Of a DNA stretch of 64,000 bases, positions 1 to 64,000 are shown one piece after another. The position numbers and the translations under genes are program-made. Below the pieces are notes generated by a model. That model saw only the letters and a list, made by a program, of their open reading frames with translations. It was not told where the DNA came from and did no database searches. The number at the start of each line of letters is the position of its first letter. Position 1 is the stretch's first letter. The DNA is from Accumulibacter sp. (GTDB lineage: Bacteria; Pseudomonadota; Gammaproteobacteria; Burkholderiales; Rhodocyclaceae). The stretch covers positions 3,746-67,745 of the forward strand of contig NZ_JAMTDX010000099.1 in assembly GCF_023806625.1 (NCBI RefSeq). The letters run 5' to 3'.

Positions 1-1
1 G

Positions 2-616
2 GGCATCGATCTCGAGGTGCGCGCCGGCGAATTGCTGATGCTCGTCGGTCCGTCCGGTTGCGGAAAGACCACGCTCATTTCGGTCATCGCCGGCATCCTC
101 GATCAGGACGAGGGCGAATGCGTGCTCTTCGGCCAGGACGTGCGCCGGCTGGCGAAGAACGAGCGTGTCGTGTACCGCGGCAGGAACGTCGGCTTCGTGT
201 TTCAGGCCTTCAACCTGATCCCCACCTTGAGCGCCGCGGAAAACGCGGCGATTCCGCTGCTCATCAACGGCATGGCGATGGAACAGGCACTCGCCCGCTC
301 TGTCCAGGCTTTGCGCAGCGTCGGACTGGAAGGACGCGAGCATTCGCTGCCGGGACAACTCTCCGGCGGCCAGCAGCAGCGGGTGGCGATCGCGCGGGCG
401 GTGGTGCACAGCCCCAGACTCGTCGTCTGCGACGAGCCGACCAGCGCACTCGACGCCGAGACCGGGAAGCGCGTGCTCGAAGTCGTCAAGAGCGTGGCCG
501 TCGGCCCGGACCGGGCGCTGGTGATCGTCACGCACGATGCGCGCATCTTCGAGTTCGCCGATCGGATCGCCCACATGGACGACGGCCGCATTGTCGGAAT
601 CGACCACAACCATTGA
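2..616 (+). CDS. ABC transporter ATP-binding protein, MacB/LolD-like (5' end cut by window edge)
   Basis: Walker A GPSGCGKTT, ABC signature LSGGQQQRVAIARA, Walker B LVVCDEPTSALD and H-loop VTHD. The frame stays open back to the window start. Confidence 0.9.
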   Translation, partial: GIDLEVRAGELLMLVGPSGCGKTTLISVIAGILDQDEGECVLFGQDVRRLAKNERVVYRGRNVGFVFQAFNLIPTLSAAENAAIPLLINGMAMEQALARSVQALRSVGLEGREHSLPGQLSGGQQQRVAIARAVVHSPRLVVCDEPTSALDAETGKRVLEVVKSVAVGPDRALVIVTHDARIFEFADRIAHMDDGRIVGIDHNH

Positions 617-636
617 CCTCGAGGCGGTACACCGTC

Positions 637-1623
637 GTGCTCAAGAACAGGATCCTTCCGGCAATCGCCGCGCTCGGGCTGGTGATCGCGATCGTCGTCG
701 CCGCGCGCACCGAGCACAGGTCGCCACCGGCCCAGCCGATCGCCCAGCCGGCACAGGCGCCCTTCAAGTCCTACATTGGCGGTTCCGGCCTGGTCGAAGC
801 GAGCAGCAACAACATCAACATCGGCACCTCGCTGCCGGGAATCGTCAGGACGGTGTCGGTCAAGGTGGGCGACAAGGTCGATGCCGGCGATCCTTTGTTC
901 GCCATCGACGACCGGGAATTGCGCGCCGAACTGCTGGTGAAACAGGCGAATCTGGCGAAGGCCAAGGCCGCCGTCGAGGAAGCCCGGGCGTCACTGGAAG
1001 ACTACCGATCGCAATACGCCCTGGTGCGGGGTGCCACTGCCGGACGAGCGGTCAGCGTCGACGACATCCAGAAGCGCCGCAATGCCGAGTTGCTGGCCGG
1101 CGCCCGGCTGCAAAGCGCCGTCGCGGCGGTGGCCGCGGCCGAGGCCGAGGTGAAATCCACGCAGACGTCGATCGATCGCCTGACGGTGCGCGCGCCAATC
1201 CCGAGCGAAGTGCTGCAGGTCAACATCCGCCCCGGCGAATACGCCCAGACCGGAGCGTTGGCGACGCCGCTGATGATTCTCGGCAATCTCGACCTGCTGT
1301 ACATCCGGGTGAATATCGACGAGAACGACGCCTGGCGCTTCAGGCCGCTGACCAAGGGCGTCGCCTACTTGCGCGGCAACCGGGACCTCAAGACCGAAAT
1401 TGCTTTCGTGCGGGTCGAGCCGTTCGTGACGCCGAAGGTTTCGCTCACCGGCAGCAGCAGCGAGCGCGTCGACACCCGGGTCCTGCAGGTCATCTACAGT
1501 TTCAGCCGCAACGCGCTTCCGGCTTACGTCGGGCAGCAGATGGACGTCTTCATCGAGACGTCCGAGGTGCCCGTCGCATCGGCGACCGACGTCTCGACGA
1601 CAAAATCCGAGGACAGCAAGTGA
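637..1623 (+). CDS. HlyD-family periplasmic adaptor (membrane fusion protein) of the ABC efflux system
   Basis: GTG start 20 nt after the ATPase stop. N-terminal TM anchor (ILPAIAALGLVIAIVVAA), lipoyl-like hairpin (VSVKVGDKVDAGDPLFAIDD) and a coiled-coil region. The upstream part of the 58..1623 ORF is Arg-rich high-GC noise. Confidence 0.85.
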   Translation: MLKNRILPAIAALGLVIAIVVAARTEHRSPPAQPIAQPAQAPFKSYIGGSGLVEASSNNINIGTSLPGIVRTVSVKVGDKVDAGDPLFAIDDRELRAELLVKQANLAKAKAAVEEARASLEDYRSQYALVRGATAGRAVSVDDIQKRRNAELLAGARLQSAVAAVAAAEAEVKSTQTSIDRLTVRAPIPSEVLQVNIRPGEYAQTGALATPLMILGNLDLLYIRVNIDENDAWRFRPLTKGVAYLRGNRDLKTEIAFVRVEPFVTPKVSLTGSSSERVDTRVLQVIYSFSRNALPAYVGQQMDVFIETSEVPVASATDVSTTKSEDSK

Positions 1624-3074
1624 GGGGGCCGGCCGCGAAGGCCGCGCTGGTCGCCGGCCTCCTGGGCGGCTGCGCCGCGGTCGGCCCGGACTACGAGCGC
1701 CCAGTCCTGACCGCACCGGCGCAATGGGGCGAAGCGCAGAGCAAAGCAGAGACGGCGACGGCGCTGGAGAAGGTCGCCTGGTGGAAGACATTCGACGACC
1801 CGCTGCTTGACGATCTGATGGAACAGGCGGCGATGAGCAACCTCGACCTCGCCAAGGCCCGGGCGCGAATCGTCCAGGCGCGAGCCGGGGTCGTCGTGGC
1901 CGGGGCGGCGGGTGTGCCTTCGCTCAACGTCTCGGGCTCGGCGACGCGCACCCAGGGCAGCCGCAACGCCGCGCTTCCATCCCAGCTCGCACCCACGGGG
2001 TCTCCGCGCAACATCTATCTGGCAGGCTTCGACGCGAGGTGGGAAATCGACGTCTTCGGCGGCGTTCGGCGTAGCGTCGAGGGCGCGACGGCGCGACTCG
2101 AGGCGAGCGTCGAGGATCTGCGCGCCACGTTGGTGACGCTGCTCGGTGATGTCGCCAGGAATTATGTCGAACTCCGCGCCAACCAGGATCAGATCCAGAT
2201 CACCCAGCGCAACGTCCAGGCGCAGCAGCAGACGGTCGAGGTGACGCGCGAGCGCTATCGGCTCGGACTGACCAGCTATCTCGACGTGGTCCAGGCCGAG
2301 GCGCAGAAGACTGCGACCGAGTCCAACGTGCCAACGCTCGAGGCTGCGATCAAACAGTCGATCCATCGTCTCGGCGTCCTTCTCGGCAGGGAGCCGAAGG
2401 CCTTGCAGGCCGAGCTGTCGGCGCCACGTCCCCTCCCTCGGCCCGACCGCGCGACCGCCATCGGCCTGCCGTCCGAACTGCTCCTGCGCAGACCGGACCT
2501 GCGTTGGGCCGAACGGCAACTCGCCGCCGCGTCGGCCGACATCGGCGTCGCCACGGCCGCGCTCTATCCCAGGTTCGATCTCACCCTGGGGCTGGGCCTG
2601 CAGAGCAACAGCGCGGCCAGGTTCGCGGAAGCGTCGAGCCGCTACTGGTCGATCATTCCGGGCGTCTCGCTGCCGCTATTCGATGCGGGAAGCACGCGGG
2701 CGACGATAACCGCCAAGGACGCCGCCTACGACGAAGCCCTGGCCGAATATCGATCGGCGTTCAACAATGCGCTGCAGGACGTCGAGAACGCCCTGGCTGG
2801 CTATTACGCCGAACAGGTGCGGCGCGGCATTCTGGTCGACACCGTGCGCGCCAACGAGATGGCGGTGACACTGGCGAACGAGCGTTACCGCAGGGGCCTG
2901 ACGAGCTTTCTCGACGTGCTGACGGCGGAAAATTCCCTGTACAGCGCTCAGCGGGGTCTGAGCCAGTCGGAAGCGAACCGCCTGACCAGCCTCGTCTCCC
3001 TCTACAAAGCCCTGGGTGGAGGGTGGAGCGCGGCAGACATCGGAGGGTCGGCCACCGACCCGGCGCAGCGTTAG
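1620..3074 (+). CDS. Efflux outer-membrane factor lipoprotein, NodT family
   Basis: GTG start overlaps the adaptor stop (GTGA). Lipobox LLGGC followed by GPDYERP, and typical OMF repeats (LDLAKARA, SLYKALGGGW). Confidence 0.88.
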   Translation: MRGPAAKAALVAGLLGGCAAVGPDYERPVLTAPAQWGEAQSKAETATALEKVAWWKTFDDPLLDDLMEQAAMSNLDLAKARARIVQARAGVVVAGAAGVPSLNVSGSATRTQGSRNAALPSQLAPTGSPRNIYLAGFDARWEIDVFGGVRRSVEGATARLEASVEDLRATLVTLLGDVARNYVELRANQDQIQITQRNVQAQQQTVEVTRERYRLGLTSYLDVVQAEAQKTATESNVPTLEAAIKQSIHRLGVLLGREPKALQAELSAPRPLPRPDRATAIGLPSELLLRRPDLRWAERQLAAASADIGVATAALYPRFDLTLGLGLQSNSAARFAEASSRYWSIIPGVSLPLFDAGSTRATITAKDAAYDEALAEYRSAFNNALQDVENALAGYYAEQVRRGILVDTVRANEMAVTLANERYRRGLTSFLDVLTAENSLYSAQRGLSQSEANRLTSLVSLYKALGGGWSAADIGGSATDPAQR

Positions 3075-3617
3075 GCGCTGCCCTCGCTGGCGAGCTTTCC
3101 GATCGAGACATGGCGCTGCCGCGACGCTCCCGCACCCCGATCCCCGGTCCGGAAGAGTATCACCGGCCGGGGTGACAGGGGTCGCCAGGCTCTGGAAGGA
3201 GCCCGCACTGACGAATGACCGGGTCGAATCGGACCCGTTGGCCGGAAAGCGCTGCTTGCGCTGCCGGGATGGGGGCGGCGCGTGAGAGGAGGGTCTCTGC
3301 CGGCCCGGGCAAGCTTGTTCGAGTTGCAGCAGGAAGGCCTTGGCCAGATGCTCGCGCATCCCGAGATGCGCGAGTTCTTCGGCTTCTGCGACGATTGAGC
3401 GCCTTGATCGCCGGTCTTCGGAACCCTAGCCATCTCGGGCAACCACCGAGGATCGATCGACGTGGGTTTCCCGGCGACGGCTTCTGGCATAGAATCGTCC
3501 TCGGACCAGGCAGGTCGGTTGGCTGACCCTACCGATTCGGCCGATCGGGAAGCGCTATTCGGCCGGCAGCACGCGCGTTCGGCGGCGGCGCCGCATTCCA
3601 CTCGGGGAACCCTCGCC

Positions 3618-4067
3618 ATGTTTCGCCAGTTCCTGATCTACCTGCATCTGCTTGGCGTCATCGTCTGGATCGGCGGCATGTCCTTCGCCTATTTCTTCCT
3701 TCGCCCGGCGGCGATCGAGGTTCTCGAACCTGCGCAGCGCCTGCCTCTCTGGGCCGAGACGTTCGCCCGCTTCCTGCGCGCCGTCGCCGTCGCCGTCGGC
3801 GTGATCGTCGCCAGCGGGCTGGCGATGCTGCTGCCGATAGGCCTTCACAAGGCTCCACTCGGCTGGCACATCATGCTCGCCCTCGGGTTGGTCATGGCAG
3901 CGATCTACGGTTACGTGCACCTGGTTCTCTACCCACGGCTGCGTACCCACTGCGCGGCGGCATCGTGGCCGGCTGCCGGGCAGGCGTTGAACGGCATCCG
4001 CCGCCTGGTCGCGGTCAACCTCGCGCTCGGCTTGTGCACGATCGCGGCGGCGATCTCGGCGCGTTGA
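3618..4067 (+). CDS. CopD-like small integral membrane protein
   Basis: ATG at 3618. Four predicted TM helices, and an N-terminus (MFRQFLIYLHLLGVIVWIGGMSFAYFFLRPA) typical of short CopD-family proteins. Family assignment is from memory only. Confidence 0.55.
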   Translation: MFRQFLIYLHLLGVIVWIGGMSFAYFFLRPAAIEVLEPAQRLPLWAETFARFLRAVAVAVGVIVASGLAMLLPIGLHKAPLGWHIMLALGLVMAAIYGYVHLVLYPRLRTHCAAASWPAAGQALNGIRRLVAVNLALGLCTIAAAISAR

Positions 4068-4128
4068 GCCGGCATTCCGCCGGCCACCATGCCCTCCCCG
4101 ATCGCCCGACCTGACGAGGCAGAAACCG

Positions 4129-4878
4129 ATGAACACGCTCTCCCTGGAGTCGCTCGCCGCGTACTGGTCTCCCGACGAGGTGTCGGCCAACGTCGTCATT
4201 TTCATGAACATCGTCGGCGCACTGCTGCTCGGTCTCGTCGTCGGCTACGAGCGCTCGTACCACGGGCGTGCCGCCGGGATGCGCACCTATGGCCTGGTGT
4301 GCATGGCCTCGGCGGCCCTGGTCGTCGTCACCGGCTACCCGAACTACTGGTACGGCGGCCACGCCGGGGCCGTCGCGCTCGCCGATCCGACGCGGGTGAT
4401 CCAGGGCATCGTCGCCGGCATCGGCTTCCTCGGTGCCGGCGTGATCGTCAAGGATGGCCTGACGATCAGCGGCCTGACCTCGGCGGCGTCGATCTGGGCA
4501 TCGTCGACGATCGGCGTCCTCGTCGGTGTCGGCTTCTACACGGCGGCGATCCTGCTCACCTGCCTCTCGGCGGCGAGCATGATGTGGGGAACGCGCATCG
4601 CCGAATGGCTGCCTTCACACCCGGCGGTGTCGGTCAGCCTGCGCTTCACGAGGAACTCGTCGCCTTCGCTCGACTCGCTGCGCAGCTGGACGCGGCAATG
4701 GGGTTACGAGATCGCCGAGGGAAGCCTGACGATCGCCGGCGCGGGCGGGCTCGCCGAATGGCGTTTCGTGGCCACGGTGGTCGATCGCCGGGTGGCGATG
4801 TCGATTGCCGACCTGGCCGGCGAAGTCGCCAGGATCGACGGCGTCGAGGACTTCCGGCTTTCGTTCTCGCGTAGCTGA
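4129..4878 (+). CDS. mgtC: MgtC/SapB family membrane protein
   Basis: Conserved MgtC N-terminal block (GLVVGYERSYHGRAAGMRTYGLVCMASAA; GIGFLGAGVI) plus a soluble C-terminal ACT-like domain. Confidence 0.85.
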   Translation: MNTLSLESLAAYWSPDEVSANVVIFMNIVGALLLGLVVGYERSYHGRAAGMRTYGLVCMASAALVVVTGYPNYWYGGHAGAVALADPTRVIQGIVAGIGFLGAGVIVKDGLTISGLTSAASIWASSTIGVLVGVGFYTAAILLTCLSAASMMWGTRIAEWLPSHPAVSVSLRFTRNSSPSLDSLRSWTRQWGYEIAEGSLTIAGAGGLAEWRFVATVVDRRVAMSIADLAGEVARIDGVEDFRLSFSRS

Positions 4879-4991
4879 CGGTGTTTGGAAGCGTTGCGGG
4901 TGAATTGACAGCGCTGCGCCGCCCGCAGATACTCGTCCGGCAACGGTCGCCGTGATCTTCCGGCCGATTCGGCCTGCGCAACGAGGAGTCC

Positions 4992-6236
4992 ATGCCCCTG
5001 TTCCGATTGCCTCGAAGCCCTGAATCGACGCGCAGCCCGTGGCGCGAGGCAGGGCTCGCCCTGCTGGCTCTGGCCGTGCTCACCGGCTGTGGGCGCGAGA
5101 CGCCGAAGCCGGGAGCGCCGGCACCCGAAGTCACGACGCTGACCATCGAGGCGCACGACGTCCCGGTCTCCGCCGACTACGTCGCACAGACGCAAAGTTC
5201 GCAGGCGGTCAACATCCAGGCGCGCGTCTCGGGCTTCCTCGACAAGCGCGTGTATACCGAAGGCGCGGTGGTCAGGAAAGGGCAGGTCCTCTACCAGATC
5301 GATCCCAAGCCGTTCAAGGTCCAGGTCGATGGCGCGGCGGCGGCGCTGCAGCGCAATCAGGCGGCGCTCGAGGTGGCCACGGCCAACCTCAAGCGGACGC
5401 GGCCGCTCGTCGAGCAGAACGCGCTGTCGCAGAAGGACCTCGACGACGCGAAGGGGCAGTACGAGCAGGCGGCGGCCGCGGTCGCACAGTCGAAGGCGCA
5501 GCTCGAATCGGCCAGGCTCGACCTGTCGTACACGACGATCACCTCGCCGGTCGACGGCGTTACCAGCTATTCGGCGGTCGCCGAGGGCACCTACGTCAGC
5601 TCGCAGAACAGTCAGCTGACCACCGTCTCGGTGCTCTCGCCGATATGGGTCAACTTCAGCATTTCGGAAAACGAGGTCGACCGGTTGCGCACGAATATCG
5701 GCAAGGGCTTGCTCCGGCTGCCGCCAAGCAACCGCCTCGTCGTCGAGATTGAGCTCGCCGACGGGACGCCGTTTCCGCACACCGGCACGATCACCTTCGC
5801 CGATCCCTCGTACAACTCGCAGACGGGCACCTTCCAGATCCGCGCGACCGTCGACAACCCCGACGGAGTCCTGCGCCCGAACCAGTTCGTCCGCGCACGA
5901 ATCACCGGCGCAGTCCGGCCGCGGGCGATCCTGATCCCGCAGCGCGCAGTCCAGCAGGGTGCCGGCGGGCACTTCGTCTGGCTGATCAACGCCGAAGGCA
6001 AGGCCGAGCAGCGGCCGATCGTCGTCGGCGACTGGTACCGCGAGCAGTGGTTCGTCGCCGAGGGACTGCACGACGGCGACCGGCTGGTCGTCGACGGCGC
6101 CTTGCGCCTGTCGCCGGGCGCGACGGTCAGGGTGACCACCCGCACGGAGCAGACCGACGCCGGCGCGGCCGCGCCCGCGGCAACGCCCCGCGGACCGGCC
6201 GCGCCGCGCGGCGGCACGCCGGTCGCCGGTTCCTGA
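4992..6236 (+). CDS. RND efflux periplasmic adaptor subunit (AcrA/MexA family lipoprotein)
   Basis: Lipobox LTGCG. Conserved adaptor motifs YVAQTQSSQAVNIQARVSGFL, YQIDPKPF and DLSYTTITSPVDG. Confidence 0.92.
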   Translation: MPLFRLPRSPESTRSPWREAGLALLALAVLTGCGRETPKPGAPAPEVTTLTIEAHDVPVSADYVAQTQSSQAVNIQARVSGFLDKRVYTEGAVVRKGQVLYQIDPKPFKVQVDGAAAALQRNQAALEVATANLKRTRPLVEQNALSQKDLDDAKGQYEQAAAAVAQSKAQLESARLDLSYTTITSPVDGVTSYSAVAEGTYVSSQNSQLTTVSVLSPIWVNFSISENEVDRLRTNIGKGLLRLPPSNRLVVEIELADGTPFPHTGTITFADPSYNSQTGTFQIRATVDNPDGVLRPNQFVRARITGAVRPRAILIPQRAVQQGAGGHFVWLINAEGKAEQRPIVVGDWYREQWFVAEGLHDGDRLVVDGALRLSPGATVRVTTRTEQTDAGAAAPAATPRGPAAPRGGTPVAGS

Positions 6237-6249
6237 TCCGCGGCCAACG

Positions 6250-9200
6250 GTGTTCTCGCGCTTCTTCATCGAACGCCCGGTCTTCGCCGCGGTCGTCGCG
6301 ATCATCGTCTCGATCGCCGGCATCGTGTCGATGTTCGTCATCCCGGTCCAGCAATACCCTACGATCACCCCCGTCCAGGTGACCGTCCAGGCCACCTATC
6401 CGGGGGCCGACGCGAAGACGCTCGCCGATTCGGTCGCCGCACCGATCGAGGCGCAGATCAACGGCGTCGACAAGATGCTCTACATGTCGTCGACGAGCTC
6501 GGCGTCGGGTCAGCTCGTTCTGACCGTGTATTTCGCGCTCGACGCCGACCCGGACATCGCCCAGGTGCAGGTCCAGAACCGGGTGAACCTCGCGCTGCCC
6601 CAGTTGCCTTCGGCGGTCACCCAGCAGGGCGTTTCGGTGCAGAAAAAGTCGTCGACGATCATGATGCTGATCGCGGTGACCGGCAAGGGCGACCGCTACA
6701 GCCCCGAGTACGTGGCGAACTACGCGAACGTGTACGTGCTCGACGCGCTGAAGCGGGTACCCGGTGCCGGCCAGGCGCAGATTCTCGGAGTCCCCGACCA
6801 GGCGATGCGCATCTGGATGAACCCCGACCGGATGGCCTCGCTGGGCATCACGACCAGCGACATCGCCAGCGCGATCAACACGCAGAACACCCTCTCCGGC
6901 GCCGGGCAGATTGGCCAGGAGCCGACTGCCGGCGCCGTCGAGCTGAGCTTCCCGGTGGTCACGCAGGGCCCGTTCAGCGACCCCCGGCAGTACGAGCGGA
7001 TCATCCTGCGGGCCAGCCAGGACGGCAGCGCGATCGTCCGCGTCGGCGACGTCGCCCGCGCCGAAGTCGGCCTGCGCCAGTACATCGCCGACACCCGGCT
7101 GAACCGCGAACCGGCGACGCTGATCGCCATCTACCAGCAGCCCGGCGCCAACGGCCTGGTCGTCTCGAAGGCCGTGCGCGACGCGCTCGCCGGAATGCAG
7201 TCGCGCCTTCCGGAAGGACTCGACACGGTGATCGCCCTCGACACCAACGACTTCGTCCGCCTGTCGATCAGGGAAGTGCTGATCACGCTGGTCGAAGCGC
7301 TGCTGCTCGTCGTGCTCGTCGTCTACCTGTTCCTGCAGAGCCTGCGCACGACGCTGATCTGCTCGGTGGCGATCGTCGTCGCCCTCGTCGGGACCCTCGC
7401 CGGGATGCTCGCGCTCGGCTTCTCGATCAACCTGCTGACGCTGTTCGGGCTGATCCTGGCGATCGGCATGGTCGTCGACGACGCGATCGTCGTCGTCGAG
7501 AACGTCGAGCGCAACATGGCTCAGCATCAGCTCTCGCCGCGCGAGGCGGCCCTCCGCACGATGGACGAGATCGGCAGCTCGCTGGTCGCCGTCGTCCTGG
7601 TGATGGCCTCGGTGTTCGTCCCGGCCGCCTTCCTGCCCGGCACGACCGGCCAGCTCTACCGGCAGTTCGCGATCACCATCGTCATTTCGGTGAGCCTCTC
7701 GGGCTTCATCGCGCTGACCCTGACGCCGGCGATGTGCGCGCTGCTCCTGAAGCACACGCCGCCCCCCGAGCGCGGCTTCTTCGCCTGGTTCAACCGGCAG
7801 GTCGAGCGCGTGACGCGCGGCTTCGGGCTCGCCGTCTCGTGGGTCATCCGACGGATGGCCGTCGCCTTCGCGCTGCTCGCCGGGTTCCTCCTGGCCATCT
7901 GGCAGCTTTTCCATGTCCTGCCGACGAGCTTCGTGCCCAACGAGGACCAGGGTTACGCGATGGTCGCGCTGATCATGCCGCAGTCGGCGAGCCTCGACCG
8001 CACGCGCGCCGCGGCCGAGCGCGTCGACCGCCTGCTGGCGGCGATCCCGGGGGTCGACACGCGTTCGATGGTCGCCGGTTACAGCCTGATCGACCAGGGC
8101 TACAAGGCCAACGCGGCGACCTTCTTCGTCACTTTCGGCAAGTTCGACGAGCGCTACGCGTCGGTCGACTCCGCGCGCCTCGAGAACGCCCGGGCGATCC
8201 TGCTGACGCTCTACGAACAGGCCCGCCAGATCGAGGACGCGACCGTCTTGCCGATCGCCCCGCCGGCGATCCCCGGGATCGGAACGACCGGCGGCTTCGA
8301 GTTCTGGATTCAGGACACGGCCGCGGGCGATCCGCTGCGACTCGACGAACTGACGCGTGCCTTCCTCGACAAGGCGCGCGGCCGGCACGAACTGACTGCG
8401 CTGAACAGCACCTTCAACGCCCGGACGCAGCAGCTGCGCGCCGACGTCAACCGTGAGACGGCGACGCTGCTCGGCCTGCAGGTCCAGGACGTCTACAACG
8501 CGATCCAGGCGCAGTTCGGCTCGCTGACCGCCAGCCAGTTCACCCAGTTCAGCCGTGTCTGGTGGGTCATCGTCCAGTCGGACGCGAAGTACCGCCAGCA
8601 GCCCGGCGACCTGACCCGGTTGTATACCCGCAACGGCCAGGGCAGGATGGTGCCTCTTTCGGCAGTGGTCACCACGAGCTGGGCGGCCGGCCCGGACATG
8701 CTGCCGCATTTCAACGGCTTCCCGGCGGCCAAGGTGATCGGCAATCCGGCGCCGGGCTTCAGCTCGGGACAGGCGATTCGGGCGATGGAGGAGGTCGCCA
8801 GCGAGGTTCTCCCGCCGGGCTATGCCTTCGCCTGGTCAGGGCTCGCCTATGAGGAGAAGAAGGCCGGCGGCACTTCGGCGCTCGCCTTCGTCTTCGGATT
8901 GCTGATCGTCTTCCTCGTCCTCGCCGCGCAATACGAGTCGTGGACGCTGCCCGGCGCGGTGATGACCGCGATCCCCTTCGGGGTCTTCGGCGCGCTGCTC
9001 ACCAACTGGGCGCGCGGGCTCGAGAACGACGTCTATTTCCAGATTGGCCTGCTCGTGCTCATCGGCCTCGGCGCGAAGAACGCCGTGCTGCGCGTCTCGG
9101 CAGCCGTCGACTTCCGCCGCCAGGGCAAGTCCATCCTCGAAGCGACCGTGCTCGCCGGCGAGCAACGCCTGCGCCCGATCATCATGACTTCGCTGGCCTT

Positions 9201-9429
9201 CGCCGTCGGCTGTCTGCCGCTGGCTCTGGCGCTCGGTGCCGGGGCCAACGCGCGGCACTCGATCGGCACCGGGATCATCGGCGGGATGATCGGCGAGACG
9301 ACGCTGGCCATGCTCTACGTGCCGCTCTTCTTCTACCTCTTCGACCGCCTCGCCGAGCGACGCGCGCGCGGCGACCAGGCGACGACCAGCGACGCCGGGC
9401 AACCGACCGGCGGCGAGGAGCGTCGATGA
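6250..9429 (+). CDS. RND multidrug efflux permease (AcrB/MexB family)
   Basis: 1059 aa with the canonical N-terminus FSRFFIERPVFA and 12-TM HAE1 architecture. GTG start 11 nt after the adaptor gene. Confidence 0.95.
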   Translation: MFSRFFIERPVFAAVVAIIVSIAGIVSMFVIPVQQYPTITPVQVTVQATYPGADAKTLADSVAAPIEAQINGVDKMLYMSSTSSASGQLVLTVYFALDADPDIAQVQVQNRVNLALPQLPSAVTQQGVSVQKKSSTIMMLIAVTGKGDRYSPEYVANYANVYVLDALKRVPGAGQAQILGVPDQAMRIWMNPDRMASLGITTSDIASAINTQNTLSGAGQIGQEPTAGAVELSFPVVTQGPFSDPRQYERIILRASQDGSAIVRVGDVARAEVGLRQYIADTRLNREPATLIAIYQQPGANGLVVSKAVRDALAGMQSRLPEGLDTVIALDTNDFVRLSIREVLITLVEALLLVVLVVYLFLQSLRTTLICSVAIVVALVGTLAGMLALGFSINLLTLFGLILAIGMVVDDAIVVVENVERNMAQHQLSPREAALRTMDEIGSSLVAVVLVMASVFVPAAFLPGTTGQLYRQFAITIVISVSLSGFIALTLTPAMCALLLKHTPPPERGFFAWFNRQVERVTRGFGLAVSWVIRRMAVAFALLAGFLLAIWQLFHVLPTSFVPNEDQGYAMVALIMPQSASLDRTRAAAERVDRLLAAIPGVDTRSMVAGYSLIDQGYKANAATFFVTFGKFDERYASVDSARLENARAILLTLYEQARQIEDATVLPIAPPAIPGIGTTGGFEFWIQDTAAGDPLRLDELTRAFLDKARGRHELTALNSTFNARTQQLRADVNRETATLLGLQVQDVYNAIQAQFGSLTASQFTQFSRVWWVIVQSDAKYRQQPGDLTRLYTRNGQGRMVPLSAVVTTSWAAGPDMLPHFNGFPAAKVIGNPAPGFSSGQAIRAMEEVASEVLPPGYAFAWSGLAYEEKKAGGTSALAFVFGLLIVFLVLAAQYESWTLPGAVMTAIPFGVFGALLTNWARGLENDVYFQIGLLVLIGLGAKNAVLRVSAAVDFRRQGKSILEATVLAGEQRLRPIIMTSLAFAVGCLPLALALGAGANARHSIGTGIIGGMIGETTLAMLYVPLFFYLFDRLAERRARGDQATTSDAGQPTGGEERR

Positions 9430-10880
9430 TCCGGCTGCTGCTCCCCGCGCTGGTCGCCGTCCTGGCCGGCGGCTGCATGGTCGGCCCCGACTACCACCGG
9501 CCACCGGTGAGGGCGCCGGAGCAGTTTCAGTACATGCCCACCGACGCCGCCGACACCGCCGACACGAGGTGGTGGGAGCAGTTCGGCGATCCGGTGTTCG
9601 ACGCCCTGATCGTCGAGGGGCTGGCGCACAACAGCAACATCGCCATCGCCGCGGCGAACGTCGAGCAGGCGGCCGCCGTACTCACCCAGGTGCGCTCACC
9701 GCTCTTCCCGCAGTTCGGCTACGCGGCCACCGGCGAGAGGCAGAAGTCGGTCGAGCCGGCGCTCGTCCGGCTGCTGCCGCGCGACATCGACCCGACGACG
9801 GCTTACCAGGCGCTGCTCTCGGCGAGCTGGGAAATCGACCTCTGGGGGCGAATCCGCCGCCAGTCCGAGACCGCGCGCGCCGACCTGCTGGCCACCGACG
9901 AGGCGCGGCGCGGGGTGATCCTCTCGGTCGTCGCGTCGATCGCCAGCAGCTACCTGCAGTTGCGCGGGCTCGACGCACAGCTCGTCGTCGCCAAGAAGAC
10001 GCTCGCCGCCTACGTCGAGTCGGTCCGGCTCTTCGAACTGCAGTTCGCTTACGGCCAGGTGTCCAAGATGACCGTCGTCCAGGCGCAATCGCAGTACGAG
10101 ACGGCGGCGGCGCAGATCCCGCTGATCGAGTCGCAGATCGCCCAGAACCAGAACGCGCTGGCCGTGCTGATCGGGCGCGATCCCGGGCCGATCGCCCGCG
10201 GTCGCTCGCTCGACGACCTCGTGCTGCCGAAGGTTCCCGCCGGAGTTCCGTCGGCGCTGCTCGAGCGGCGCCCCGACCTGCTGCAGGCCGAGCAGCAGCT
10301 GATCGCGGCCAACGCGCAGATCGGCGCAGCCAGGGCCCTCTATTTCCCGACGATCTCGCTGACCGGCGCGTACGGCGGAGTCAGCGCCGAACTGTCGAAG
10401 CTGTTCAGCGGCGCGTCGCGGGTGTGGAACTACAGCGGCTCGATCGTCGGACCGATCTTCACCTTCGGCGCGATCAGCGGCCAGGTCGCGCAGGCCGAGG
10501 CAGCGCAGCGAGCGGCGCTGCTCAACTACCAGCTGGCGATCCGCAACGCCTTCGCCGACGTCGACAACGCGCTCGTCGCCAACCAGAAACTCGCCGAGCA
10601 GTACGCCGCGCAGCAGCGTCTGGTCGTCGCGCTGCGCGAGTATTCGCGGCTCGCCCGGCTACAATACGACGGCGGCTACGCGCCGTACTCGACGGTGCTG
10701 CAGGCCGAGCAGACGCTGTTTCCGGCCGAACTCGGCCTCGCGTCGATGCGCAGTTCGCTGTTCGCTTCGGCGGTGAACATCTACAAGGCGATCGGCGGCG
10801 GCTGGGTCGGCGTCGCCGACGCGCTGACCGGAAGCGGCGGAAAGGCTGCCGGCGAAGCAGGACCAACACCCGCGTTCTGA
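9426..10880 (+). CDS. RND efflux outer-membrane factor lipoprotein (OprM/NodT family)
   Basis: ATG overlaps the permease stop (ATGA). Lipobox LAGGC followed by GPDYHRP, and C-terminal NIYKAIGGGW. Confidence 0.92.
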   Translation: MIRLLLPALVAVLAGGCMVGPDYHRPPVRAPEQFQYMPTDAADTADTRWWEQFGDPVFDALIVEGLAHNSNIAIAAANVEQAAAVLTQVRSPLFPQFGYAATGERQKSVEPALVRLLPRDIDPTTAYQALLSASWEIDLWGRIRRQSETARADLLATDEARRGVILSVVASIASSYLQLRGLDAQLVVAKKTLAAYVESVRLFELQFAYGQVSKMTVVQAQSQYETAAAQIPLIESQIAQNQNALAVLIGRDPGPIARGRSLDDLVLPKVPAGVPSALLERRPDLLQAEQQLIAANAQIGAARALYFPTISLTGAYGGVSAELSKLFSGASRVWNYSGSIVGPIFTFGAISGQVAQAEAAQRAALLNYQLAIRNAFADVDNALVANQKLAEQYAAQQRLVVALREYSRLARLQYDGGYAPYSTVLQAEQTLFPAELGLASMRSSLFASAVNIYKAIGGGWVGVADALTGSGGKAAGEAGPTPAF

Positions 10881-10911
10881 ACCCCGGCCGAAGCCGTCAG
10901 GCAACGGCCGC

Positions 10912-11439
10912 TCAGGACTCGCCCACGCTCCGGACACCACTGTGCGGGGTGGCGGTAACGGCGATGTCGACGACCGGAGCGCCGGTCATCTCGAGCAGTT
11001 CGCGCGGCGAGAGCCGGAACACCGCGTGCGGGTGACCGGCGGCCGCCCAGATGGTCTCGTACGCCAGCAGGTCCCGATCGACGAGCACGATCACCTCTCG
11101 GGCGTGGCCGAGCGGACAAACGCCACCGATCGCATAGCCGGTGTGCTCGCGGACGAAACGCGCGTCGGCCTTGCCGAGCGCACCGACCCTTGCAGCCAGC
11201 TTGGTCTCGTCGCCCCGGTTGGCGCCGCTGGCCACGACCATCACCGCACGATCGTCGGACAGCCGCCGGAAGACGATCGACTTGGCGATCTCGGCGACGC
11301 TGCAGCCGAGAGCTGCCGCTGCCTCGGCGGCCGTCCGGCCGGTCGCCGGAAGCAGCACCGGCGATTCGCGGTGACCGATTCGGCGCAGCAGATCGGCGAC
11401 CCGCTGCGCCGCTTCGGGCAATCCGCTGGCCTCGTTCAT
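10912..11439 (-). CDS. ybaK: YbaK/EbsC-family aminoacyl-tRNA deacylase
   Basis: 175 aa. Editing-domain blocks KSIVFR, VMVVASG, YAIGGVCPLGH. Confidence 0.8.
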   Translation of the reverse strand: MNEASGLPEAAQRVADLLRRIGHRESPVLLPATGRTAAEAAAALGCSVAEIAKSIVFRRLSDDRAVMVVASGANRGDETKLAARVGALGKADARFVREHTGYAIGGVCPLGHAREVIVLVDRDLLAYETIWAAAGHPHAVFRLSPRELLEMTGAPVVDIAVTATPHSGVRSVGES

Positions 11440-11496
11440 CGGCGGAGTCGCGCGCTCACGGCAACTGGCGAAGGGCCAAGGCCGCGCGGCGGCGCG

Positions 11497-12525
11497 TCAT
11501 TCGGCGAGGGCACCGAGGCCGAGGGTCGCGGTCAGACCCTTGCGCACGAGCTGGACCGCGCGGGAAACGTCGCACGTGGTCAGCATTTCGCGCGTCTCGA
11601 TCTCGTCGAGACCGGTGTTCAGCACCGCCGGCAGGTTGCCGCGCGCCTTATCGACGAGCGCGAACAGGGCGTCGAGCGCCTCGGCGCTCGCCCGCCCCCC
11701 TGCCGGCAGCGCAAAGCGCGTCGCCAGCCCGATCAGTCTGTCGAGACCCGGATTCCCCGCACGAAGCGCGTCGAGCACGAGCGCCTGCGGGCGATCCGGT
11801 CCCCGGGCGAGCAATGCCCCGGCGAGCACTTCGGCTGCGCCGCCGAACCCGCCGAGGACGTACAGTGGCCGCCGTCTTTCGAGGGCGACGAGTGCTTCCT
11901 CGAAAATCCCCGGCAGGAAGCCGTGGAAACCGGTCGTCTTGCCGCCCAGCACGACGCGGGCCATGATCGGCGGAACGAACTCGGGGCTCGCCAGGCCTGG
12001 CAGATCGATCGTCATTCCGTCCATCGCCAGCCGGCGCATCGCGCTGAGCGTCAATGCGCTGTTGAACACGGCCCGGTCGGAGCCGTTGCCGGCTTCGCCG
12101 TCTGGAACCTGGTCGGGCGCACCGATCCCGGCATCCTGCTGCGTGACGCGGACGATCCGGCAGCAGTTGATCCACTGCGCCTCGATCCGCGGGGTGACCT
12201 CGAGGTACTCGGGCCACGGACAGTGACTGACCAGCCGCCCGATGCTCAGGTTCGTATCCGGACCGCCGAGGCTGTTGTCCTCCTGTTCGGCGCTGATCAG
12301 GCGCAGCAGGTCGAAGGTGAAGTTGTCCTCGCTTTCCTTCCAGCGTCCACCGTAGGCAAGGCTCGCCGCCTGCCTGAGCAGCGGCCGCGCGAGGCGGACG
12401 AGCAATTCGCGCAGATGTTCGAGACCGAGCCCACGGGCGAGCAGGTTCTCGCGCTGGTAGGAGATGGACAGGTCGATGACCGTGTTGGCGATCATCCGCG
12501 ACCGGTACTTGCTACTGCTCGTCAT
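11497..12525 (-). CDS. Stand-alone SLOG (SMF/DprA-LOG-like) Rossmann-fold protein, putative nucleotide-signal sensor or nucleotide-processing enzyme
   Basis: 342 aa. Motifs DLSISY...SLAYGG, VVLGGKTTGFHGFLPGIFEE (compare the LOG motif PGGxGTxEE) and YVLGGFGGAAE. ATG overlaps the upstream TIR gene stop (ATGA, 12522-12525). No other recognisable domain. Confidence 0.65.
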   Translation of the reverse strand: MTSSSKYRSRMIANTVIDLSISYQRENLLARGLGLEHLRELLVRLARPLLRQAASLAYGGRWKESEDNFTFDLLRLISAEQEDNSLGGPDTNLSIGRLVSHCPWPEYLEVTPRIEAQWINCCRIVRVTQQDAGIGAPDQVPDGEAGNGSDRAVFNSALTLSAMRRLAMDGMTIDLPGLASPEFVPPIMARVVLGGKTTGFHGFLPGIFEEALVALERRRPLYVLGGFGGAAEVLAGALLARGPDRPQALVLDALRAGNPGLDRLIGLATRFALPAGGRASAEALDALFALVDKARGNLPAVLNTGLDEIETREMLTTCDVSRAVQLVRKGLTATLGLGALAE

Positions 12526-13784
12526 GACGTCGTCGCCTCGAAACTGTGGAAGGCCAGCCGCGGGAAGAACTCGTCGAGAATGTCGAGTTCGAGACCGGAG
12601 AGGCCGCGGCCCGGATAATGGACGCGCAGGTCCTCCTTCGCCTCGCGAACGCGCGGAATGTGCAGCAGCGTCGTCGGGTCAGGCAACCAGTTGACGACGA
12701 TCACGTCCGGCGCACCCGACAGCGTCCGCCCGACCGCGCTGTGAAACGCGGCGAGCAGCGCGTCGCGGAGCAGCGTCGTGACCACCTGCTCTTCCTGGTC
12801 GGGCACCTCTTCGGCCCAGCGGATCAGCGGCGCGTTGCCGAGCTCGGGGATACCCGAGGTCCGGCCTCCGCCCTCGAGTGCGTCGACGACGACGACCGGG
12901 TTGAGCCGCCAGCGCTCACCGAGCCCCGGCGGAGTCCCGCTCTCCTGCAGCGGCCGGCGGAAGAGCGCAAGCTCGCGCCGGCACCACGGGCGGCTGGCGT
13001 AGCGTGCGCTGCGCACGGCGATCAGCGCGGCGGTCTGCTCGCTTTCGACGTTGCTCTGCAGCACGCGACCGAACGCCGATCCGAAGGGGATGTCGTTCTC
13101 GTCGAAGAAGGCGCCGAGCTGCGTCTGGCTGTAGATGTAGTCGCGAATGCGTTTGGCCGGCACGGTGCCATCGACCTTCGCGTGACTCAGGAAGATGACG
13201 ATTTTCGGTTGCCCGGGCTCGCCGGCCGGGTTCTGTGCCGCTGGCGAGGACGCCCGCCCGAGCATCAGCCGGCACAGCGCCTCGGTGAGCTGCTTGAGCA
13301 GCGAACGGACGACGGTCTCGGTCGCCGGCCCGCTCCCCGGCTGTTCGTCGGCCGGCAAAGGCAGGCCGGCCGGCCGCAGGAAGTTCAGCGCACGCAGCGC
13401 TTCGGGCGCGTTGTAAGCGGTCGAATCGAGGGCCACCGGCAGGAACTTGCGGCTCGTCGCCGGCTGGCCCGCCGAGCCCAGCTGAGCGATCCAGAAACGC
13501 CAGCTGGCATCGGCGATCATCTGTTCGTCGATGAGCAGCAGCACGATCTGCAGGTTGGCCAGCCGCGATCCGCTCGCCGCCGGCTGGCCAGGCCGGAACT
13601 CGCCGGGCAACGGCGACGGCAGCCCCCCGGGTGGCGCGTCGGGCGCCGGCAGGCTGCGGTAGAAGACCTGCGGTCCGAGACCGTTGCCCGGCCGCAGCCA
13701 GCCGTGGATACGCCGCGCGAGAACTTCTCCGAGCGCGCAGCGGGGGTGCCACAGGACGTAGATTTCGGGAATCGGGTTGTCCAT
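12522..13784 (-). CDS. TIR-domain protein (predicted NAD+-consuming), with an N-terminal degenerate TIR-like domain and a C-terminal domain of unknown function
   Basis: ATG at 13784 is preceded by GAGGAG; the ORF track begins at a GTG at 13805. The central block KIVIFLSHAKVDG..FFDENDIPFG..ALIAVRSARYASRPWCRRELALF fits the bacterial TIR pattern, including the conserved Glu of WCxxE (codon 12972-12974). Confidence 0.7.
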   Translation of the reverse strand: MDNPIPEIYVLWHPRCALGEVLARRIHGWLRPGNGLGPQVFYRSLPAPDAPPGGLPSPLPGEFRPGQPAASGSRLANLQIVLLLIDEQMIADASWRFWIAQLGSAGQPATSRKFLPVALDSTAYNAPEALRALNFLRPAGLPLPADEQPGSGPATETVVRSLLKQLTEALCRLMLGRASSPAAQNPAGEPGQPKIVIFLSHAKVDGTVPAKRIRDYIYSQTQLGAFFDENDIPFGSAFGRVLQSNVESEQTAALIAVRSARYASRPWCRRELALFRRPLQESGTPPGLGERWRLNPVVVVDALEGGGRTSGIPELGNAPLIRWAEEVPDQEEQVVTTLLRDALLAAFHSAVGRTLSGAPDVIVVNWLPDPTTLLHIPRVREAKEDLRVHYPGRGLSGLELDILDEFFPRLAFHSFEATTS

Positions 13785-13914
13785 GCTCTCCTCGGCCCAG
13801 GTCACGATCGGTCCCTGCGGCGGCCACGGACGCGCTGAGCACCGCGCGCCACGATCTTTTCAGTGTAGCGCAGCTCGACCGCGTCCGGCCGATGCGCAGC
13901 CTGAGGCGACGGCA

Positions 13915-15999
13915 TCAGCCGGACGATCGGTCGCTCGGCAGGACCGCTTCGCCGGACAACCCGCTGGCCCGTAGGACGCGCCTGGCGACAGTGTCACGGA
14001 CGAGTTGCAGACCGCCGGCGCTGACTACGCTGAGGAAAGAACGTGCGCGGGTAATCCCGGTATACAGCAGTTCGCGGGTCAGCACCGGGTTCGCCGTCTC
14101 CGGAAGGACGAGCGCCACGTGGCCGAACTCGGAGCCCTGCGCCTTGTGCACGGTCAGCGCATAGGCCGTCTCGACGGCCTGGAGACGGACCGGGGCCACC
14201 CAGCGGACCGGGCGACCGGCGTCTCCGCTGGCGAAAGCGACGCGCAGCGTGCCCCGATCGGGACCCGCGGGGATCGCCAGCGTGATACCGATGTCGCCGT
14301 TCATCAGCCCGAGCCCGTAGTCATTGCGCGTGACCAGCACCGGACGGCCCGGATGCCAGCCGTCGCTCTCGGGAATGAGGCTTGCTGCGCAGAGCACGCG
14401 AGCGATCTGCCGGTTCAGCCGCTCGACGCCCCACGGCCCGCGGCGCAGCGCCGAGAGTACCTGGAATGTCGCGTAGGCGCTGAGCACTTCGTTGGCCCAG
14501 CCATCGACCTCGGCCTTCCCGGCGTCCGGCGCCGGTTGTCGCCGGTGCATCGTTTCGAGGTAGTGGCGATAACCTTGCCTCTGCGGCGTCGCCGCCGCGC
14601 CGGGCCGCTCGCCGGCGCAGCCGTCGACGGCCAACCGGTCCAGCGCGGTCTGCTCGCCGGCGGTCGGCAGAACGAACGCCAGGTCGGCGTGACGCCCTTC
14701 GAGGATCGCCACGACGCGCTCGGGGTCGCCGTCATTGACCGCTTCGGCGAGCTGACCGATGCCGCTCTCCGCAGCGAAGCGGTGGCTGCGACGCAGCATG
14801 ACGATCGTCTGGTCGAGCGCCTGGCCCTGGGGATCGACCCACTCCGGCCCGATTGGCTGACCGGTCGCCGCGCCGATCCACTCTGCGGTTTCCGGGAGGT
14901 AATGCGCTTCGGCCGCGCCGCGACAGAGTTCGCCGAGGACCGCGCCGGCTTCGACCGACGCCAGCTGGTCCTTGTCGCCGAGCAACACGAGCCGCGCAGC
15001 AGGCGGCAACGCGGCGAAAACCGCGGCCATCAGCTCGAGGTCGACCATCGACGCCTCGTCGATGACCAGCACATCGACGGCGAGGGGATGGCCCGAATGG
15101 TGACGGAAGCGCCGCGTCTCGGGACGACTGCCGAGCAGGCGATGGACCGTCGTCGCGGTCGCCGGGATCAGCCCGCGCAGCGCTTCACCCTGCGCCAGGC
15201 CGCCCAGCGGCAGCCTGGCCAGCGCTCCGGCGATCGCCTCGTTGAGCCGCGCCGCCGCCTTGCCGGTCGGCGCGGCGAGGCGGATGCGCAGCGCACCGGT
15301 CTGCTGGTCGGCAGCCGATCCGCCGAGCGCAAGTTCCTGGAGCAGCGCCAGCAGGCGAACGACCGTCGTCGTCTTGCCGGTCCCCGGGCCGCCGGTGATG
15401 ATCGCGAAGGCGTTGCGCGCAGCCAGCGCGCAGGCGACCTTTTGCCAGTCGGGACCGGGCAACCCGGCCGCTGGCGCCGGGAAAAGGCCGTCGAGTGCAG
15501 CGCGCAACGCCACGGCCGGCGCTGCCGTGGCGCCCAGGCGCTGGGCGATCGCGCGGCGCACGTCCTGCTCGCACTGCCAGTAGCGGCGCAGATAGAGGCG
15601 TCCTCCGGCAAGAACCAGCGGCGTGTTGCCGGCGCCGCGCGCGACCAGCGCGGGTCGGTCGAGCGCGGCGAGCCACTCGGCGAGGCTCAGCCCGGCGAGC
15701 ACTTCGGCAGGCACCGGCAACCGGCCGCCGGGCGGCGCCGAATCCGCCGCCTCCGGGGGGAGCGCGAGAACCCGCTCGGGTTCGGCAAGCGTCGCCGCGA
15801 GGTCGAGACACACGTGGCCGCGCCCGAGCTGATGGCTGGCCAACGCCGCGCCGAGGAGCAGCAGCGGCGGTGCTTCGGGAACCTCGCGCCAGAGGAAGTC
15901 GGCGAAGGCGACGTCAAGCGGCCGCAGCCATTCGCTCGCCGACCAGCGTCCAAGCAGCGCCCGGAGGCGCCGCCGGCTGTCGATCAGCCGGCCGTTCAC
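13915..15999 (-). CDS. recD: Exodeoxyribonuclease V alpha subunit RecD
   Basis: GTG start overlaps the recB stop (GTGA at 15996-15999). Walker A ITGGPGTGKTT, SF1 helicase motifs (VLVIDEASMVD, LVLLGDKDQLASV, TVHKAQGSEF). The upstream 183 codons of the ORF are overlap noise. Confidence 0.93.
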   Translation of the reverse strand: MNGRLIDSRRRLRALLGRWSASEWLRPLDVAFADFLWREVPEAPPLLLLGAALASHQLGRGHVCLDLAATLAEPERVLALPPEAADSAPPGGRLPVPAEVLAGLSLAEWLAALDRPALVARGAGNTPLVLAGGRLYLRRYWQCEQDVRRAIAQRLGATAAPAVALRAALDGLFPAPAAGLPGPDWQKVACALAARNAFAIITGGPGTGKTTTVVRLLALLQELALGGSAADQQTGALRIRLAAPTGKAAARLNEAIAGALARLPLGGLAQGEALRGLIPATATTVHRLLGSRPETRRFRHHSGHPLAVDVLVIDEASMVDLELMAAVFAALPPAARLVLLGDKDQLASVEAGAVLGELCRGAAEAHYLPETAEWIGAATGQPIGPEWVDPQGQALDQTIVMLRRSHRFAAESGIGQLAEAVNDGDPERVVAILEGRHADLAFVLPTAGEQTALDRLAVDGCAGERPGAAATPQRQGYRHYLETMHRRQPAPDAGKAEVDGWANEVLSAYATFQVLSALRRGPWGVERLNRQIARVLCAASLIPESDGWHPGRPVLVTRNDYGLGLMNGDIGITLAIPAGPDRGTLRVAFASGDAGRPVRWVAPVRLQAVETAYALTVHKAQGSEFGHVALVLPETANPVLTRELLYTGITRARSFLSVVSAGGLQLVRDTVARRVLRASGLSGEAVLPSDRSSG

Positions 16000-18900
16000 C
16001 CGCTCTGCTCCGCGCTCTGGCCGGAGAACAGCTGATCGAGCGCTTCGATCAGCTGGCGCGGCGGGCGCTCGAAGTGGATTCCCTGGCCGGCAGCGAAGCT
16101 GCCGCGCAGGAAAAGGTACACCGCTCCGCCGACGTGCCGGTCGTAGTCGTAGTCCGGCAGCCGCAGCTTGAGCAGGCGGTGCAGGGCGACGAGATAGAGT
16201 GCGTACTGCAGGTCGTAGCGCGCGTGGAGGATCGCGCCGCGCATCGCCTCTGGGGTGTAGGCGGCGTCTTCGGCACCGAGCCAGTTCGACTTCCAGTCGG
16301 CGACGTAGTAGAGACCGCAATGCTCGAAGACCAGGTCGATGAATCCCCTGAGCAGACCGTCGAGCCGCCGTGCAGGCAGTCTCGGTCTCGGCGCTCCGGC
16401 GAGTGTGTGCCGGCAAACGAGTTCGTCGATGCGCCCGGTGTCCACCGCGCGGGTGGTCAGCGCGAACTCCATTTCGGCAGCCGAAGCGCCGAGTTCGGCG
16501 AGCCGCACTGCGTGCGCCGGCCGACCGGGCTCGGGCGGCAAACGCCACGGCGTGCTCAGGAAATGCTCGAGCCAGACCGCGAGCGGCTCGATCCAGCGAT
16601 CCCAGCCGTGCGCACGGCAGTTGCGCACAATCCGCTCACGGAGCGGCGCCGGATCGTGCCACGAGAAGGCGTGGCCGGCCGCCGCTTCGAGCAGCCCGTG
16701 AAGAAAGGTTCCCGCCTCGGCACCGCGGGGGAAGTCGTGCAGCGCTCCGACGAGCAGCGGGCGGGTCGGCCGCCCTGCTCCGCGCGGCTCGCCGGAGGGC
16801 GGCAGGGCGAGCTCGCCAGGAACCACCCCCGCGAGCGTCTCCTGCACCAGAGCGGCGACCGGCGTCTCGGCGGGAGTCGCCGGGAAGTCGTTGACGCTGT
16901 CACCCGCGACGCGCAGCGACGAGTAGCTGGCGATGCCCCAGGCCTGGCGCACGGCGCGCCGCGCAATCCGTGCCTGACCCGACCCGGAAGCCGGCGCCAG
17001 CGGTCCGGAGAAACGCTCGTCGCCGGCCTCTGGCGCCTGTGCGACGACGATCTGCGGCAGACCGCCGCGCAGCTCTTTGAGCCGGCGCGGCAGGTCGGAC
17101 GCTGCGATTTCTTCGCCAGCGCCGAGCAGGTAGCCCGCTGCGCTGTGCGCCAGGTCGGCGATTGGCGCAAAACCGACCCAGGTGGCGTAGCGCGCGCGGG
17201 TCAGCGCAACGTATAGCTTGCGCATATCCTCGGCGAGGCGCTCCCGGTCAGCACCCTCGACGAGCGACGGATCGGCGACCAGCGCGAGCTGCAGCTCGCC
17301 CGCGTCGTCGTGCCACCTCAGCGGCAGGTCCTTCGCGCCGTCGATCCGCCGGCAGCTGCTGGCGAAGGGCACGAAGACCAGTGGATATTCGAGTCCCTTG
17401 GACTTGTGCACGGTGACCACCTGGACGAGTCCTTCGTCGCTTTCGAGACGCAACTGGCGCACGTCGCCACCAACGCCGGCCGAAGCATCGTGCCTCTGCT
17501 CGGCCAGGTGGCGGATCAGCGCGTGCTCGCCTTCGAGCAGGACACTCGCCTGCTGCAGCAGCTCGGCGAGGTGCAACAGATTGGTCAGCACCCGCTCCCC
17601 ACTCGTCGCCCCGCGCGCCGGGTCGCTGTCATCGAGCAGACGCAGCGGCACTGCGAAATCGTTGAGCAGGCGACGCAGCATCGGCAGGACACCCTGGCCG
17701 CGCCAGCACTCGCGATACGCGCGGAACTGCTCGACTCGCGCTTCCCAGGTCCGATCGTCGTCTTCGAGCACGTCGAGCTCGCGCCAGTCCACGGCGAGCA
17801 GGCGGCTCGCCAACGCCCGGCGCAGACAGCGTGGGTCGTCGGGATCGGCACAGGCAGCGAGCCAGTTCTGCAGCTCGGCGGCTTCGCCGCTGGCAAAGAC
17901 CGACTCGCGTTCGGACAGATAGACGCTGCGCACGCCGCGTTGGCCCAGTGCCTTGCGGATCGTGTCGGCCTCGACTCGCGCGTTGACCAGCACGGCCACG
18001 TCGGCTGGGGTCAGCGGCCGCATCCGTCCGCTGCCCGTAAAGCCCGCCTGCCCTGCGGCACCGAGCCTGAGCAAGCGAACGATCTCGCTCGCGCAGGCTG
18101 CGGCGATCTGCTCGCGGGACGCTTCCTTGCCGAGTTCTCCGCCGTCGGCGCCAGGCGGCAGCCACCAGGCGGTCAGCGCGGGCAGCTCGACGCCTTCCGC
18201 GACGAGCACGTCGTCGCGACCTCGGGCAACGGCAGCGGTGAACGGCAACGGGTTGCCGCCCGCCCCCCTGAACAGGAACGCACCAGACCCGTCCCGGCGC
18301 TGTTCGGCGAAAGCGAAGCAGCGGTTGGTTGCCTCGACCATCGCGCGCGTCGAACGGTGGTTGGTGCTCAGCGTGTGCAGACGGCCGGCGCAGGCCTTCC
18401 GCGCGCGCAGGTAGGTGTGGATGTCGGCGCCGCGAAACGCGTAGATTGCCTGTTTCGGGTCGCCGATCAGCACCAGCGCGGTCGCCGGGTCGTTGCGCTC
18501 GACACGGTAGATGGCGTCGAAGATGCGGTACTGCAGCGGGTCGGTGTCCTGAAACTCGTCGATCAGTGCAATCGGGAACTGCGCGCGAATCACCGCTGCG
18601 AGCCGCTCACCGCTCGGGCCGTGCAGCGCCGCGTCGAGTCGGGTCAGCAGGTCCTGGAAACCCATCCGCGCGCGGCGCAGCTGCTCGGCAGCCAGACGCT
18701 CGGCAACCCAGCGGGCCGCGTGACGCAGCACTTCGGCGCGCGCGTCGGGCAGCTCGGCAAGCGCGGCCTGGAGACCGGAGATCGCCTGCCAGCCCGGATG
18801 CGCGGGCGGACAGCCATTCCTCCAGAGTTCGGCGATCCCCGGCGAAGCGAGCCGCTCCCAGCCCTTGCCGAGGTTCGGCGAAACGCTCCCGGCGTCGTCC

Positions 18901-19769
18901 CGCCAGGTGCGCAGAGCGGCGAGCCAGTTCCGGTAATGGCGCGCCTGCAGCCGGCGCCCGTCGACCTGCCGGCGCGCGACGGCCTCGTCGAGCAGTTGCT
19001 CGAGCTCGTCGACCCAGTCGATCCACGGCGCCTTGAGCTCGCCCAGGCGCTGTTCGCGCGCCGTGCGCGCGCGCGGCACACTGAGCGCGGGCGACTCCGC
19101 TGCGCAGAGCGAGCCGGCATGATCGACGAGCCCGCCGAGCGCCTTGCGCAGCCCGTCGGGATCCGCCCACCACGGCATCAGCTCGCCGAGCGACTGGGCG
19201 TCGAGGGGAACGACGAAGCTGCGCCAGTAGTCTCGGACGACTTCTCCGAGCAGATCTTCCTGATCGGCTTCGAGCGTCTGAACGAACAGGCTGTTGCTGT
19301 CGAAGGCGTGCTCGCGGAGCATCCGTTGGCACCAGCCGTGGATCGTCCACACCGCGGCTTCGTCCATCGCCTCGGCGGCGAGCTGCAGCCGGCGCGCGCA
19401 GGCCGGCCATTGATCGGCTGCGTACTGCCCGCGCAGATCGTCGAGCAGGTCTTCGCCGGCTCCGGCGGCCGGTCGATCGTCGGCGATCTCGCGGAAGCGC
19501 GTCGCCGCTTCCGCGAGCCGGCGGCGAATCCGCTCGCGCAGCTCTTCGGTCGCCGCCTCGGTGAAGGTGACGACGAGAATCTCGCGCGGCGCGAGCGGTC
19601 GCCAGCCGTTCGCTGCGCCGTGCCCGAGAACCAGACGCAGGTACAGCGCGGCGATCGCGAAGGTCTTGCCGGTACCGGCGCCCGCCTCGATCAGCTGGCT
19701 GCCGCGCAGCGGAAAGCGCAGCAGGTCGAGTTCGACCGGCCCGTCGCCAGCCAGCGGCACGCCGGTCAC
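15996..19769 (-). CDS. recB: Exodeoxyribonuclease V beta subunit RecB (helicase-nuclease)
   Basis: GTG start overlaps the recC stop (GTGA at 19766-19769). Motifs IEAGAGTGKTF, UvrD-like helicase motifs, and a C-terminal PD-(D/E)xK nuclease block (GFIDLVFEH..YYVADWKSN). Confidence 0.95.
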   Translation of the reverse strand: MTGVPLAGDGPVELDLLRFPLRGSQLIEAGAGTGKTFAIAALYLRLVLGHGAANGWRPLAPREILVVTFTEAATEELRERIRRRLAEAATRFREIADDRPAAGAGEDLLDDLRGQYAADQWPACARRLQLAAEAMDEAAVWTIHGWCQRMLREHAFDSNSLFVQTLEADQEDLLGEVVRDYWRSFVVPLDAQSLGELMPWWADPDGLRKALGGLVDHAGSLCAAESPALSVPRARTAREQRLGELKAPWIDWVDELEQLLDEAVARRQVDGRRLQARHYRNWLAALRTWRDDAGSVSPNLGKGWERLASPGIAELWRNGCPPAHPGWQAISGLQAALAELPDARAEVLRHAARWVAERLAAEQLRRARMGFQDLLTRLDAALHGPSGERLAAVIRAQFPIALIDEFQDTDPLQYRIFDAIYRVERNDPATALVLIGDPKQAIYAFRGADIHTYLRARKACAGRLHTLSTNHRSTRAMVEATNRCFAFAEQRRDGSGAFLFRGAGGNPLPFTAAVARGRDDVLVAEGVELPALTAWWLPPGADGGELGKEASREQIAAACASEIVRLLRLGAAGQAGFTGSGRMRPLTPADVAVLVNARVEADTIRKALGQRGVRSVYLSERESVFASGEAAELQNWLAACADPDDPRCLRRALASRLLAVDWRELDVLEDDDRTWEARVEQFRAYRECWRGQGVLPMLRRLLNDFAVPLRLLDDSDPARGATSGERVLTNLLHLAELLQQASVLLEGEHALIRHLAEQRHDASAGVGGDVRQLRLESDEGLVQVVTVHKSKGLEYPLVFVPFASSCRRIDGAKDLPLRWHDDAGELQLALVADPSLVEGADRERLAEDMRKLYVALTRARYATWVGFAPIADLAHSAAGYLLGAGEEIAASDLPRRLKELRGGLPQIVVAQAPEAGDERFSGPLAPASGSGQARIARRAVRQAWGIASYSSLRVAGDSVNDFPATPAETPVAALVQETLAGVVPGELALPPSGEPRGAGRPTRPLLVGALHDFPRGAEAGTFLHGLLEAAAGHAFSWHDPAPLRERIVRNCRAHGWDRWIEPLAVWLEHFLSTPWRLPPEPGRPAHAVRLAELGASAAEMEFALTTRAVDTGRIDELVCRHTLAGAPRPRLPARRLDGLLRGFIDLVFEHCGLYYVADWKSNWLGAEDAAYTPEAMRGAILHARYDLQYALYLVALHRLLKLRLPDYDYDRHVGGAVYLFLRGSFAAGQGIHFERPPRQLIEALDQLFSGQSAEQSG

Positions 19770-22700
19770 GGATCCTTTCCGGCGTCGACCGGCACGCCGC
19801 CTGCTTCTGTCCCGCCGTGCACCGCCGAGTGAATCGGCCGAAGAAGGCGGTCGACGAACTCGACGAACTCGCCGCCGGCGACGAGCGCCGCGAAATCGGG
19901 ATAGACCAGCGCCAGGGCCGGATCGTTGCCGACTTCGCCAGCGACGCCAAAGCCCCCCTCGTACGCGCTGCGCGCGGCTTCGCGGCCCTCCCTGAGCCAG
20001 GCGAAGCCGGTCTTCACGGCCAGCGGCAGCGGTCGGCACATGCCCTGCTGCCAGGCGTGCAACAGGTCGGTCAACTGCGCCGCCGCCTGCTCGGCCGGCA
20101 ACGGCGGCAGCTCGACGTCGCCGACCTTGCCGACGAGCATCGTGGTCACACGGCCGGCGCAGAGCTGGAGCGCGAGGTGCCTGACCCAGTGAGCGACGAC
20201 GACCTCGCCCCGGTACCGGCGCTTGCGGATCAGGTCTCTGCTTTCGAGCTCGACCCGGCCGAGCCGCCCGGCGGCGTCGCCAAGCAGCCCGCCGAGCCGG
20301 TCGACCACTTCGACGCGCTGGCCGGCGAGGTCGGCGGCGAAGCGGAACTCTCCGGCCCGGTCGACCTCTTGCGGCCAGCGAGCGAGCGCCGCGCCGTAAC
20401 GGGCGAACAGGTCGTCGATCGGCGCGACGAGCTCGCTCGCCAGGACGTCGGCGAAGGCGCCGGCGGGCAGGTCGCCGCGCCGGCGGAATGCACCGAGCCG
20501 GGCTTCGCGGGCCTCAGCCGGATCGAGTCCGGCGGCGAGTGCGCCGGCCTGAGCGCGGATCAGTTCGTCCTGGAGCGTCCATCGGGTCAGGCCATCAAGG
20601 CCAAACGGCTCGACGTCCTCGCTCGCCGGATCCTCGCCCACGAAGGAAACGCCGAGCCGTTGCTCGAAGAAGGCGCGTACCGGCCGGCTGAGGAATCGCC
20701 CGAGATCGTCGAGCGACAATGGCTCGTCGCGCAGCGCAACGGGCAACGGTTCGTACCGGGCCGCTCGCCGGTGAGCACTGCCGGCGGCCTGCGGCCGCCA
20801 CTCATGCGCATAGGAGAACAACACCGAGTTCTCGGGATCGCGCGGAAAGTAGTCGGCGCTGAACGCCTGCAGACGATGCTCGGTGGTCAGGCCGGCGAGC
20901 AGGGCCTCGCCGCTGCCCGGACCCGGGTATCCTGAGCGTGTCCAGCCCGCGGCCAGGTGATCGCGGAGCTGGCCGACGAGCACCGACGGTGGCCGCGGCC
21001 GGTTGTCGTGCACACTGCGCCCGATCCACGAGACGTGCAGCCGCTCGCGGGCCGAGAGGAGCGCTTCGAGGAACAGATAGCGGTCGTCCTCGCGCCGCGA
21101 ACGGTCGCCCGGACGATGCTCGTCGGCCATCAGGTCGAAGTCCATCGCCGTACGGCTGCGCGGGTAGTCGCCGTCGTTCATTCCGAGCAGGCAGACGTAA
21201 CGGAAGGGAATCGCACGCATCGGCATCAGCGTCGCGAAGGTGATCGCTCCGCCGAGAAAGCTCTGCGTCATCCCGCCGTCGTCGAGGCTGGACAGCCAGT
21301 TCTCGGCGACCACCGAGAGCGGCAGGGGCTCTTCGACAGCGGCCTCGGCGCTGGCTGCCTGCCAGGCCTGCAGCGCCTCATCGAGTTGCAGCAGGGTCAG
21401 CGCGTCGCGGCCTTCGGCGGCGACGAAGAAGTCGGCGATCAGCCTGCGCAGGCGAACACACCAGACGTCGACGGTGGCCGGCTCGCGCAGCGCTCGCCAG
21501 TTGTCGTCGAGGCGCTCGACGAGTTGCACCAGCGTGCCGAGCAGCGCCGCCTCGAGCCCGCCGATCCCGTCGCACGGTTCGATCTGCTGCCAGGCGCCGC
21601 CGCTTCCGCCGACCGCGTAGCCGAGGAGCATCCGCCGCAGGCCGAACAGCCAGGTGTTGCGCGCCGGTTCGTCGCCCACCGCCGGCAGACCGAGGCCTGC
21701 GCGCTGCTCGTCGTGCAGGCCCCAGCGAACGTTGGCCGCGCGGATCCACCGCCTCAGGCGCGGCAGGTCGTTTGCGCCGATGGCGAAACGCCGCTGCAGC
21801 GCAGGCACTTCCAGGAGGTCGAGCAGGTCGCTGACCGCGAGCCGGGACTGCGGCAGGTCGAGCAGCTTTTGCAGCGCGTTGAGCAGCGGCTCGACCTGCC
21901 GCCGCCCGCGGTCGGCGAGGGCAAACGGCAGGTGGCGCGGGTCGCCGGTGTCGACGAGTCCGAACACCGCCTGCACGTGCGGTGCGTAGCGGTCGATGTC
22001 CGGCACCATGACGATGACCTCGTGCGGGGCGAGGCCGGGGTCGTCGTTGAACGCGGCGAGTAGCTGATCGTGAAGGATTTCGACTTCGCGCTGCGCGCTG
22101 TGCGCGACATGGAAGCGGATCGAGACGTCGCGCTCGACGTCGACCGGCGGCCAGCATTCGCGGCTCTCATGAACCGGGCGCAGCTCGAGTATGTCGTCCT
22201 GGAGCTGCTCGAGCAGCGTGCGCCCGCCCGAGGGCTCGAAGAGATCGACGCGCTGCCCGAACGCCGCGAGCTGCGGCAAAAGGCGCGCTTGCGCCAGATC
22301 GCTGTCGTGCTCGTCGAGCAGCCCGATGAAGTCGCGTCCCTGCTTGCCCCAGGCGGCGAGCAGCGGGTTCGCGTGCAGGTAAAGCTGCTCTTCGGGTATC
22401 TCGCGGGGCACCCGCCGTCGCTGGCGCACGTCCCGCGGGCGCAGCAGGTCACGAGCGGCGACGATGTCGGCCCAGTAATGGCGGCACGGGTTGGGCACGC
22501 AGACCAGCACCTGCGTCCAGCGGGCGATCTCCGCGAGCACCTCGAGCGACTGCCCGGGCAGACTGGAGATGCCGAAGACGATCAGCCTTCGCGGCAGGCC
22601 GGCCGGTCTTTCGCCCGACGGCCAGCTGCGCGCGCAGCGCACGAAGGCCTCATGAACGGCAGCCCGGCCGCGGCTCGCCGCCTCGTCGCGCGGGCCGTGA

Positions 22701-23308
22701 TTGACGCGCACGTCGGCAAGGAGCGCCCGCCAGAGTGCCGCCTGCCATCGCTGACCGGGGTCGAGAGCGCGCTCGCGGTGCTGGCCGTCGATCAGCACGT
22801 CGCGGCCGGCCGCCCAGGCGGTGAGCCAGTCGGCACGGTAAACCTGGTACTGGTCGAACAGATCGGCCAGGCGCCCGGCGAGCTGGAAGCGCTTGCGCGA
22901 ATCGTCGTCGTCGCTGAGAAAGGCGCGCAGCGCGGCGAATTCGGGCTGGTGGGCGAGTTCGGGAAGCAGACGCAGGAGCCGCCAGACCAGCCGCGCCTCG
23001 TCGAACGGCGAGGTTTCGGGAACTGCGCCGGCGCCGAGCAGTGCGCGGTACGCGCGCCAGACGAAGCGCGACGGAAGCAGCGTTTCGATCGCCGCAGCGA
23101 TTCCGCAACCGCCGTCGGCCCCCCGGGGGTCGGCTGCGAGCGCGATCCGCAGCCACTGGGCGATGCCGTTGCTATGCACGAGGACGACCTCGTTGTCCAG
23201 CGGGGCCAGCGGCTGCCGCTTCATCCAGGCGATGACCAGGTCGCGCAGCGACTCGGCGCGATTGCCATGGACGAGGATCAGGCCGGGTTCAGGCTGGACT
23301 GTGGCCAC
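19766..23308 (-). CDS. recC: Exodeoxyribonuclease V gamma subunit RecC
   Basis: 1180 aa. N-terminus LILVHGNRAESLRDLV...VLVHSNGIAQWL is typical of RecC. First gene of the recC-recB-recD unit. Confidence 0.95.
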   Translation of the reverse strand: MATVQPEPGLILVHGNRAESLRDLVIAWMKRQPLAPLDNEVVLVHSNGIAQWLRIALAADPRGADGGCGIAAAIETLLPSRFVWRAYRALLGAGAVPETSPFDEARLVWRLLRLLPELAHQPEFAALRAFLSDDDDSRKRFQLAGRLADLFDQYQVYRADWLTAWAAGRDVLIDGQHRERALDPGQRWQAALWRALLADVRVNHGPRDEAASRGRAAVHEAFVRCARSWPSGERPAGLPRRLIVFGISSLPGQSLEVLAEIARWTQVLVCVPNPCRHYWADIVAARDLLRPRDVRQRRRVPREIPEEQLYLHANPLLAAWGKQGRDFIGLLDEHDSDLAQARLLPQLAAFGQRVDLFEPSGGRTLLEQLQDDILELRPVHESRECWPPVDVERDVSIRFHVAHSAQREVEILHDQLLAAFNDDPGLAPHEVIVMVPDIDRYAPHVQAVFGLVDTGDPRHLPFALADRGRRQVEPLLNALQKLLDLPQSRLAVSDLLDLLEVPALQRRFAIGANDLPRLRRWIRAANVRWGLHDEQRAGLGLPAVGDEPARNTWLFGLRRMLLGYAVGGSGGAWQQIEPCDGIGGLEAALLGTLVQLVERLDDNWRALREPATVDVWCVRLRRLIADFFVAAEGRDALTLLQLDEALQAWQAASAEAAVEEPLPLSVVAENWLSSLDDGGMTQSFLGGAITFATLMPMRAIPFRYVCLLGMNDGDYPRSRTAMDFDLMADEHRPGDRSRREDDRYLFLEALLSARERLHVSWIGRSVHDNRPRPPSVLVGQLRDHLAAGWTRSGYPGPGSGEALLAGLTTEHRLQAFSADYFPRDPENSVLFSYAHEWRPQAAGSAHRRAARYEPLPVALRDEPLSLDDLGRFLSRPVRAFFEQRLGVSFVGEDPASEDVEPFGLDGLTRWTLQDELIRAQAGALAAGLDPAEAREARLGAFRRRGDLPAGAFADVLASELVAPIDDLFARYGAALARWPQEVDRAGEFRFAADLAGQRVEVVDRLGGLLGDAAGRLGRVELESRDLIRKRRYRGEVVVAHWVRHLALQLCAGRVTTMLVGKVGDVELPPLPAEQAAAQLTDLLHAWQQGMCRPLPLAVKTGFAWLREGREAARSAYEGGFGVAGEVGNDPALALVYPDFAALVAGGEFVEFVDRLLRPIHSAVHGGTEAGGVPVDAGKDP

Positions 23309-23620
23309 TCGGGACTCGATCGATCAACGGCTCGCCGATACTGGACTCCGACGGCGCGCGGAAGCCGGCGATCGGGGTCGCGGAAACGCCGTCGAACAGC
23401 CAGGTCCGGAGACCTCCGGCAGCGTCGCCCGACGGCACCCGCCGCCGGGGCGAATCTTACGCCCACGGCGCCGCAACGACCAGCAGGCCGACGCGCCGAA
23501 GCCCTGGCGGCGGCCGATTCGACAGCCCGCCCGGGCAGCAGATATACTTTCCCGGCAACGCCTCGCCACCGCCGGTCCCGTCTGGCCGCCGCTCCGTCTG
23601 TCGTGCCTGCCGATCGGCGT

Positions 23621-23662
23621 ACCTGGCCTGCGCGAGCACCTGGCCTGCGCGAGCACCTGGCC
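23621..23662. repeat. 17-bp tandem duplication (2 full units plus 8 nt)
   Basis: ACCTGGCCTGCGCGAGC at 23621-23637 and 23638-23654, then ACCTGGCC. It ends 20 nt upstream of the HAMP sensor GTG. Confidence 0.95.
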
Positions 23663-23681
23663 ACTGTCCCCGGAGCCTGAT

Positions 23682-25373
23682 GTGGGCAAGCTTTCCAGCA
23701 AACTGCGGATCGGCGAAAAAATCGGCCTGGGCTTCGCGCTCGTCGGGCTGCTCTTCGCCGGGGTCATCTGGCACTTCCACGAGACGCTGCACTCGCTGCT
23801 CGGCGACTACCAGCAGCTGCAGACCGTCCACGAGGCGAGGAAGTCGCTCGCTCTGGAGATCGAAATCGAGATGGCCGCCGCCCGCGACGCCGAGAAGAAC
23901 TTCCTGCTCCTGCGCCGCGAGCGTTTCGCCGAAGAAGTGACCAGACACCTGGAGGTGCTGCGCGAGAAGGTCGGCGCGTTTGCCGCGATCGACGAGCCGT
24001 CCCGCCGGACTGCCGAGGAACTGTCCGCGCTGCTCGCCGCCTACGAGCGGAGCTTCGCTGCGCTCGCCGACGCCTGGAGGAGCATGGGCCTCGACGAGAA
24101 CTCGGGAATCCAGGGCGCTTTCCGGCAGAAGATCCACCGCCTGCACGAACTTTCCGCGCAATACAACATCGACCAGCTGTATACCGTTCTTCTGCAGATC
24201 CGGCGCAATGAAAAGGATCTCGCGCTGCGCCTCGACCCGGCCTACCGCGATCGGGTGCGCCGGCTGACCGCCGAGTTCCGGCAACTTGTCGAGAGTTCCG
24301 AGCTGCCCGAGGCAACCCGACAGAGGCTGCGCTCAGACCTCGCAGCCTACGCGCGAAGCTTCGACGAGTACGCAGACAGAGTGCTCCGGACCGGCCAGGC
24401 GGATGGCGGCAAGGGGCCGTTCCGCGAAGCCGCGCAACGCATCGAGGCGCTGCTCGACACCTATCACGTCGCCAACCTCGAAACCGGCGTGCTGCAGTTG
24501 CGCCGCCGCGAGAAGGACTTCCTGCTGCGTGGTGACGAGTCGTACCCGCCGATGGTCGTCGAGCTCGCCCGCGAGCTCCGCGCCCGGATCAGCGAGTCGG
24601 CGATTCCGGCCGCAGACAAGGCCGTCCTTCTCGGCCTCCTGCGCGACTATCAGCGAAGCTTCCTGGTCCTCGTCTCGCAGCATGCGAGGATCCGCGAGCT
24701 GAGCGAAGAAATGGACTCTGCCGCGGCCCGCGTCGCGCCGCTGATCCAGCGCAACGTCGATGAAGCGAACCGGACGATGGCCTCGCGGGTCGCCACGATC
24801 GGCGAGTCCTCACGGGCCGCCGTGCGCGTGGACCTGATCGTCCTGTTCTGCGCGATCGCCGCCGGCCTCACCGTCGCGACGCTGATCACCATCGGCATCG
24901 TCCGCCCGGTTCGTCAGATGGCCGGACTGCTCGACGATCTCGCCTACGGCTCGCCAGCCGGCCGGGTTGACACCGTCGCCGACGGCCGCGACGAGATCAA
25001 CGCGATGGGCCAGTCGCTGAACGCGCTGATCGACCACCGGGCCAACTTCCTGGGCTGGTGGAAGGCATCGATGGGCGAGCTCGCTGCGGCACGTGATCTG
25101 CATGCCGCCGAGGACGACGCAACCCGCGATCAAGCGACCCGGGAACTTCGCTGGGCAGTCTCGGCGATGCTCCAGCAACTGCGGTCGATCCGCAGCCACG
25201 CCGTCGATCACGCTCGGCGCATCGCCGATCTCGCCCAGCGCTTCAGTTCCACGGGCAGCAGGATCGGCGCAGACGAAGCGAGGACTATCGAGCACTCGCT
25301 GCAGGCCATGGTCGCGCTCCTCGAAGCGGTCGGCGACGACGACACTGCCCAGGACAGGCGGCGAGCCAGTTGA
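23682..25373 (+). CDS. Membrane sensor with a large helical periplasmic domain and a HAMP domain, with no recognisable output domain
   Basis: GTG at 23682. TM1 IGLGFALVGLLFAGVIW, about 330 aa periplasmic with a thrice-repeated R-x-EK(N/D)(F/L)-L-L-R motif, TM2, HAMP (RPVRQMAGLLDDL...DEINAMGQSLNALI), then about 115 aa helical tail. Confidence 0.75.
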   Translation: MGKLSSKLRIGEKIGLGFALVGLLFAGVIWHFHETLHSLLGDYQQLQTVHEARKSLALEIEIEMAAARDAEKNFLLLRRERFAEEVTRHLEVLREKVGAFAAIDEPSRRTAEELSALLAAYERSFAALADAWRSMGLDENSGIQGAFRQKIHRLHELSAQYNIDQLYTVLLQIRRNEKDLALRLDPAYRDRVRRLTAEFRQLVESSELPEATRQRLRSDLAAYARSFDEYADRVLRTGQADGGKGPFREAAQRIEALLDTYHVANLETGVLQLRRREKDFLLRGDESYPPMVVELARELRARISESAIPAADKAVLLGLLRDYQRSFLVLVSQHARIRELSEEMDSAAARVAPLIQRNVDEANRTMASRVATIGESSRAAVRVDLIVLFCAIAAGLTVATLITIGIVRPVRQMAGLLDDLAYGSPAGRVDTVADGRDEINAMGQSLNALIDHRANFLGWWKASMGELAAARDLHAAEDDATRDQATRELRWAVSAMLQQLRSIRSHAVDHARRIADLAQRFSSTGSRIGADEARTIEHSLQAMVALLEAVGDDDTAQDRRRAS

Positions 25374-25468
25374 CGACGACGTCTGGGGAATCGGGCAGTC
25401 GGCGCAGCCACCGTTCCCGGCACGAGCGGTGCCTGATCCGCTCGGCGACGCCGGCGGGGCGTCGCGTG

Positions 25469-25714
25469 CTCGGCAGTCGTGAATGAATCGACTGCGCGGC
25501 CAATCTGCGCGGTTGCCCACTCGCTCGCCCAACGGCCGGCCTTGCACAGGCGGCCGGCGGCGGCGGCGCGCAGCATGCTGCGCGAAACCCCGCCTTCGCC
25601 CTCGCCTATCGATCTGATCGGTCCCGTCGTTCGCTGCATGAGGGAAGAGACCCTCCCCTTCCCTGAAGCCGGGCATCCCGGCCTGCCCGCGACGATTTCT
25701 TGACGACCTCTCAG
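25469..25714 (-). repeat. MITE-like intergenic repeat, copy A (about 246 bp, imperfect terminal inverted repeats)
   Basis: Reverse complement aligns along its whole length with 53631-53880. It includes a 38-nt block with 1 mismatch (AGGGCGAAGGCGGGGTTTCG[C/G]GCAGCATGCTGCGCGCC) and an 18-nt identical block (GCAGATTGGCCGCGCAGT). One terminus (CTGAGAGGTCGT) contains the bpt stop codon. Confidence 0.7.
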
Positions 25715-26442
25715 TCGGGCAGTTCGATCCACTGGCCATCGACGAGCCCTTCGACCGGCCCGAAGTTGGCCTTGTAGGACATTTTCCGACTGTCGCGGAT
25801 CCAGTAGCCGAGGTACAGGTACGGCAGGCGATTGGCGGCGCACTGGGCGATCTGCCAGACGATGTTGTAGGTGCCGAAACTCGCGCCGTGCTCGTCGGGA
25901 TCGTAGAAGGTATAGACCGACGACAGTCCGTCGGGCAGGACGTCGATGATGCTGACGATGCGCAGCATGCCGTCTTCGGCAAACTCGATCAGCCGGGTAT
26001 CGACACGGCTCTGGAGCAGAAAGTGCGTGTATTGCTCGTGACTGTCCTGGTCCATCCCGCCGCCGGCGTGCCGCGCCGACTGATAGCGCAGATAGAGCCG
26101 GTAATGCTCCTCGCGAAAGCAGAGCGGCATTTCGCGCGCCTGCAAGGCCGTGTGCCTGCGGACGCTTCGCCGCTGGCTGCGATTGGGCGCGAAACGCTCG
26201 ACCGGGATGCGCACCGGAACGCAGGCCTGGCAGCTGTCGCACTTCGGGCGATAGGTGAACACGCCGCTGCGCCGAAAACCGCTGCGCACGAGTTCGCCAT
26301 AGACTTCGCTGCTGATCAGATGGCTCGGCGTGGCCACCTGCGAGCGCGCTCGTTCTTCGGGCAGGTAGCTGCAGGCGTACGGCGCGGTGGAGTAGAACTG
26401 CAGCAGCGAGAAAGGCAGCCCGGAATCGTTGAGTCGCGACAT
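25711..26442 (-). CDS. bpt: Arginyl-tRNA--protein transferase (Bpt, N-degron pathway)
   Basis: Motifs [34 protein letters not shown]. An alternative upstream ATG at 26472 would overlap aat by 26 nt. Confidence 0.9.
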
Positions 26443-26446
26443 GCGC

Positions 26447-27154
26447 CTAGGTCCAGGGTTGGCCTGCGCCATCGCTCGGCCATCTTCCCGGTTCCCGGGC
26501 GACGGCGAGGAGCGTGCGCAAGCGGGCGACGAAAGCCTCGCGCGGGATCTCCCGCGCGCCGAGAGAAGCGAGGTGCCCGGTGCTCATCTGGCAATCTATC
26601 ATGCCGTAGCCCTCGGCTTCAAGGAAACGGGCAAGGTGTGCGGCAGCCACTTTCGAGGCGTTGCTGACCAGCGAGAACATCGATTCGCCGAAGAAGGCGC
26701 GGCCGATCGCCAGACCATAGAGACCGCCGACCAACCGCTCTCCGTCCCAGGTCTCGACCGAATGCGCGATCCCCAGGCGGAACAGCCGCTGGTAAGCGAG
26801 TTGCATCTCGCCAGTGATCCAGGTGCCCCGCTGTCCGGCGCGCGGGGTCACGGCGCAGGCGTGGACCACCGCCGGAAAGCTGCTGTCCAGCCTGACTTCG
26901 AAACGCCCTGCGCGGAGGATCCGGCGCAGCGAGCGCGAAACGCGGAAATCGGCCGGGAACATCACCATCCGCGGATCGGGACTCCACCAGAGGATCGGAT
27001 CACCATTCGAGTACCAGGGGAAGATGCCCCGCTGGTAAGCCTCGATAAGCCGCCGCGGGGAAAGGTCGCCGCCAGCGCAGAGCAGGCCGTTGGGGTCGCG
27101 CAGCGCGGTCTCGACGGGCGGGAAGGCCATTGCGCCTTCGATCCACGGAATCAT
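26447..27154 (-). CDS. aat: Leucyl/phenylalanyl-tRNA--protein transferase
   Basis: Motifs [38 protein letters not shown] and GESMFS. ATG overlaps the upstream ABC ATPase stop (ATGA at 27151-27154). Confidence 0.92.
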
Positions 27155-28260
27155 CGGTGCAGGCGGATCGCCCTTGCCGAACCACGTGGCTCGGGCGCCG
27201 TGCTCCTGAAGGCGACGACGTGATCGACGTCCAGACGAATGCCGATCATTTCGCCGATCGCGTGATCGTGATGCGACGGAACCAGCGAGAGGACCTCGAC
27301 GCCGCTCTGCAGGCGCAGGGTATAGAGAATCTCGGCCCCGCGAAAGGCCTTGCTGCGCACTTCGCCGGACAGGGTCGCCCGATCGTCATGAACGACGTCG
27401 TCGGGCCTGAGCAGGACCTCGACCCCGCAACCCTTGCCACAGGCCGCACAGCCCGGACTGCATTCGAGCGGAAGGCGCGACTGGAGAACACCGAGTTCGA
27501 TCTCGACGCGCCGCTCGTCGAGTACGACCCCCGGCAGGAAGACTCCCTGGCCAACGAAGTCGGCGACGAAGCGGTTCGCCGGCTCGTGGTACACGCGGTA
27601 AGGCGTGTCCCACTGCTGGATCGTGCCACCGGCCATGACGCCGACCTCGTCGGCCATGGCGAACGCCTCGTGCTGGTCGTGAGTGACGAGTACCGCGGTG
27701 ATTCCCTGACTCCTGAGAATCTCGCGGACCTCGAGTGACAGCCGCTCACGCAGATCGACATCGAGATTGGAAAACGGTTCGTCGAGCAGGATCAGCTGTG
27801 GTCTCGGGGCAAGCGCGCGCGCCAGGGCGACACGCTGCTGCTGTCCTCCGGAAAGTTCGTGCGGATAGCGCTGGCCCTGACCACTCAGGCCAACCGTCTG
27901 GAGCAGATCACCGACCCGGCGGCGCCGCTCGTCGCCGGACAACCCGGCCAGTCCGAAGCCGACGTTGGCCTCGACGGAGAGGTGCGGGAACAGCGCATAG
28001 TCCTGAAAGACCATGCCGATCTGCCGCCGCTCGGGCGGCAGGCGGCGGCCCGGGCTGCTCACGCGTCGCCCCTGCAGACGGATCTCACCACCCGCGAGAT
28101 CCTCGAAACCCGCGATGCAGCGCAACAGCGTCGTCTTGCCACAACCCGAGGGCCCGAGCAGGCAGGCGATGGTCCCGCTGTCGACACCGAAACTGACGCC
28201 GTCGACGACCGTGTGGCTTCCGTAGCGGTGAACGATACCGGAGACTTCGAGTTGGGCCAT
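27151..28260 (-). CDS. fbpC: Iron(III)/polyamine-type ABC importer ATP-binding protein (FbpC-like)
   Basis: ATG at 28260. Walker A GPSGCGKTT, signature LSGGQQQRVALARA, Walker B LILLDEPFSNLD, and a C-terminal TOBE-like regulatory domain. Confidence 0.88.
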   Translation of the reverse strand: MAQLEVSGIVHRYGSHTVVDGVSFGVDSGTIACLLGPSGCGKTTLLRCIAGFEDLAGGEIRLQGRRVSSPGRRLPPERRQIGMVFQDYALFPHLSVEANVGFGLAGLSGDERRRRVGDLLQTVGLSGQGQRYPHELSGGQQQRVALARALAPRPQLILLDEPFSNLDVDLRERLSLEVREILRSQGITAVLVTHDQHEAFAMADEVGVMAGGTIQQWDTPYRVYHEPANRFVADFVGQGVFLPGVVLDERRVEIELGVLQSRLPLECSPGCAACGKGCGVEVLLRPDDVVHDDRATLSGEVRSKAFRGAEILYTLRLQSGVEVLSLVPSHHDHAIGEMIGIRLDVDHVVAFRSTAPEPRGSARAIRLHR

Positions 28261-28380
28261 CGCGAGCGCTCGTCGTGTATGCCAGAGTCCAGGCCCAGGC
28301 GTTCCCAGGCAAGGCCGGCGGCAGGCGCCGGCGGAGCGGCCGGGCGTATCCATTATAATGGGTGCTCGACCGTCCAGCCC

Positions 28381-30018
28381 ATGACCGCCCAGCGTACAAA
28401 TCCCCTGCTCGTCGTCTCGATCGGCGTCGCCGTCCTGGTCGGGCTGCCGGTAGCCAGCCTCCTCGGTGGCATCCTTGGTAGCGGGACCGGGGCAACCTGG
28501 TCGCATCTTGCAGCAACGGTCCTTCCCGAGTACCTGGTCAACACGCTGTTGCTGTGCTTCGGTGTCGGATCGGGCGTCGTCCTGGTCGGGGTCACCACCG
28601 CCTGGCTGACCGCGATGCACGAGTTCCCGGGAAAGCGCTTCTTCGAATGGGCGCTGGTCCTGCCGATGGCCATGCCGGCTTACGTGATGGCCTACGTGTA
28701 CACCGATTTCCTCCAGTTCGTCGGACCGCTGCAGAGCGCTCTACGCGAATCTTTTGGCTGGGACCGGTCCGATTACTGGTTTCCGGAAGTGCGCAGTCTC
28801 GGCGGCGCGGTGGCGATGTTCGTCTTCGTCCTCTACCCCTACGTGTACCTGCTCGCCCGAACGGCGTTCCTCGAGCGTGCGAGTCGCCTCGCCGAGGCGG
28901 CGCGGATGCTTGGACTCGGCCCGTGGCGGAGCTTCTTCCGCGTATCGCTGCCTCTGGCCAGACCGGCAGTCGTCGCCGGAACCACGCTGGCGCTGATGGA
29001 AACGCTCGCCGACTACGGAACGGTTTCATACTTCGCCGTGCAGACCTTCACCACGGGAATCTACCGGGCCTGGTTCTCGCTCGGCGATCGCCTGGCTTCT
29101 GCGCAACTCGCCGCCGCGCTGCTCGGCTTCGTCGTCGTGCTGCTCGCCGTCGAACAGCTCTCGCGCGGTCGCGCGAGCTTCCAGAACACCGGTGGGCACC
29201 GTCAGCGCAGGTCGGGCCAGCGCCTGCCAGGCGGCCAGGCAATCCTGGCCGTTGCCGCCTGCTCACTGCCGCTGGCCGTCGGCTTCGTCGTGCCGGCGTA
29301 TCTGCTGCTGCGCCTCGCGCTCGGCGAGCACGAGGCGAGCCCTTTCGCCGGACATTTCCTCGTCCTCGCGCGCAACAGTCTGGTCCTCGCCAGCGTGACG
29401 GCATTGACCGCACTCGTCCTGGCGGTACTGCTCGCCTACGGGGAACGACTCGCGAAGGGCCCGCTCGCACGGCTGCTCAATCGCCTGGTCAGCCTGGGCT
29501 ACGCGGTTCCGGGCTCGGTGATCGCCGTCGGCGTGCTGATTCCGGTGACCCGCCTCGATCATTGGCTGGCCAATCAATGGCAGGAGTGGACCGGAGAAAA
29601 CCCCGGCCTGGTGCTCACCGGCGGGATCGCTGCGCTCGTCTACGCCTACCTCGTGCGCTTCCTGGCAATCGCCCTGCAGACCGTCGGCACCGGGCTCGCC
29701 AGGATCACCAGGCACATGGACGAGGCCGCGCGTAGCCTCGGGCTCGCCCAGTGGCCGACGCTTTGCCGGGTACACCTGCCGATCCTGCGCGGCACCCTGT
29801 TCGCCGCCGGCCTGCTGGTTTTCGTGGACGTGATGAAGGAATTGCCGGCAACGCTGGTCATGCGCCCGTTCGACTTCGACACGCTGGCCACCCAGGCGTA
29901 TACCCTCGCCTCGGACGAACGCCTCGGCGAAGCAGCGGCGGTCTCGCTGGCGATCGTCGTCGTCGGCCTGCTGCCGCTGATCGTGCTCGGCCGCCAGATC
30001 GCGCGTAGTCACCGCTGA
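28381..30018 (+). CDS. fbpB: Iron(III) ABC transporter permease (FbpB-like, duplicated 6-TM permease)
   Basis: ATG at 28381. 545 aa with two MetI-like permease halves, each with an EAA-type loop (EAARMLGLGPW.. and EAARSLGLAQW..). Confidence 0.88.
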   Translation: MTAQRTNPLLVVSIGVAVLVGLPVASLLGGILGSGTGATWSHLAATVLPEYLVNTLLLCFGVGSGVVLVGVTTAWLTAMHEFPGKRFFEWALVLPMAMPAYVMAYVYTDFLQFVGPLQSALRESFGWDRSDYWFPEVRSLGGAVAMFVFVLYPYVYLLARTAFLERASRLAEAARMLGLGPWRSFFRVSLPLARPAVVAGTTLALMETLADYGTVSYFAVQTFTTGIYRAWFSLGDRLASAQLAAALLGFVVVLLAVEQLSRGRASFQNTGGHRQRRSGQRLPGGQAILAVAACSLPLAVGFVVPAYLLLRLALGEHEASPFAGHFLVLARNSLVLASVTALTALVLAVLLAYGERLAKGPLARLLNRLVSLGYAVPGSVIAVGVLIPVTRLDHWLANQWQEWTGENPGLVLTGGIAALVYAYLVRFLAIALQTVGTGLARITRHMDEAARSLGLAQWPTLCRVHLPILRGTLFAAGLLVFVDVMKELPATLVMRPFDFDTLATQAYTLASDERLGEAAAVSLAIVVVGLLPLIVLGRQIARSHR

Positions 30019-30051
30019 ATCGGCAATCGCCACCGCCGGCCGCGCGGCCGG

Positions 30052-31077
30052 TCAACGATAACCGACCCGGTCGAAGATGATCTGGGCCTTGGCGCGATAG
30101 GTGCCCAGCGAACCGACGGGCAGGCTGTCAGCCTTGAACTTTCCGAGAGCTTCGAGCGCCGGATTGGCGACCTTGACCCCGGCGACGACCGGCCATTCGT
30201 TGTTGCCGTCCGCGAAGTAGCGTTGCGCCTCGTCACTGGCCAGGTATTCGAGGAACTTGACCGCTGCCTCACGGTGCGGCGCGGTCTTCAGAACGCCGCC
30301 CCCGGAGACGTTGACATGCGCGCCGTTGCCCTGCTGATCCGGCCAGACGACGGCGATCCGTTCGATCACCTTGCGATCCTCGGCCTTTTCCGAGCGCATC
30401 ATCCGGGCCAGGTAATAGGTATTGGCCAGCGCCACCGCGCACTCACCGGCCGAGACGGCACGAATCTGATCCGTATCACCGCCCCGAGGCGAGCGAGCCA
30501 GATTGGCGACGACGCCCCTCGCCCATTGTTCGGCCCTGGCTTCGCCCTCGTGGGCGATGATCGAGGCGAGCAGCGAAAGGTTGTAGGGGTGAGAAGCCGA
30601 ACGCGAGCAGACCTTGCCCCTGAGCCGTGGGTCGGCGAGATCGGCGTAGGTCCGCAACTCTTCGGGCCTGACCGCCCCCTTGGCGTAGATGATCACCCGC
30701 GCGCGCATCGAAAACGAGAACCAGTCGCCGGTGCGCAGATGGGCCGGGATACGCCTTTCCAGAACGGCCGACTTGACTGGCGCAAAAAGACCCATCTCGT
30801 GCGCGGCCGACAGGCGAGCGGCGTCGACGGTCAGCAGGACATCGGCCGGGCTGTTCGCGCCCTCGTTCCTGATCCGTTCGAGCAGTTCGTCTTCCTTGCC
30901 TTCGATTCTCCGGATCGTGATCCCGGTCCGCTGCGTGAATTCGCTGTACAGAGCTTCGTCGGTCTGGTAGTGGCGCGCCGAGTAGAGGTTGAGAACCTTC
31001 TCCTCGGCGGGGACCCCGCTGACCCAAAGCGCAGCGATGAACAGGCCGAGCAGGCGAAAGGCCCAGCGGTGCTTCAT
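30052..31077 (-). CDS. fbpA: Fe(3+) ABC transporter periplasmic substrate-binding protein (FbpA/AfuA-like)
   Basis: Signal peptide followed by KVLNLYSARHYQTDEALY, the typical start of ferric-binding proteins. SD GGAGG lies 6 nt upstream. Confidence 0.88.
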   Translation of the reverse strand: MKHRWAFRLLGLFIAALWVSGVPAEEKVLNLYSARHYQTDEALYSEFTQRTGITIRRIEGKEDELLERIRNEGANSPADVLLTVDAARLSAAHEMGLFAPVKSAVLERRIPAHLRTGDWFSFSMRARVIIYAKGAVRPEELRTYADLADPRLRGKVCSRSASHPYNLSLLASIIAHEGEARAEQWARGVVANLARSPRGGDTDQIRAVSAGECAVALANTYYLARMMRSEKAEDRKVIERIAVVWPDQQGNGAHVNVSGGGVLKTAPHREAAVKFLEYLASDEAQRYFADGNNEWPVVAGVKVANPALEALGKFKADSLPVGSLGTYRAKAQIIFDRVGYR

Positions 31078-31149
31078 GATGATCCTCCGGTCAGGTCAGC
31101 GAGACAGTCTTCCTGACCGGCGATCATATCCGAAAACGCGCCTCCCGCA

Positions 31150-31167
31150 GATGAGAATCGTTATTGC
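31150..31167. promoter_or_regulatory. Fur-box-like site upstream of fbpA
   Basis: GATGAGAATCGTTATTGC matches the Fur 7-1-7 core TGATAAT-N-ATTATCA at about 10 of 14 positions. It is AT-rich in a GC-rich context, 73-90 nt upstream of the iron-binding-protein start. Confidence 0.4.
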
Positions 31168-31176
31168 TAAACGCCG

Positions 31177-31207
31177 GCAAGCGACGCCGCTCAGCGGCGT
31201 CGCTTGC
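31177..31207 (-). terminator. Hairpin terminator candidate downstream of the NlpC/P60 gene
   Basis: Perfect 14-bp stem GCAAGCGACGCCGC-TCA-GCGGCGTCGCTTGC, 18 nt after the stop. The U tract on the minus strand is weak (CGTTTAG). Confidence 0.5.
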
Positions 31208-31224
31208 TCGTCGCGTGACCCGAT

Positions 31225-31734
31225 TCAGCGTGAGAGCAGCCGGCGTGCCCCGTTGTAACGCTCGATCCAGTAGCTCTGGCGCATGTCGTCGACGCGGATC
31301 TCCGCACCCGTGCGCGGCGCGTGCAGGAACCGGTTGTCGCCGAGGTAGATGCCGACGTGCGAGAAGGCCCTGCGCATCGTGTTGAAGAAAACGAGATCGC
31401 CAGCCTTCAGCTCGTGACGGTCGATGACCGCACCGATTTCGCTCTGTTCGCGAGCGCTCCGGGGCAGGAGGATGCCCATCGTCTCCTTGAACACGAGTTG
31501 CACGAAGCCGCTGCAGTCGAGACCGGTATCCGGATTCGTTCCGCCGAAGCGATAGTTGATGCCGATCAGCTCGAAGCCCTTGAGGATCAGATCCTGCGCG
31601 CTGCTCGTGTAGCGCTCGATGAGCGAGGGCTCTTCGACTGCCTGCTGCTGTTCGTTGGCGTGGACCGGAGCCAGCCCTGGAAGGATCGTCAGAGCGGCGC
31701 TGAAAACGCAGTTGAGGATGTGTTTTTTGACCAT
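31225..31734 (-). CDS. NlpC/P60 (C40) family cell-wall peptidase
   Basis: ATG at 31734. Signal peptide, catalytic Cys block GLDCSGFVQLVF, His block FSHVGIYLGDNRFLHAP. Confidence 0.9.
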   Translation of the reverse strand: MVKKHILNCVFSAALTILPGLAPVHANEQQQAVEEPSLIERYTSSAQDLILKGFELIGINYRFGGTNPDTGLDCSGFVQLVFKETMGILLPRSAREQSEIGAVIDRHELKAGDLVFFNTMRRAFSHVGIYLGDNRFLHAPRTGAEIRVDDMRQSYWIERYNGARRLLSR

Positions 31735-32085
31735 GGGGCCGAAATTTATGTGAAAAATGTCACACTGTAAACCCCCTGCCGGACAACGGCCTCTGCACAC
31801 GGCACTCCAGCTTGCTGCAGCAAGGTTCTAACTTAAAGCGGAAAATCACCAATCCGGCGAGCCAGGGACAGGATGCTGCCGTGCACAGCGGACCGCTGGC
31901 GGAGGCCGGCCAGGCCGCCGCGGCCAGCTCCGCCGACGAGCGCACGCCGGTTGGCGGTACGCCGCGCCGAGCGCCAGCGAAGGAAAACCGGGGAGATTGT
32001 GTTTATAATCGGCGAGCCGGAGCCCGCCCGCCATCACATCATTGAGCGAGCAGCCAGGCGCTCCGATCCACCGGACGAAAAGAAC

Positions 32086-33081
32086 ATGAGACCTTTCAAG
32101 GCTTATCTGATCGAGGAAGAGGCAGGACAGGCCCGCGGACGCTTCGTGATGATGGACGAAGCACAGCTCGATCCGGGCGAAGTGACGATCAGGGTCTCGT
32201 ACTCGAGCGTCAATTACAAGGATGCGCTGGCTGCGACGGGTACCGGGAAGATCATCAGGCGTTACCCTTGCGTCGGCGGCATCGACCTGTCGGGAATCGT
32301 CGAGGCCAGCGCCGATGCGCGCTTCCGGGCCGGCGACGAGGTCATCGCGACGAGTTTCGACATCGGCGTCGCGCATCACGGCGGCTACGCCAAGTACGCG
32401 CGCATCCCGGCAGACTGGGTGGTGCCACTGCCTTCCGGGATGTCGCTGCTCGAGGCAATGGCCCTCGGTACCGCGGGCTTCACCGCGGCGCTCGGGGTCG
32501 TGCGCATGGAGGAAAACGGACTGACGCCCGACAAGGGCCCGGTGATCGTCACCGGGGCGACCGGGGGAGTCGGCAGCCTGGCGATCGACATCCTTGCGGG
32601 ACGCGGCTATCAGGTCACTGCGCTGACCGGCAAGGACGGCGAGACCGGGTATCTCGAGCAGCTCGGTGCGGCCGAAGTGATCTCCCGTTCGGCCCTCGAC
32701 CTCAAGCGCATCAGACCGTTGGACAGGGGAATCTGGGCCGGAGCCGTCGACAACCTCGGAGGCGAGGTGCTCGCCTGGATCCTCAGCACCCTCAGGCAAG
32801 GCGGGACGGTCGCCAGCATTGGCCTGGCCGCCAGCCCGACCCTGAACACGACGGTCATGCCGTTCATCCTCCGCGGAGCCTCGCTGCTCGGCATCGACTC
32901 GGGTTACATCGGCGATCCCTATCGCCAGGGTGTCTGGCAACGCCTGTCCGCAGACCTGCGCCCGCGTCACCTGCGGGACATGGTCCGGACCGTGGGTCTC
33001 GAAGAATTGCCCGGTCTGTTCGACGGTTTCATTCAGGGCCGCGCCCACGGCCGCGTGGTCGTCGATGTGGCCGGCGGGTGA
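32086..33081 (+). CDS. acuI: YhdH/AcuI-family NADPH-dependent acryloyl-CoA reductase (MDR quinone oxidoreductase)
   Basis: ATG at 32086. Motifs VSYSSVNYKDALA, GGYAKYARIPADWVVPLP, VTGATGGVGSLAI. Confidence 0.82.
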   Translation: MRPFKAYLIEEEAGQARGRFVMMDEAQLDPGEVTIRVSYSSVNYKDALAATGTGKIIRRYPCVGGIDLSGIVEASADARFRAGDEVIATSFDIGVAHHGGYAKYARIPADWVVPLPSGMSLLEAMALGTAGFTAALGVVRMEENGLTPDKGPVIVTGATGGVGSLAIDILAGRGYQVTALTGKDGETGYLEQLGAAEVISRSALDLKRIRPLDRGIWAGAVDNLGGEVLAWILSTLRQGGTVASIGLAASPTLNTTVMPFILRGASLLGIDSGYIGDPYRQGVWQRLSADLRPRHLRDMVRTVGLEELPGLFDGFIQGRAHGRVVVDVAGG

Positions 33082-33116
33082 ACCGGACCTGCGCCTGATA
33101 CGGGTCACTTGGGGTA

Positions 33117-34259
33117 ATGCCAGACGCCGACTGGAGACCGCGCATCCTGATCGTCGACGAGTCACGGATGGCCCGCGCGACACTGATCAAGCGCGTTCGT
33201 GATCACTACAATTTCCGCGAGGAGGTCGATGGCGAGGCGGGCTGGCAAGCGCTGGTTCTCGATCACTCGATTCAGCTGGTGATCTGCTCGCTGTCGATGC
33301 CGATACTCGACGGTGACGGCCTGCTGGGCAGGATCCGGTCTTCGAAACTCGCGCGCATCCGGCAGTTGCCGGTACTGGTCATCGCCGGCGACGATGAGGA
33401 AGCCAACGCGCGCGCCCGAGCGCTCGGTGCATCGGACTTCGTCGGCCGGGCGGCCGGATCCAGCGAACTGCTCACGCGCATCGCCTCGCTGCTGCAGGTC
33501 GCGCAGATACAGAGCGAACTCGCGCAAGGCGGCGATCGCCAGCTACGCGATCAGGAAGATGGTCTGATGACCCGCCAGCAGGTCACCATGCGCGCCGCGC
33601 GCGCGCTCGCGGAGGCGTTGCGACAGGACAGTCCGGTCAGCGTCCTGGTGATGAGCTTCGATCGTTACGCTGCCCTGCGAGAGGAACACGGCAGCGAGGT
33701 TCTCGCCAGACTGCAGAAGCGCCTCGCCAGCATGCTCGCGCAGAAGGTTCGCCGGGAAGACATCCTCGGTCATTTCTCGGAGAGCGAGCTGGTCGTCGTC
33801 TCGCCGGGAACGCCCTATCCGGCCTGTGAGGCCTTCGCGAACCGCCTTCGCGAGGCTTTCGCGGTGGCCAACATCGCGCTTCACGGACAACGCCTCGAGC
33901 TGCTGATCAGTGTGGGCGTCGTGAATACGCCGGTCGATCGGGTCGGATCGGCCGCCGAGATGCTCGAGCTCGCCGCGGATCGACTCAGGACTGCCCAGCT
34001 CGCTGGCGGAAACCGGGTTCTCGCCTGTGCCGACAAGGCGTCAGCAGGAGCTCCGGCACCGCGGTTGAGTCACGCGCTCGATCTGATTCGCAGCGGGCAC
34101 GCGGACGCGGTGGTTCCGCATCTCGCCGGCCTGGTCAACGAAATGCTCCCTTTTCTCGACTTGCTGGACAGGGAGTTGAAGCTGGACCTGCCGCTGGCAG
34201 GTATTCGAAAACGGTTGCTTGACCGGGAGCAGGCAGTCAAGGACACTCGGCAGGCATAG
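33117..34259 (+). CDS. Response-regulator-like protein with a degenerate receiver and a degenerate GGDEF domain
   Basis: REC fold (ILIVDESRMAR...LPVLVIAGDD), but by motif alignment the phospho-acceptor position reads Ser (VICSLSMPILDG). The GGDEF-fold region has SESEL where GG(D/E)EF is expected (GHFSESELVVVSPG). Confidence 0.75.
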   Translation: MPDADWRPRILIVDESRMARATLIKRVRDHYNFREEVDGEAGWQALVLDHSIQLVICSLSMPILDGDGLLGRIRSSKLARIRQLPVLVIAGDDEEANARARALGASDFVGRAAGSSELLTRIASLLQVAQIQSELAQGGDRQLRDQEDGLMTRQQVTMRAARALAEALRQDSPVSVLVMSFDRYAALREEHGSEVLARLQKRLASMLAQKVRREDILGHFSESELVVVSPGTPYPACEAFANRLREAFAVANIALHGQRLELLISVGVVNTPVDRVGSAAEMLELAADRLRTAQLAGGNRVLACADKASAGAPAPRLSHALDLIRSGHADAVVPHLAGLVNEMLPFLDLLDRELKLDLPLAGIRKRLLDREQAVKDTRQA

Positions 34260-34307
34260 ATCCCACGGGTGCAGGTGGGTGTTTCACATTCTGGAAGAGG
34301 GAGTCTC

Positions 34308-36206
34308 ATGACCACAGTCAAAGAATTTCACAAGAAATCGATCGAGGATCCGGAAGGCTTCTGGGGCGAGGAAGCAAAACTCGTGCACTGGCACAAGCCG
34401 TTCACCAAGGTGCTCGACTTCTCCCGCCCGCCGTTCGCCAAGTGGTTCGTCGGCGGCGAAACGAACCTCTGCTACAACGCCGTCGACCGGCACGCCGAGA
34501 AGCGGCCGAACGACCGCGCGCTGGTCTTCATCTCGACGGAGACCGATCAGGAGAAGGTCTACACCTACAGCGAACTCAAGGCCGAGGTCATGCGCATGGC
34601 GGCGATCATGCAAAGCCTTGGCGTCGGCAAGGGTGACCGAGTGCTGATCTACATGCCGATGATCGCCGAGGCGATGTTCGCGATGCTCGCCTGCGCACGC
34701 ATCGGCGCGATCCACTCGGTCGTTTTCGGCGGCTTCGCCTCGGGTTCGCTGGCCACACGCATCGACGACGCAACGCCGAAGATCGTCGTCTCGTCCGACG
34801 CCGGGATGCGCGCCGGCAAGGCCGTCCCGTACAAGCACCTGCTCGACGAGGCGATCGAGCTCGCGCAGCACAAACCGGCCAAGGTCCTGATGGTCGACCG
34901 CGGGCTCGACAAGGGCTTCAACAGAGTCGAAGGTCGCGACGTCGACTACGCGACGTTGCGCGCGCAGCACATCGACGCCGACGTTCCGGTGACCTGGCTC
35001 GAGTCGTCCGAGCCTTCGTACATCCTCTACACCTCCGGAACCACCGGCAAACCGAAGGGAGTCCAGCGCGACACCGGCGGCTATGCCGTCGCGCTCGCTG
35101 CATCGATCAAGAACATCTACTGCGGCGCAGAGGGTGAAACCTACTTCGCGACTTCGGACATCGGCTGGGTCGTCGGCCACTCGTACATCGTCTATGGTCC
35201 GCTGATCGCCGGCATGGCGACGATCATGTACGAAGGGACGCCGATCCGCCCCGACCCCGGGATCTGGTGGCAGATCGTCGAGAAGTACAAGGTCAGCGTC
35301 ATGTTCTCGGCGCCGACCGCGGCTCGGGTCCTCAAGAAGCACGACACGGCGTACATGCACAAGTACGATCTTTCGAGCCTCAAGCACCTGTTCCTCGCCG
35401 GCGAGCCGCTCGACCAGCCGACCCACGAATGGATCATGGGCGAACTCGGTCTGCCGGTAATCGACAACTACTGGCAGACCGAGACCGGCTGGCCGATCCT
35501 CTCGTCGATGCCCGGCGTGGAGAAGACGGAGATTCGCTACGGCACACCGAGCTTCCCCGTGTACGGCTACAACCTCAAGATCTTCCGTGAGGACGGAACG
35601 ATCTGCGACGTCGACGAGAAGGGGATAGTCGGAATCCTGCCGCCCTTGCCACCGGGCTGCCTGTCGACGGTCTGGGGCGACGACGCGCGTTTCGTATCGA
35701 CCTACTTCTCGCTGTTCCGCGAGCCGCAGGTCTACTCGTCGTTCGACTGGGGGATCAAGGACAAGGACGGTTACCACTACATCCTCGGCCGCACCGACGA
35801 CGTGATCAACGTCGCCGGACACCGCCTCGGTACGCGCGAGATCGAGGAGGCGATCCAGGGACACAGCGCGATCGCCGAAGTCGCGGTCGTCGGCGTCGCC
35901 GACCAACTCAAGGGCCAGATGCCGATGGCTTTCGCCGTGGTCAAGAACGCGGAGCACATCGCCACCCCCGAACTGGCCGCCAGGCTCGAGAAGGAGGTGA
36001 TGAAGCAGGTCGACGACACGCTCGGCGCGATCGCCCGTCCGAGCCGCGTCCATTTCCTGACCGTGCTGCCGAAGACCCGCTCGGGCAAGCTTCTGCGGCG
36101 ATCGATCCAGGCCCTCGCCGAAGGTCGCGACCCTGGCGACCTGACGACGATCGAGGATCCGACGGCGCTCGCGCAGATCCAGCGCGCGCTGGGCCACAAG
36201 GCCTGA
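34308..36206 (+). CDS. prpE: Propionate--CoA ligase
   Basis: ATG at 34308 with a GGAAGAGGGAG upstream. Near-colinear with enterobacterial PrpE blocks (FWGEEAK, PPFAKWFVGGETNLCYNAVDRH, YTSGTTGKPKGVQRDTGGYAVAL, DIGWVVGHSYIVYGPL). Confidence 0.93.
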   Translation: MTTVKEFHKKSIEDPEGFWGEEAKLVHWHKPFTKVLDFSRPPFAKWFVGGETNLCYNAVDRHAEKRPNDRALVFISTETDQEKVYTYSELKAEVMRMAAIMQSLGVGKGDRVLIYMPMIAEAMFAMLACARIGAIHSVVFGGFASGSLATRIDDATPKIVVSSDAGMRAGKAVPYKHLLDEAIELAQHKPAKVLMVDRGLDKGFNRVEGRDVDYATLRAQHIDADVPVTWLESSEPSYILYTSGTTGKPKGVQRDTGGYAVALAASIKNIYCGAEGETYFATSDIGWVVGHSYIVYGPLIAGMATIMYEGTPIRPDPGIWWQIVEKYKVSVMFSAPTAARVLKKHDTAYMHKYDLSSLKHLFLAGEPLDQPTHEWIMGELGLPVIDNYWQTETGWPILSSMPGVEKTEIRYGTPSFPVYGYNLKIFREDGTICDVDEKGIVGILPPLPPGCLSTVWGDDARFVSTYFSLFREPQVYSSFDWGIKDKDGYHYILGRTDDVINVAGHRLGTREIEEAIQGHSAIAEVAVVGVADQLKGQMPMAFAVVKNAEHIATPELAARLEKEVMKQVDDTLGAIARPSRVHFLTVLPKTRSGKLLRRSIQALAEGRDPGDLTTIEDPTALAQIQRALGHKA

Positions 36207-36234
36207 TCGCCGGTCGCCCCGACGCCGAGCACGG

Positions 36235-36269
36235 AGGCCTGCCGCGCCTGGGCGCGGCAGGCCTTTTTT
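36235..36269 (+). terminator. Rho-independent terminator of prpE
   Basis: AGGCCTGCCGCGC-CTGG-GCGCGGCAGGCCT stem followed by a T run (36264-36269), about 30 nt after the prpE stop. Confidence 0.8.
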
Positions 36270-36387
36270 CGTCGACCGATCGACCGGGCCGAAGCGGCGA
36301 CACCGGCGTCGCGCCAGAACCATCGGGCCTGGCCGGTCCCTGCCGGCGGCCAGCACTCACCGCCGCCGCTTGCGCTAGACTTGTCAC

Positions 36388-37074
36388 ATGTGCGGACGTT
36401 ATGCGCTCGATGCTCCCCACGCGCAGCTCGCCTGGCGATTCCAGCTTGCCGAATGCCCGGCGCTTCCGGCTCGCTTCAACATCGCCCCGGGAACCGGGAT
36501 CGCGGTCGTCCGCCGGTCAGCGATCGGCCAGCGTACGCTCGACCTCCTGCGCTGGGGCCTGGTACCGCACTGGGCCCGCGATCCGGCGATCGGCGCGCGG
36601 CTGATCAATGCCCGCGGCGAATCGGTGAACGAGAAGCCGTCGTTTCGCGACGCCTTCAGGCGCCGCCGGTGTCTGATCCCGGCGAGCGGCTTCTACGAAT
36701 GGCAGCGCGTTCCGGGAAAGGGTTCGCTGGAGGTCAGGCAACCCTACTACGTTTCGCTGACTTCGGGAGAGACGATGGCTTTCGCGGGCCTCTGGGAATC
36801 GTGGACCTCGCCCAGTGGAGAGGTCGTGCGCAGCTGCTGCATCGTCACCGCCCCGGCCAACGAGCTGATGCGCCCGATCCACGACCGGATGCCGCTGATT
36901 CTCGCCCCCGACGACTGGCAACAATGGCTCGCCGCGCCCGCAGATCAGGCTGCACAGCTGATCCGCCCTGGTCTCGATGCAGCCCTGCAGGTCTGGTCGG
37001 TCGCGCGCAGGGTCGGCCGGGTCAGCGAAGACGATCCCGGCCTGATCGAGCCACTGGACGACCTCCACCGATGA
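36388..37074 (+). CDS. SOS response-associated peptidase (SRAP/YedK family, abasic-site DNA-protein crosslinking)
   Basis: N-terminal catalytic MCGRY, plus FNIAPG, LRWGLVPHW, NARGESV, IPASGFYEW, HDRMPLIL. Confidence 0.92.
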   Translation: MCGRYALDAPHAQLAWRFQLAECPALPARFNIAPGTGIAVVRRSAIGQRTLDLLRWGLVPHWARDPAIGARLINARGESVNEKPSFRDAFRRRRCLIPASGFYEWQRVPGKGSLEVRQPYYVSLTSGETMAFAGLWESWTSPSGEVVRSCCIVTAPANELMRPIHDRMPLILAPDDWQQWLAAPADQAAQLIRPGLDAALQVWSVARRVGRVSEDDPGLIEPLDDLHR

Positions 37075-37427
37075 AGACGTGCTATCGCGACATCGAGGCC
37101 TATACGACGCGCGACGGCTCGACGATCCGCGAACTGTTGCACCCGGCGGCGCACGGCAGCCGCATGCAGAGCCTCGCCGAAGCCGTGATCTCGCCCGGAG
37201 AACGGACGCTGCTGCACCGCCACCGGCTCAGCGAGGAACTGTATCACGTCACGAACGGCAGTGGATTGATGATCCTCGGCGACGAGACCCTGGCCATCGC
37301 GGTCGGCGACACCGTGCTGATCCCCCCGGGAACGGCCCACTGCGTCACGGCGACCGGGACCGAGCCCCTGCACATCCTTTGCTGCTGCAGTCCGGCGTAC
37401 CGCCACGACGACACCGACCTGCTGTGA
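37071..37427 (+). CDS. Cupin-domain protein
   Basis: ATG overlaps the SRAP stop (ATGA). 118 aa with cupin motifs (HRHRLSEELYHVTNGSG...GDTVLIPPGTAH). Confidence 0.75.
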   Translation: MKTCYRDIEAYTTRDGSTIRELLHPAAHGSRMQSLAEAVISPGERTLLHRHRLSEELYHVTNGSGLMILGDETLAIAVGDTVLIPPGTAHCVTATGTEPLHILCCCSPAYRHDDTDLL

Positions 37428-37466
37428 AGCCGCGTACCGATCGGGCAGCGATTGACGCGAGCGGCC

Positions 37467-37506
37467 GGGCCACGGGCCACGGGCCACGGGCCACGGGCCA
37501 CGGGCC
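37467..37506. repeat. Heptanucleotide tandem repeat (GGGCCAC) x5 plus a partial unit
   Basis: Direct reading: five perfect GGGCCAC units at 37467-37501, followed by GGGCC. Intergenic, about 95 nt upstream of the HDOD-GGDEF gene. Confidence 0.95.
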
Positions 37507-37598
37507 GGGGCAGCGCCTGAAGGGCACACCGCCGCGGCCCGTATTCCCACGCCTTTTTGTAGCATAATCGCGAGGATACCGAAGCCCAGGGACTTCCC

Positions 37599-39515
37599 TT
37601 GATCCATTTCGTCGATCCAGACCGCTACCGGGCGATGAAGGCGACGGGCAAACTGCCGTCGCCCAAGGGCGTCGCCTTCTCGATCATCAAGCTGCTGCAA
37701 AGGGACGACTTCCGTGTCTCGGAACTCGTCCAGCTGGTCCAGTCCGATCCGGCCATCGCCGGCCGTCTGCTGAAGTTCGCCAACGCCGCGGCTTTCGGAC
37801 GCGCGCGGCCGATCGTCTCGCTGCAGCGGGCGATCGTCGCGCTCGGCGCTTTCCGCGTCCGCGATCTGGTCATCGGACTGTCGGTCATGCACAGCCACAC
37901 CAGCGGGCAATGCGAGGAGTTTGATTACGGGGCTTTCTGGGGACACTCGCTGGCCACCGGCATCGCCTGCCAGGAGTTGGCCCATTTCGCGCAGATATCG
38001 AGTGAGGAACTGTTTACCCTCGGGCTGCTCGCCCGAGTCGGCGAACTGGCGATGGCTTCGCTGTTTCCCGGCGAGTACGCGGCAGTGCTGCGCCGCGCCC
38101 GGGAAGAGACACAGGACATCGGCGCCTGCGAACGTGAGGCCTTCGACATGGATCACCAGCAGCTCGGCGCGACGATGCTCGCCGAGTGGGGGATGCCGGA
38201 GATGCTCATCCAGGCAGCCTACCACCACGAGCAGCCGGACCTCGCCGGCTTTCGTGACGGCTCGCGGGTCCAGACGCTGACCCATTCGCTGAATTTTGCC
38301 CGCTCGCTCGCCGAGATCTGCATGGCCAACGAGGAAGCGCGCTGGAGTCTTCTGCCGGGCCTGCTGACCCGGGCGGCGCGCCTCGGGATCAGCGGCGATG
38401 CGCTCAACGACACCGTCGACCGGATGGTCCGCCGCTGGCGCGAATGGGGGGCGATGCTCCAGGTGCGCACGCAGGAGATCCCGCCGTTCGCTGAAATCCT
38501 CGCTGCCAGCCCGCCGAGCCGCCGGGTGAGTACGACCAACCTCGAGCAGAACGGCAGGGCTGCCGCCCCTCGGCTGCACGTCCAGCTGGTCGGCATCCCG
38601 CTCGCCGACTTGCCGACGCTGATGCAGCAGATCGAGAGTCTCGGACACCTGCCGGTACTCGTCGACAGCAGCCCGGAAGCGCTGCGGCACGCGCTGCGTC
38701 AGCCGACGCAGATCGTCATCGCCGATCTCGCCACGCCAAGCCTCACGCCCGCCAGCTTCTGCCGGATCCTGCGCCAGACACCGGCCGGCAAGGAGAGCTA
38801 TGCACTGCTGCTCGCCTCACCCGGCAGCGAGAGCCTGATCCTCGAAGCGATCGACGCCGGCGCGGACGACGTCCTGGTCAAGCCTCTCGACATCCAGACC
38901 CTGCGCGTCCGTCTGAATACGGCGACGCGCATGCTCCTGCTGCGCGAGGAAATCCAGCGCGAACGGCGAGGCATCATGCGCTCCACCGACGAATTCGCGG
39001 TCGCCCACCGCCGACTGCTGCAGGCAGCCCTGACCGATGCCCTGACGCAACTCCCGAATCGCCGGCACGGCCTCGACTTTCTGGCCTCGGAATGGGCGTT
39101 TGCGCAGGCCAACAGCCTGCCGATGGCCTGCCTGCTGCTCGACGTCGACCACTTCAAGAAGATCAACGACGGCTACGGTCACGCTGCAGGAGACGCGCTG
39201 CTGCGCCAGCTCGCCGATCTCCTCAAGCGCGCCTCGCGCGTCGAAGACATGGTCTTCCGCTATGGTGGCGAAGAATTTGCAGCCGTCCTGCCGAACGCGA
39301 ACGCGCGCGCCGCGGCGCAGATCGCCGAACGAATCCGTTCGGTCGTCGAACGCTATCATTTCCTGTGGGAAGACAAGTCGATTCCGGTCACGCTGAGCAT
39401 CGGAGTCGCCAACGTCGGCAACGAACCGGACAGCCAGGCGCTGATCAAGGCGGCCGACGCGGCACTGTACGAGGCCAAGCGGGCGGGGCGCAATCGCGTC
39501 GTCGTCGCGCGCTGA
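37599..39515 (+). CDS. HDOD domain / receiver-like domain / GGDEF diguanylate cyclase
   Basis: HDOD N-terminus (LPSPKGVAFSIIKLL...DPAIAGRLLKFANAAAFG). C-terminal GGDEF with intact RYGGEEF and an RVED I-site 5 residues upstream. The start is TTG at 37599; an alternative ATG is at 37635. Confidence 0.85.
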   Translation: MIHFVDPDRYRAMKATGKLPSPKGVAFSIIKLLQRDDFRVSELVQLVQSDPAIAGRLLKFANAAAFGRARPIVSLQRAIVALGAFRVRDLVIGLSVMHSHTSGQCEEFDYGAFWGHSLATGIACQELAHFAQISSEELFTLGLLARVGELAMASLFPGEYAAVLRRAREETQDIGACEREAFDMDHQQLGATMLAEWGMPEMLIQAAYHHEQPDLAGFRDGSRVQTLTHSLNFARSLAEICMANEEARWSLLPGLLTRAARLGISGDALNDTVDRMVRRWREWGAMLQVRTQEIPPFAEILAASPPSRRVSTTNLEQNGRAAAPRLHVQLVGIPLADLPTLMQQIESLGHLPVLVDSSPEALRHALRQPTQIVIADLATPSLTPASFCRILRQTPAGKESYALLLASPGSESLILEAIDAGADDVLVKPLDIQTLRVRLNTATRMLLLREEIQRERRGIMRSTDEFAVAHRRLLQAALTDALTQLPNRRHGLDFLASEWAFAQANSLPMACLLLDVDHFKKINDGYGHAAGDALLRQLADLLKRASRVEDMVFRYGGEEFAAVLPNANARAAAQIAERIRSVVERYHFLWEDKSIPVTLSIGVANVGNEPDSQALIKAADAALYEAKRAGRNRVVVAR

Positions 39516-39595
39516 TCACCCGCTCTACCCCGAGGACGCCCCGCACGACCGCGCTCCCGGAGCAACCCGGCCGTCGATCGCTCCGCCGAAACCGC

Positions 39596-40042
39596 TCAGT
39601 GGAGATCGCCGGGCTTGAGCCGGCCGATGCGAAACACCTCGATGCCTTCCTCGACCAGCGACTCGTATTCCTCGCTGGTCGCCACGCCGCGGATCGACCG
39701 CTCGGGCGCCTCGACGTAGTGTATCCGGCGCGCTTCTTCGGCAAAGTTTTCGCCGACGTCTTCGCAGCGGGCGAGCAGCATTTCCGTCAGCTGACGAAAC
39801 GCGTTGAGTACCCCGGCGCGCAGGTCCACGACCGCCGCTTCGCTATCGGCCGTTTCGACCGGCGCCGGAGTCGCCGCCTGGCGGCTCAGGTGAACGTTCG
39901 AAGGCACGCGGCGGACCTCGAGCGAAGCGCAGTGCGGACAGTTGATCAGGCGGCGTTCAAGCTGGCTGTCGAAGTCCTCGCGGGAATGGAACCAGCCTTC
40001 GAAACGATGGCCAAGCGGGCAGGCAAGGTCGAAAATGATCAT
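39596..40042 (-). CDS. DUF1178-family zinc-ribbon-like protein
   Basis: ATG at 40042. MIIFDLACPLGHRFEGWF...CPHC pattern. The longer ORF to 40159 runs into tRNA-Leu and was trimmed. Confidence 0.7.
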   Translation of the reverse strand: MIIFDLACPLGHRFEGWFHSREDFDSQLERRLINCPHCASLEVRRVPSNVHLSRQAATPAPVETADSEAAVVDLRAGVLNAFRQLTEMLLARCEDVGENFAEEARRIHYVEAPERSIRGVATSEEYESLVEEGIEVFRIGRLKPGDLH

Positions 40043-40081
40043 CTGCGGCCGGAGCGCGGAGCTCGTGGTGGTTGGCAAGGG

Positions 40082-40165
40082 TACCCGGAGCCGGGATCGA
40101 ACCGGCATGGCCGCGAGGCCGAGGGATTTTAAGTCCCTTGCGTCTACCTGTTTCGCCATCCGGGC
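40082..40165 (-). tRNA. tRNA-Leu(UAA), class II with a long variable arm
   Basis: Minus-strand sequence GCCCGGATGGCGAAACAGGTAGACGCAAGGGACTTAAAATCCCTCGGCCTCGCGGCCATGCCGGTTCGATCCCGGCTCCGGGTA. Anticodon loop CT-TAA-AA. Near-colinear with E. coli leuZ. Only CC of the CCA end is encoded. Confidence 0.93.
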
Positions 40166-40200
40166 GGTTTCAGACCATTATACGCGCCCCAAAATGGAAG

Positions 40201-40231
40201 AAGGGAAAGGGCCTTCCCGGCCCTTTCCCTT
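40201..40231 (-). other. 13-bp perfect-stem hairpin in the tRNA-Gly/tRNA-Leu spacer
   Basis: AAGGGAAAGGGCC-TTCCC-GGCCCTTTCCCTT. On the transcribed (minus) strand it is followed by CTTCCATTTT, then a perfect TATAAT (40177-40182) 11 nt before the mature tRNA-Leu 5' end. Confidence 0.6.
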
Positions 40232-40238
40232 CACAGGC

Positions 40239-40314
40239 TGGAGCGGCAAAAGAGTCTCGAACTCTCGACCTATACCTTGGCAAGGTATCGCTCTACCAAC
40301 TGAGCTATTGCCGC
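40239..40314 (-). tRNA. tRNA-Gly(GCC)
   Basis: Minus-strand sequence GCGGCAATAGCTCAGTTGGTAGAGCGATACCTTGCCAAGGTATAGGTCGAGAGTTCGAGACTCTTTTGCCGCTCCA. 76 nt, anticodon loop TT-GCC-AA, encoded CCA. Confidence 0.95.
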
Positions 40315-40611
40315 CCGTCATGCAGGAAAACGCCACTTGACCGGTACCGCCCGGAGCGGCGCTTCCACGAGCAGCCGAATTATCCGCACGCCGTCCCGAC
40401 GTGTCAACCACTCGCCGACTCGCCGGACCATGAAATCATGCCCCGGGTAGCGCCGCCGCGCGTGCTTCCGCGCAGTCGCCCCGCTCGCCGAAGTGCGACG
40501 GGCAGGTCTACAATGCCTGGTGCAGTGGCCGCGGCCAGGCACGCACCAGACTAATCCGCGATCGGCCGATGCCGCGATCTCCTCGAAGAACCCTTTCCGA
40601 AAGCGACCCCG

Positions 40612-41775
40612 ATGCGTTCTCCTCCCCTCGCCGGCCTGCGCGTGCTCGATCTGACGCGTCTCCTGCCTGGCCCGATGGCCACCATGCACCTCGCCGACCT
40701 CGGCGCCGACGTCATCAAGATCGAGGACACCGGCCCCGGCGATTACGCGCGCGACGCCGGCGCAGTGCACGGCTCGATCAGCTACTTCCAGCTGGTCAAT
40801 CGCAACAAGCGCAGCCTGCGACTCGACCTCAAACAGGCTGCCGGAGTCGACGCCTTCATGCGCCTCGCGAGCACCGCCGACGTGATCCTCGAGGGATTTC
40901 GCCCGGGCGTGGTCGACAAGCTCGGCATCGGCTATGCGGCGGTCAGTGCCGTCAATCCGCGGATCGTCTACTGCGCGATAACCGGCTATGGACAGGATGG
41001 GCCCTACCGCGACCGCGCCGGACACGATCTGAATTATCTGGCCTGCTGCGGACTGCTCGACCAGATCGGAACCGCTGGCCAAGCCCCGGCGATACCCAAC
41101 TTCCAGATCGGTGATCTGCTCGGCGGGTCCTTGACCGCCCTTGTCGGCATCCTCGCCGGAGTCGTCGACGCACGCCAGAGCGGCCGCGGCCGCTACGTCG
41201 ACGTGGCGATGACCGACGCCGTATTCGCGCACACGATCTTCCCGCTGCTCGCCGTCCTTGGACTGGGACAGGTCCTGCCACGCGGCACCGACCTCCTCTC
41301 CGGAGGGATCCCCAGCTACGGTGTCTACGCCACCGGCGACGGCCGACACTTGGCCGTCAGCGCGATGGAGCCCAAGTTCTGGCAGACGCTCTGCTCGGTG
41401 CTCGGCCGCCCGGAACTCAGGCCGTTTGCCTTCGCCACGGGCGACGAGGGCCGGCGGGTTCGCCGCGAACTCGAAGCGGCATTCGCCGGGCGCAGCCTCG
41501 CCGAGTGGACGGCGCTGTTCGACGAGGCCGACTGCTGCGTCAGCCCGGTATTGCGCTTCGAGGAGAGCCTGGCTAACGAACACCTGCTCGCCCGCCAGAT
41601 GATCGTCGAAGTCGACGGGGTCAGGCAGTTCGCGCCGCCTTTCAGGATCAGCGAACTGTCCTTCGCAGCCCGACTGCCACCCCCGGGTGCCGGCGAGCAC
41701 AGCGAGGAAGTGCTCCGCGAAAGCGGATTCTCGGAGAGCGAGATCAAGTCGCTGCGCACCGCCGGAGTCATCTGA
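40612..41775 (+). CDS. Family III CoA-transferase (CaiB/BaiF; alpha-methylacyl-CoA racemase-like)
   Basis: Motifs LAGLRVLDLTRLLPGP, DLGADVIKIE, NRNKRS, EGFRPGV, GHDLNYLA. Confidence 0.9.
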   Translation: MRSPPLAGLRVLDLTRLLPGPMATMHLADLGADVIKIEDTGPGDYARDAGAVHGSISYFQLVNRNKRSLRLDLKQAAGVDAFMRLASTADVILEGFRPGVVDKLGIGYAAVSAVNPRIVYCAITGYGQDGPYRDRAGHDLNYLACCGLLDQIGTAGQAPAIPNFQIGDLLGGSLTALVGILAGVVDARQSGRGRYVDVAMTDAVFAHTIFPLLAVLGLGQVLPRGTDLLSGGIPSYGVYATGDGRHLAVSAMEPKFWQTLCSVLGRPELRPFAFATGDEGRRVRRELEAAFAGRSLAEWTALFDEADCCVSPVLRFEESLANEHLLARQMIVEVDGVRQFAPPFRISELSFAARLPPPGAGEHSEEVLRESGFSESEIKSLRTAGVI

Positions 41776-41835
41776 GCGACCCGCCCGCTGCCTCAGGTCC
41801 GCCTGGCGTCGGACCGGAGAACGCTCGCCCGGGGT

Positions 41836-42642
41836 TCAGGTCGGCGGCGTTTCCGGGCCAGCCACGGTCGCCTGCTGGCGTACCGGCGCCCCGTCGTGGA
41901 ACAGCCAGAGACTCCCGCGGGGCATCGCTTCCCAGCGCTCGTTGTCGGTCAGCGGCACGGTCGCGATGACGGCCACCCGGTCGTCGGGGTTGGTCACTTC
42001 GCGGAAATCGATGCTCAAATCCTGATCGCAGAGGTGCGCCACGGCGAACGGCGCCTGGCGGACGATGTAACTCAGGCGCGTCGAGCAGTGGGCGACCAGG
42101 CAGTCACCGTTCGAGAGCAGGAAATTGCACACGCCGCGCGCGCCGAGGTCGAGGCTCAACCGATGGAGCGCGTCGAACAGCGCCTCCCGGGCTGGCGGCT
42201 GTCGGCCGAAAAGCCGATGGAGGCTCTGCAGAAGCCAGCAGAACGCACGTTCGCTGTCCGTCTCGCCGACGGGTGTGAACTGCCCATCGAGCACCGGAAC
42301 GAAATCGGGCAGGTGACCGTTGTGCGCAAAGATCCAGTAACGACCCCAGAGCTCGCGCATGAACGGATGCGTGTTCTCGAGGGCGACGCCTCCCTGCGTC
42401 GCCTTGCGGATGTGCGCGACGACGTTCTTCGAGTGGATCGGGTAGTTGCGCACCAGTTCGGCGACCGGCGATACGCAGGACGGCTGCGGGTCGAGGAAGA
42501 CCCGCGCACCACGATCCTCGAAGAAGGCGATCCCCCAGCCGTCGGCATGCACGTCGGTTGCGCCGCCGCGGGCCTGGAACCCGGCAAAGGAGAAACAGAC
42601 GTCAGTCGGCACGTTGCAGTTCATCGCCAGCAACTGACACAT
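41836..42642 (-). CDS. Class II (Ntn) glutamine amidotransferase, YafJ-like
   Basis: ATG at 42642 gives MCQLL with the nucleophile at Cys2. Motifs DGWGIAFF, HIRKATQG, NTHPF, FAHNG. Confidence 0.88.
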   Translation of the reverse strand: MCQLLAMNCNVPTDVCFSFAGFQARGGATDVHADGWGIAFFEDRGARVFLDPQPSCVSPVAELVRNYPIHSKNVVAHIRKATQGGVALENTHPFMRELWGRYWIFAHNGHLPDFVPVLDGQFTPVGETDSERAFCWLLQSLHRLFGRQPPAREALFDALHRLSLDLGARGVCNFLLSNGDCLVAHCSTRLSYIVRQAPFAVAHLCDQDLSIDFREVTNPDDRVAVIATVPLTDNERWEAMPRGSLWLFHDGAPVRQQATVAGPETPPT

Positions 42643-42655
42643 CGCTGCACTCCCG

Positions 42656-43831
42656 CTAGCGCTCACGCCGCTGGGGCGCCCTCTTGCCAATCCTGACCGT
42701 CGTTTCGAGCACGTTGTTCTGCCGGCGCAGCCGGAAGGCGATCGTCTCGCCGGGGGTCTGGCCGGCAATCAGATCGAGCATCGCCTGCGGATCCCTGACC
42801 GGCTGTCCGGCAACCGCGAGCAGGATGTCGCCGGGCCTGATGCCGCCCGCGTCGGCCGGACTGCCGCGCAGGACGCCTGCGATCAGCGCACCGCGGGTGT
42901 CCGGAAGACCGAAGGACTCGGCGAGGTCGACGGTTATCTCCTGCGCCTCGACGCCGATCCACCCGCGCGTGACCGACCCGTTGAGGATGATCTGCTCCAT
43001 CACGTTGCGCGCGGTCGAAATCGGGATCGCGAAACCGATTCCCAGCGATCCGCCGGAGCGCGAGTAGATCGCCGTGTTGATGCCGATCAGGTTGCCCTGG
43101 CTGTCCACCAGGGCGCCCCCCGAATTGCCCGGGTTGATCGCCGCATCGGTCTGGATGAAGTTCTCGAAGGCATTGATGCCGAGGTGCGATCGTCCCAGAG
43201 CCGAGATTATTCCCATGGTGACCGTTTGCCCGACCCCGAAGGGATTGCCGATCGCCAGGGTTACGTCGCCCACGCCGACGTTGTCCATCCGGCCAAGGGT
43301 GATCGCCGGCAGCTGCAGATCCTTGCCGCTCGGCTCGTCGATCTGCAGCACCGCCAGGTCCGACTCGGGATCACTGCCGACGACTCGCGCGCTGAGGTTG
43401 CGACCGTCGCTGAGCGTCACCTCGATCTGGTCGGCAGCCTCGACGACGTGCAGGCTGGTCAGGATGTAACCGCTCGGGCTGACGATGACCCCGGAGCCCA
43501 GACCGGCCGTTCGCTGCCCTTCGCCGCCTTCCCCGAAGAAGTGCCTGAATACCGGGTCGTTGAGCAGCGGATGGCGCCGCGCCCTGACCTTCTGCGAAGT
43601 GAAGATGTGCACCACCGACGGCAGCGCCTTCTGCGCGGCTTCGCGGAACGACGGTGGCGCGGCGGAAGCGGCGGCTGCCGGCGCCTCGACCGGCGACTCC
43701 TGAACGGCCACGACGCTCGCCCCACCCGGCCAAGGCTTGCCGAGCCACTCGGGTCTCAGCGTGCTCACGACGAACACGACGGCGAGACTGATGGTCACCG
43801 TTTGTGCAAAAATCAGCCACAGCCTGCGCAT
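42656..43831 (-). CDS. DegS/AlgW-type periplasmic serine endoprotease (S1C) with one PDZ domain
   Basis: ATG at 43831. N-terminal TM anchor; catalytic triad contexts TSLHVV, DLAVLQI, GNSGGALV; one C-terminal PDZ (GIRPGDILLAVAGQPV). Confidence 0.9.
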   Translation of the reverse strand: MRRLWLIFAQTVTISLAVVFVVSTLRPEWLGKPWPGGASVVAVQESPVEAPAAAASAAPPSFREAAQKALPSVVHIFTSQKVRARRHPLLNDPVFRHFFGEGGEGQRTAGLGSGVIVSPSGYILTSLHVVEAADQIEVTLSDGRNLSARVVGSDPESDLAVLQIDEPSGKDLQLPAITLGRMDNVGVGDVTLAIGNPFGVGQTVTMGIISALGRSHLGINAFENFIQTDAAINPGNSGGALVDSQGNLIGINTAIYSRSGGSLGIGFAIPISTARNVMEQIILNGSVTRGWIGVEAQEITVDLAESFGLPDTRGALIAGVLRGSPADAGGIRPGDILLAVAGQPVRDPQAMLDLIAGQTPGETIAFRLRRQNNVLETTVRIGKRAPQRRER

Positions 43832-43852
43832 GAACTCAACCGGAGCCGGCAA

Positions 43853-44599
43853 ATGGAACGTGAGGAACTGACACGCTATCTCGACCAGCTGCTCGACGCT
43901 GGACGCTTCCGCGATTATTGCCCAAACGGCCTGCAAGTGGAAGGACGCCGCGAAGTGCGGCGCCTCGTCGCCGGCGTTTCGGCGACCCAGGCGCTGCTCG
44001 ACGAGGCCGTCCACCGCGACGCGGACGCGATCCTCGTGCACCACGGCTGGTTCTGGCGTGGCGAGGATGGCCGGATCACCGGAATCCGCAAGCGCCGCCT
44101 GCAGACGCTACTTGGCGACGAGATCAGCCTGATCGCCTATCATCTGCCGCTCGACGACCACGCGGAATTCGGCAACAATGCCCAACTCGCACGACGACTC
44201 GGCTGGCTCGCCGATGGCCGCTTCGCAGAGCAGGATCTCGGCTGGCTCGGTCGTCCCGACCAGCCGACCACGGTCGGAGCACTCGCCGACCGCGTCGCCG
44301 GCGCACTGCGCCGAGAGCCACTGCTGGTCGGCGACCGCCAGCGCCCGGTGAGCCGCGTCGGCTGGTGTTCGGGGGCGGCGCAGGGGCTGTTCGAACAGGC
44401 CATCGCGAGCGGTGTCGACCTCTACCTCAGCGGCGAGATCTCGGAGCAGACCGTGCATCTCTCGCGCGAGTCGGGAGTCGCCTATCTCTCCGCCGGACAT
44501 CATGCCACCGAGCGCTACGGCGTGCTGGCGCTGGCCGGACATCTCGCGGAACGCTTTGGCCTCGACTGCCAGTTCGTCGATATCGACAACCCCGTCTAG
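43853..44599 (+). CDS. Nif3-like dinuclear metal centre protein (YbgI family)
   Basis: ATG at 43853. Motifs [31 protein letters not shown]. Confidence 0.9.
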
Positions 44600-44624
44600 T
44601 GACGGTGAGAATCAGGAACCCGCC

Positions 44625-45308
44625 ATGTCCTATCTTTTCGAGCCACCCCCGACTGTCGCCGTAGCTCTGGCCGGCAGCGATGCCCTGTTTCCCGTCCGCC
44701 GGGTCTATTGCGTCGGGCGCAACTACGCCGATCACGCCGCTGAAATGGGCGCCGACACTCGCGAGCCTCCGTTCTTCTTCGGCAAGCCTGCCGATGCGCT
44801 GGTCCCCGGCGGCGGCACCGTCGCCTATCCGCCGGCGACGGCCAACCTGCAGCACGAGGTCGAGCTGGTCGTTGCGCTCGCCGGCGGGGGTCGCGAGGTC
44901 CCCGTCGCCCGCGCGCTCGACCTGGTGCTCGGCTACGCGGTGGGCATCGACCTGACCCGACGCGATCTGCAGCAGGCGGCCAAGGAGAAGGGACATCCCT
45001 GGGACATGGCCAAGGGCTTCGACCAGAGTGCGCCGATCGGCCCGATCCATCCGCTGTCGATCGCCGGTCATCCAACCAGCGGCGCGATCTGGCTCAGGGT
45101 CAACGGCGAGTTGCGGCAGAACGGCGACCTCCGGCAGATGTCGTGGTCCGTCGCCGAGGTCATCGCGCGCCTGTCGGGCCTGGTCACTCTCGCTCCGGGC
45201 GACCTGATCTTCACCGGCACGCCGGCCGGAGTGTCCACGCTGGCCCGAGGCGACCAGATCGAGGCTGGCGTCGCCGGCCTCGGCGAGCTGATCGCGCGTA
45301 TCGTCTGA
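44625..45308 (+). CDS. Fumarylacetoacetate hydrolase (FAH) family protein
   Basis: ATG at 44625. Motifs [42 protein letters not shown]. Confidence 0.9.
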
Positions 45309-45400
45309 GAGCGCGTCAAGACATCGTCGTGAGCTGGCCGATATGCCCGACGCGAGCGCACGACGGAACGTATTCCAACCTCGACAGCAAAGGAGCCCCA

Positions 45401-45928
45401 GTGAGTCTCAGGCACATCGCCCCTCCCTCGCCGACCGTCATCGCCGGATCGACCCGCCAGGCAGTCGTCGCGCTGGCTCTGGCCGGTGCCTTCACGCCGA
45501 CACTCGGCGAAGGAATCGAACCCTCCTCGAAAGGACAGACGGTCTACGTGCCGATCTATTCGGAAATCCGGCACGGCAACATCGGCTCCTCGGGCAAGTC
45601 GGACAATACGCTGCTCTCGGTTCTGGTCAGCGTCCGGAACACCGATCCGAAAAACGAGATCCGTGTGGTCGCTGCACCCTACTATGGCACCGATGGTCGG
45701 CTGATCCGCAATTCGGTGACCCGGCCGACGAGCATCCCGCCGTTCGGGACCTTCGAACTGTTCATCGAGACGCGCGAGAACATCGGCGGTTCGGGTGCCA
45801 ACTACGCGATACGCTGGGAAGCCGACAGCGCGGTCTCGCCGCCACAGATCGAAGCCCTCCACTCCCGCTTCCAGGCGGGCTACTCGGTGGCCTTCATTTC
45901 TCGTGGCCGGGCGATCTCGGAGCCCTGA
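45401..45928 (+). CDS. DUF3124-like secreted protein
   Basis: GTG at 45401 preceded by AAAGGAG. Signal-like N-terminus, and blocks QTVYVPIYSEI and LSVRNTD remembered from DUF3124. Family call not verified. Confidence 0.5.
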   Translation: MSLRHIAPPSPTVIAGSTRQAVVALALAGAFTPTLGEGIEPSSKGQTVYVPIYSEIRHGNIGSSGKSDNTLLSVLVSVRNTDPKNEIRVVAAPYYGTDGRLIRNSVTRPTSIPPFGTFELFIETRENIGGSGANYAIRWEADSAVSPPQIEALHSRFQAGYSVAFISRGRAISEP

Positions 45929-45962
45929 GAACTTGCCAGGAAGCGGTCGCGAGCAGACCAGC

Positions 45963-46598
45963 GTGCCAGGAGCGCGCAAGACACACGCCGGGTTGGCCGC
46001 CCGCTCGCCTGCTTCGTCGGAGCCGGACCCGCGGGCTGCTCCGCTGCATCCCGAACCGGGAGCCACGGCCTCACCGGCCGCGACGGACCCGCCGTCGATC
46101 CGCCTGACGGCAACCCGTGACGACCTGCGGATCGCCCGACTGGCCGCCGCGGCGATCGCCCTATCGCTGATCGACGCGGCGATCCCGATGCCCCTGCCAG
46201 GGGTCAAACCTGGCCTGGCGAACATCGTCACGCTGGTCGTTCTCGCCCGACACGGCTGGACGGCCGCCGCCTGGGTCACCGGGCTGCGCATTTTCGCAGG
46301 TGGACTGGTGCTCGGGCACTTCCTGGCCCCGGGGTTCTTCCTGAGCCTGACTGGCGCCGTCTGCAGCCTGTTGGCGCTGGCCGTCGCCGCACGCCTGCCG
46401 ACGCGGTTCTTCGGGCCGGTGAGCTGGAGCATCGTCGCCGCTCTGGCGCACATCGCCGGGCAGTTGATACTCGCCCGATGGTGGTTGATTCCCCACGACG
46501 CGCTCTTTCTCCTCGTGCCGGTTTTCGCGGCGGCAGCCCTCGTTTTCGGTATCATCAACGGGCTGATCGCCGCGCGACTGCTCGGCATAGATTGTTGA
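45963..46598 (+). CDS. Gx transporter / heptaprenyl diphosphate synthase component I family membrane protein
   Basis: Conserved block IPMPLPGVKPGLANIVTLVVL and five TM helices. The start is uncertain: GTG at 45963 is the first in-frame start after the upstream stop. Confidence 0.65.
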   Translation: MPGARKTHAGLAARSPASSEPDPRAAPLHPEPGATASPAATDPPSIRLTATRDDLRIARLAAAAIALSLIDAAIPMPLPGVKPGLANIVTLVVLARHGWTAAAWVTGLRIFAGGLVLGHFLAPGFFLSLTGAVCSLLALAVAARLPTRFFGPVSWSIVAALAHIAGQLILARWWLIPHDALFLLVPVFAAAALVFGIINGLIAARLLGIDC

Positions 46599-46689
46599 AT
46601 CGACGGCGCGGCCGACCCTGCGGGGCTGCTCGCCGCGATTTCTTCGCCATCCTTCTCGGGCCTGCCAGCCCGGGCCAACGAAAGGATCC

Positions 46690-47310
46690 ATGGCTGAAAC
46701 CGTCTGCCTGGCGCTGACCGGCGCCTCGGGAATGCCGTACGGCTTGCGGCTGCTCGAATGCCTCCTCGACGCCGGCTGCCGCGTCGAACTGCTCTACTCA
46801 CAGGTTGCACAGGTCGTCGCCCGGCAGGAGATGGACCTCGACCTGCCCTCGCGGGCCAGCGACGCGCGTCGGCTGCTCGGCGAACGCCTTGGCAACCGGC
46901 CCGGAGTCCTCGCCGTCCACGGCCGCGAGGAGTGGTTCGCACCGCTAGCCAGCGGCTCGAGCCCCCCCGACGCGATGGTCGTCTGTCCCTGCTCGATGGG
47001 CACCCTCGCGGCGATTGCCCAGGGGTTGTCGCGGACGCTGATCGAGCGCGCCGCGGACGTCGTGCTCAAGGAGGGTCGCCGGCTGATCCTGGTCCCGCGG
47101 GAAACGCCGCTCTCGGCGATCCATCTCGAGAACATGCTCCGCCTGACCCGGGTCGGCGCGCTGATCCTGCCGCCGTGCCCGGGCTTCTACCACCGCCCGC
47201 AGCGTGTCGAGGAACTCGTCGACTTCGTCGTCGCCCGCATCCTCGACCAGTTGCGGCTTCCCCATTCGCTGGTCCCGCGCTGGGGCGATCGGCAGAGTGA
47301 CCGGCAATGA
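46690..47310 (+). CDS. ubiX: Flavin prenyltransferase UbiX
   Basis: Motifs LTGASGMPYGLRLLE, VCPCSMGTLAAIAQG, LILVPRETPLS. Confidence 0.93.
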   Translation: MAETVCLALTGASGMPYGLRLLECLLDAGCRVELLYSQVAQVVARQEMDLDLPSRASDARRLLGERLGNRPGVLAVHGREEWFAPLASGSSPPDAMVVCPCSMGTLAAIAQGLSRTLIERAADVVLKEGRRLILVPRETPLSAIHLENMLRLTRVGALILPPCPGFYHRPQRVEELVDFVVARILDQLRLPHSLVPRWGDRQSDRQ

Positions 47311-47897
47311 ACCGCATCCCGCTCTTTCCCCTGGGCACCGTGCTGTTTCCGGGTAGCCGCCTGTCGCTGAAAGTATTCGAGCAGCGTTACCTGGACATGG
47401 TCGCCGAACGACTGCGGGCCGATCAGCCTTTCGGCGTCTGCCTGATCCGCGACGGCAATGAAGTCGGCCCGCCTGCGGAGCCCCATCCGGTCGGCACGCT
47501 CGCTCACATCGTCGATGTCGATGTCCCCCAACTCGGCATCATGGTCGTCGCCGTGCGCGGCGGCCGCCGTTTCCGCATCGCCGAACGGACGGTCGGCCGC
47601 GGCGGGCTGCAGCACGGCGATCTGCGGATTCTCGACGAAACACAGGTGCAGCCCGTGCCTCCCGAAGAAGCAGGGCTGCGCTCACTGCTCCAGGCTCTGG
47701 CCGACGAAATGGCGCCCGAGCCACTCCCCGAGCCTCACGCCTTCGACGATGCAGCGTGGGTCGGCTATCGCCTGGCCGAACTTCTCCCGATGAGTGCCGA
47801 AAGCCGGCAGAAGCTTCTCGAAATCGACGATCCGCTCGTGCGTCTCCGGGCTCTGGCCGGCTGGCTCAGGGAGCACCTGTCGTTGATCCGCCAGTGA
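47307..47897 (+). CDS. Lon N-terminal (LON substrate-binding) domain protein
   Basis: ATG overlaps the ubiX stop (ATGA). IPLFPLGTVLFPGSRLSLKVFEQRY is the canonical start of the Lon-N domain. Confidence 0.85.
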   Translation: MNRIPLFPLGTVLFPGSRLSLKVFEQRYLDMVAERLRADQPFGVCLIRDGNEVGPPAEPHPVGTLAHIVDVDVPQLGIMVVAVRGGRRFRIAERTVGRGGLQHGDLRILDETQVQPVPPEEAGLRSLLQALADEMAPEPLPEPHAFDDAAWVGYRLAELLPMSAESRQKLLEIDDPLVRLRALAGWLREHLSLIRQ

Positions 47898-47992
47898 GCC
47901 GTCCGGCGGCCGAGCGGGAAGCGTCTCAGGCCTGTCCCAATCGGCTTGTGGCATACTTGGCCGAAGGAAATCGTCCGCGTCCCGATGCACCC

Positions 47993-48271
47993 ATGCCCGT
48001 TTGCCAGATCGTGCTCACCGAACATCAGGCGCGCTTCGTCGAGCGACTCGTCGCTTCGGGTCGCTACCACAATGCCGACGAGGTTCTGCGCGAAGGTCTG
48101 CGGCTCGTCGAGCGCCGAGAGCAGGAAGACGAAGCAAGACTCGCCGCCTTGCGCCTGGCGATCGGAATCGGCATCGCCGACATCGACGCTGGCTTCCTGC
48201 ATGCCTTCGACTCTGCGCCGGAACTTGCTCAGCATCTGGCTACGGTCGCCTCCGGAGTGCTCGGCGAATAG
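47993..48271 (+). CDS. parD: Type II antitoxin, ParD family (ribbon-helix-helix)
   Basis: 92 aa. Motif LTEHQARFVERLVASGRYHNADEVLREGLRLVERRE is typical of ParD/CopG-like antitoxins. Confidence 0.85.
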   Translation: MPVCQIVLTEHQARFVERLVASGRYHNADEVLREGLRLVERREQEDEARLAALRLAIGIGIADIDAGFLHAFDSAPELAQHLATVASGVLGE

Positions 48272-48621
48272 TGGGTGGCACGCCGTGGACGCTTCGCCTG
48301 TCGGCTGCCGCCGAGAACGATTATCGACTGATCCTGCGGTGGACTGCGAGACACTCGGGCGAGCCGCTCGCGCGCTCGGCCGCGAAAACCCTCGCTGACG
48401 TCCTCGAGCAGCTGTGTGCCGATCCCCTGGTTCCTGCCTCGATGGAGCGCAGCGAGATCGGCCGTGCAATCCGGACGATCGAGCACGCTGGACAACCGGG
48501 CAAGGTGCGGCACCTCGTCGTTTTTCGCACGACGACGATCAGGGGCCAGCGATTCGTCGACGTGCTGCGCCTGCTGCACGCCAGCGTCGACTGCCGACAC
48601 CCGTCCGGAATACGACAATGA
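48271..48621 (+). CDS. parE: Type II toxin, RelE/ParE family
   Basis: GTG at 48271 overlaps the last base of the parD stop (TAGTG). 116 aa. WTLRLSAAAENDYRLILRWT resembles the ParE N-terminus. Confidence 0.75.
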   Translation: MGGTPWTLRLSAAAENDYRLILRWTARHSGEPLARSAAKTLADVLEQLCADPLVPASMERSEIGRAIRTIEHAGQPGKVRHLVVFRTTTIRGQRFVDVLRLLHASVDCRHPSGIRQ

Positions 48622-48658
48622 TCGAGGACTCGCCAGGCTGCCCGGAGAATGATCCCGC

Positions 48659-49897
48659 GTGCCCGCTGTGCCCCTCCTGCATATGTCTGCTGCGCGCTCC
48701 CCGGCCGTCCTGGTACTGATCTTCTGCTGCGCCGAAGCCCTGTCGATGGCTGGCTTCGCGCTCGTTCCCTCGCTGCTCCCGCAGTTTGCCGAGCAATGGG
48801 CGCTTTCGGCAACCGAAGCCGGCTGGCTCGGCGGGATCTTCTTTCTCGGCTACCTGCTCGCCGTACCCCTGCTGGTCGGCCTGACCGACCGGGTCGACGC
48901 GAGATCGATCCACCTCGCCAGTGCCGCGCTGACCGGCCTGGCGTTGGCCGGCTTCGCCGCCGGTGCCCACGGCTATGCCCTGGCGCTGGCCTGGTGGTGG
49001 CTGGCCGGTCTGGGCCTGGCCGGCACCTACATGCCCGGGCTGAAAGCACTGACCGACCGGCTGCCGATAGCCCGGCAATCACGCGGAACGGCCTTCTACA
49101 CGGCGACCTTCGGGGTCGGTGCGGGAGCGTCGTATCTGTGGATCGAACTGGCCAGGGCGCTCCTGCCCTGGCGCTGGCTGTTCGCCGCGGCGGCTGTCTG
49201 CGCCGCTCTGTCGGTCGCCCTGATCTGGCTCGGAGTCGCGCCCCTCGGGTCTCCGGGCAAGAACGGGGTGCCGCGCGGCCGCTGGCGAAGCGTGCTCGGA
49301 GACCGCCGGACCCTCGCCTACTGCGGCGGCTATTTCGGTCACAACTGGGAACTCTTCGGCTTTCGGGCATGGCTCGTCGCCTATGTCAGCTGGACGCACG
49401 CGAGATCCCCCGATGCCTTGACGGCGCTGCCGGGGCTGATCGCCGCGGCGGCGACCTTCCTGGCCGTCCCGGCGAGTATCCTCGGCAACGAGGGCGCGCA
49501 GCGCTGGGGACGTCGTCGCTGGTTGTGCAGCGTGATGCCCCTGTCGGCGGCGCTGGCGCTGGCCGTCGGCTTGTCGGCAGACCTCTCGCGCGCGCTGCTC
49601 GTGCCACTGCTCCTCGTTTACGCAGCAAGCATGAATCTCGACTCGGCTGCACTGACCGCCGGTCTGCTGACCGAAACGCCACACGAAAAGCGCGGCACGG
49701 CGCTCGCCCTATACTCTTCGGTCGGCTTCATCGGCGCGCTGATCGGACCGGTGGCCTTCGGCCTGGCGCTCGACCTCTTCGGCCGGAGCCTCACGGCCGG
49801 GTGGGCGGCCGGCTTCGTCTCTCTGGCCTGTGGCGTGAGCTTCGGACGGTGGGCGATCGGCCGCAGCGACCGGCGACCTGCGCTGGGCCGCGTCTGA
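48659..49897 (+). CDS. MFS transporter
   Basis: 12 predicted TM helices and the MFS loop motif GLTDRVDARS. GTG at 48659; an alternative ATG is at 48683. Confidence 0.85.
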   Translation: MPAVPLLHMSAARSPAVLVLIFCCAEALSMAGFALVPSLLPQFAEQWALSATEAGWLGGIFFLGYLLAVPLLVGLTDRVDARSIHLASAALTGLALAGFAAGAHGYALALAWWWLAGLGLAGTYMPGLKALTDRLPIARQSRGTAFYTATFGVGAGASYLWIELARALLPWRWLFAAAAVCAALSVALIWLGVAPLGSPGKNGVPRGRWRSVLGDRRTLAYCGGYFGHNWELFGFRAWLVAYVSWTHARSPDALTALPGLIAAAATFLAVPASILGNEGAQRWGRRRWLCSVMPLSAALALAVGLSADLSRALLVPLLLVYAASMNLDSAALTAGLLTETPHEKRGTALALYSSVGFIGALIGPVAFGLALDLFGRSLTAGWAAGFVSLACGVSFGRWAIGRSDRRPALGRV

Positions 49898-50100
49898 CTC
49901 GTCGCCGGGCAAGGCGAAGTGCGCGGCCGACGATGCTCGATCGTCGCTGCGTGGCCCTCGCCGAGGGCATCGGGAGCGCGCGCAGGCGGCGCTCGGGCAG
50001 CCCTCCGCACCCTGGCCAAAGATTCTCCCGTCCGGACCATCCGCCATCAGCGGAATGGCCGCGGTGGCCGTGACCCGCGAATCGTGCAGCCCTGCCGGCG

Positions 50101-51288
50101 TCAGCCCGGTGAAGCAGTCGACCGGCAGTCGGGAAACAGCGACGCGAGGAGTCTTCCGAGCGGTGCCGGCAGCGCCGCTCCGTCGATTTCTGCCAGGTCG
50201 ACCCACTCGCCGCCGGTCTCCCGGACCGATGACCCGAGCCGTTCGACTGCACAGAGCACGACCTCGAGGCACAGGCGAAAGTGGCTGAGGTCGTGCTTGA
50301 TCGGCGCCAGCGTCCGGGATTCGAGGAGACGGCAACCCTGGCGCGCGACGAAGCTGTCTTCGGATTCGCCGGCGACCGCCTCGGGCAGGCTCAGCAGGCC
50401 GCCCCAGACCCCGCTCGGCTGACGTCGCTCGAGCAGCACAGCCCGGCCATCGGTGAGCAGCAACAGGCGCGACGTGCGCAGCGGCCGCGATCGCTTCAGC
50501 GCAGGCGTCGGCAACTCCTCCTGCCGGCCCTCGCGGGCCGCGACGCACTGGTCACTCAGCGGACAGACGCCACAACGTGGTCTGCGGCGGGTACAGATCG
50601 TCGCCCCGAGGTCCATCATGCCCTGCGTGTAGGCTGCGACGTCGTCGACGGGCAAGAGCGCTTCGGCGAGCGCCCAGAGCTCCCGCGTACCCGGCCCCCG
50701 AGAAGTCCCCGTTCCCTCACGGGCAAAGCAGCGCACCAGCACGCGCCGCACGTTCCCGTCGAGGATCGCCGCCCGGCGGCCAAAGGCGAAGATGCTGATC
50801 GCTGCCGCGGTCGAGCGGCCGATTCCGGGGAGGGCCGCGCTGTCCAGTGGATCAGCCGGGAACTTTCCTTCCCGGTGAACGAGCAGCAGTTGCGCACAGC
50901 GGTGCAGGTTGCGTGCCCGGGCGTAGTAGCCGAGTCCTGCCCACGCTTCGAGAACTCCCTCCAGTGGCGCCGCAGCGAGCGTCTCGAGATCCGGAAAACG
51001 TTCGATGAAGCGCAGGAAATAAGGAATCACCGTCCGCACCTGCGTCTGCTGGAGCATGATCTCGGACAGCCAGACGCGGTAGGCGTCGCCGACTCCCTGC
51101 CAGGGCAGGTCGTGACGGCCATGGGCCTTTTGCCAGACGATCACCCGCTTCGAGAACTCGTCGCCGACCTGCGGGCTGACGGTCTCGACAGGTGCTGACC
51201 GGACAGCGATAATCGTTCGCTCGACGGTCTCCTGGACGCCGTCCCCGGCGCCACCCTTCAGCAAGCCAGAACGGAAGCGACGGGGCAT
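50101..51288 (-). CDS. mutY: A/G-specific adenine DNA glycosylase MutY
   Basis: Motifs LPWQ..DAYRVWLSEIMLQQTQV, HhH-GPD (LPGIGRSTAAAI), a 4Fe-4S Cys cluster (C..RRPRCGVCPLSDQC) and a NUDIX-like C-terminal domain. ATG at 51288; the ORF track begins at a TTG at 51297. Confidence 0.92.
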   Translation of the reverse strand: MPRRFRSGLLKGGAGDGVQETVERTIIAVRSAPVETVSPQVGDEFSKRVIVWQKAHGRHDLPWQGVGDAYRVWLSEIMLQQTQVRTVIPYFLRFIERFPDLETLAAAPLEGVLEAWAGLGYYARARNLHRCAQLLLVHREGKFPADPLDSAALPGIGRSTAAAISIFAFGRRAAILDGNVRRVLVRCFAREGTGTSRGPGTRELWALAEALLPVDDVAAYTQGMMDLGATICTRRRPRCGVCPLSDQCVAAREGRQEELPTPALKRSRPLRTSRLLLLTDGRAVLLERRQPSGVWGGLLSLPEAVAGESEDSFVARQGCRLLESRTLAPIKHDLSHFRLCLEVVLCAVERLGSSVRETGGEWVDLAEIDGAALPAPLGRLLASLFPDCRSTASPG

Positions 51289-51409
51289 CGCGAACAAGGC
51301 GGCGCGAGGTCTTTGCCGGATACCGAAGCTTCACCGACCATCGTTCCACTCGCCGATCATTGCTGACGATGAATTCTACCAGCGGCGCAGCGCACTTCAG
51401 GAGTCGCTG

Positions 51410-51991
51410 ATGCGCCCTCCTCTCGATGCACCCGACGCTGTCGAAGCGGACGCTCTGGCCGCTCGCGAGGCGGCTCCCGACCGTGCTGCGCAGCGCCTGA
51501 TCGAGACACTCCCCGGTCGCGACTTCCGCGATGCCCTCGGCAGCTTTGCCACCGGGGTCACCGTGGTCACCACCAGCACGGCAAGCCGGGAACTGATCGG
51601 CGTGACGATCAGCTCGTTCAACTCGGTTTCCCTGGACCCCAGACTGATTCTCTGGAGCCTGTCCCTGGCCTCGCCACGCTTCGCGGCCTTCCGCCAGGCC
51701 AGCCATTATGCGGTGAATGTCCTGGCCCTCGACCAGGCCTGGATCTCCGACTGTTTCGCGAGCCGCGACCACGAGCTTTTTCACGAGGTCCGCATCAGCA
51801 GAGGACGCAGCGGACTGCCGCTGATCGACGGCTGCGCAGCGTGGTTCGAATGCCGCAACGCGGCTCATTACCCCGGAGGCGATCACCTGATCTTCGTCGG
51901 GGAGGTCGAGCGCTTTGCCCGCGGGGCGACCAGCGAGCCGCTCGTCTTCCACGGAGGGCGTTATCGCGAACTGCGCGCCGATAACCGCTGA
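51410..51991 (+). CDS. Flavin reductase family protein
   Basis: Motifs FRDALGSFATGVTVVTT, NSVSLDPRLILWSL, GDHLIFVGEV. Confidence 0.88.
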   Translation: MRPPLDAPDAVEADALAAREAAPDRAAQRLIETLPGRDFRDALGSFATGVTVVTTSTASRELIGVTISSFNSVSLDPRLILWSLSLASPRFAAFRQASHYAVNVLALDQAWISDCFASRDHELFHEVRISRGRSGLPLIDGCAAWFECRNAAHYPGGDHLIFVGEVERFARGATSEPLVFHGGRYRELRADNR

Positions 51992-52155
51992 GCGGTTCGC
52001 CGAACGCGCCACCGGCCAGCGCCGGGCCCATCCCGACGGATACTCCGCCTCGTCCCGGAGCGTTTGTCACAGGCTTTCCGATCGGTTATCCGGAAAACCA
52101 CCATAATCCCTGTTTACTCCCCGATCGGCGATCCGGGCAGCGGCTCGGCGGCATC

Positions 52156-52183
52156 TTGCAATTATCAGTTTTTGGTGTATAAA
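52156..52183 (+). promoter_or_regulatory. Sigma-70-type promoter of the H-NS-like gene
   Basis: TTGCAA (52156-52161), a 16-nt spacer, then TATAAA (52178-52183). It lies in a locally AT-rich stretch about 25 nt upstream of the AAGGAGA SD and ATG 52208. Confidence 0.5.
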
Positions 52184-52207
52184 GCGGCTTTCTTCAAGGA
52201 GAAGCGT

Positions 52208-52513
52208 ATGGCCACCTACAAGGAGCTGCTTGCCCAGCGGGCAATGCTCGAAAAAGAAATAGAAGAGGCACGCAAGGCTGAACTGGCCGAGGCCATCGCC
52301 CAGGCAAAGCGGCTGATCGCCGAACACGGACTGACTGCGGCAGACCTCGGCTTCCGGACTGGCGGCTTGCTTCCGGCAACCAAGGCGCGCACGGCTGTGG
52401 CGATCAAGTATCGAGGGCCGAATGGTGAGAGCTGGTCGGGTCGCGGCAAGGCGCCGAACTGGCTGACCAGTCTCGAGGCGTCCGGGCGGACACGCGACGA
52501 ATTCCTCGTCTAG
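52208..52513 (+). CDS. H-NS family nucleoid-associated protein
   Basis: 101 aa. N-terminal coiled coil and the C-terminal DNA-binding motif YRGPNGESWSGRGKAPNWL. Confidence 0.88.
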   Translation: MATYKELLAQRAMLEKEIEEARKAELAEAIAQAKRLIAEHGLTAADLGFRTGGLLPATKARTAVAIKYRGPNGESWSGRGKAPNWLTSLEASGRTRDEFLV

Positions 52514-52569
52514 CTGCCTGGCCGAGCCTTGTCGCGCGCGGCCAGGCCCCGGACAAGCCCTGTCGATTA

Positions 52570-52612
52570 GCGGCGCTTCAGGTCCGGCGCATGTCGTGAC
52601 CTGAAGCGCCGC
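52570..52612. repeat. Perfect 15-bp inverted repeat (hairpin) between the H-NS-like gene and galE
   Basis: GCGGCGCTTCAGGTC, a 13-nt loop, then GACCTGAAGCGCCGC. No T tract on either strand. Confidence 0.85.
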
Positions 52613-52632
52613 AGTGAAGGCTCATTCAGCCC

Positions 52633-53634
52633 ATGAACATCCTGGTAACCGGCGGCACGGGTTACATCGGTTCGCATGCCTGCGTCGCACTGCTCGCTTC
52701 GGGCCACGAGGTAACCATCGTCGACGACCTCTCGAACAGCCGCATCGAAGTACTCGAGCGCATCGAGCGGATTGCCGGAAAAGCCCCGAGCTTCTGCCAG
52801 GGTGATGTTCGCGATCGTTCGCTGCTGCGCAGCGTGTTCGCCGCGGCGGCGATCGACGCGGTAATCCACTTCGCTGGCCTCAAGGCTGTCGGCGAGTCGG
52901 TGGAACAGCCGTTGCGCTATTATGACTGCAACGTCGGCGGAGCGATCGCGCTGTGCACGGTGATGGCCGAAGCCCGCGTCAGGACGCTGATATTCAGTTC
53001 ATCGGCAACGGTTTATGGCAATCCGGCGAGCGTGCCGATCGGCGAGGATTTTCCACGTTCGGCGACCAGCCCTTATGGGGCGAGCAAGCTGATGATCGAG
53101 GAGATGCTCGCCGACCTCGCCGCGGCCGACCGTGACTGGCGAATCGCCCGCCTCCGCTACTTCAACCCGGTCGGCGCGCACGACAGCGGTTTGATCGGCG
53201 AGGAACCCAACGGAATTCCGAACAACCTCATGCCCTACATTGCCCAGGTAGCCGAAGGCAGACGCCCGCACCTCAACGTTTACGGAGACGATTATCCGAC
53301 TGCCGATGGCACAGGTGTCCGTGATTACATCCACGTCATGGACCTCGTCGAAGGCCACCTCGCGGCACTCGATTACCTGCTCGACCGGGGGGGGCTGCTG
53401 AGCGTAAACCTCGGAACCGGTCGCGGCTATTCGGTGCTCGAGATGGTTCGTGCCTTCGCTGCGGCCAGTGGCCGGCCGATACCCTGTGTCATTGCCCCGC
53501 GACGGCCAGGCGACGTCGCGGAATGTTACGCCGACCCCCGACTGGCTTCCGCTCTGCTCGGCTGGCGGGCACACCGCGGCATCGACGAAATGTGCAGCGA
53601 CACCTGGCGCTGGCAGCAACGGTCGGCCGGCTGA
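52633..53634 (+). CDS. galE: UDP-glucose 4-epimerase
   Basis: Motifs MNILVTGGTGYIGSH, SSSATVYG, YGASK, RYFNPVGAH. Confidence 0.95.
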   Translation: MNILVTGGTGYIGSHACVALLASGHEVTIVDDLSNSRIEVLERIERIAGKAPSFCQGDVRDRSLLRSVFAAAAIDAVIHFAGLKAVGESVEQPLRYYDCNVGGAIALCTVMAEARVRTLIFSSSATVYGNPASVPIGEDFPRSATSPYGASKLMIEEMLADLAAADRDWRIARLRYFNPVGAHDSGLIGEEPNGIPNNLMPYIAQVAEGRRPHLNVYGDDYPTADGTGVRDYIHVMDLVEGHLAALDYLLDRGGLLSVNLGTGRGYSVLEMVRAFAAASGRPIPCVIAPRRPGDVAECYADPRLASALLGWRAHRGIDEMCSDTWRWQQRSAG

Positions 53635-53880
53635 CAGGTCGTACAGACATCGTCACGAGCAGGCCGATAGGCCAGGCGCGATGGAAGGGGCGGTCCCTTG
53701 CTTTCCCTCCGGGAGCGAACGACGAGACCTGTCAAACGGATGGGCCAGGGCGAAGGCGGGGTTTCGGGCAGCATGCTGCGCGCCACTGCAGCTGGCCAGC
53801 AGGGAAAAGCCGACCGTCGGGCGAGCGACTGAGCAAAGCCGCAGATTGGCCGCGCAGTAGATTCCTTCACAACCTCTGAG
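53631..53880 (+). repeat. MITE-like intergenic repeat, copy B (about 250 bp)
   Basis: Inverted relative to copy A. The left terminus CTGACAGGTCGT contains the galE stop codon, and the right terminus ends 11 nt before the apaH ATG. By eye, about 15 of 24 terminal positions are inverted-repeat matches. Confidence 0.7.
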
Positions 53881-53891
53881 CTCGGGAGGCC

Positions 53892-54710
53892 ATGGCCACT
53901 TACGCGATCGGCGACATCCAGGGCTGCTTCGACTCGTTTCAGCATCTGCTCGAGAAGATTCATTTCGACCCCTCAGGCGACCGGCTGTGGCTGGTCGGCG
54001 ATCTGGTCAACCGCGGGCCACGCTCACTCGAAACGCTGCGCTTCGTCCGCGGGCTGGGCGAGGCGGCGGTGACCGTTCTCGGCAACCACGACCTCTACCT
54101 GCTGATGGCCGCGGCTGGCTTCGGGCGGCGCAACAAGGGCGACACGCTCGACGAGATCCTTGCTGCGCCCGACCGTGACGAGCTGCTCGACTGGCTGCGC
54201 AGACAGCGTCTCTGCCACCGCGAAGCGGGGTTCTGCATGGTCCACGCCGGCCTGCTGCCGCAATGGACGACGGCCCGGGCTCGCGAGCTTGCTGCCGAAG
54301 CCGAGACGCTGCTCAGCGGCCCCGCCTACCGTGACTTTCTGGCCAACATGTGGGGCAGCGAACCGGTCGCCTGGAGCGATGACCTCGAAGGCTGGCCGCG
54401 CCTGCGCGTGATCGTCAACGCGATGACGCGGATGCGCTTCTGCTCGCTCGACGGAGCAATGGAGTTCCGGACCAAGGGAGAGGTGTCGAGCGCCCCGCCC
54501 GACCACCTGCCGTGGTTCCAGATTCCCGGAAGACGGAGCGCCAGCGAGGTGCTGGTCATCGGCCACTGGTCGGCGCTCGGCCTGCACATCGACGACAATC
54601 TGCTCGCGCTCGACTCGGGCTGTTTCTGGGGCCGACACCTGACGGCGATCCGGCTCGAAGACCGCGTACTGTTCCAGGTCGATTGCTCGACGGGCGAAGC
54701 CGCCGCGTGA
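53892..54710 (+). CDS. apaH: Bis(5'-nucleosyl)-tetraphosphatase, symmetrical (ApaH)
   Basis: Motifs [27 protein letters not shown]. Confidence 0.93.
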
Positions 54711-54828
54711 CCGCGCCCTTGTGCCGGGCCGACGGCGAGGCTGCCGGTTCACAGGCCACTCTGGCGGCAGCCACTTGGCGACCGGCGGCTGCTAGAATGC
54801 TGGGGGGATGGCGGATGGGGAGGATGGC

Positions 54829-57800
54829 ATGGGCAACGTGAGGCGTTTCAGACAACGCGGACTGACGCCCGTACGCGCACTGCTCATCGCCGCAGCGCTG
54901 GCGATCGCCGGCTTTCTCGCAGTCGGACATCTGGCGAGCCGTCACGACGACGATGCGGCGAGCGACGGCATTCGCTTCGAAGTGCTCGACGCTGCGCACC
55001 GCGAACTCGACGGTTCTCCGGCGCTGGCGCTCTCTTTCAGTCTGCCGCTCGACGCGAAGGGCGATCACGACCGCTTCGTCCAGGTGCTGGAGATGCCTGC
55101 CACCGCGAAACGGTCGCCGGCAGCGACCGACGCGAGGGGTGAGGGCGAGGAGGACGAAGGCGAATCCCCAGCAAGCGAAGGGGCGGCGACGAGCAGCCGC
55201 GCCGCGGAAGACACGGCCCTTGAAGGCGGCAAGCCGGTCGCCGGTTCCTGGGTGGTCGGCGAGAACCCCCGCCTTCTGTTCTTTCCGCACATCCGGCCAC
55301 AGACCCGCTACATCGTCCGCGTGCAGCCCGGACTGAGCGCGCGCAACGGGAGCAGGATCGACGAAGAAGTGCGCTTCTCGATCGTCACCGCGGCGATGTC
55401 GCCGGCGTTCTATTTCACCAGCCGGGGAATGGTCCTGCCGGCAGGTCAGAGCGGCGGCCTGCCGGTAACCACGGTCAACGTACCCGAGGTCGACATCCAG
55501 TTCCTACGCGTCAAACCCGATCAGCTCGCCCGCTTCCTCGAGATGGTCACCGCCGGACCGGCGCGCGGACGAGTTTCGGGCAGCGAGCAGGACGTGCCAG
55601 TGGGCGACGAGATGGACGAGCCGGGATACTCCGGAACGCGCCTCAAAGGCATCGTGTACAGCTGGGACCTCGACCAGATCCACAAGCTGACCGAGAGCGC
55701 CTTCATCGGCCGCTTCCTGACCGAACAGAAAGCCAACCGCCGCGGCGTGACCTTCATCCCCGTGGAGAGCATCACGGCGCTGCGCGACCCCGGCGTCTAC
55801 GTCGCCGTGATGTCGCAGCCGAACCGCTTCCGCGGCGAATACCAGACGACCTACTTCTATGTCAGCGACCTCGGCCTGCATCTGCGCCAGTACGCCAACC
55901 GCGGTGCCGAAGCCTACGTCAGTTCGCTGACCGACGGCAGGGCCCAGCCGGACGTCGAAGTGAGCTGGATCGACGGCCAGGGAAAACCCCTCGTGAGCAG
56001 CGACACCGACCGCGACGGCCGCGCGAGCTTCGCCGAGCGTCCTCGCGGCTCGCGGCTGGTCATGGCCCGCAAGGGCAACCAGATCTCGCTGATAGCCCTC
56101 AAGGAACCGGCGCTCGATCTCGCCGAATTCGACATCGCCGGAATGCCGTACACCCCGGTACGTCTGTTCGCCTATTCGGGACGCAACCTCTACCGGCCCG
56201 GAGAGCGCTTCGAGGTTTCGGTGATCGCGCGCGACGCCGACGGCCAGCCGGTCCCCCCGCAACCGATCCAGGCAATCCTCCGCCGACCCGACGGCAAGGC
56301 TCAGTGGACCTCGACTTGGCGGCCCGACGAGAACGTCGCCGGCTACTACCGGCAGGCGATCGAGCTGCCAGTCGATGCGGCAACCGGATCGTGGAACCTC
56401 GAGCTACGCGCCGACCCCGCCGCCCGTTTGGCCGGGACGAGCCTGCAGTTCGGCGTCGAGGAATTCCTCCCCGAGCGGATGAAGCTCGACCTGTCGACGT
56501 CCAGCGAGCGGCTCGCCGGCGATTCCCGCTGGCTGATCGAGGCCAGCGGCCGCTATCTCTATGGCGCCGCGGCGGCGGGCAATCGACTGCTCGGCGTGGT
56601 CACCGGCGAGCGCAACCGCAATCCGCTGTCCCAGAAACTTCCCGGCTTCGTTTTCGGCGACTCCGACGAAGACAACGTGCGTACGCGCACCGAGTTGCCC
56701 GAAGCGAAGCTCGACCAACAGGGCAAGGCACCGATCGACGTCGATATCGCGGGATTCTCCCGGCGCCATTCGCCGTTCACCGTGCGCACGACGCTGAGCC
56801 TGCTCGAAAGCGGCGGCCGCCCGGTCGTGCGCAGCATCGAGCGCACCTGGTGGCCGGCGCCGGTGCTCGTCGGCGTGCGTCCGCTGTTCGTCGGTTCGTA
56901 CGCGCGCGAAGGCGCACCGGCCGACTTCGAGGTCGTGCGCGCCGACCCGGGCGCTGTGCTGAAGCCTGCGAACGCGCTGCCCGTCCGGCTGTTCCGCGAG
57001 AACCGCCACTACTACTGGCGCTTCGACGATCAGCGCGGCTGGCACTCGGGCTTCTCGGAGAGCGACGAACTCGTACTCACGACACACGTCTCGACGCCTG
57101 CCGGAGGGCGTGGCAAGCTGACTCTGCCGGTCAAGTACGGGCGCTACCGGGTCGAGATCCTCGACCCCGAAACCGGTCAGACGCTGCGTTTCCGGTTCTA
57201 CGCGGGATGGTCGGCGAAGGACGACGAGACCCAGGGAGTCCGACCGGACCAGGTTGCCCTGAGACTCGACAAGCCGGCCTACGTCCTCGGCGAGAAGGTA
57301 CGTCTGACGATGACCCCACCGCATGCCGGCGAGGCGCTGGTCACCGTCGAGGGCGACCGCGGACTGTGGGTGCGCCGGCTGAGCGTCCGCGCCGAGGAAA
57401 CGACGATCGACATCCCGCTCGACCCGGCATGGAAACGCCATGATCTCTACCTGACGGTGATGGTCCTGCGTCCGGGCAACAGCGGCGAGAAGGTGACCCC
57501 TGCGCGCGCGCTGGGCATCGCCTACCTGCCGCTCGACCGGGGCAGCCGAAAGCTTGCGGTTGGCGTCGACGCCCCGCAGAAGATCGAACCCGAGCAGCCG
57601 CTGAAGATCAAGGTCAAGGTTCCCGAAGCGAGCGGACGGAAGGCGCTGGTCACCGTCTCGGCGGTCGACTCCGGAATCCTCAACATCACCCGCTTCGTCA
57701 GCCCAGATCCGTTCGGCTTCTTCTACGCCAAACTGCGCTACGGGATCGACGCCTACGACGTCTATGGCCGGCTGATCGAGAAGATGGACGGCCAGAAGGG

Positions 57801-60003
57801 CCGCCTGAAGTTCGGTGGCGACGCGGCCCCGAAGCCAACGCGCAGCCTGCCGCGCAAGCTGCGCCTCGTCGATCTGTTCAGCGGACCACTGCTGCTCGAC
57901 GACAAGGGAGAGGCCGAAGTGGCACTGCCGATTCCCGACTTCAACGGCAGTCTGCGCGTGATGGCCGTCGTCGCCAGCGGCGATCGCTTCGGCAGCCAGG
58001 AGGCCGAGGTCACCGTCGCCGCACCGCTGATTGCCGAGCTGGCCACGCCGCGCTTTCTTTCGGTCGGTGACCACGCCGTCCTCGCGCTCGACGTGCAGAA
58101 CCTTTCGGGCAACAGACAGGACGTCCGGGTCGCGCTGAGCAGTCGCGACGGTCTGCTGATCAGCAACGGTGAACAGCAGTTCTCTTTGAAGGACCAGGAG
58201 AAGCGCACACTGCACATCCCGGTCGAAGCGGGAAGCGTGCCTGGTCTCGCCGAGATCCAGGTGCGCGTGGACAGCGCGCAGGTCAGGATCCGGCGCAGTT
58301 TTTCCTTGCCGGTGCAAGTGCCAACGCCGCGCCAGTCGCTGGTCCGTCGCCTGGCCATCGCCCCCGGCGAAACCGCCGAACTTCGCGATGCCGAACTCGG
58401 CGGACTGCTACCCGAGACCGTCAGCGCGACGCTGGCCATTTCGGACCGCGCGCCAATCGACGTGCGCGGCGCCGTTCAGGGGCTGCTCGGTTATCCGTAC
58501 GGCTGCGCCGAGCAGACGACGAGCAGCGCCTATCCGCATCTGTTCATCGACGAAAACGCCGCCGCGCAGTTCGGCCTCAAGCCTTTCACGCGCGCCCAGC
58601 GCGCGCTGCTGATCGACAAGGCGATCGCCCGGCTCACCGGCATGCAGGCGCCGGGTGGTGGCTTCAGCCTGTGGGGCAACCTCGCCGAGTACCAGTACTG
58701 GCTGTCGGCCTACGTCGGCAATTTCCTGCTCGACGCGCGCGAACAGGGCTTCGACGTGCCACCCGAGATCGACCGGCGAACCGGCGACTTCCTGCTCAAG
58801 GGGTTGCAGGAGGGTGTCGCCGGCCTACCGACCGGACCGGTGACTTACAACGCGAACTCGGTGTGGAACGACCCACGCTACGCCGGGTCCGGTCGCTTCG
58901 CGGTGCTCGCCTACGGAGCCTACGTCCTCGCCCGCCAGGGCCGGGCGCCGCTGGCCACGCTGCGCCAGCTGCACGAATCGGCAGCCGCCGCGCCTTCCGG
59001 CCTGTCGCTCGTGCATCTCGGTCTGGCTCTCAAGCTGATGGGCGACGAGGCACGCGCGAGCAAGGCGATCGACGCGGGAATCGCCAGGCCGCGCAGCGGA
59101 CCCGAGTACGCCTGGTGGGGCGACTACGGCAGCAATCTGCGCGACTGGGCGATGATCTGGGTCCTGCTCGACCGTCATCAGCTGCGCCCCGAGGGACGAG
59201 AAAACCTGGTCAGCCAGGTCGCCGCGGCGATGGAAGGCCGACAGTACTTCAGCACCCAGGAAAAGCTCGCCCTGTTCCTGCTCGGTCGCTCATTCGCCGC
59301 CCAGCCGGGACGCGAGTGGACCGGGGAGCTCAGCGCGGAAGGCAATTCGCGCGCGCTACGCACGACGGGCACGCTGTATCAGCCGCTGTCAGCCAGCCAG
59401 CTGGCCAACGGGATGCGCATCCGCAATACCGGCGGCAACCGGCTGTTCGTCGAACTCGCCTACTCCGGCAACCCGCAGAAAGTCCCACCAGCCCGGCGGG
59501 ATGCGTTCGACCTCAAGCGCGAATGGTTCACCGCCGATGGCCAGCCGCTGGGCAACCGGATCCTGCGCGTCGGCGAAAGCGCGGTCGTCCGGCTGCAGGT
59601 CAGGACGACCGGGCGCTACGCCAACGCACTGATCGTCGACCACATCCCGGCCGGGCTCGAGATCGAGAACAGCAACCTCGTCCAAGGCGAACAGGCAGTC
59701 GTGACCATCGGCGGCATCGACCCGCGGCAGGCGATGCAGGACGGGCGAATCCGCCACGTCGAGTTCCGTGACGACCGGTTCGTCGTCGCCGCCAGACTCA
59801 GCGAGAAGATGGACTTCTTCTACCGGGTGCGGGTCGTCACTCCCGGGCGCTTCGTCGTTCCGCCGACCTGGGCCGAGGACATGTACCAGCCACAGATCTG
59901 GGGCCTCGCCGGCGGCGGAGAATTGCTGCAGATCAGCGACGGCCGCGACGGTGACGCTGCGGCTACCGGCCAGGGCGCTGCTCCCCAGTCGGCAAGACCA
60001 TGA
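54829..60003 (+). CDS. Bacterial alpha-2-macroglobulin family protein (YfhM/ECAM-like) with an intact thioester motif
   Basis: About 1720 aa. MG-domain architecture colinear with E. coli YfhM, and a thioester site YGCAEQTT. ATG at 54829 is preceded by GGAGGA; the ORF track begins at an ATG at 54808. The N-terminus is a TM helix without a lipobox Cys. Confidence 0.9.
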   Translation: MGNVRRFRQRGLTPVRALLIAAALAIAGFLAVGHLASRHDDDAASDGIRFEVLDAAHRELDGSPALALSFSLPLDAKGDHDRFVQVLEMPATAKRSPAATDARGEGEEDEGESPASEGAATSSRAAEDTALEGGKPVAGSWVVGENPRLLFFPHIRPQTRYIVRVQPGLSARNGSRIDEEVRFSIVTAAMSPAFYFTSRGMVLPAGQSGGLPVTTVNVPEVDIQFLRVKPDQLARFLEMVTAGPARGRVSGSEQDVPVGDEMDEPGYSGTRLKGIVYSWDLDQIHKLTESAFIGRFLTEQKANRRGVTFIPVESITALRDPGVYVAVMSQPNRFRGEYQTTYFYVSDLGLHLRQYANRGAEAYVSSLTDGRAQPDVEVSWIDGQGKPLVSSDTDRDGRASFAERPRGSRLVMARKGNQISLIALKEPALDLAEFDIAGMPYTPVRLFAYSGRNLYRPGERFEVSVIARDADGQPVPPQPIQAILRRPDGKAQWTSTWRPDENVAGYYRQAIELPVDAATGSWNLELRADPAARLAGTSLQFGVEEFLPERMKLDLSTSSERLAGDSRWLIEASGRYLYGAAAAGNRLLGVVTGERNRNPLSQKLPGFVFGDSDEDNVRTRTELPEAKLDQQGKAPIDVDIAGFSRRHSPFTVRTTLSLLESGGRPVVRSIERTWWPAPVLVGVRPLFVGSYAREGAPADFEVVRADPGAVLKPANALPVRLFRENRHYYWRFDDQRGWHSGFSESDELVLTTHVSTPAGGRGKLTLPVKYGRYRVEILDPETGQTLRFRFYAGWSAKDDETQGVRPDQVALRLDKPAYVLGEKVRLTMTPPHAGEALVTVEGDRGLWVRRLSVRAEETTIDIPLDPAWKRHDLYLTVMVLRPGNSGEKVTPARALGIAYLPLDRGSRKLAVGVDAPQKIEPEQPLKIKVKVPEASGRKALVTVSAVDSGILNITRFVSPDPFGFFYAKLRYGIDAYDVYGRLIEKMDGQKGRLKFGGDAAPKPTRSLPRKLRLVDLFSGPLLLDDKGEAEVALPIPDFNGSLRVMAVVASGDRFGSQEAEVTVAAPLIAELATPRFLSVGDHAVLALDVQNLSGNRQDVRVALSSRDGLLISNGEQQFSLKDQEKRTLHIPVEAGSVPGLAEIQVRVDSAQVRIRRSFSLPVQVPTPRQSLVRRLAIAPGETAELRDAELGGLLPETVSATLAISDRAPIDVRGAVQGLLGYPYGCAEQTTSSAYPHLFIDENAAAQFGLKPFTRAQRALLIDKAIARLTGMQAPGGGFSLWGNLAEYQYWLSAYVGNFLLDAREQGFDVPPEIDRRTGDFLLKGLQEGVAGLPTGPVTYNANSVWNDPRYAGSGRFAVLAYGAYVLARQGRAPLATLRQLHESAAAAPSGLSLVHLGLALKLMGDEARASKAIDAGIARPRSGPEYAWWGDYGSNLRDWAMIWVLLDRHQLRPEGRENLVSQVAAAMEGRQYFSTQEKLALFLLGRSFAAQPGREWTGELSAEGNSRALRTTGTLYQPLSASQLANGMRIRNTGGNRLFVELAYSGNPQKVPPARRDAFDLKREWFTADGQPLGNRILRVGESAVVRLQVRTTGRYANALIVDHIPAGLEIENSNLVQGEQAVVTIGGIDPRQAMQDGRIRHVEFRDDRFVVAARLSEKMDFFYRVRVVTPGRFVVPPTWAEDMYQPQIWGLAGGGELLQISDGRDGDAAATGQGAAPQSARP

Positions 60004-60022
60004 GAACCCATACCGGGGACTG

Positions 60023-62326
60023 ATGGGCATGCGGCCGGGCGTGTTGCGGCTGGCGCTCGCCGGGGTCCTGGCCGGGCTGCTCGTCGCCGATCAGCTCTGG
60101 CCACCGCCACGACGCGGTGGCTCGGCGCCGAGGGCACAGGTCGTCGTCGCCCGCGACGGCACACCGCTGCGCGCCTTCCCGGATCGCACGCACGTCTGGC
60201 GACACACGATACGCCTCGAGGAAGTCTCGCCACGCTACCTCGAGGCCCTCGTCGCGTACGAGGACCGCGGCTTCTGGTGGCATCCCGGCGTCAATCCGTG
60301 GTCGCTGATGCGCGCCGCCGGCCAGTGGCTGGTGCATCGGCGAATCGTCTCGGGTGGATCGACGCTGACCATGCAGGTCGCCCGGCTGATCGAACCGATC
60401 CCGCACACGGCGGCCGGCAAACTGCGCCAGATCGCCCGCGCGGTGCAGCTCGAACTGCGTTTCTCGAAGCGCGAGATCCTCGAAACCTACCTCGCCCTCG
60501 CGCCAATGGGCGGGGTTCTCGAAGGCGTCGAGGCAGCGAGTCGCGCGTATCTTGGAAAGCCGTCGCTGCGCCTCAGCGCGGCCGAGGCGGCATTGCTCAC
60601 CGTGCTGCCGCAAGCGCCGTCGCTTCTCCGCCCCGACCGCTACCCCGAGCGTGCGCGCGCCGCCCGCGACAAGGTCCTCGCGCGCCTGAGGCCGCTCTGG
60701 GGCGAAGCGGCCGTCCGCGAGGCGAGAGAGGAACCGGTCATCGCCCAGACCGTCCGCGAGCCGCTGCTCGCGCCTCTGCTCGCCGAACGCCTGCGGCGGC
60801 TACGGCCCGAGGCTGCGCGCGTCGCCAGCACGATCGACGCCGGCGCGCAGCAGAGCGTCGAGCAACTCCTCGCCGCACGGCTGAATGTTCTGCCGCCGCG
60901 AGTTTCGATGGCCGCGCTGGTGGTCGACAACCTGAGCCTGGAAGTCCTGGCCTACGCGGGGTCGGCCGATTTCTCCGACGACAGCCGCTTCGCGCACGTC
61001 GACATGGTCCAGGCGAAGCGGTCCCCCGGTTCGGCTCTGAAGCCTTTTCTCTACGGACTGGCGCTCGACGAAGGCCTGATCCACTCCGAATCGCTGCTCG
61101 CCGACGTCCCGCAGTCGTTCTCGGGGTATCAGCCGGGCAACTTCCAGGCCAGCTTCAGCGGGCCGGTCAGCGCTTCCGAAGCCCTTCGCCGGTCGCTCAA
61201 CGTGCCGGCCGTCGAAGTGCTCGAACGGCTCGACCCGCAGCGCTTCGTCGCTCTGCTGCGCCGCGGCGGACTGCGGCTCGAACTCCCGCGCGGCGCTTCG
61301 CCCAACCTGAGCGTGATCCTCGGCGGTGCGGCGGTCAGCCTCGAAGAACTCGTCGGCGCGTACGCATCGCTGGCCCGCGGCGGACTCGCTGGCCGACCGC
61401 GTTACCTGGCCGACGAGCCGATCGGCGAGGCCCGGATGATGAGCGAAGGCGCAGCGTTCGTCGTCCGCGACCTGCTCGAATCGGGCGGGCCGGTCGCGCG
61501 GGTCGTTGACGGCGGGGTCGGCGTACGCCGCGGCATCGCCTGGAAGACCGGGACGAGCTTCGGTTTCCGCGACGCCTGGGCGGTCGGCGTCAGCGACCGG
61601 TTCACCGTCGGCGTCTGGGTCGGGCGACCCGACGGCACGCCGAACCCGGGCTTCTTCGGGGCAAACATCGCCGCGCCGACGCTGATCGATATCTTCTCGG
61701 CAGTCGACGACTCGCAGCCATCGGCGCGCACGCCGCCAGCAAGCGTTTCATCGGCGCGCATCTGCTGGCCACTCGGCGTGCGCGCCGAAGCCACTGCGCC
61801 AGGCCTGTGCCACGAGGAACGCACGGCCTGGTTGCTCAACGGAACCGCACCGCCGACCTTCCCCGATCGTCTGCGCGATGGACCCGCGCTGTACACCGAC
61901 CTGCGCGACGCGCACGGACAGCGTGTGCGCAGCGGCTGCGCGACTGGCGAGGTTCATTCGGTCGCCATGGCCCGCTGGCCGGCGGCTCTCGAGCCCTGGC
62001 TCGACACCGCGACGCGCGAGCGCGCGCTGCCGCCGGCCTGGTCGGCCGACTGCCGGCACGCGCGAGCTCCCGAAGCCGGACTGCGAATCGTCGGGATCAG
62101 CGACGGTGAGACGATCCGGCGGGCAGCCGGCGGCCCGCCGCCCGAACTGCGCCTCGAAGCACGCGGTGGCCGAGAAGATCTGATCTGGCTGCTCGATGGC
62201 CGGCCGATCGGCCGGACCGAGGCCGGACGGGCACTGCTCAAGCGCTTCGACGAGCCCGGGCGACACCAGCTGACCGTGCTCGACGACTCGGGTCGCCACG
62301 ACCGGGTCGAAATCAGTGTGCGCTGA
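60023..62326 (+). CDS. pbpC: Penicillin-binding protein 1C (glycosyltransferase/transpeptidase)
   Basis: ATG at 60023. GT51 motifs (EDRGFWWHPGVNP, GGSTLTMQ, RKIREA-like KLRQIARA), a transpeptidase SxxK context (RSPGSALKPF) and a KTGTS box. The classical yfhM-pbpC pairing. Confidence 0.92.
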   Translation: MGMRPGVLRLALAGVLAGLLVADQLWPPPRRGGSAPRAQVVVARDGTPLRAFPDRTHVWRHTIRLEEVSPRYLEALVAYEDRGFWWHPGVNPWSLMRAAGQWLVHRRIVSGGSTLTMQVARLIEPIPHTAAGKLRQIARAVQLELRFSKREILETYLALAPMGGVLEGVEAASRAYLGKPSLRLSAAEAALLTVLPQAPSLLRPDRYPERARAARDKVLARLRPLWGEAAVREAREEPVIAQTVREPLLAPLLAERLRRLRPEAARVASTIDAGAQQSVEQLLAARLNVLPPRVSMAALVVDNLSLEVLAYAGSADFSDDSRFAHVDMVQAKRSPGSALKPFLYGLALDEGLIHSESLLADVPQSFSGYQPGNFQASFSGPVSASEALRRSLNVPAVEVLERLDPQRFVALLRRGGLRLELPRGASPNLSVILGGAAVSLEELVGAYASLARGGLAGRPRYLADEPIGEARMMSEGAAFVVRDLLESGGPVARVVDGGVGVRRGIAWKTGTSFGFRDAWAVGVSDRFTVGVWVGRPDGTPNPGFFGANIAAPTLIDIFSAVDDSQPSARTPPASVSSARICWPLGVRAEATAPGLCHEERTAWLLNGTAPPTFPDRLRDGPALYTDLRDAHGQRVRSGCATGEVHSVAMARWPAALEPWLDTATRERALPPAWSADCRHARAPEAGLRIVGISDGETIRRAAGGPPPELRLEARGGREDLIWLLDGRPIGRTEAGRALLKRFDEPGRHQLTVLDDSGRHDRVEISVR

Positions 62327-62559
62327 AACCGACCAGGCACTCATCACCGCGCAGGCGCGACGTGGCTTCCCTTCGCCGACGCTCCCTGCACGCTCCACGT
62401 CGACCGGGGCTACGACGCCTGCTGTACGCGCCGGGGCGTTGGACTCGCGCCGCCGACCCGCGACGGTCTGCCGCCCGATTGCCGGCGATCATCCCCCTCG
62501 ATTGGCGGCACTGCCATATACTGAAGCCGCTCCAATACTCCACGCGAAAGGCGTCCCCC

Positions 62560-63876
62560 ATGCCACCGCTCACCACCAAGGCCGCCAGCCGGCAGCCGAG
62601 TGCCGGCGGCAGCCACGCTGCCAAGACTGCAGTACAACAAACGACGGCGCGCGTGCGCGAGATGCATCAAACGATCGCCACCGGGTCGTTTTCCGTCCTG
62701 CGCCGGCTACCCCTTCTGGGCGGCCCGGCGAGGCTCGTGCAAATCGTCCACGATGGGATCGTCGGCGGTGTCTACCAGGCGATTCACCTCACCAGCGGCG
62801 TCCTGCTCGACGCTGCAGCGGTGATCGAGGAACGGCGATTGCGGCAGGCACCGGCCCAGGAGCCCGGCCGCCTCGCGACGCGAGCGCACAGCGCGCTGAA
62901 CGGCGTCTTCGGCGATCACCTCGCCGCCACCGACAACCGCCTGGCCATCGCGATGACCCTGCGTCACCAAGGCACCGCTCTGCCCCTGGACGGCGGTTCG
63001 CTGCGCGCCGCCCTGCCGGACACCGGCCGGCGACTTTGCCTCTTCATCCACGGTCTGGCTTGCGACGAGTCTTCGTGGCGGCCGCGCTCGACCGCCGCCG
63101 GCGCAGCGGAAGTCGATTTCGCGCGGCAACTGCAGGCCGATCTCGGCTACACGCCGCTGCATCTGCGCTACAACAGCGGCCTGCCGATCGACCGCAACGC
63201 GCGCGAACTCGCCGTGCTGCTCGAGCGACTGATCGCGGCCTGGCCGCAACCGGACAGCGAGATGATCATAGTCGGCCACAGCATGGGGGGCCTGGTCGCG
63301 ATCGCCGCCTGCGGGCATGCGGCAGCGACCGGGATGAACTGGCCGCAGGCGACCCGCATGCTGATCGGCCTCGGCGCACCGCAACTCGGCTCACCGCTCG
63401 AACGCTTTGGCCACTTGGTCACCTCGGCCCTGCAGGCATCGAAAGTCACTCTGCCGCTTGCCCGGATCGCCGCCGCGCGCAGTCAGGGAATACGCGATCT
63501 CCGGCAGGGACCGGGCGCAGCGCAGGCGCATCCGACAGCCCGGCACATCGCCTATCGCTTTCTCGGAGGCAGCCTGGCCGAGGACGTCGAACACCGCTTT
63601 GGCCGGCTGTTCGGCGACGGGCTGGTGACGCTCGGCAGCGCCACCGCGCAGGCAATCGCGGACGACGTGCAGACCGCGGCGCTGGGCCGGCTCGGGCACA
63701 TGGCCTTGCTCACCGACGCCCGCGTCTACCGCCAGATCAGCCGATGGGTTGCCGCGCTGGACGATCCCCCGGCGGCCGCGGCCGACGATCGGGTGCTGGC
63801 GCCAGCGTGCGCCGCGACGCGGCCGGTCGGCCGGGACTGCGTTCCCGGCGCATCGAGTTCGGCCAGCGATCCTTGA
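62560..63876 (+). CDS. Alpha/beta-fold hydrolase (lipase/esterase-like)
   Basis: ATG at 62560. Nucleophile elbow IVGHSMGG, oxyanion region LFIHGL, C-terminal HMALL. Confidence 0.7.
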   Translation: MPPLTTKAASRQPSAGGSHAAKTAVQQTTARVREMHQTIATGSFSVLRRLPLLGGPARLVQIVHDGIVGGVYQAIHLTSGVLLDAAAVIEERRLRQAPAQEPGRLATRAHSALNGVFGDHLAATDNRLAIAMTLRHQGTALPLDGGSLRAALPDTGRRLCLFIHGLACDESSWRPRSTAAGAAEVDFARQLQADLGYTPLHLRYNSGLPIDRNARELAVLLERLIAAWPQPDSEMIIVGHSMGGLVAIAACGHAAATGMNWPQATRMLIGLGAPQLGSPLERFGHLVTSALQASKVTLPLARIAAARSQGIRDLRQGPGAAQAHPTARHIAYRFLGGSLAEDVEHRFGRLFGDGLVTLGSATAQAIADDVQTAALGRLGHMALLTDARVYRQISRWVAALDDPPAAAADDRVLAPACAATRPVGRDCVPGASSSASDP

Positions 63877-64000
63877 ACAGCGACGATCAACGGCGTCGGC
63901 TCGGCGCAGGGCCGTTCACCCATCGGGGGGGTTCGCTCCAATGTCCTCGAAAACCTCATCACACGGTGCCGTTCGCCAATCCGACGGGAGTGAGCAGAGG

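Follow-up and report, generated by a model that had tools for sequence, protein, structure and literature searches.

The TIR3 and SLOG genes on the minus strand of the window, i.e. the whole 64-kb stretch of DNA analysed here, are translationally coupled, and in many organisms their products form a single polypeptide. Both the coupling and the Thoeris-like logic, previously proposed from the sequence alone, are upheld. The two proteins are interpreted as two halves of one machine, a putative SLOG-gated TIR NADase, a reading for which the chances are judged to be about even; that they form a complex and belong to the effector side is likely.

Domain architecture of TIR3 and its SLOG partner

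The following features were located in the window:

11497..12525, minus strand: stand-alone SLOG gene, 342 aa, ATG start (ORF list, Pfam, AF2, Foldseek)
11830..11853, minus strand: second glycine-rich loop of the SLOG protein, GGFGGAAE, aa 225-232 (SLOG homologue alignment)
11896..11955, minus strand: SLOG nucleotide-loop motif VVLGGKTTGFHGFLPGIFEE, aa 191-210 (SLOG homologue alignment)
12522..12525, minus strand: ATGA stop/start overlap of the TIR3 and SLOG genes (read in sequence)
12524-12522, minus strand: TIR3 stop codon TGA (read in sequence)
12525-12523, minus strand: SLOG start codon ATG (read in sequence)
12522..13784, minus strand: TIR3 gene, 420-aa three-domain TIR protein (ORF list, homologue alignment, Pfam TIR_2)
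12525..12827, minus strand: TIR3 C-terminal alpha/beta domain, aa 320-420, without family assignment (AF2 model)
12882..13202, minus strand: catalytic-type TIR domain, aa 195-301, with motifs FLSHAK, DENDIxxGS and WCRRE (Pfam TIR_2, Foldseek)
12972..12974, minus strand: codon of E271, putative catalytic glutamate of WCRRE (alignments)
13257..13784, minus strand: TIR3 N-terminal alpha/beta domain, aa 1-176, without family assignment (AF2 secondary structure)
13788..13793, minus strand: Shine-Dalgarno-like GAGGAG, three bases 5' of the ATG at 13784 (direct reading)

A longer version of the TIR3 reading frame (12522..13805, minus strand) starts from GTG and gives 427 aa, as opposed to 420 aa from the ATG at 13784. 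The shorter length is the right one because the homologues begin where this ATG sits in the alignment; the GAGGAG that the sequence-only reading had placed before this start is found at 13793-13788.

According to the AF2 model (pLDDT 84.8), TIR3 consists of three alpha/beta domains. Pfam TIR_2 (PF13676) matches aa 197-282 with 36.1 bits, the cut-off being 28, and Foldseek with the TIR domain alone retrieved RPS4, MyD88, SPARTA and B. cereus TIR structures with probabilities of 0.96-0.99, while the full-length model yielded generic flavodoxin-like matches only. A ThsB-type TIR (PF08937) was sought in TIR3 by Pfam as well, which returned TIR_2 and TIR matches only. The translation contains KIVIFLSHAKVDG, FFDENDIPFG and ALIAVRSARYASRPWCRRELALF, and E271 is invariant across 37 TIR3 homologues; of 103 TIR domains aligned, 102 carry a Glu in its column, and the validated Thoeris TIRs, ThsBs included, have theirs there as well. 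The N-terminal domain, in which W12, H13 and the block WLRPGxGxGPxV are invariant, may be likened, by its modelled strand/helix pattern, to a TIR domain without the catalytic Glu. The C-terminal domain is highly conserved, with invariant NWLPDP and PGRGLSGLELD blocks. Comparison of either flanking domain with the protein's own TIR domain by hhalign was negative for a duplicated TIR.

In case of the SLOG protein, Pfam LD_cluster2 (SLOG cluster2, PF18163) matches with 119.3 bits (E 2.8e-34, cut-off 25.3) and fills the 342-aa protein, SIR2 or STALD giving no Pfam match at E<=1; all SLOG homologues carry the PF18163 annotation. The AF2 model (pLDDT 89.4) displays a Rossmann-like core (aa ~16-240) followed by a C-terminal helical bundle (aa ~250-335), and the translation contains DLSISY, SLAYGG, VVLGGKTTGFHGFLPGIFEE and YVLGGFGGAAE. 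Invariant residues in the homologue alignment are G194, G195, G202, F203, P205, G206, E209 and E210 in the nucleotide loop and G225, G226, F227, G228, G229 and E232 in the second loop. The best Foldseek matches of the model are TRPM2 structures with 8-Br-cADPR or ADPR (6puu, 6pur; E ~1e-4, probability 1.0, at low TM-scores of 0.3-0.4), through the N-terminal MHR1/2 SLOG-like, ADPR-binding domain of this eukaryotic ion channel. BcThsA with 3'cADPR (8bto, probability 0.98) follows, a further ThsA structure being 6lhx (probability 0.91). At the sequence level, the SLOG profile retrieved no PDB entry at E<=10, not even TRPM2, and the link to TRPM2 and ThsA is one of fold comparison only.

The two overlapping frames and the quoted peptide motifs of the sequence-only reading were all recovered, and its TIR and SLOG assignments, the position of the WCRRE glutamate, the retained EE dyad and the lack of SIR2 stood up to profile, alignment and structure comparison.

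Coupling, fusions and genomic surroundings

Of 42 genome loci, ~36 have a full-length TIR3 homologue directly 5' of the SLOG gene, and even homologues from Bacteroidota and Treponema with as little as 24-30% identity hold this place. Where the two genes are split, the 4-nt NTGA overlap recurs almost without exception (33 of 34 loci, several phyla). Among the best 150 SLOG-relative clusters, 38 are fusions in which a whole TIR3 profile is followed by a whole SLOG profile in chains of 680-880 aa; more fused cases are the protein at L006:13260-15362 and a Gloeothece plasmid protein. As about one quarter of these best 150 relatives are fusions, the pair amounts to one protein in split form.

Both families are tightly conserved (55-70% identity across phyla) and patchily distributed over many phyla, with ~2,000 clusters at 50% identity, and the TIR3-SLOG family has clearly spread horizontally. 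In locus L011, for instance, GC3 of the pair is 0.53-0.60 vs. ~0.80 in its neighbours. The window copy was compared with locus L056, a related population sharing the same recD/ybaK context, which put dN/dS at 0.06 (TIR3) and 0.20 (SLOG). Judged by these ratios, the window pair is under purifying selection and functional in this genome. The conservation of both proteins is, at the same time, unusually high for defence genes, an observation that weighs against an effector or defence reading, as does the location of the pair between housekeeping genes in ~10 loci.

In the window, recC-recB-recD is located 5' of the pair on the same strand, the gap between recD and the pair measuring 130 nt, while a YbaK-type tRNA-editing gene lies 3' of it and an RND efflux operon further out. 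A scan for promoters and terminators round the pair found no sites, which is a weak negative in DNA of 70% GC. No integrase or transposase adjoins the pair, GC is flat across the window (0.65-0.72) and GC3 of the pair (0.85-0.87) falls within the range of the neighbours (0.84-0.93), so the copy is fully ameliorated. A recent island in this genome is rejected in view of the missing GC or GC3 signature, in line with the earlier view that the pair is not on an island. Likewise, PHROGs and tblastn searches on phage genomes matched neither protein; the pair is therefore not phage-borne. PADLOC-DB v2.0.0, the check suggested earlier, contains no family matching TIR3 or the SLOG protein at E<=1 and leaves the pair unclassified; this library dates from 2023 and is older than Thoeris types III-XI.

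The loci of relatives are often richer in genes. Extra TIR genes occur within 10 kb of the pair in ~20 of 32 close loci and include TIR-nSTAND1-FGE-sulfatase, TIR-WD40, TIR-iSTAND and ThsB_TIR proteins. Additionally, an unannotated domain of ~115 aa, here termed ND, adjoins the pair in ~24 of 34 loci. ND forms the N-terminus of a ~840-aa patatin-like/TM protein in 13 loci, is fused straight to a SLOG once (L044), and in L013 and L019 an ND-patatin gene comes right after the SLOG gene. Comparison of ND with the SLOG tail and with TIR3 was negative for kinship. An ORF cluster without Pfam match that recurs in eight loci was considered as a new gene and turned out to be the antisense strand of ND-patatin. 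Most related loci thus hold sensor-type TIR genes or ND besides the pair, whereas in ~10 loci the pair stands alone among housekeeping genes. The window itself contains no ND or patatin homologue, and TIR3 is the sole TIR-containing ORF found in its 64 kb.

Comparison with Thoeris systems

Type IX Thoeris has been validated for B. cereus VD021, where the fused TIR-SLOG protein ThsJ is the effector and, according to Table S2, the only non-ThsB component (Yirmiya et al., bioRxiv 10.64898/2025.12.03.692087). For direct comparison, the VD021 locus was fetched. ThsJ (623 aa) carries TIR_2, LD_cluster3 and LD_cluster2 domains in Pfam and shares with the window pair the order of an N-terminal region, a TIR with SH.K/R.DG and W...E, and a PF18163-matching SLOG. 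In contrast to the window pair, however, it is one chain, its SLOG, for which LD_cluster3 is the higher-scoring model, is devoid of the long helical tail, and it always lies beside a ThsB TIR, which the window pair lacks. At its core, the window SLOG is homologous to that of ThsJ: a stretch of 78 aa shows 38% identity (E 7e-9), hhalign gives a probability of 93.6%, and it is the VVLGGKTTGFHGFLPGIFEE region, with GGK..PGI.EE..GG, that aligns. Similarity between the TIR domains is weak (hhalign probability 24%; IFLSHAKVDGT vs. LFLSHRRIDGE) and the TIR3 profile search did not find ThsJ, overall similarity at the sequence level appearing marginal. A plasmid search with the type IX ThsB yielded relatives that adjoin Macro or SIR2 effectors, not TIR-SLOG.

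Type III Thoeris, with a locus in P. aeruginosa L0872, is reported as anti-phage (van den Berg et al. 2024, as cited in bioRxiv 10.64898/2025.12.03.692087). It is represented here by the NCBIfam models NF058526 (ThcB4) and NF058525 (ThcA) and by citing papers. Judged by the model lengths (375 positions for ThcB4, 184 for ThcA), type III appears to be a split system of a TIR protein and a short stand-alone SLOG. As in TIR3, the TIR of ThcB4 sits mid-protein and the SLOG partner is separate, but ThcA is only about half as large as the window SLOG, and type III has three more TIR genes, whereas the window holds one TIR ORF only. ThsJ matches both type III models, ThcB4 and ThcA, and split and fused forms are therefore both among the systems reported to defend. 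The best defence-family match of the window TIR is likewise ThcB4, at 17.2 bits over the TIR core only (cut-off 220), while the window SLOG has no NCBIfam match at E<=1, the cut-off of ThcA being 110 bits. The window pair is only distantly related to ThsJ, ThcA and ThcB4, and may be seen as a variant of the effector part of validated Thoeris systems that stands without the usual partner genes. Types III and IX were both tested alongside extra ThsB-type TIRs.

Type IX Thoeris employs a TIR-SLOG module as its effector, and type III probably does so too. The sequence-only reading had seen no recognisable effector in the pair, a view that does not hold: TIR-SLOG is itself of a kind used as an effector, as indicated by the fusions among the best 150 relatives and by the annotation of ThsJ. 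Fusions and ThsJ together therefore favour its alternative of a TIR effector regulated by SLOG over that of an enzymatic SLOG. Its statement that the two-gene form lacked characterisation needs partial correction in view of types III and IX, which have been reported, and stands for the SLOG-cluster2 subfamily of this pair, for which no functional characterisation was found in the literature searched.

Proposed function and alternative explanations

In the preferred reading, TIR3 and the SLOG protein would form a stoichiometric complex, in which the SLOG subunit is the receptor for a nucleotide derived from ADP-ribose, for instance an isomer of cyclic ADPR. Once bound, the ligand would drive assembly of the complex, the TIR domains would cleave NAD+ by means of E271, and the resulting NAD+ depletion would stop growth of the infected cell. 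Similar logic is found in ThsA, where SLOG acts on SIR2, as well as in TIR-STING of CBASS and TIR-SAVED of type III CRISPR, where a nucleotide-binding domain mediates oligomerisation and, thus, activation of the TIR NADase. Like the proposed pair, ThsA of type I receives a TIR-made cADPR isomer through SLOG and switches on an NADase; its NADase, however, is a SIR2 within the same protein, whereas for the window pair this role would fall to a TIR encoded as its own chain, governed by a SLOG of another family (no STALD match). TIR-STING and TIR-SAVED are alike in principle only, as their ligands are cyclic oligonucleotides and their sensor domains are kin to no SLOG.

In most related loci, the ligand would be supplied by neighbouring sensor-type proteins, namely small ThsB-like TIRs, TIR-STAND-lectin or TIR-WD40 proteins. 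The window pair would either read a signal of unlinked genes or trigger itself, its own SLOG reading the product of its own TIR; what is missing in the window is the sensor, not the effector. Since no signal-making TIR is present there, the proposed input is absent, which counts against SLOG gating. Moreover, 3'cADPR from the type IX ThsB did not set off effector toxicity (bioRxiv 10.64898/2025.12.03.692087), so that ligand gating is still a model even for that system.

Alternatively, the pair could be a two-enzyme pathway, in which the TIR makes an ADPR-type product and the SLOG protein, as a LOG-like N-glycosidase, acts on this product or another nucleotide, either yielding the real signal or toxin or degrading the product to reset the system. 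SLOG and LOG share a fold, and the LOG motif PGGxGTxxE resembles the SLOG GF.PG..EE with its invariant EE dyad, which would suit catalysis by the SLOG protein and counts against the preferred reading. For some SLOG clades, cleavage of ADPR derivatives at their 1'-ribosyl N-glycosidic bonds has been predicted (Aravind and colleagues, PMC9503650), and the inactivity of 3'cADPR on the type IX effector would suit a needed processing step. This pathway is nevertheless unlikely, given that the LOG-family Pfam profile has no match in the SLOG protein at E<=1, that its PGIFEE falls short of the LOG motif by two residues and that the nearest structures, TRPM2 and ThsA, are non-catalytic ligand-binding SLOGs. 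It is quite unlikely that TIR-SLOG is a sensor and signal generator with a separate true effector. In many genomes, the latter would be the membrane protein with ND and patatin-like parts, and the window copy would either use an unlinked effector or be an effector-less remnant. The frequent adjacency of ND, its patatin-like/TM fusions and the arrangements in L044, L013 and L019 would fit, as would 'SLOG Patatin', a class that Table S2 of bioRxiv 10.64898/2025.12.03.692087 lists among the predicted Thoeris effectors. Yet the window pair is under strong purifying selection with neither ND nor patatin nearby, other loci likewise hold the pair alone, and validated type IX has TIR-SLOG as its sole non-ThsB component.

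A toxin-antitoxin-like addiction pair, with the TIR as NADase toxin kept inactive by the co-translated SLOG, is very unlikely. In its favour, the cassette consists of two tightly coupled genes, is scattered by horizontal transfer (cf. the GC3 contrast in L011), inserts between housekeeping genes and retains the catalytic Glu of its TIR. A labile antitoxin, however, ill suits frequent stable fusion, and the very high conservation, the full amelioration of the window copy and the consistent co-occurrence with immune-type sensor genes speak against addiction as well. Extremely improbable is a lineage-specific non-defence role, e.g. in monitoring RecBCD or the DNA-damage state: although the pair follows recD by 130 nt in the same orientation, the scan detected no terminator-like site and this recD/ybaK context is kept in the related population (L056), recBCD adjoins no other locus of the family and the terminator scan carries little weight at 70% GC.

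The bare pair might even suffice by itself as an immune or stress unit of 2.3 kb and be the ancestral core of the family, acting by feed-forward NAD+ depletion, which is considered unlikely. If true, TIR3 would sense the trigger through its two extra conserved domains and make an ADPR-derived nucleotide, which its own SLOG reads to promote feed-forward assembly. Such a Thoeris-type circuit would do without a separate sensor TIR or effector, and the further TIR, ND-patatin and STAND-lectin genes of other loci would be optional additions to it.

TIR-SLOG effectors of types III and IX Thoeris are reported to be anti-phage with their mechanism unsolved, the type IX ThsB signal having failed to activate its effector. 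The family described here supplies natural split, fused and minimal stand-alone versions, the last of them under purifying selection, and hence offers a clean system for asking how a SLOG controls a TIR enzyme, which ligand is involved and whether a dedicated sensor is needed. Moreover, a further effector branch outside current defence catalogues is suggested by the recurrent, unannotated ND domain together with its patatin-like fusion.

The TIR and SLOG genes of the window

The TIR and SLOG genes described here are most likely an effector-type module whose missing element is the sensor. The sequence-only reading had proposed a Thoeris-like module without a recognisable effector; the Thoeris-like part is broadly borne out, while the framing as a missing effector is better reversed. 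The gene pair comprises the following features:

12522-13784, minus strand: TIR gene, an ORF of 420 aa counted from the ATG at 13784
11497-12525, minus strand: SLOG gene, an ORF of 342 aa
Three bases before the TIR-gene ATG, minus strand: GAGGAG, read from the sequence
12522-12525, minus strand: ATGA stop/start overlap of the two genes, read from the sequence
12972-12974, minus strand: codon of E271 (in WCRRE) of the TIR gene, the retained putative catalytic glutamate
TIR protein, aa 1-176, aa 195-301 (TIR) and aa 320-420: domains of the AlphaFold model

Both genes and their overlap are present as originally described, as are all quoted peptide motifs in the translations and E271 at its assigned codon. 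The longest possible ORF of the TIR gene opens at GTG 13805; the proposed ATG, with GAGGAG ahead of it, coincides with the start of the homologues in an alignment of TIR-protein relatives. Assignment of the 420-aa product to the TIR family is confirmed by Pfam TIR_2 (36.1 bits at a cut-off of 28), by a glutamate in the E271 column of 102 out of 103 aligned TIR domains, validated Thoeris TIRs among them, and by TIR structures matching its AlphaFold model (pLDDT 84.8, three alpha/beta domains) at domain level. For the two flanking domains, no family was detectable using Pfam or profile comparison with the protein's own TIR domain. Likewise, the SLOG assignment of the 342-aa product is upheld by profile and fold. 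SLOG cluster2 (PF18163) scores 119.3 bits (E 2.8e-34), and the AlphaFold model (pLDDT 89.4) displays a Rossmann-like core followed by a C-terminal helical bundle. In the PDB, its fold comes closest to the ADPR-binding N-terminal domain of TRPM2, in structures with bound 8-Br-cADPR or ADPR (E about 1e-4, probability 1.0), and to B. cereus ThsA with 3'cADPR (probability 0.98); a PDB search by sequence with the SLOG profile gave no match.

Upstream of the pair, recC, recB and recD are found on the same strand, and downstream a YbaK-type tRNA-editing gene precedes a divergent RND efflux operon. The gap between recD and the pair measures 130 nt (13785-13914), with the recC-recB-recD operon at 13915-23308, and no terminator-like site was detected in between by a scan that is weak in 70% GC DNA. 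The same arrangement after recD recurs in a related population (L056) and in no other locus of the family. The pair might be co-transcribed with recBCD or act as a guard of it. GC around the pair (0.65-0.72) is in line with the neighbours, GC3 amounts to 0.85-0.87 versus 0.84-0.93 in neighbouring genes, and no mobile-element genes flank the pair, which agrees with the earlier impression of neighbour-like composition and absent integrases or transposases. The window matches contig JAMTDW010000086.1 of GCA_023806595.1. A comparison with the related population sharing the recD/ybaK flanks gives dN/dS values of 0.06 (TIR gene) and 0.20 (SLOG gene); the bare pair is under purifying selection and not decaying.

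Split and fused forms of the module

Full-length relatives of both proteins number in the hundreds at 55-80% identity. A scan with one genome per species yielded 42 loci, hosted by Gamma- and Alphaproteobacteria, Verrucomicrobiota, Binatia, Myxococcota and Acidobacteriota, while more distant loci (24-32% identity) occur in Bacteroidota, Treponema, Planctomycetota and Izemoplasmatales. A full-length TIR-protein homologue directly precedes the SLOG gene in about 36 of the 42, and the identical four-base NTGA overlap recurs in 33 of 34 split loci. Moreover, searching 1.84 billion representative proteins with the SLOG profile matched 1,991 clusters, the best 150 of which include 38 single chains of 680-880 aa that match first the whole three-domain TIR profile and then the whole SLOG profile. 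What the window encodes in two genes thus occurs elsewhere as one fused protein, the window pair being its split form, and these sequence comparisons provide strong evidence that both products work as a physical complex.

The only PLSDB plasmid match is a fused TIR-SLOG protein of 689 aa (LD_cluster2, 372 bits) on Gloeothece citriformis PCC 7424 plasmid pP742404 (L050, 3702-5771); upstream of it lie genes for a small TIR and for a member of the chitin-deacetylase family. Two genomes harbour two module copies a few kb apart, in each case one copy close to the window pair and a fused one only ~25% identical to it:

L006: 8727-11023 and 13260-15362
L013: 10001-11020 and 13571-15883

The close SLOG gene of L013 lacks an adjacent gene for the three-domain TIR protein and is directly followed by an ND-patatin gene (see below). 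In a Verrucomicrobiaceae genome (L011:8691-11017), GC3 of the pair is 0.53-0.60 versus ~0.80 in neighbours, with a similar, weaker contrast in L007:8742-11020. This indicates recent horizontal acquisition of the L011 pair; the window copy is instead fully ameliorated.

Relation to Thoeris types III and IX

Thoeris types V-XI were defined in a December 2025 preprint, in which type IX consists of a ThsB TIR and an effector annotated 'TIR and SLOG', ThsJ (bioRxiv 10.64898/2025.12.03.692087). According to this preprint, the type IX system of B. cereus VD021 protects B. subtilis, and its ThsB makes 3'cADPR, although toxicity is not triggered by 3'cADPR; type III is also reported to defend, as cited therein. 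The VD021 locus was retrieved via its ThsB sequence:

L052:6877-8748: ThsJ, B. cereus VD021

ThsJ (623 aa) contains TIR_2, LD_cluster3 (69 bits) and LD_cluster2 (53 bits). Over 78 aa, the core of its SLOG can be aligned with the window SLOG at 38% identity (hhalign probability 93.6%), and its TIR has the LFLSH.R/K.DG and W...E pattern of the window TIR at marginal significance. ThsJ also matches two type III proteins through their NCBIfam models, the TIR protein ThcB4 at residues 37-285 (68.9 bits) and the short stand-alone SLOG ThcA at residues 433-591 (84.2 bits). It therefore resembles these two joined in one chain. Hence, the ThcB4-ThcA pair may be the real type III effector, and separate TIR and stand-alone SLOG genes thus seem to have a precedent in a reported defence system. 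In the precedent systems, however, ThsB-type TIRs are always present in addition.

The window proteins score far below the type III NCBIfam cut-offs; by sequence comparison, their homology to Thoeris TIR-SLOG components is distant. Their own subfamily within SLOG cluster2 is a separate one, and no characterisation of it was found in the literature. Defence has been reported for TIR-SLOG proteins, in fused form for type IX and in what looks like a split form for type III, so the arrangement is not categorically new, while the window subfamily is uncharacterised, unusually conserved and in a minimal configuration.

Partner genes and possible mechanism

Extra TIR genes lie within 10 kb in ~20 of 32 close loci, among them small TIR proteins just upstream of the pair (seven loci), TIR-WD40, TIR-iSTAND and ThsB_TIR; a home-built TIR profile detected no second ORF with a TIR domain anywhere in the 64-kb window. 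In ~12 loci, TIR-nSTAND1-FGE-sulfatase (lectin-fold) proteins adjoin the pair, and those of L001 are accompanied by a diversity-generating retroelement (bAvd plus reverse transcriptase), which suggests that hypervariable NLR-like sensors feed the TIR-SLOG module. Another recurrent companion is an unannotated domain of ~115 aa (ND; EL.TRITTQPLP...AL.SL..F...R...LN..RP...WH) without Pfam or PHROG match, forming the N-terminus of a ~840-aa patatin-like membrane protein in 13 loci and a stand-alone small protein in ~12. Furthermore, some close or distant pairs, in Flavobacterium, Chitinophaga, Izemoplasmatales, Dechloromonas and Piscinibacter, share their neighbourhood with two or three ThsB_TIR genes and with genes of nucleotide-modification type, namely MazG plus MazG_C, Nmad2 and a protein with a 5-hmdU-DNA-kinase helical domain. 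In these loci a Thoeris-like unit is thus linked to such genes; the Flavobacterium locus has all of them on a single strand.

L001:9091-16441 (= L008); also L006, L007, L015, L020, L024, L026-L029, L032, L036: TIR/STAND/FGE-sulfatase genes
L004:3815-6343, minus strand; also L003, L009, L013, L014, L016, L019, L020, L021, L030, L031, L035, L043: ND-patatin genes
L012:3199-3594 and L025:8342-8734: examples of stand-alone ND
L044:7253-10594: ND fused to a SLOG, one case
L042:4338-10852; similar in L046, L039, L045, L014, L021: MazG/Nmad2-type neighbourhood

We propose that the SLOG subunit would take up an ADPR-derived ligand and thereby activate the TIR subunit to cleave NAD+, probably via oligomerisation by analogy to ThsA, TIR-STING and TIR-SAVED. 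The ligand could stem from unlinked TIR genes of the same genome or from the pair's own TIR product, which would result in a self-amplifying circuit. Alternatively, the SLOG protein might itself act as an enzyme, which is conceivable at a rather low probability; its modelled fold is nearest to SLOGs binding ADPR or cADPR. It is also unlikely that the pair generates a signal for the ND-patatin protein as effector; the ND domain is absent from the window, and ~10 other loci set among housekeeping genes are equally bare of extra TIR and ND. A toxin-antitoxin function of the two genes, which elsewhere form one chain, is very improbable, and a lineage-specific link to RecBCD can hardly be expected at all. 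Ligand-controlled NAD+ cleavage is the preferred reading. The window pair and its subfamily bear directly on the mechanistic question posed by TIR-SLOG systems.
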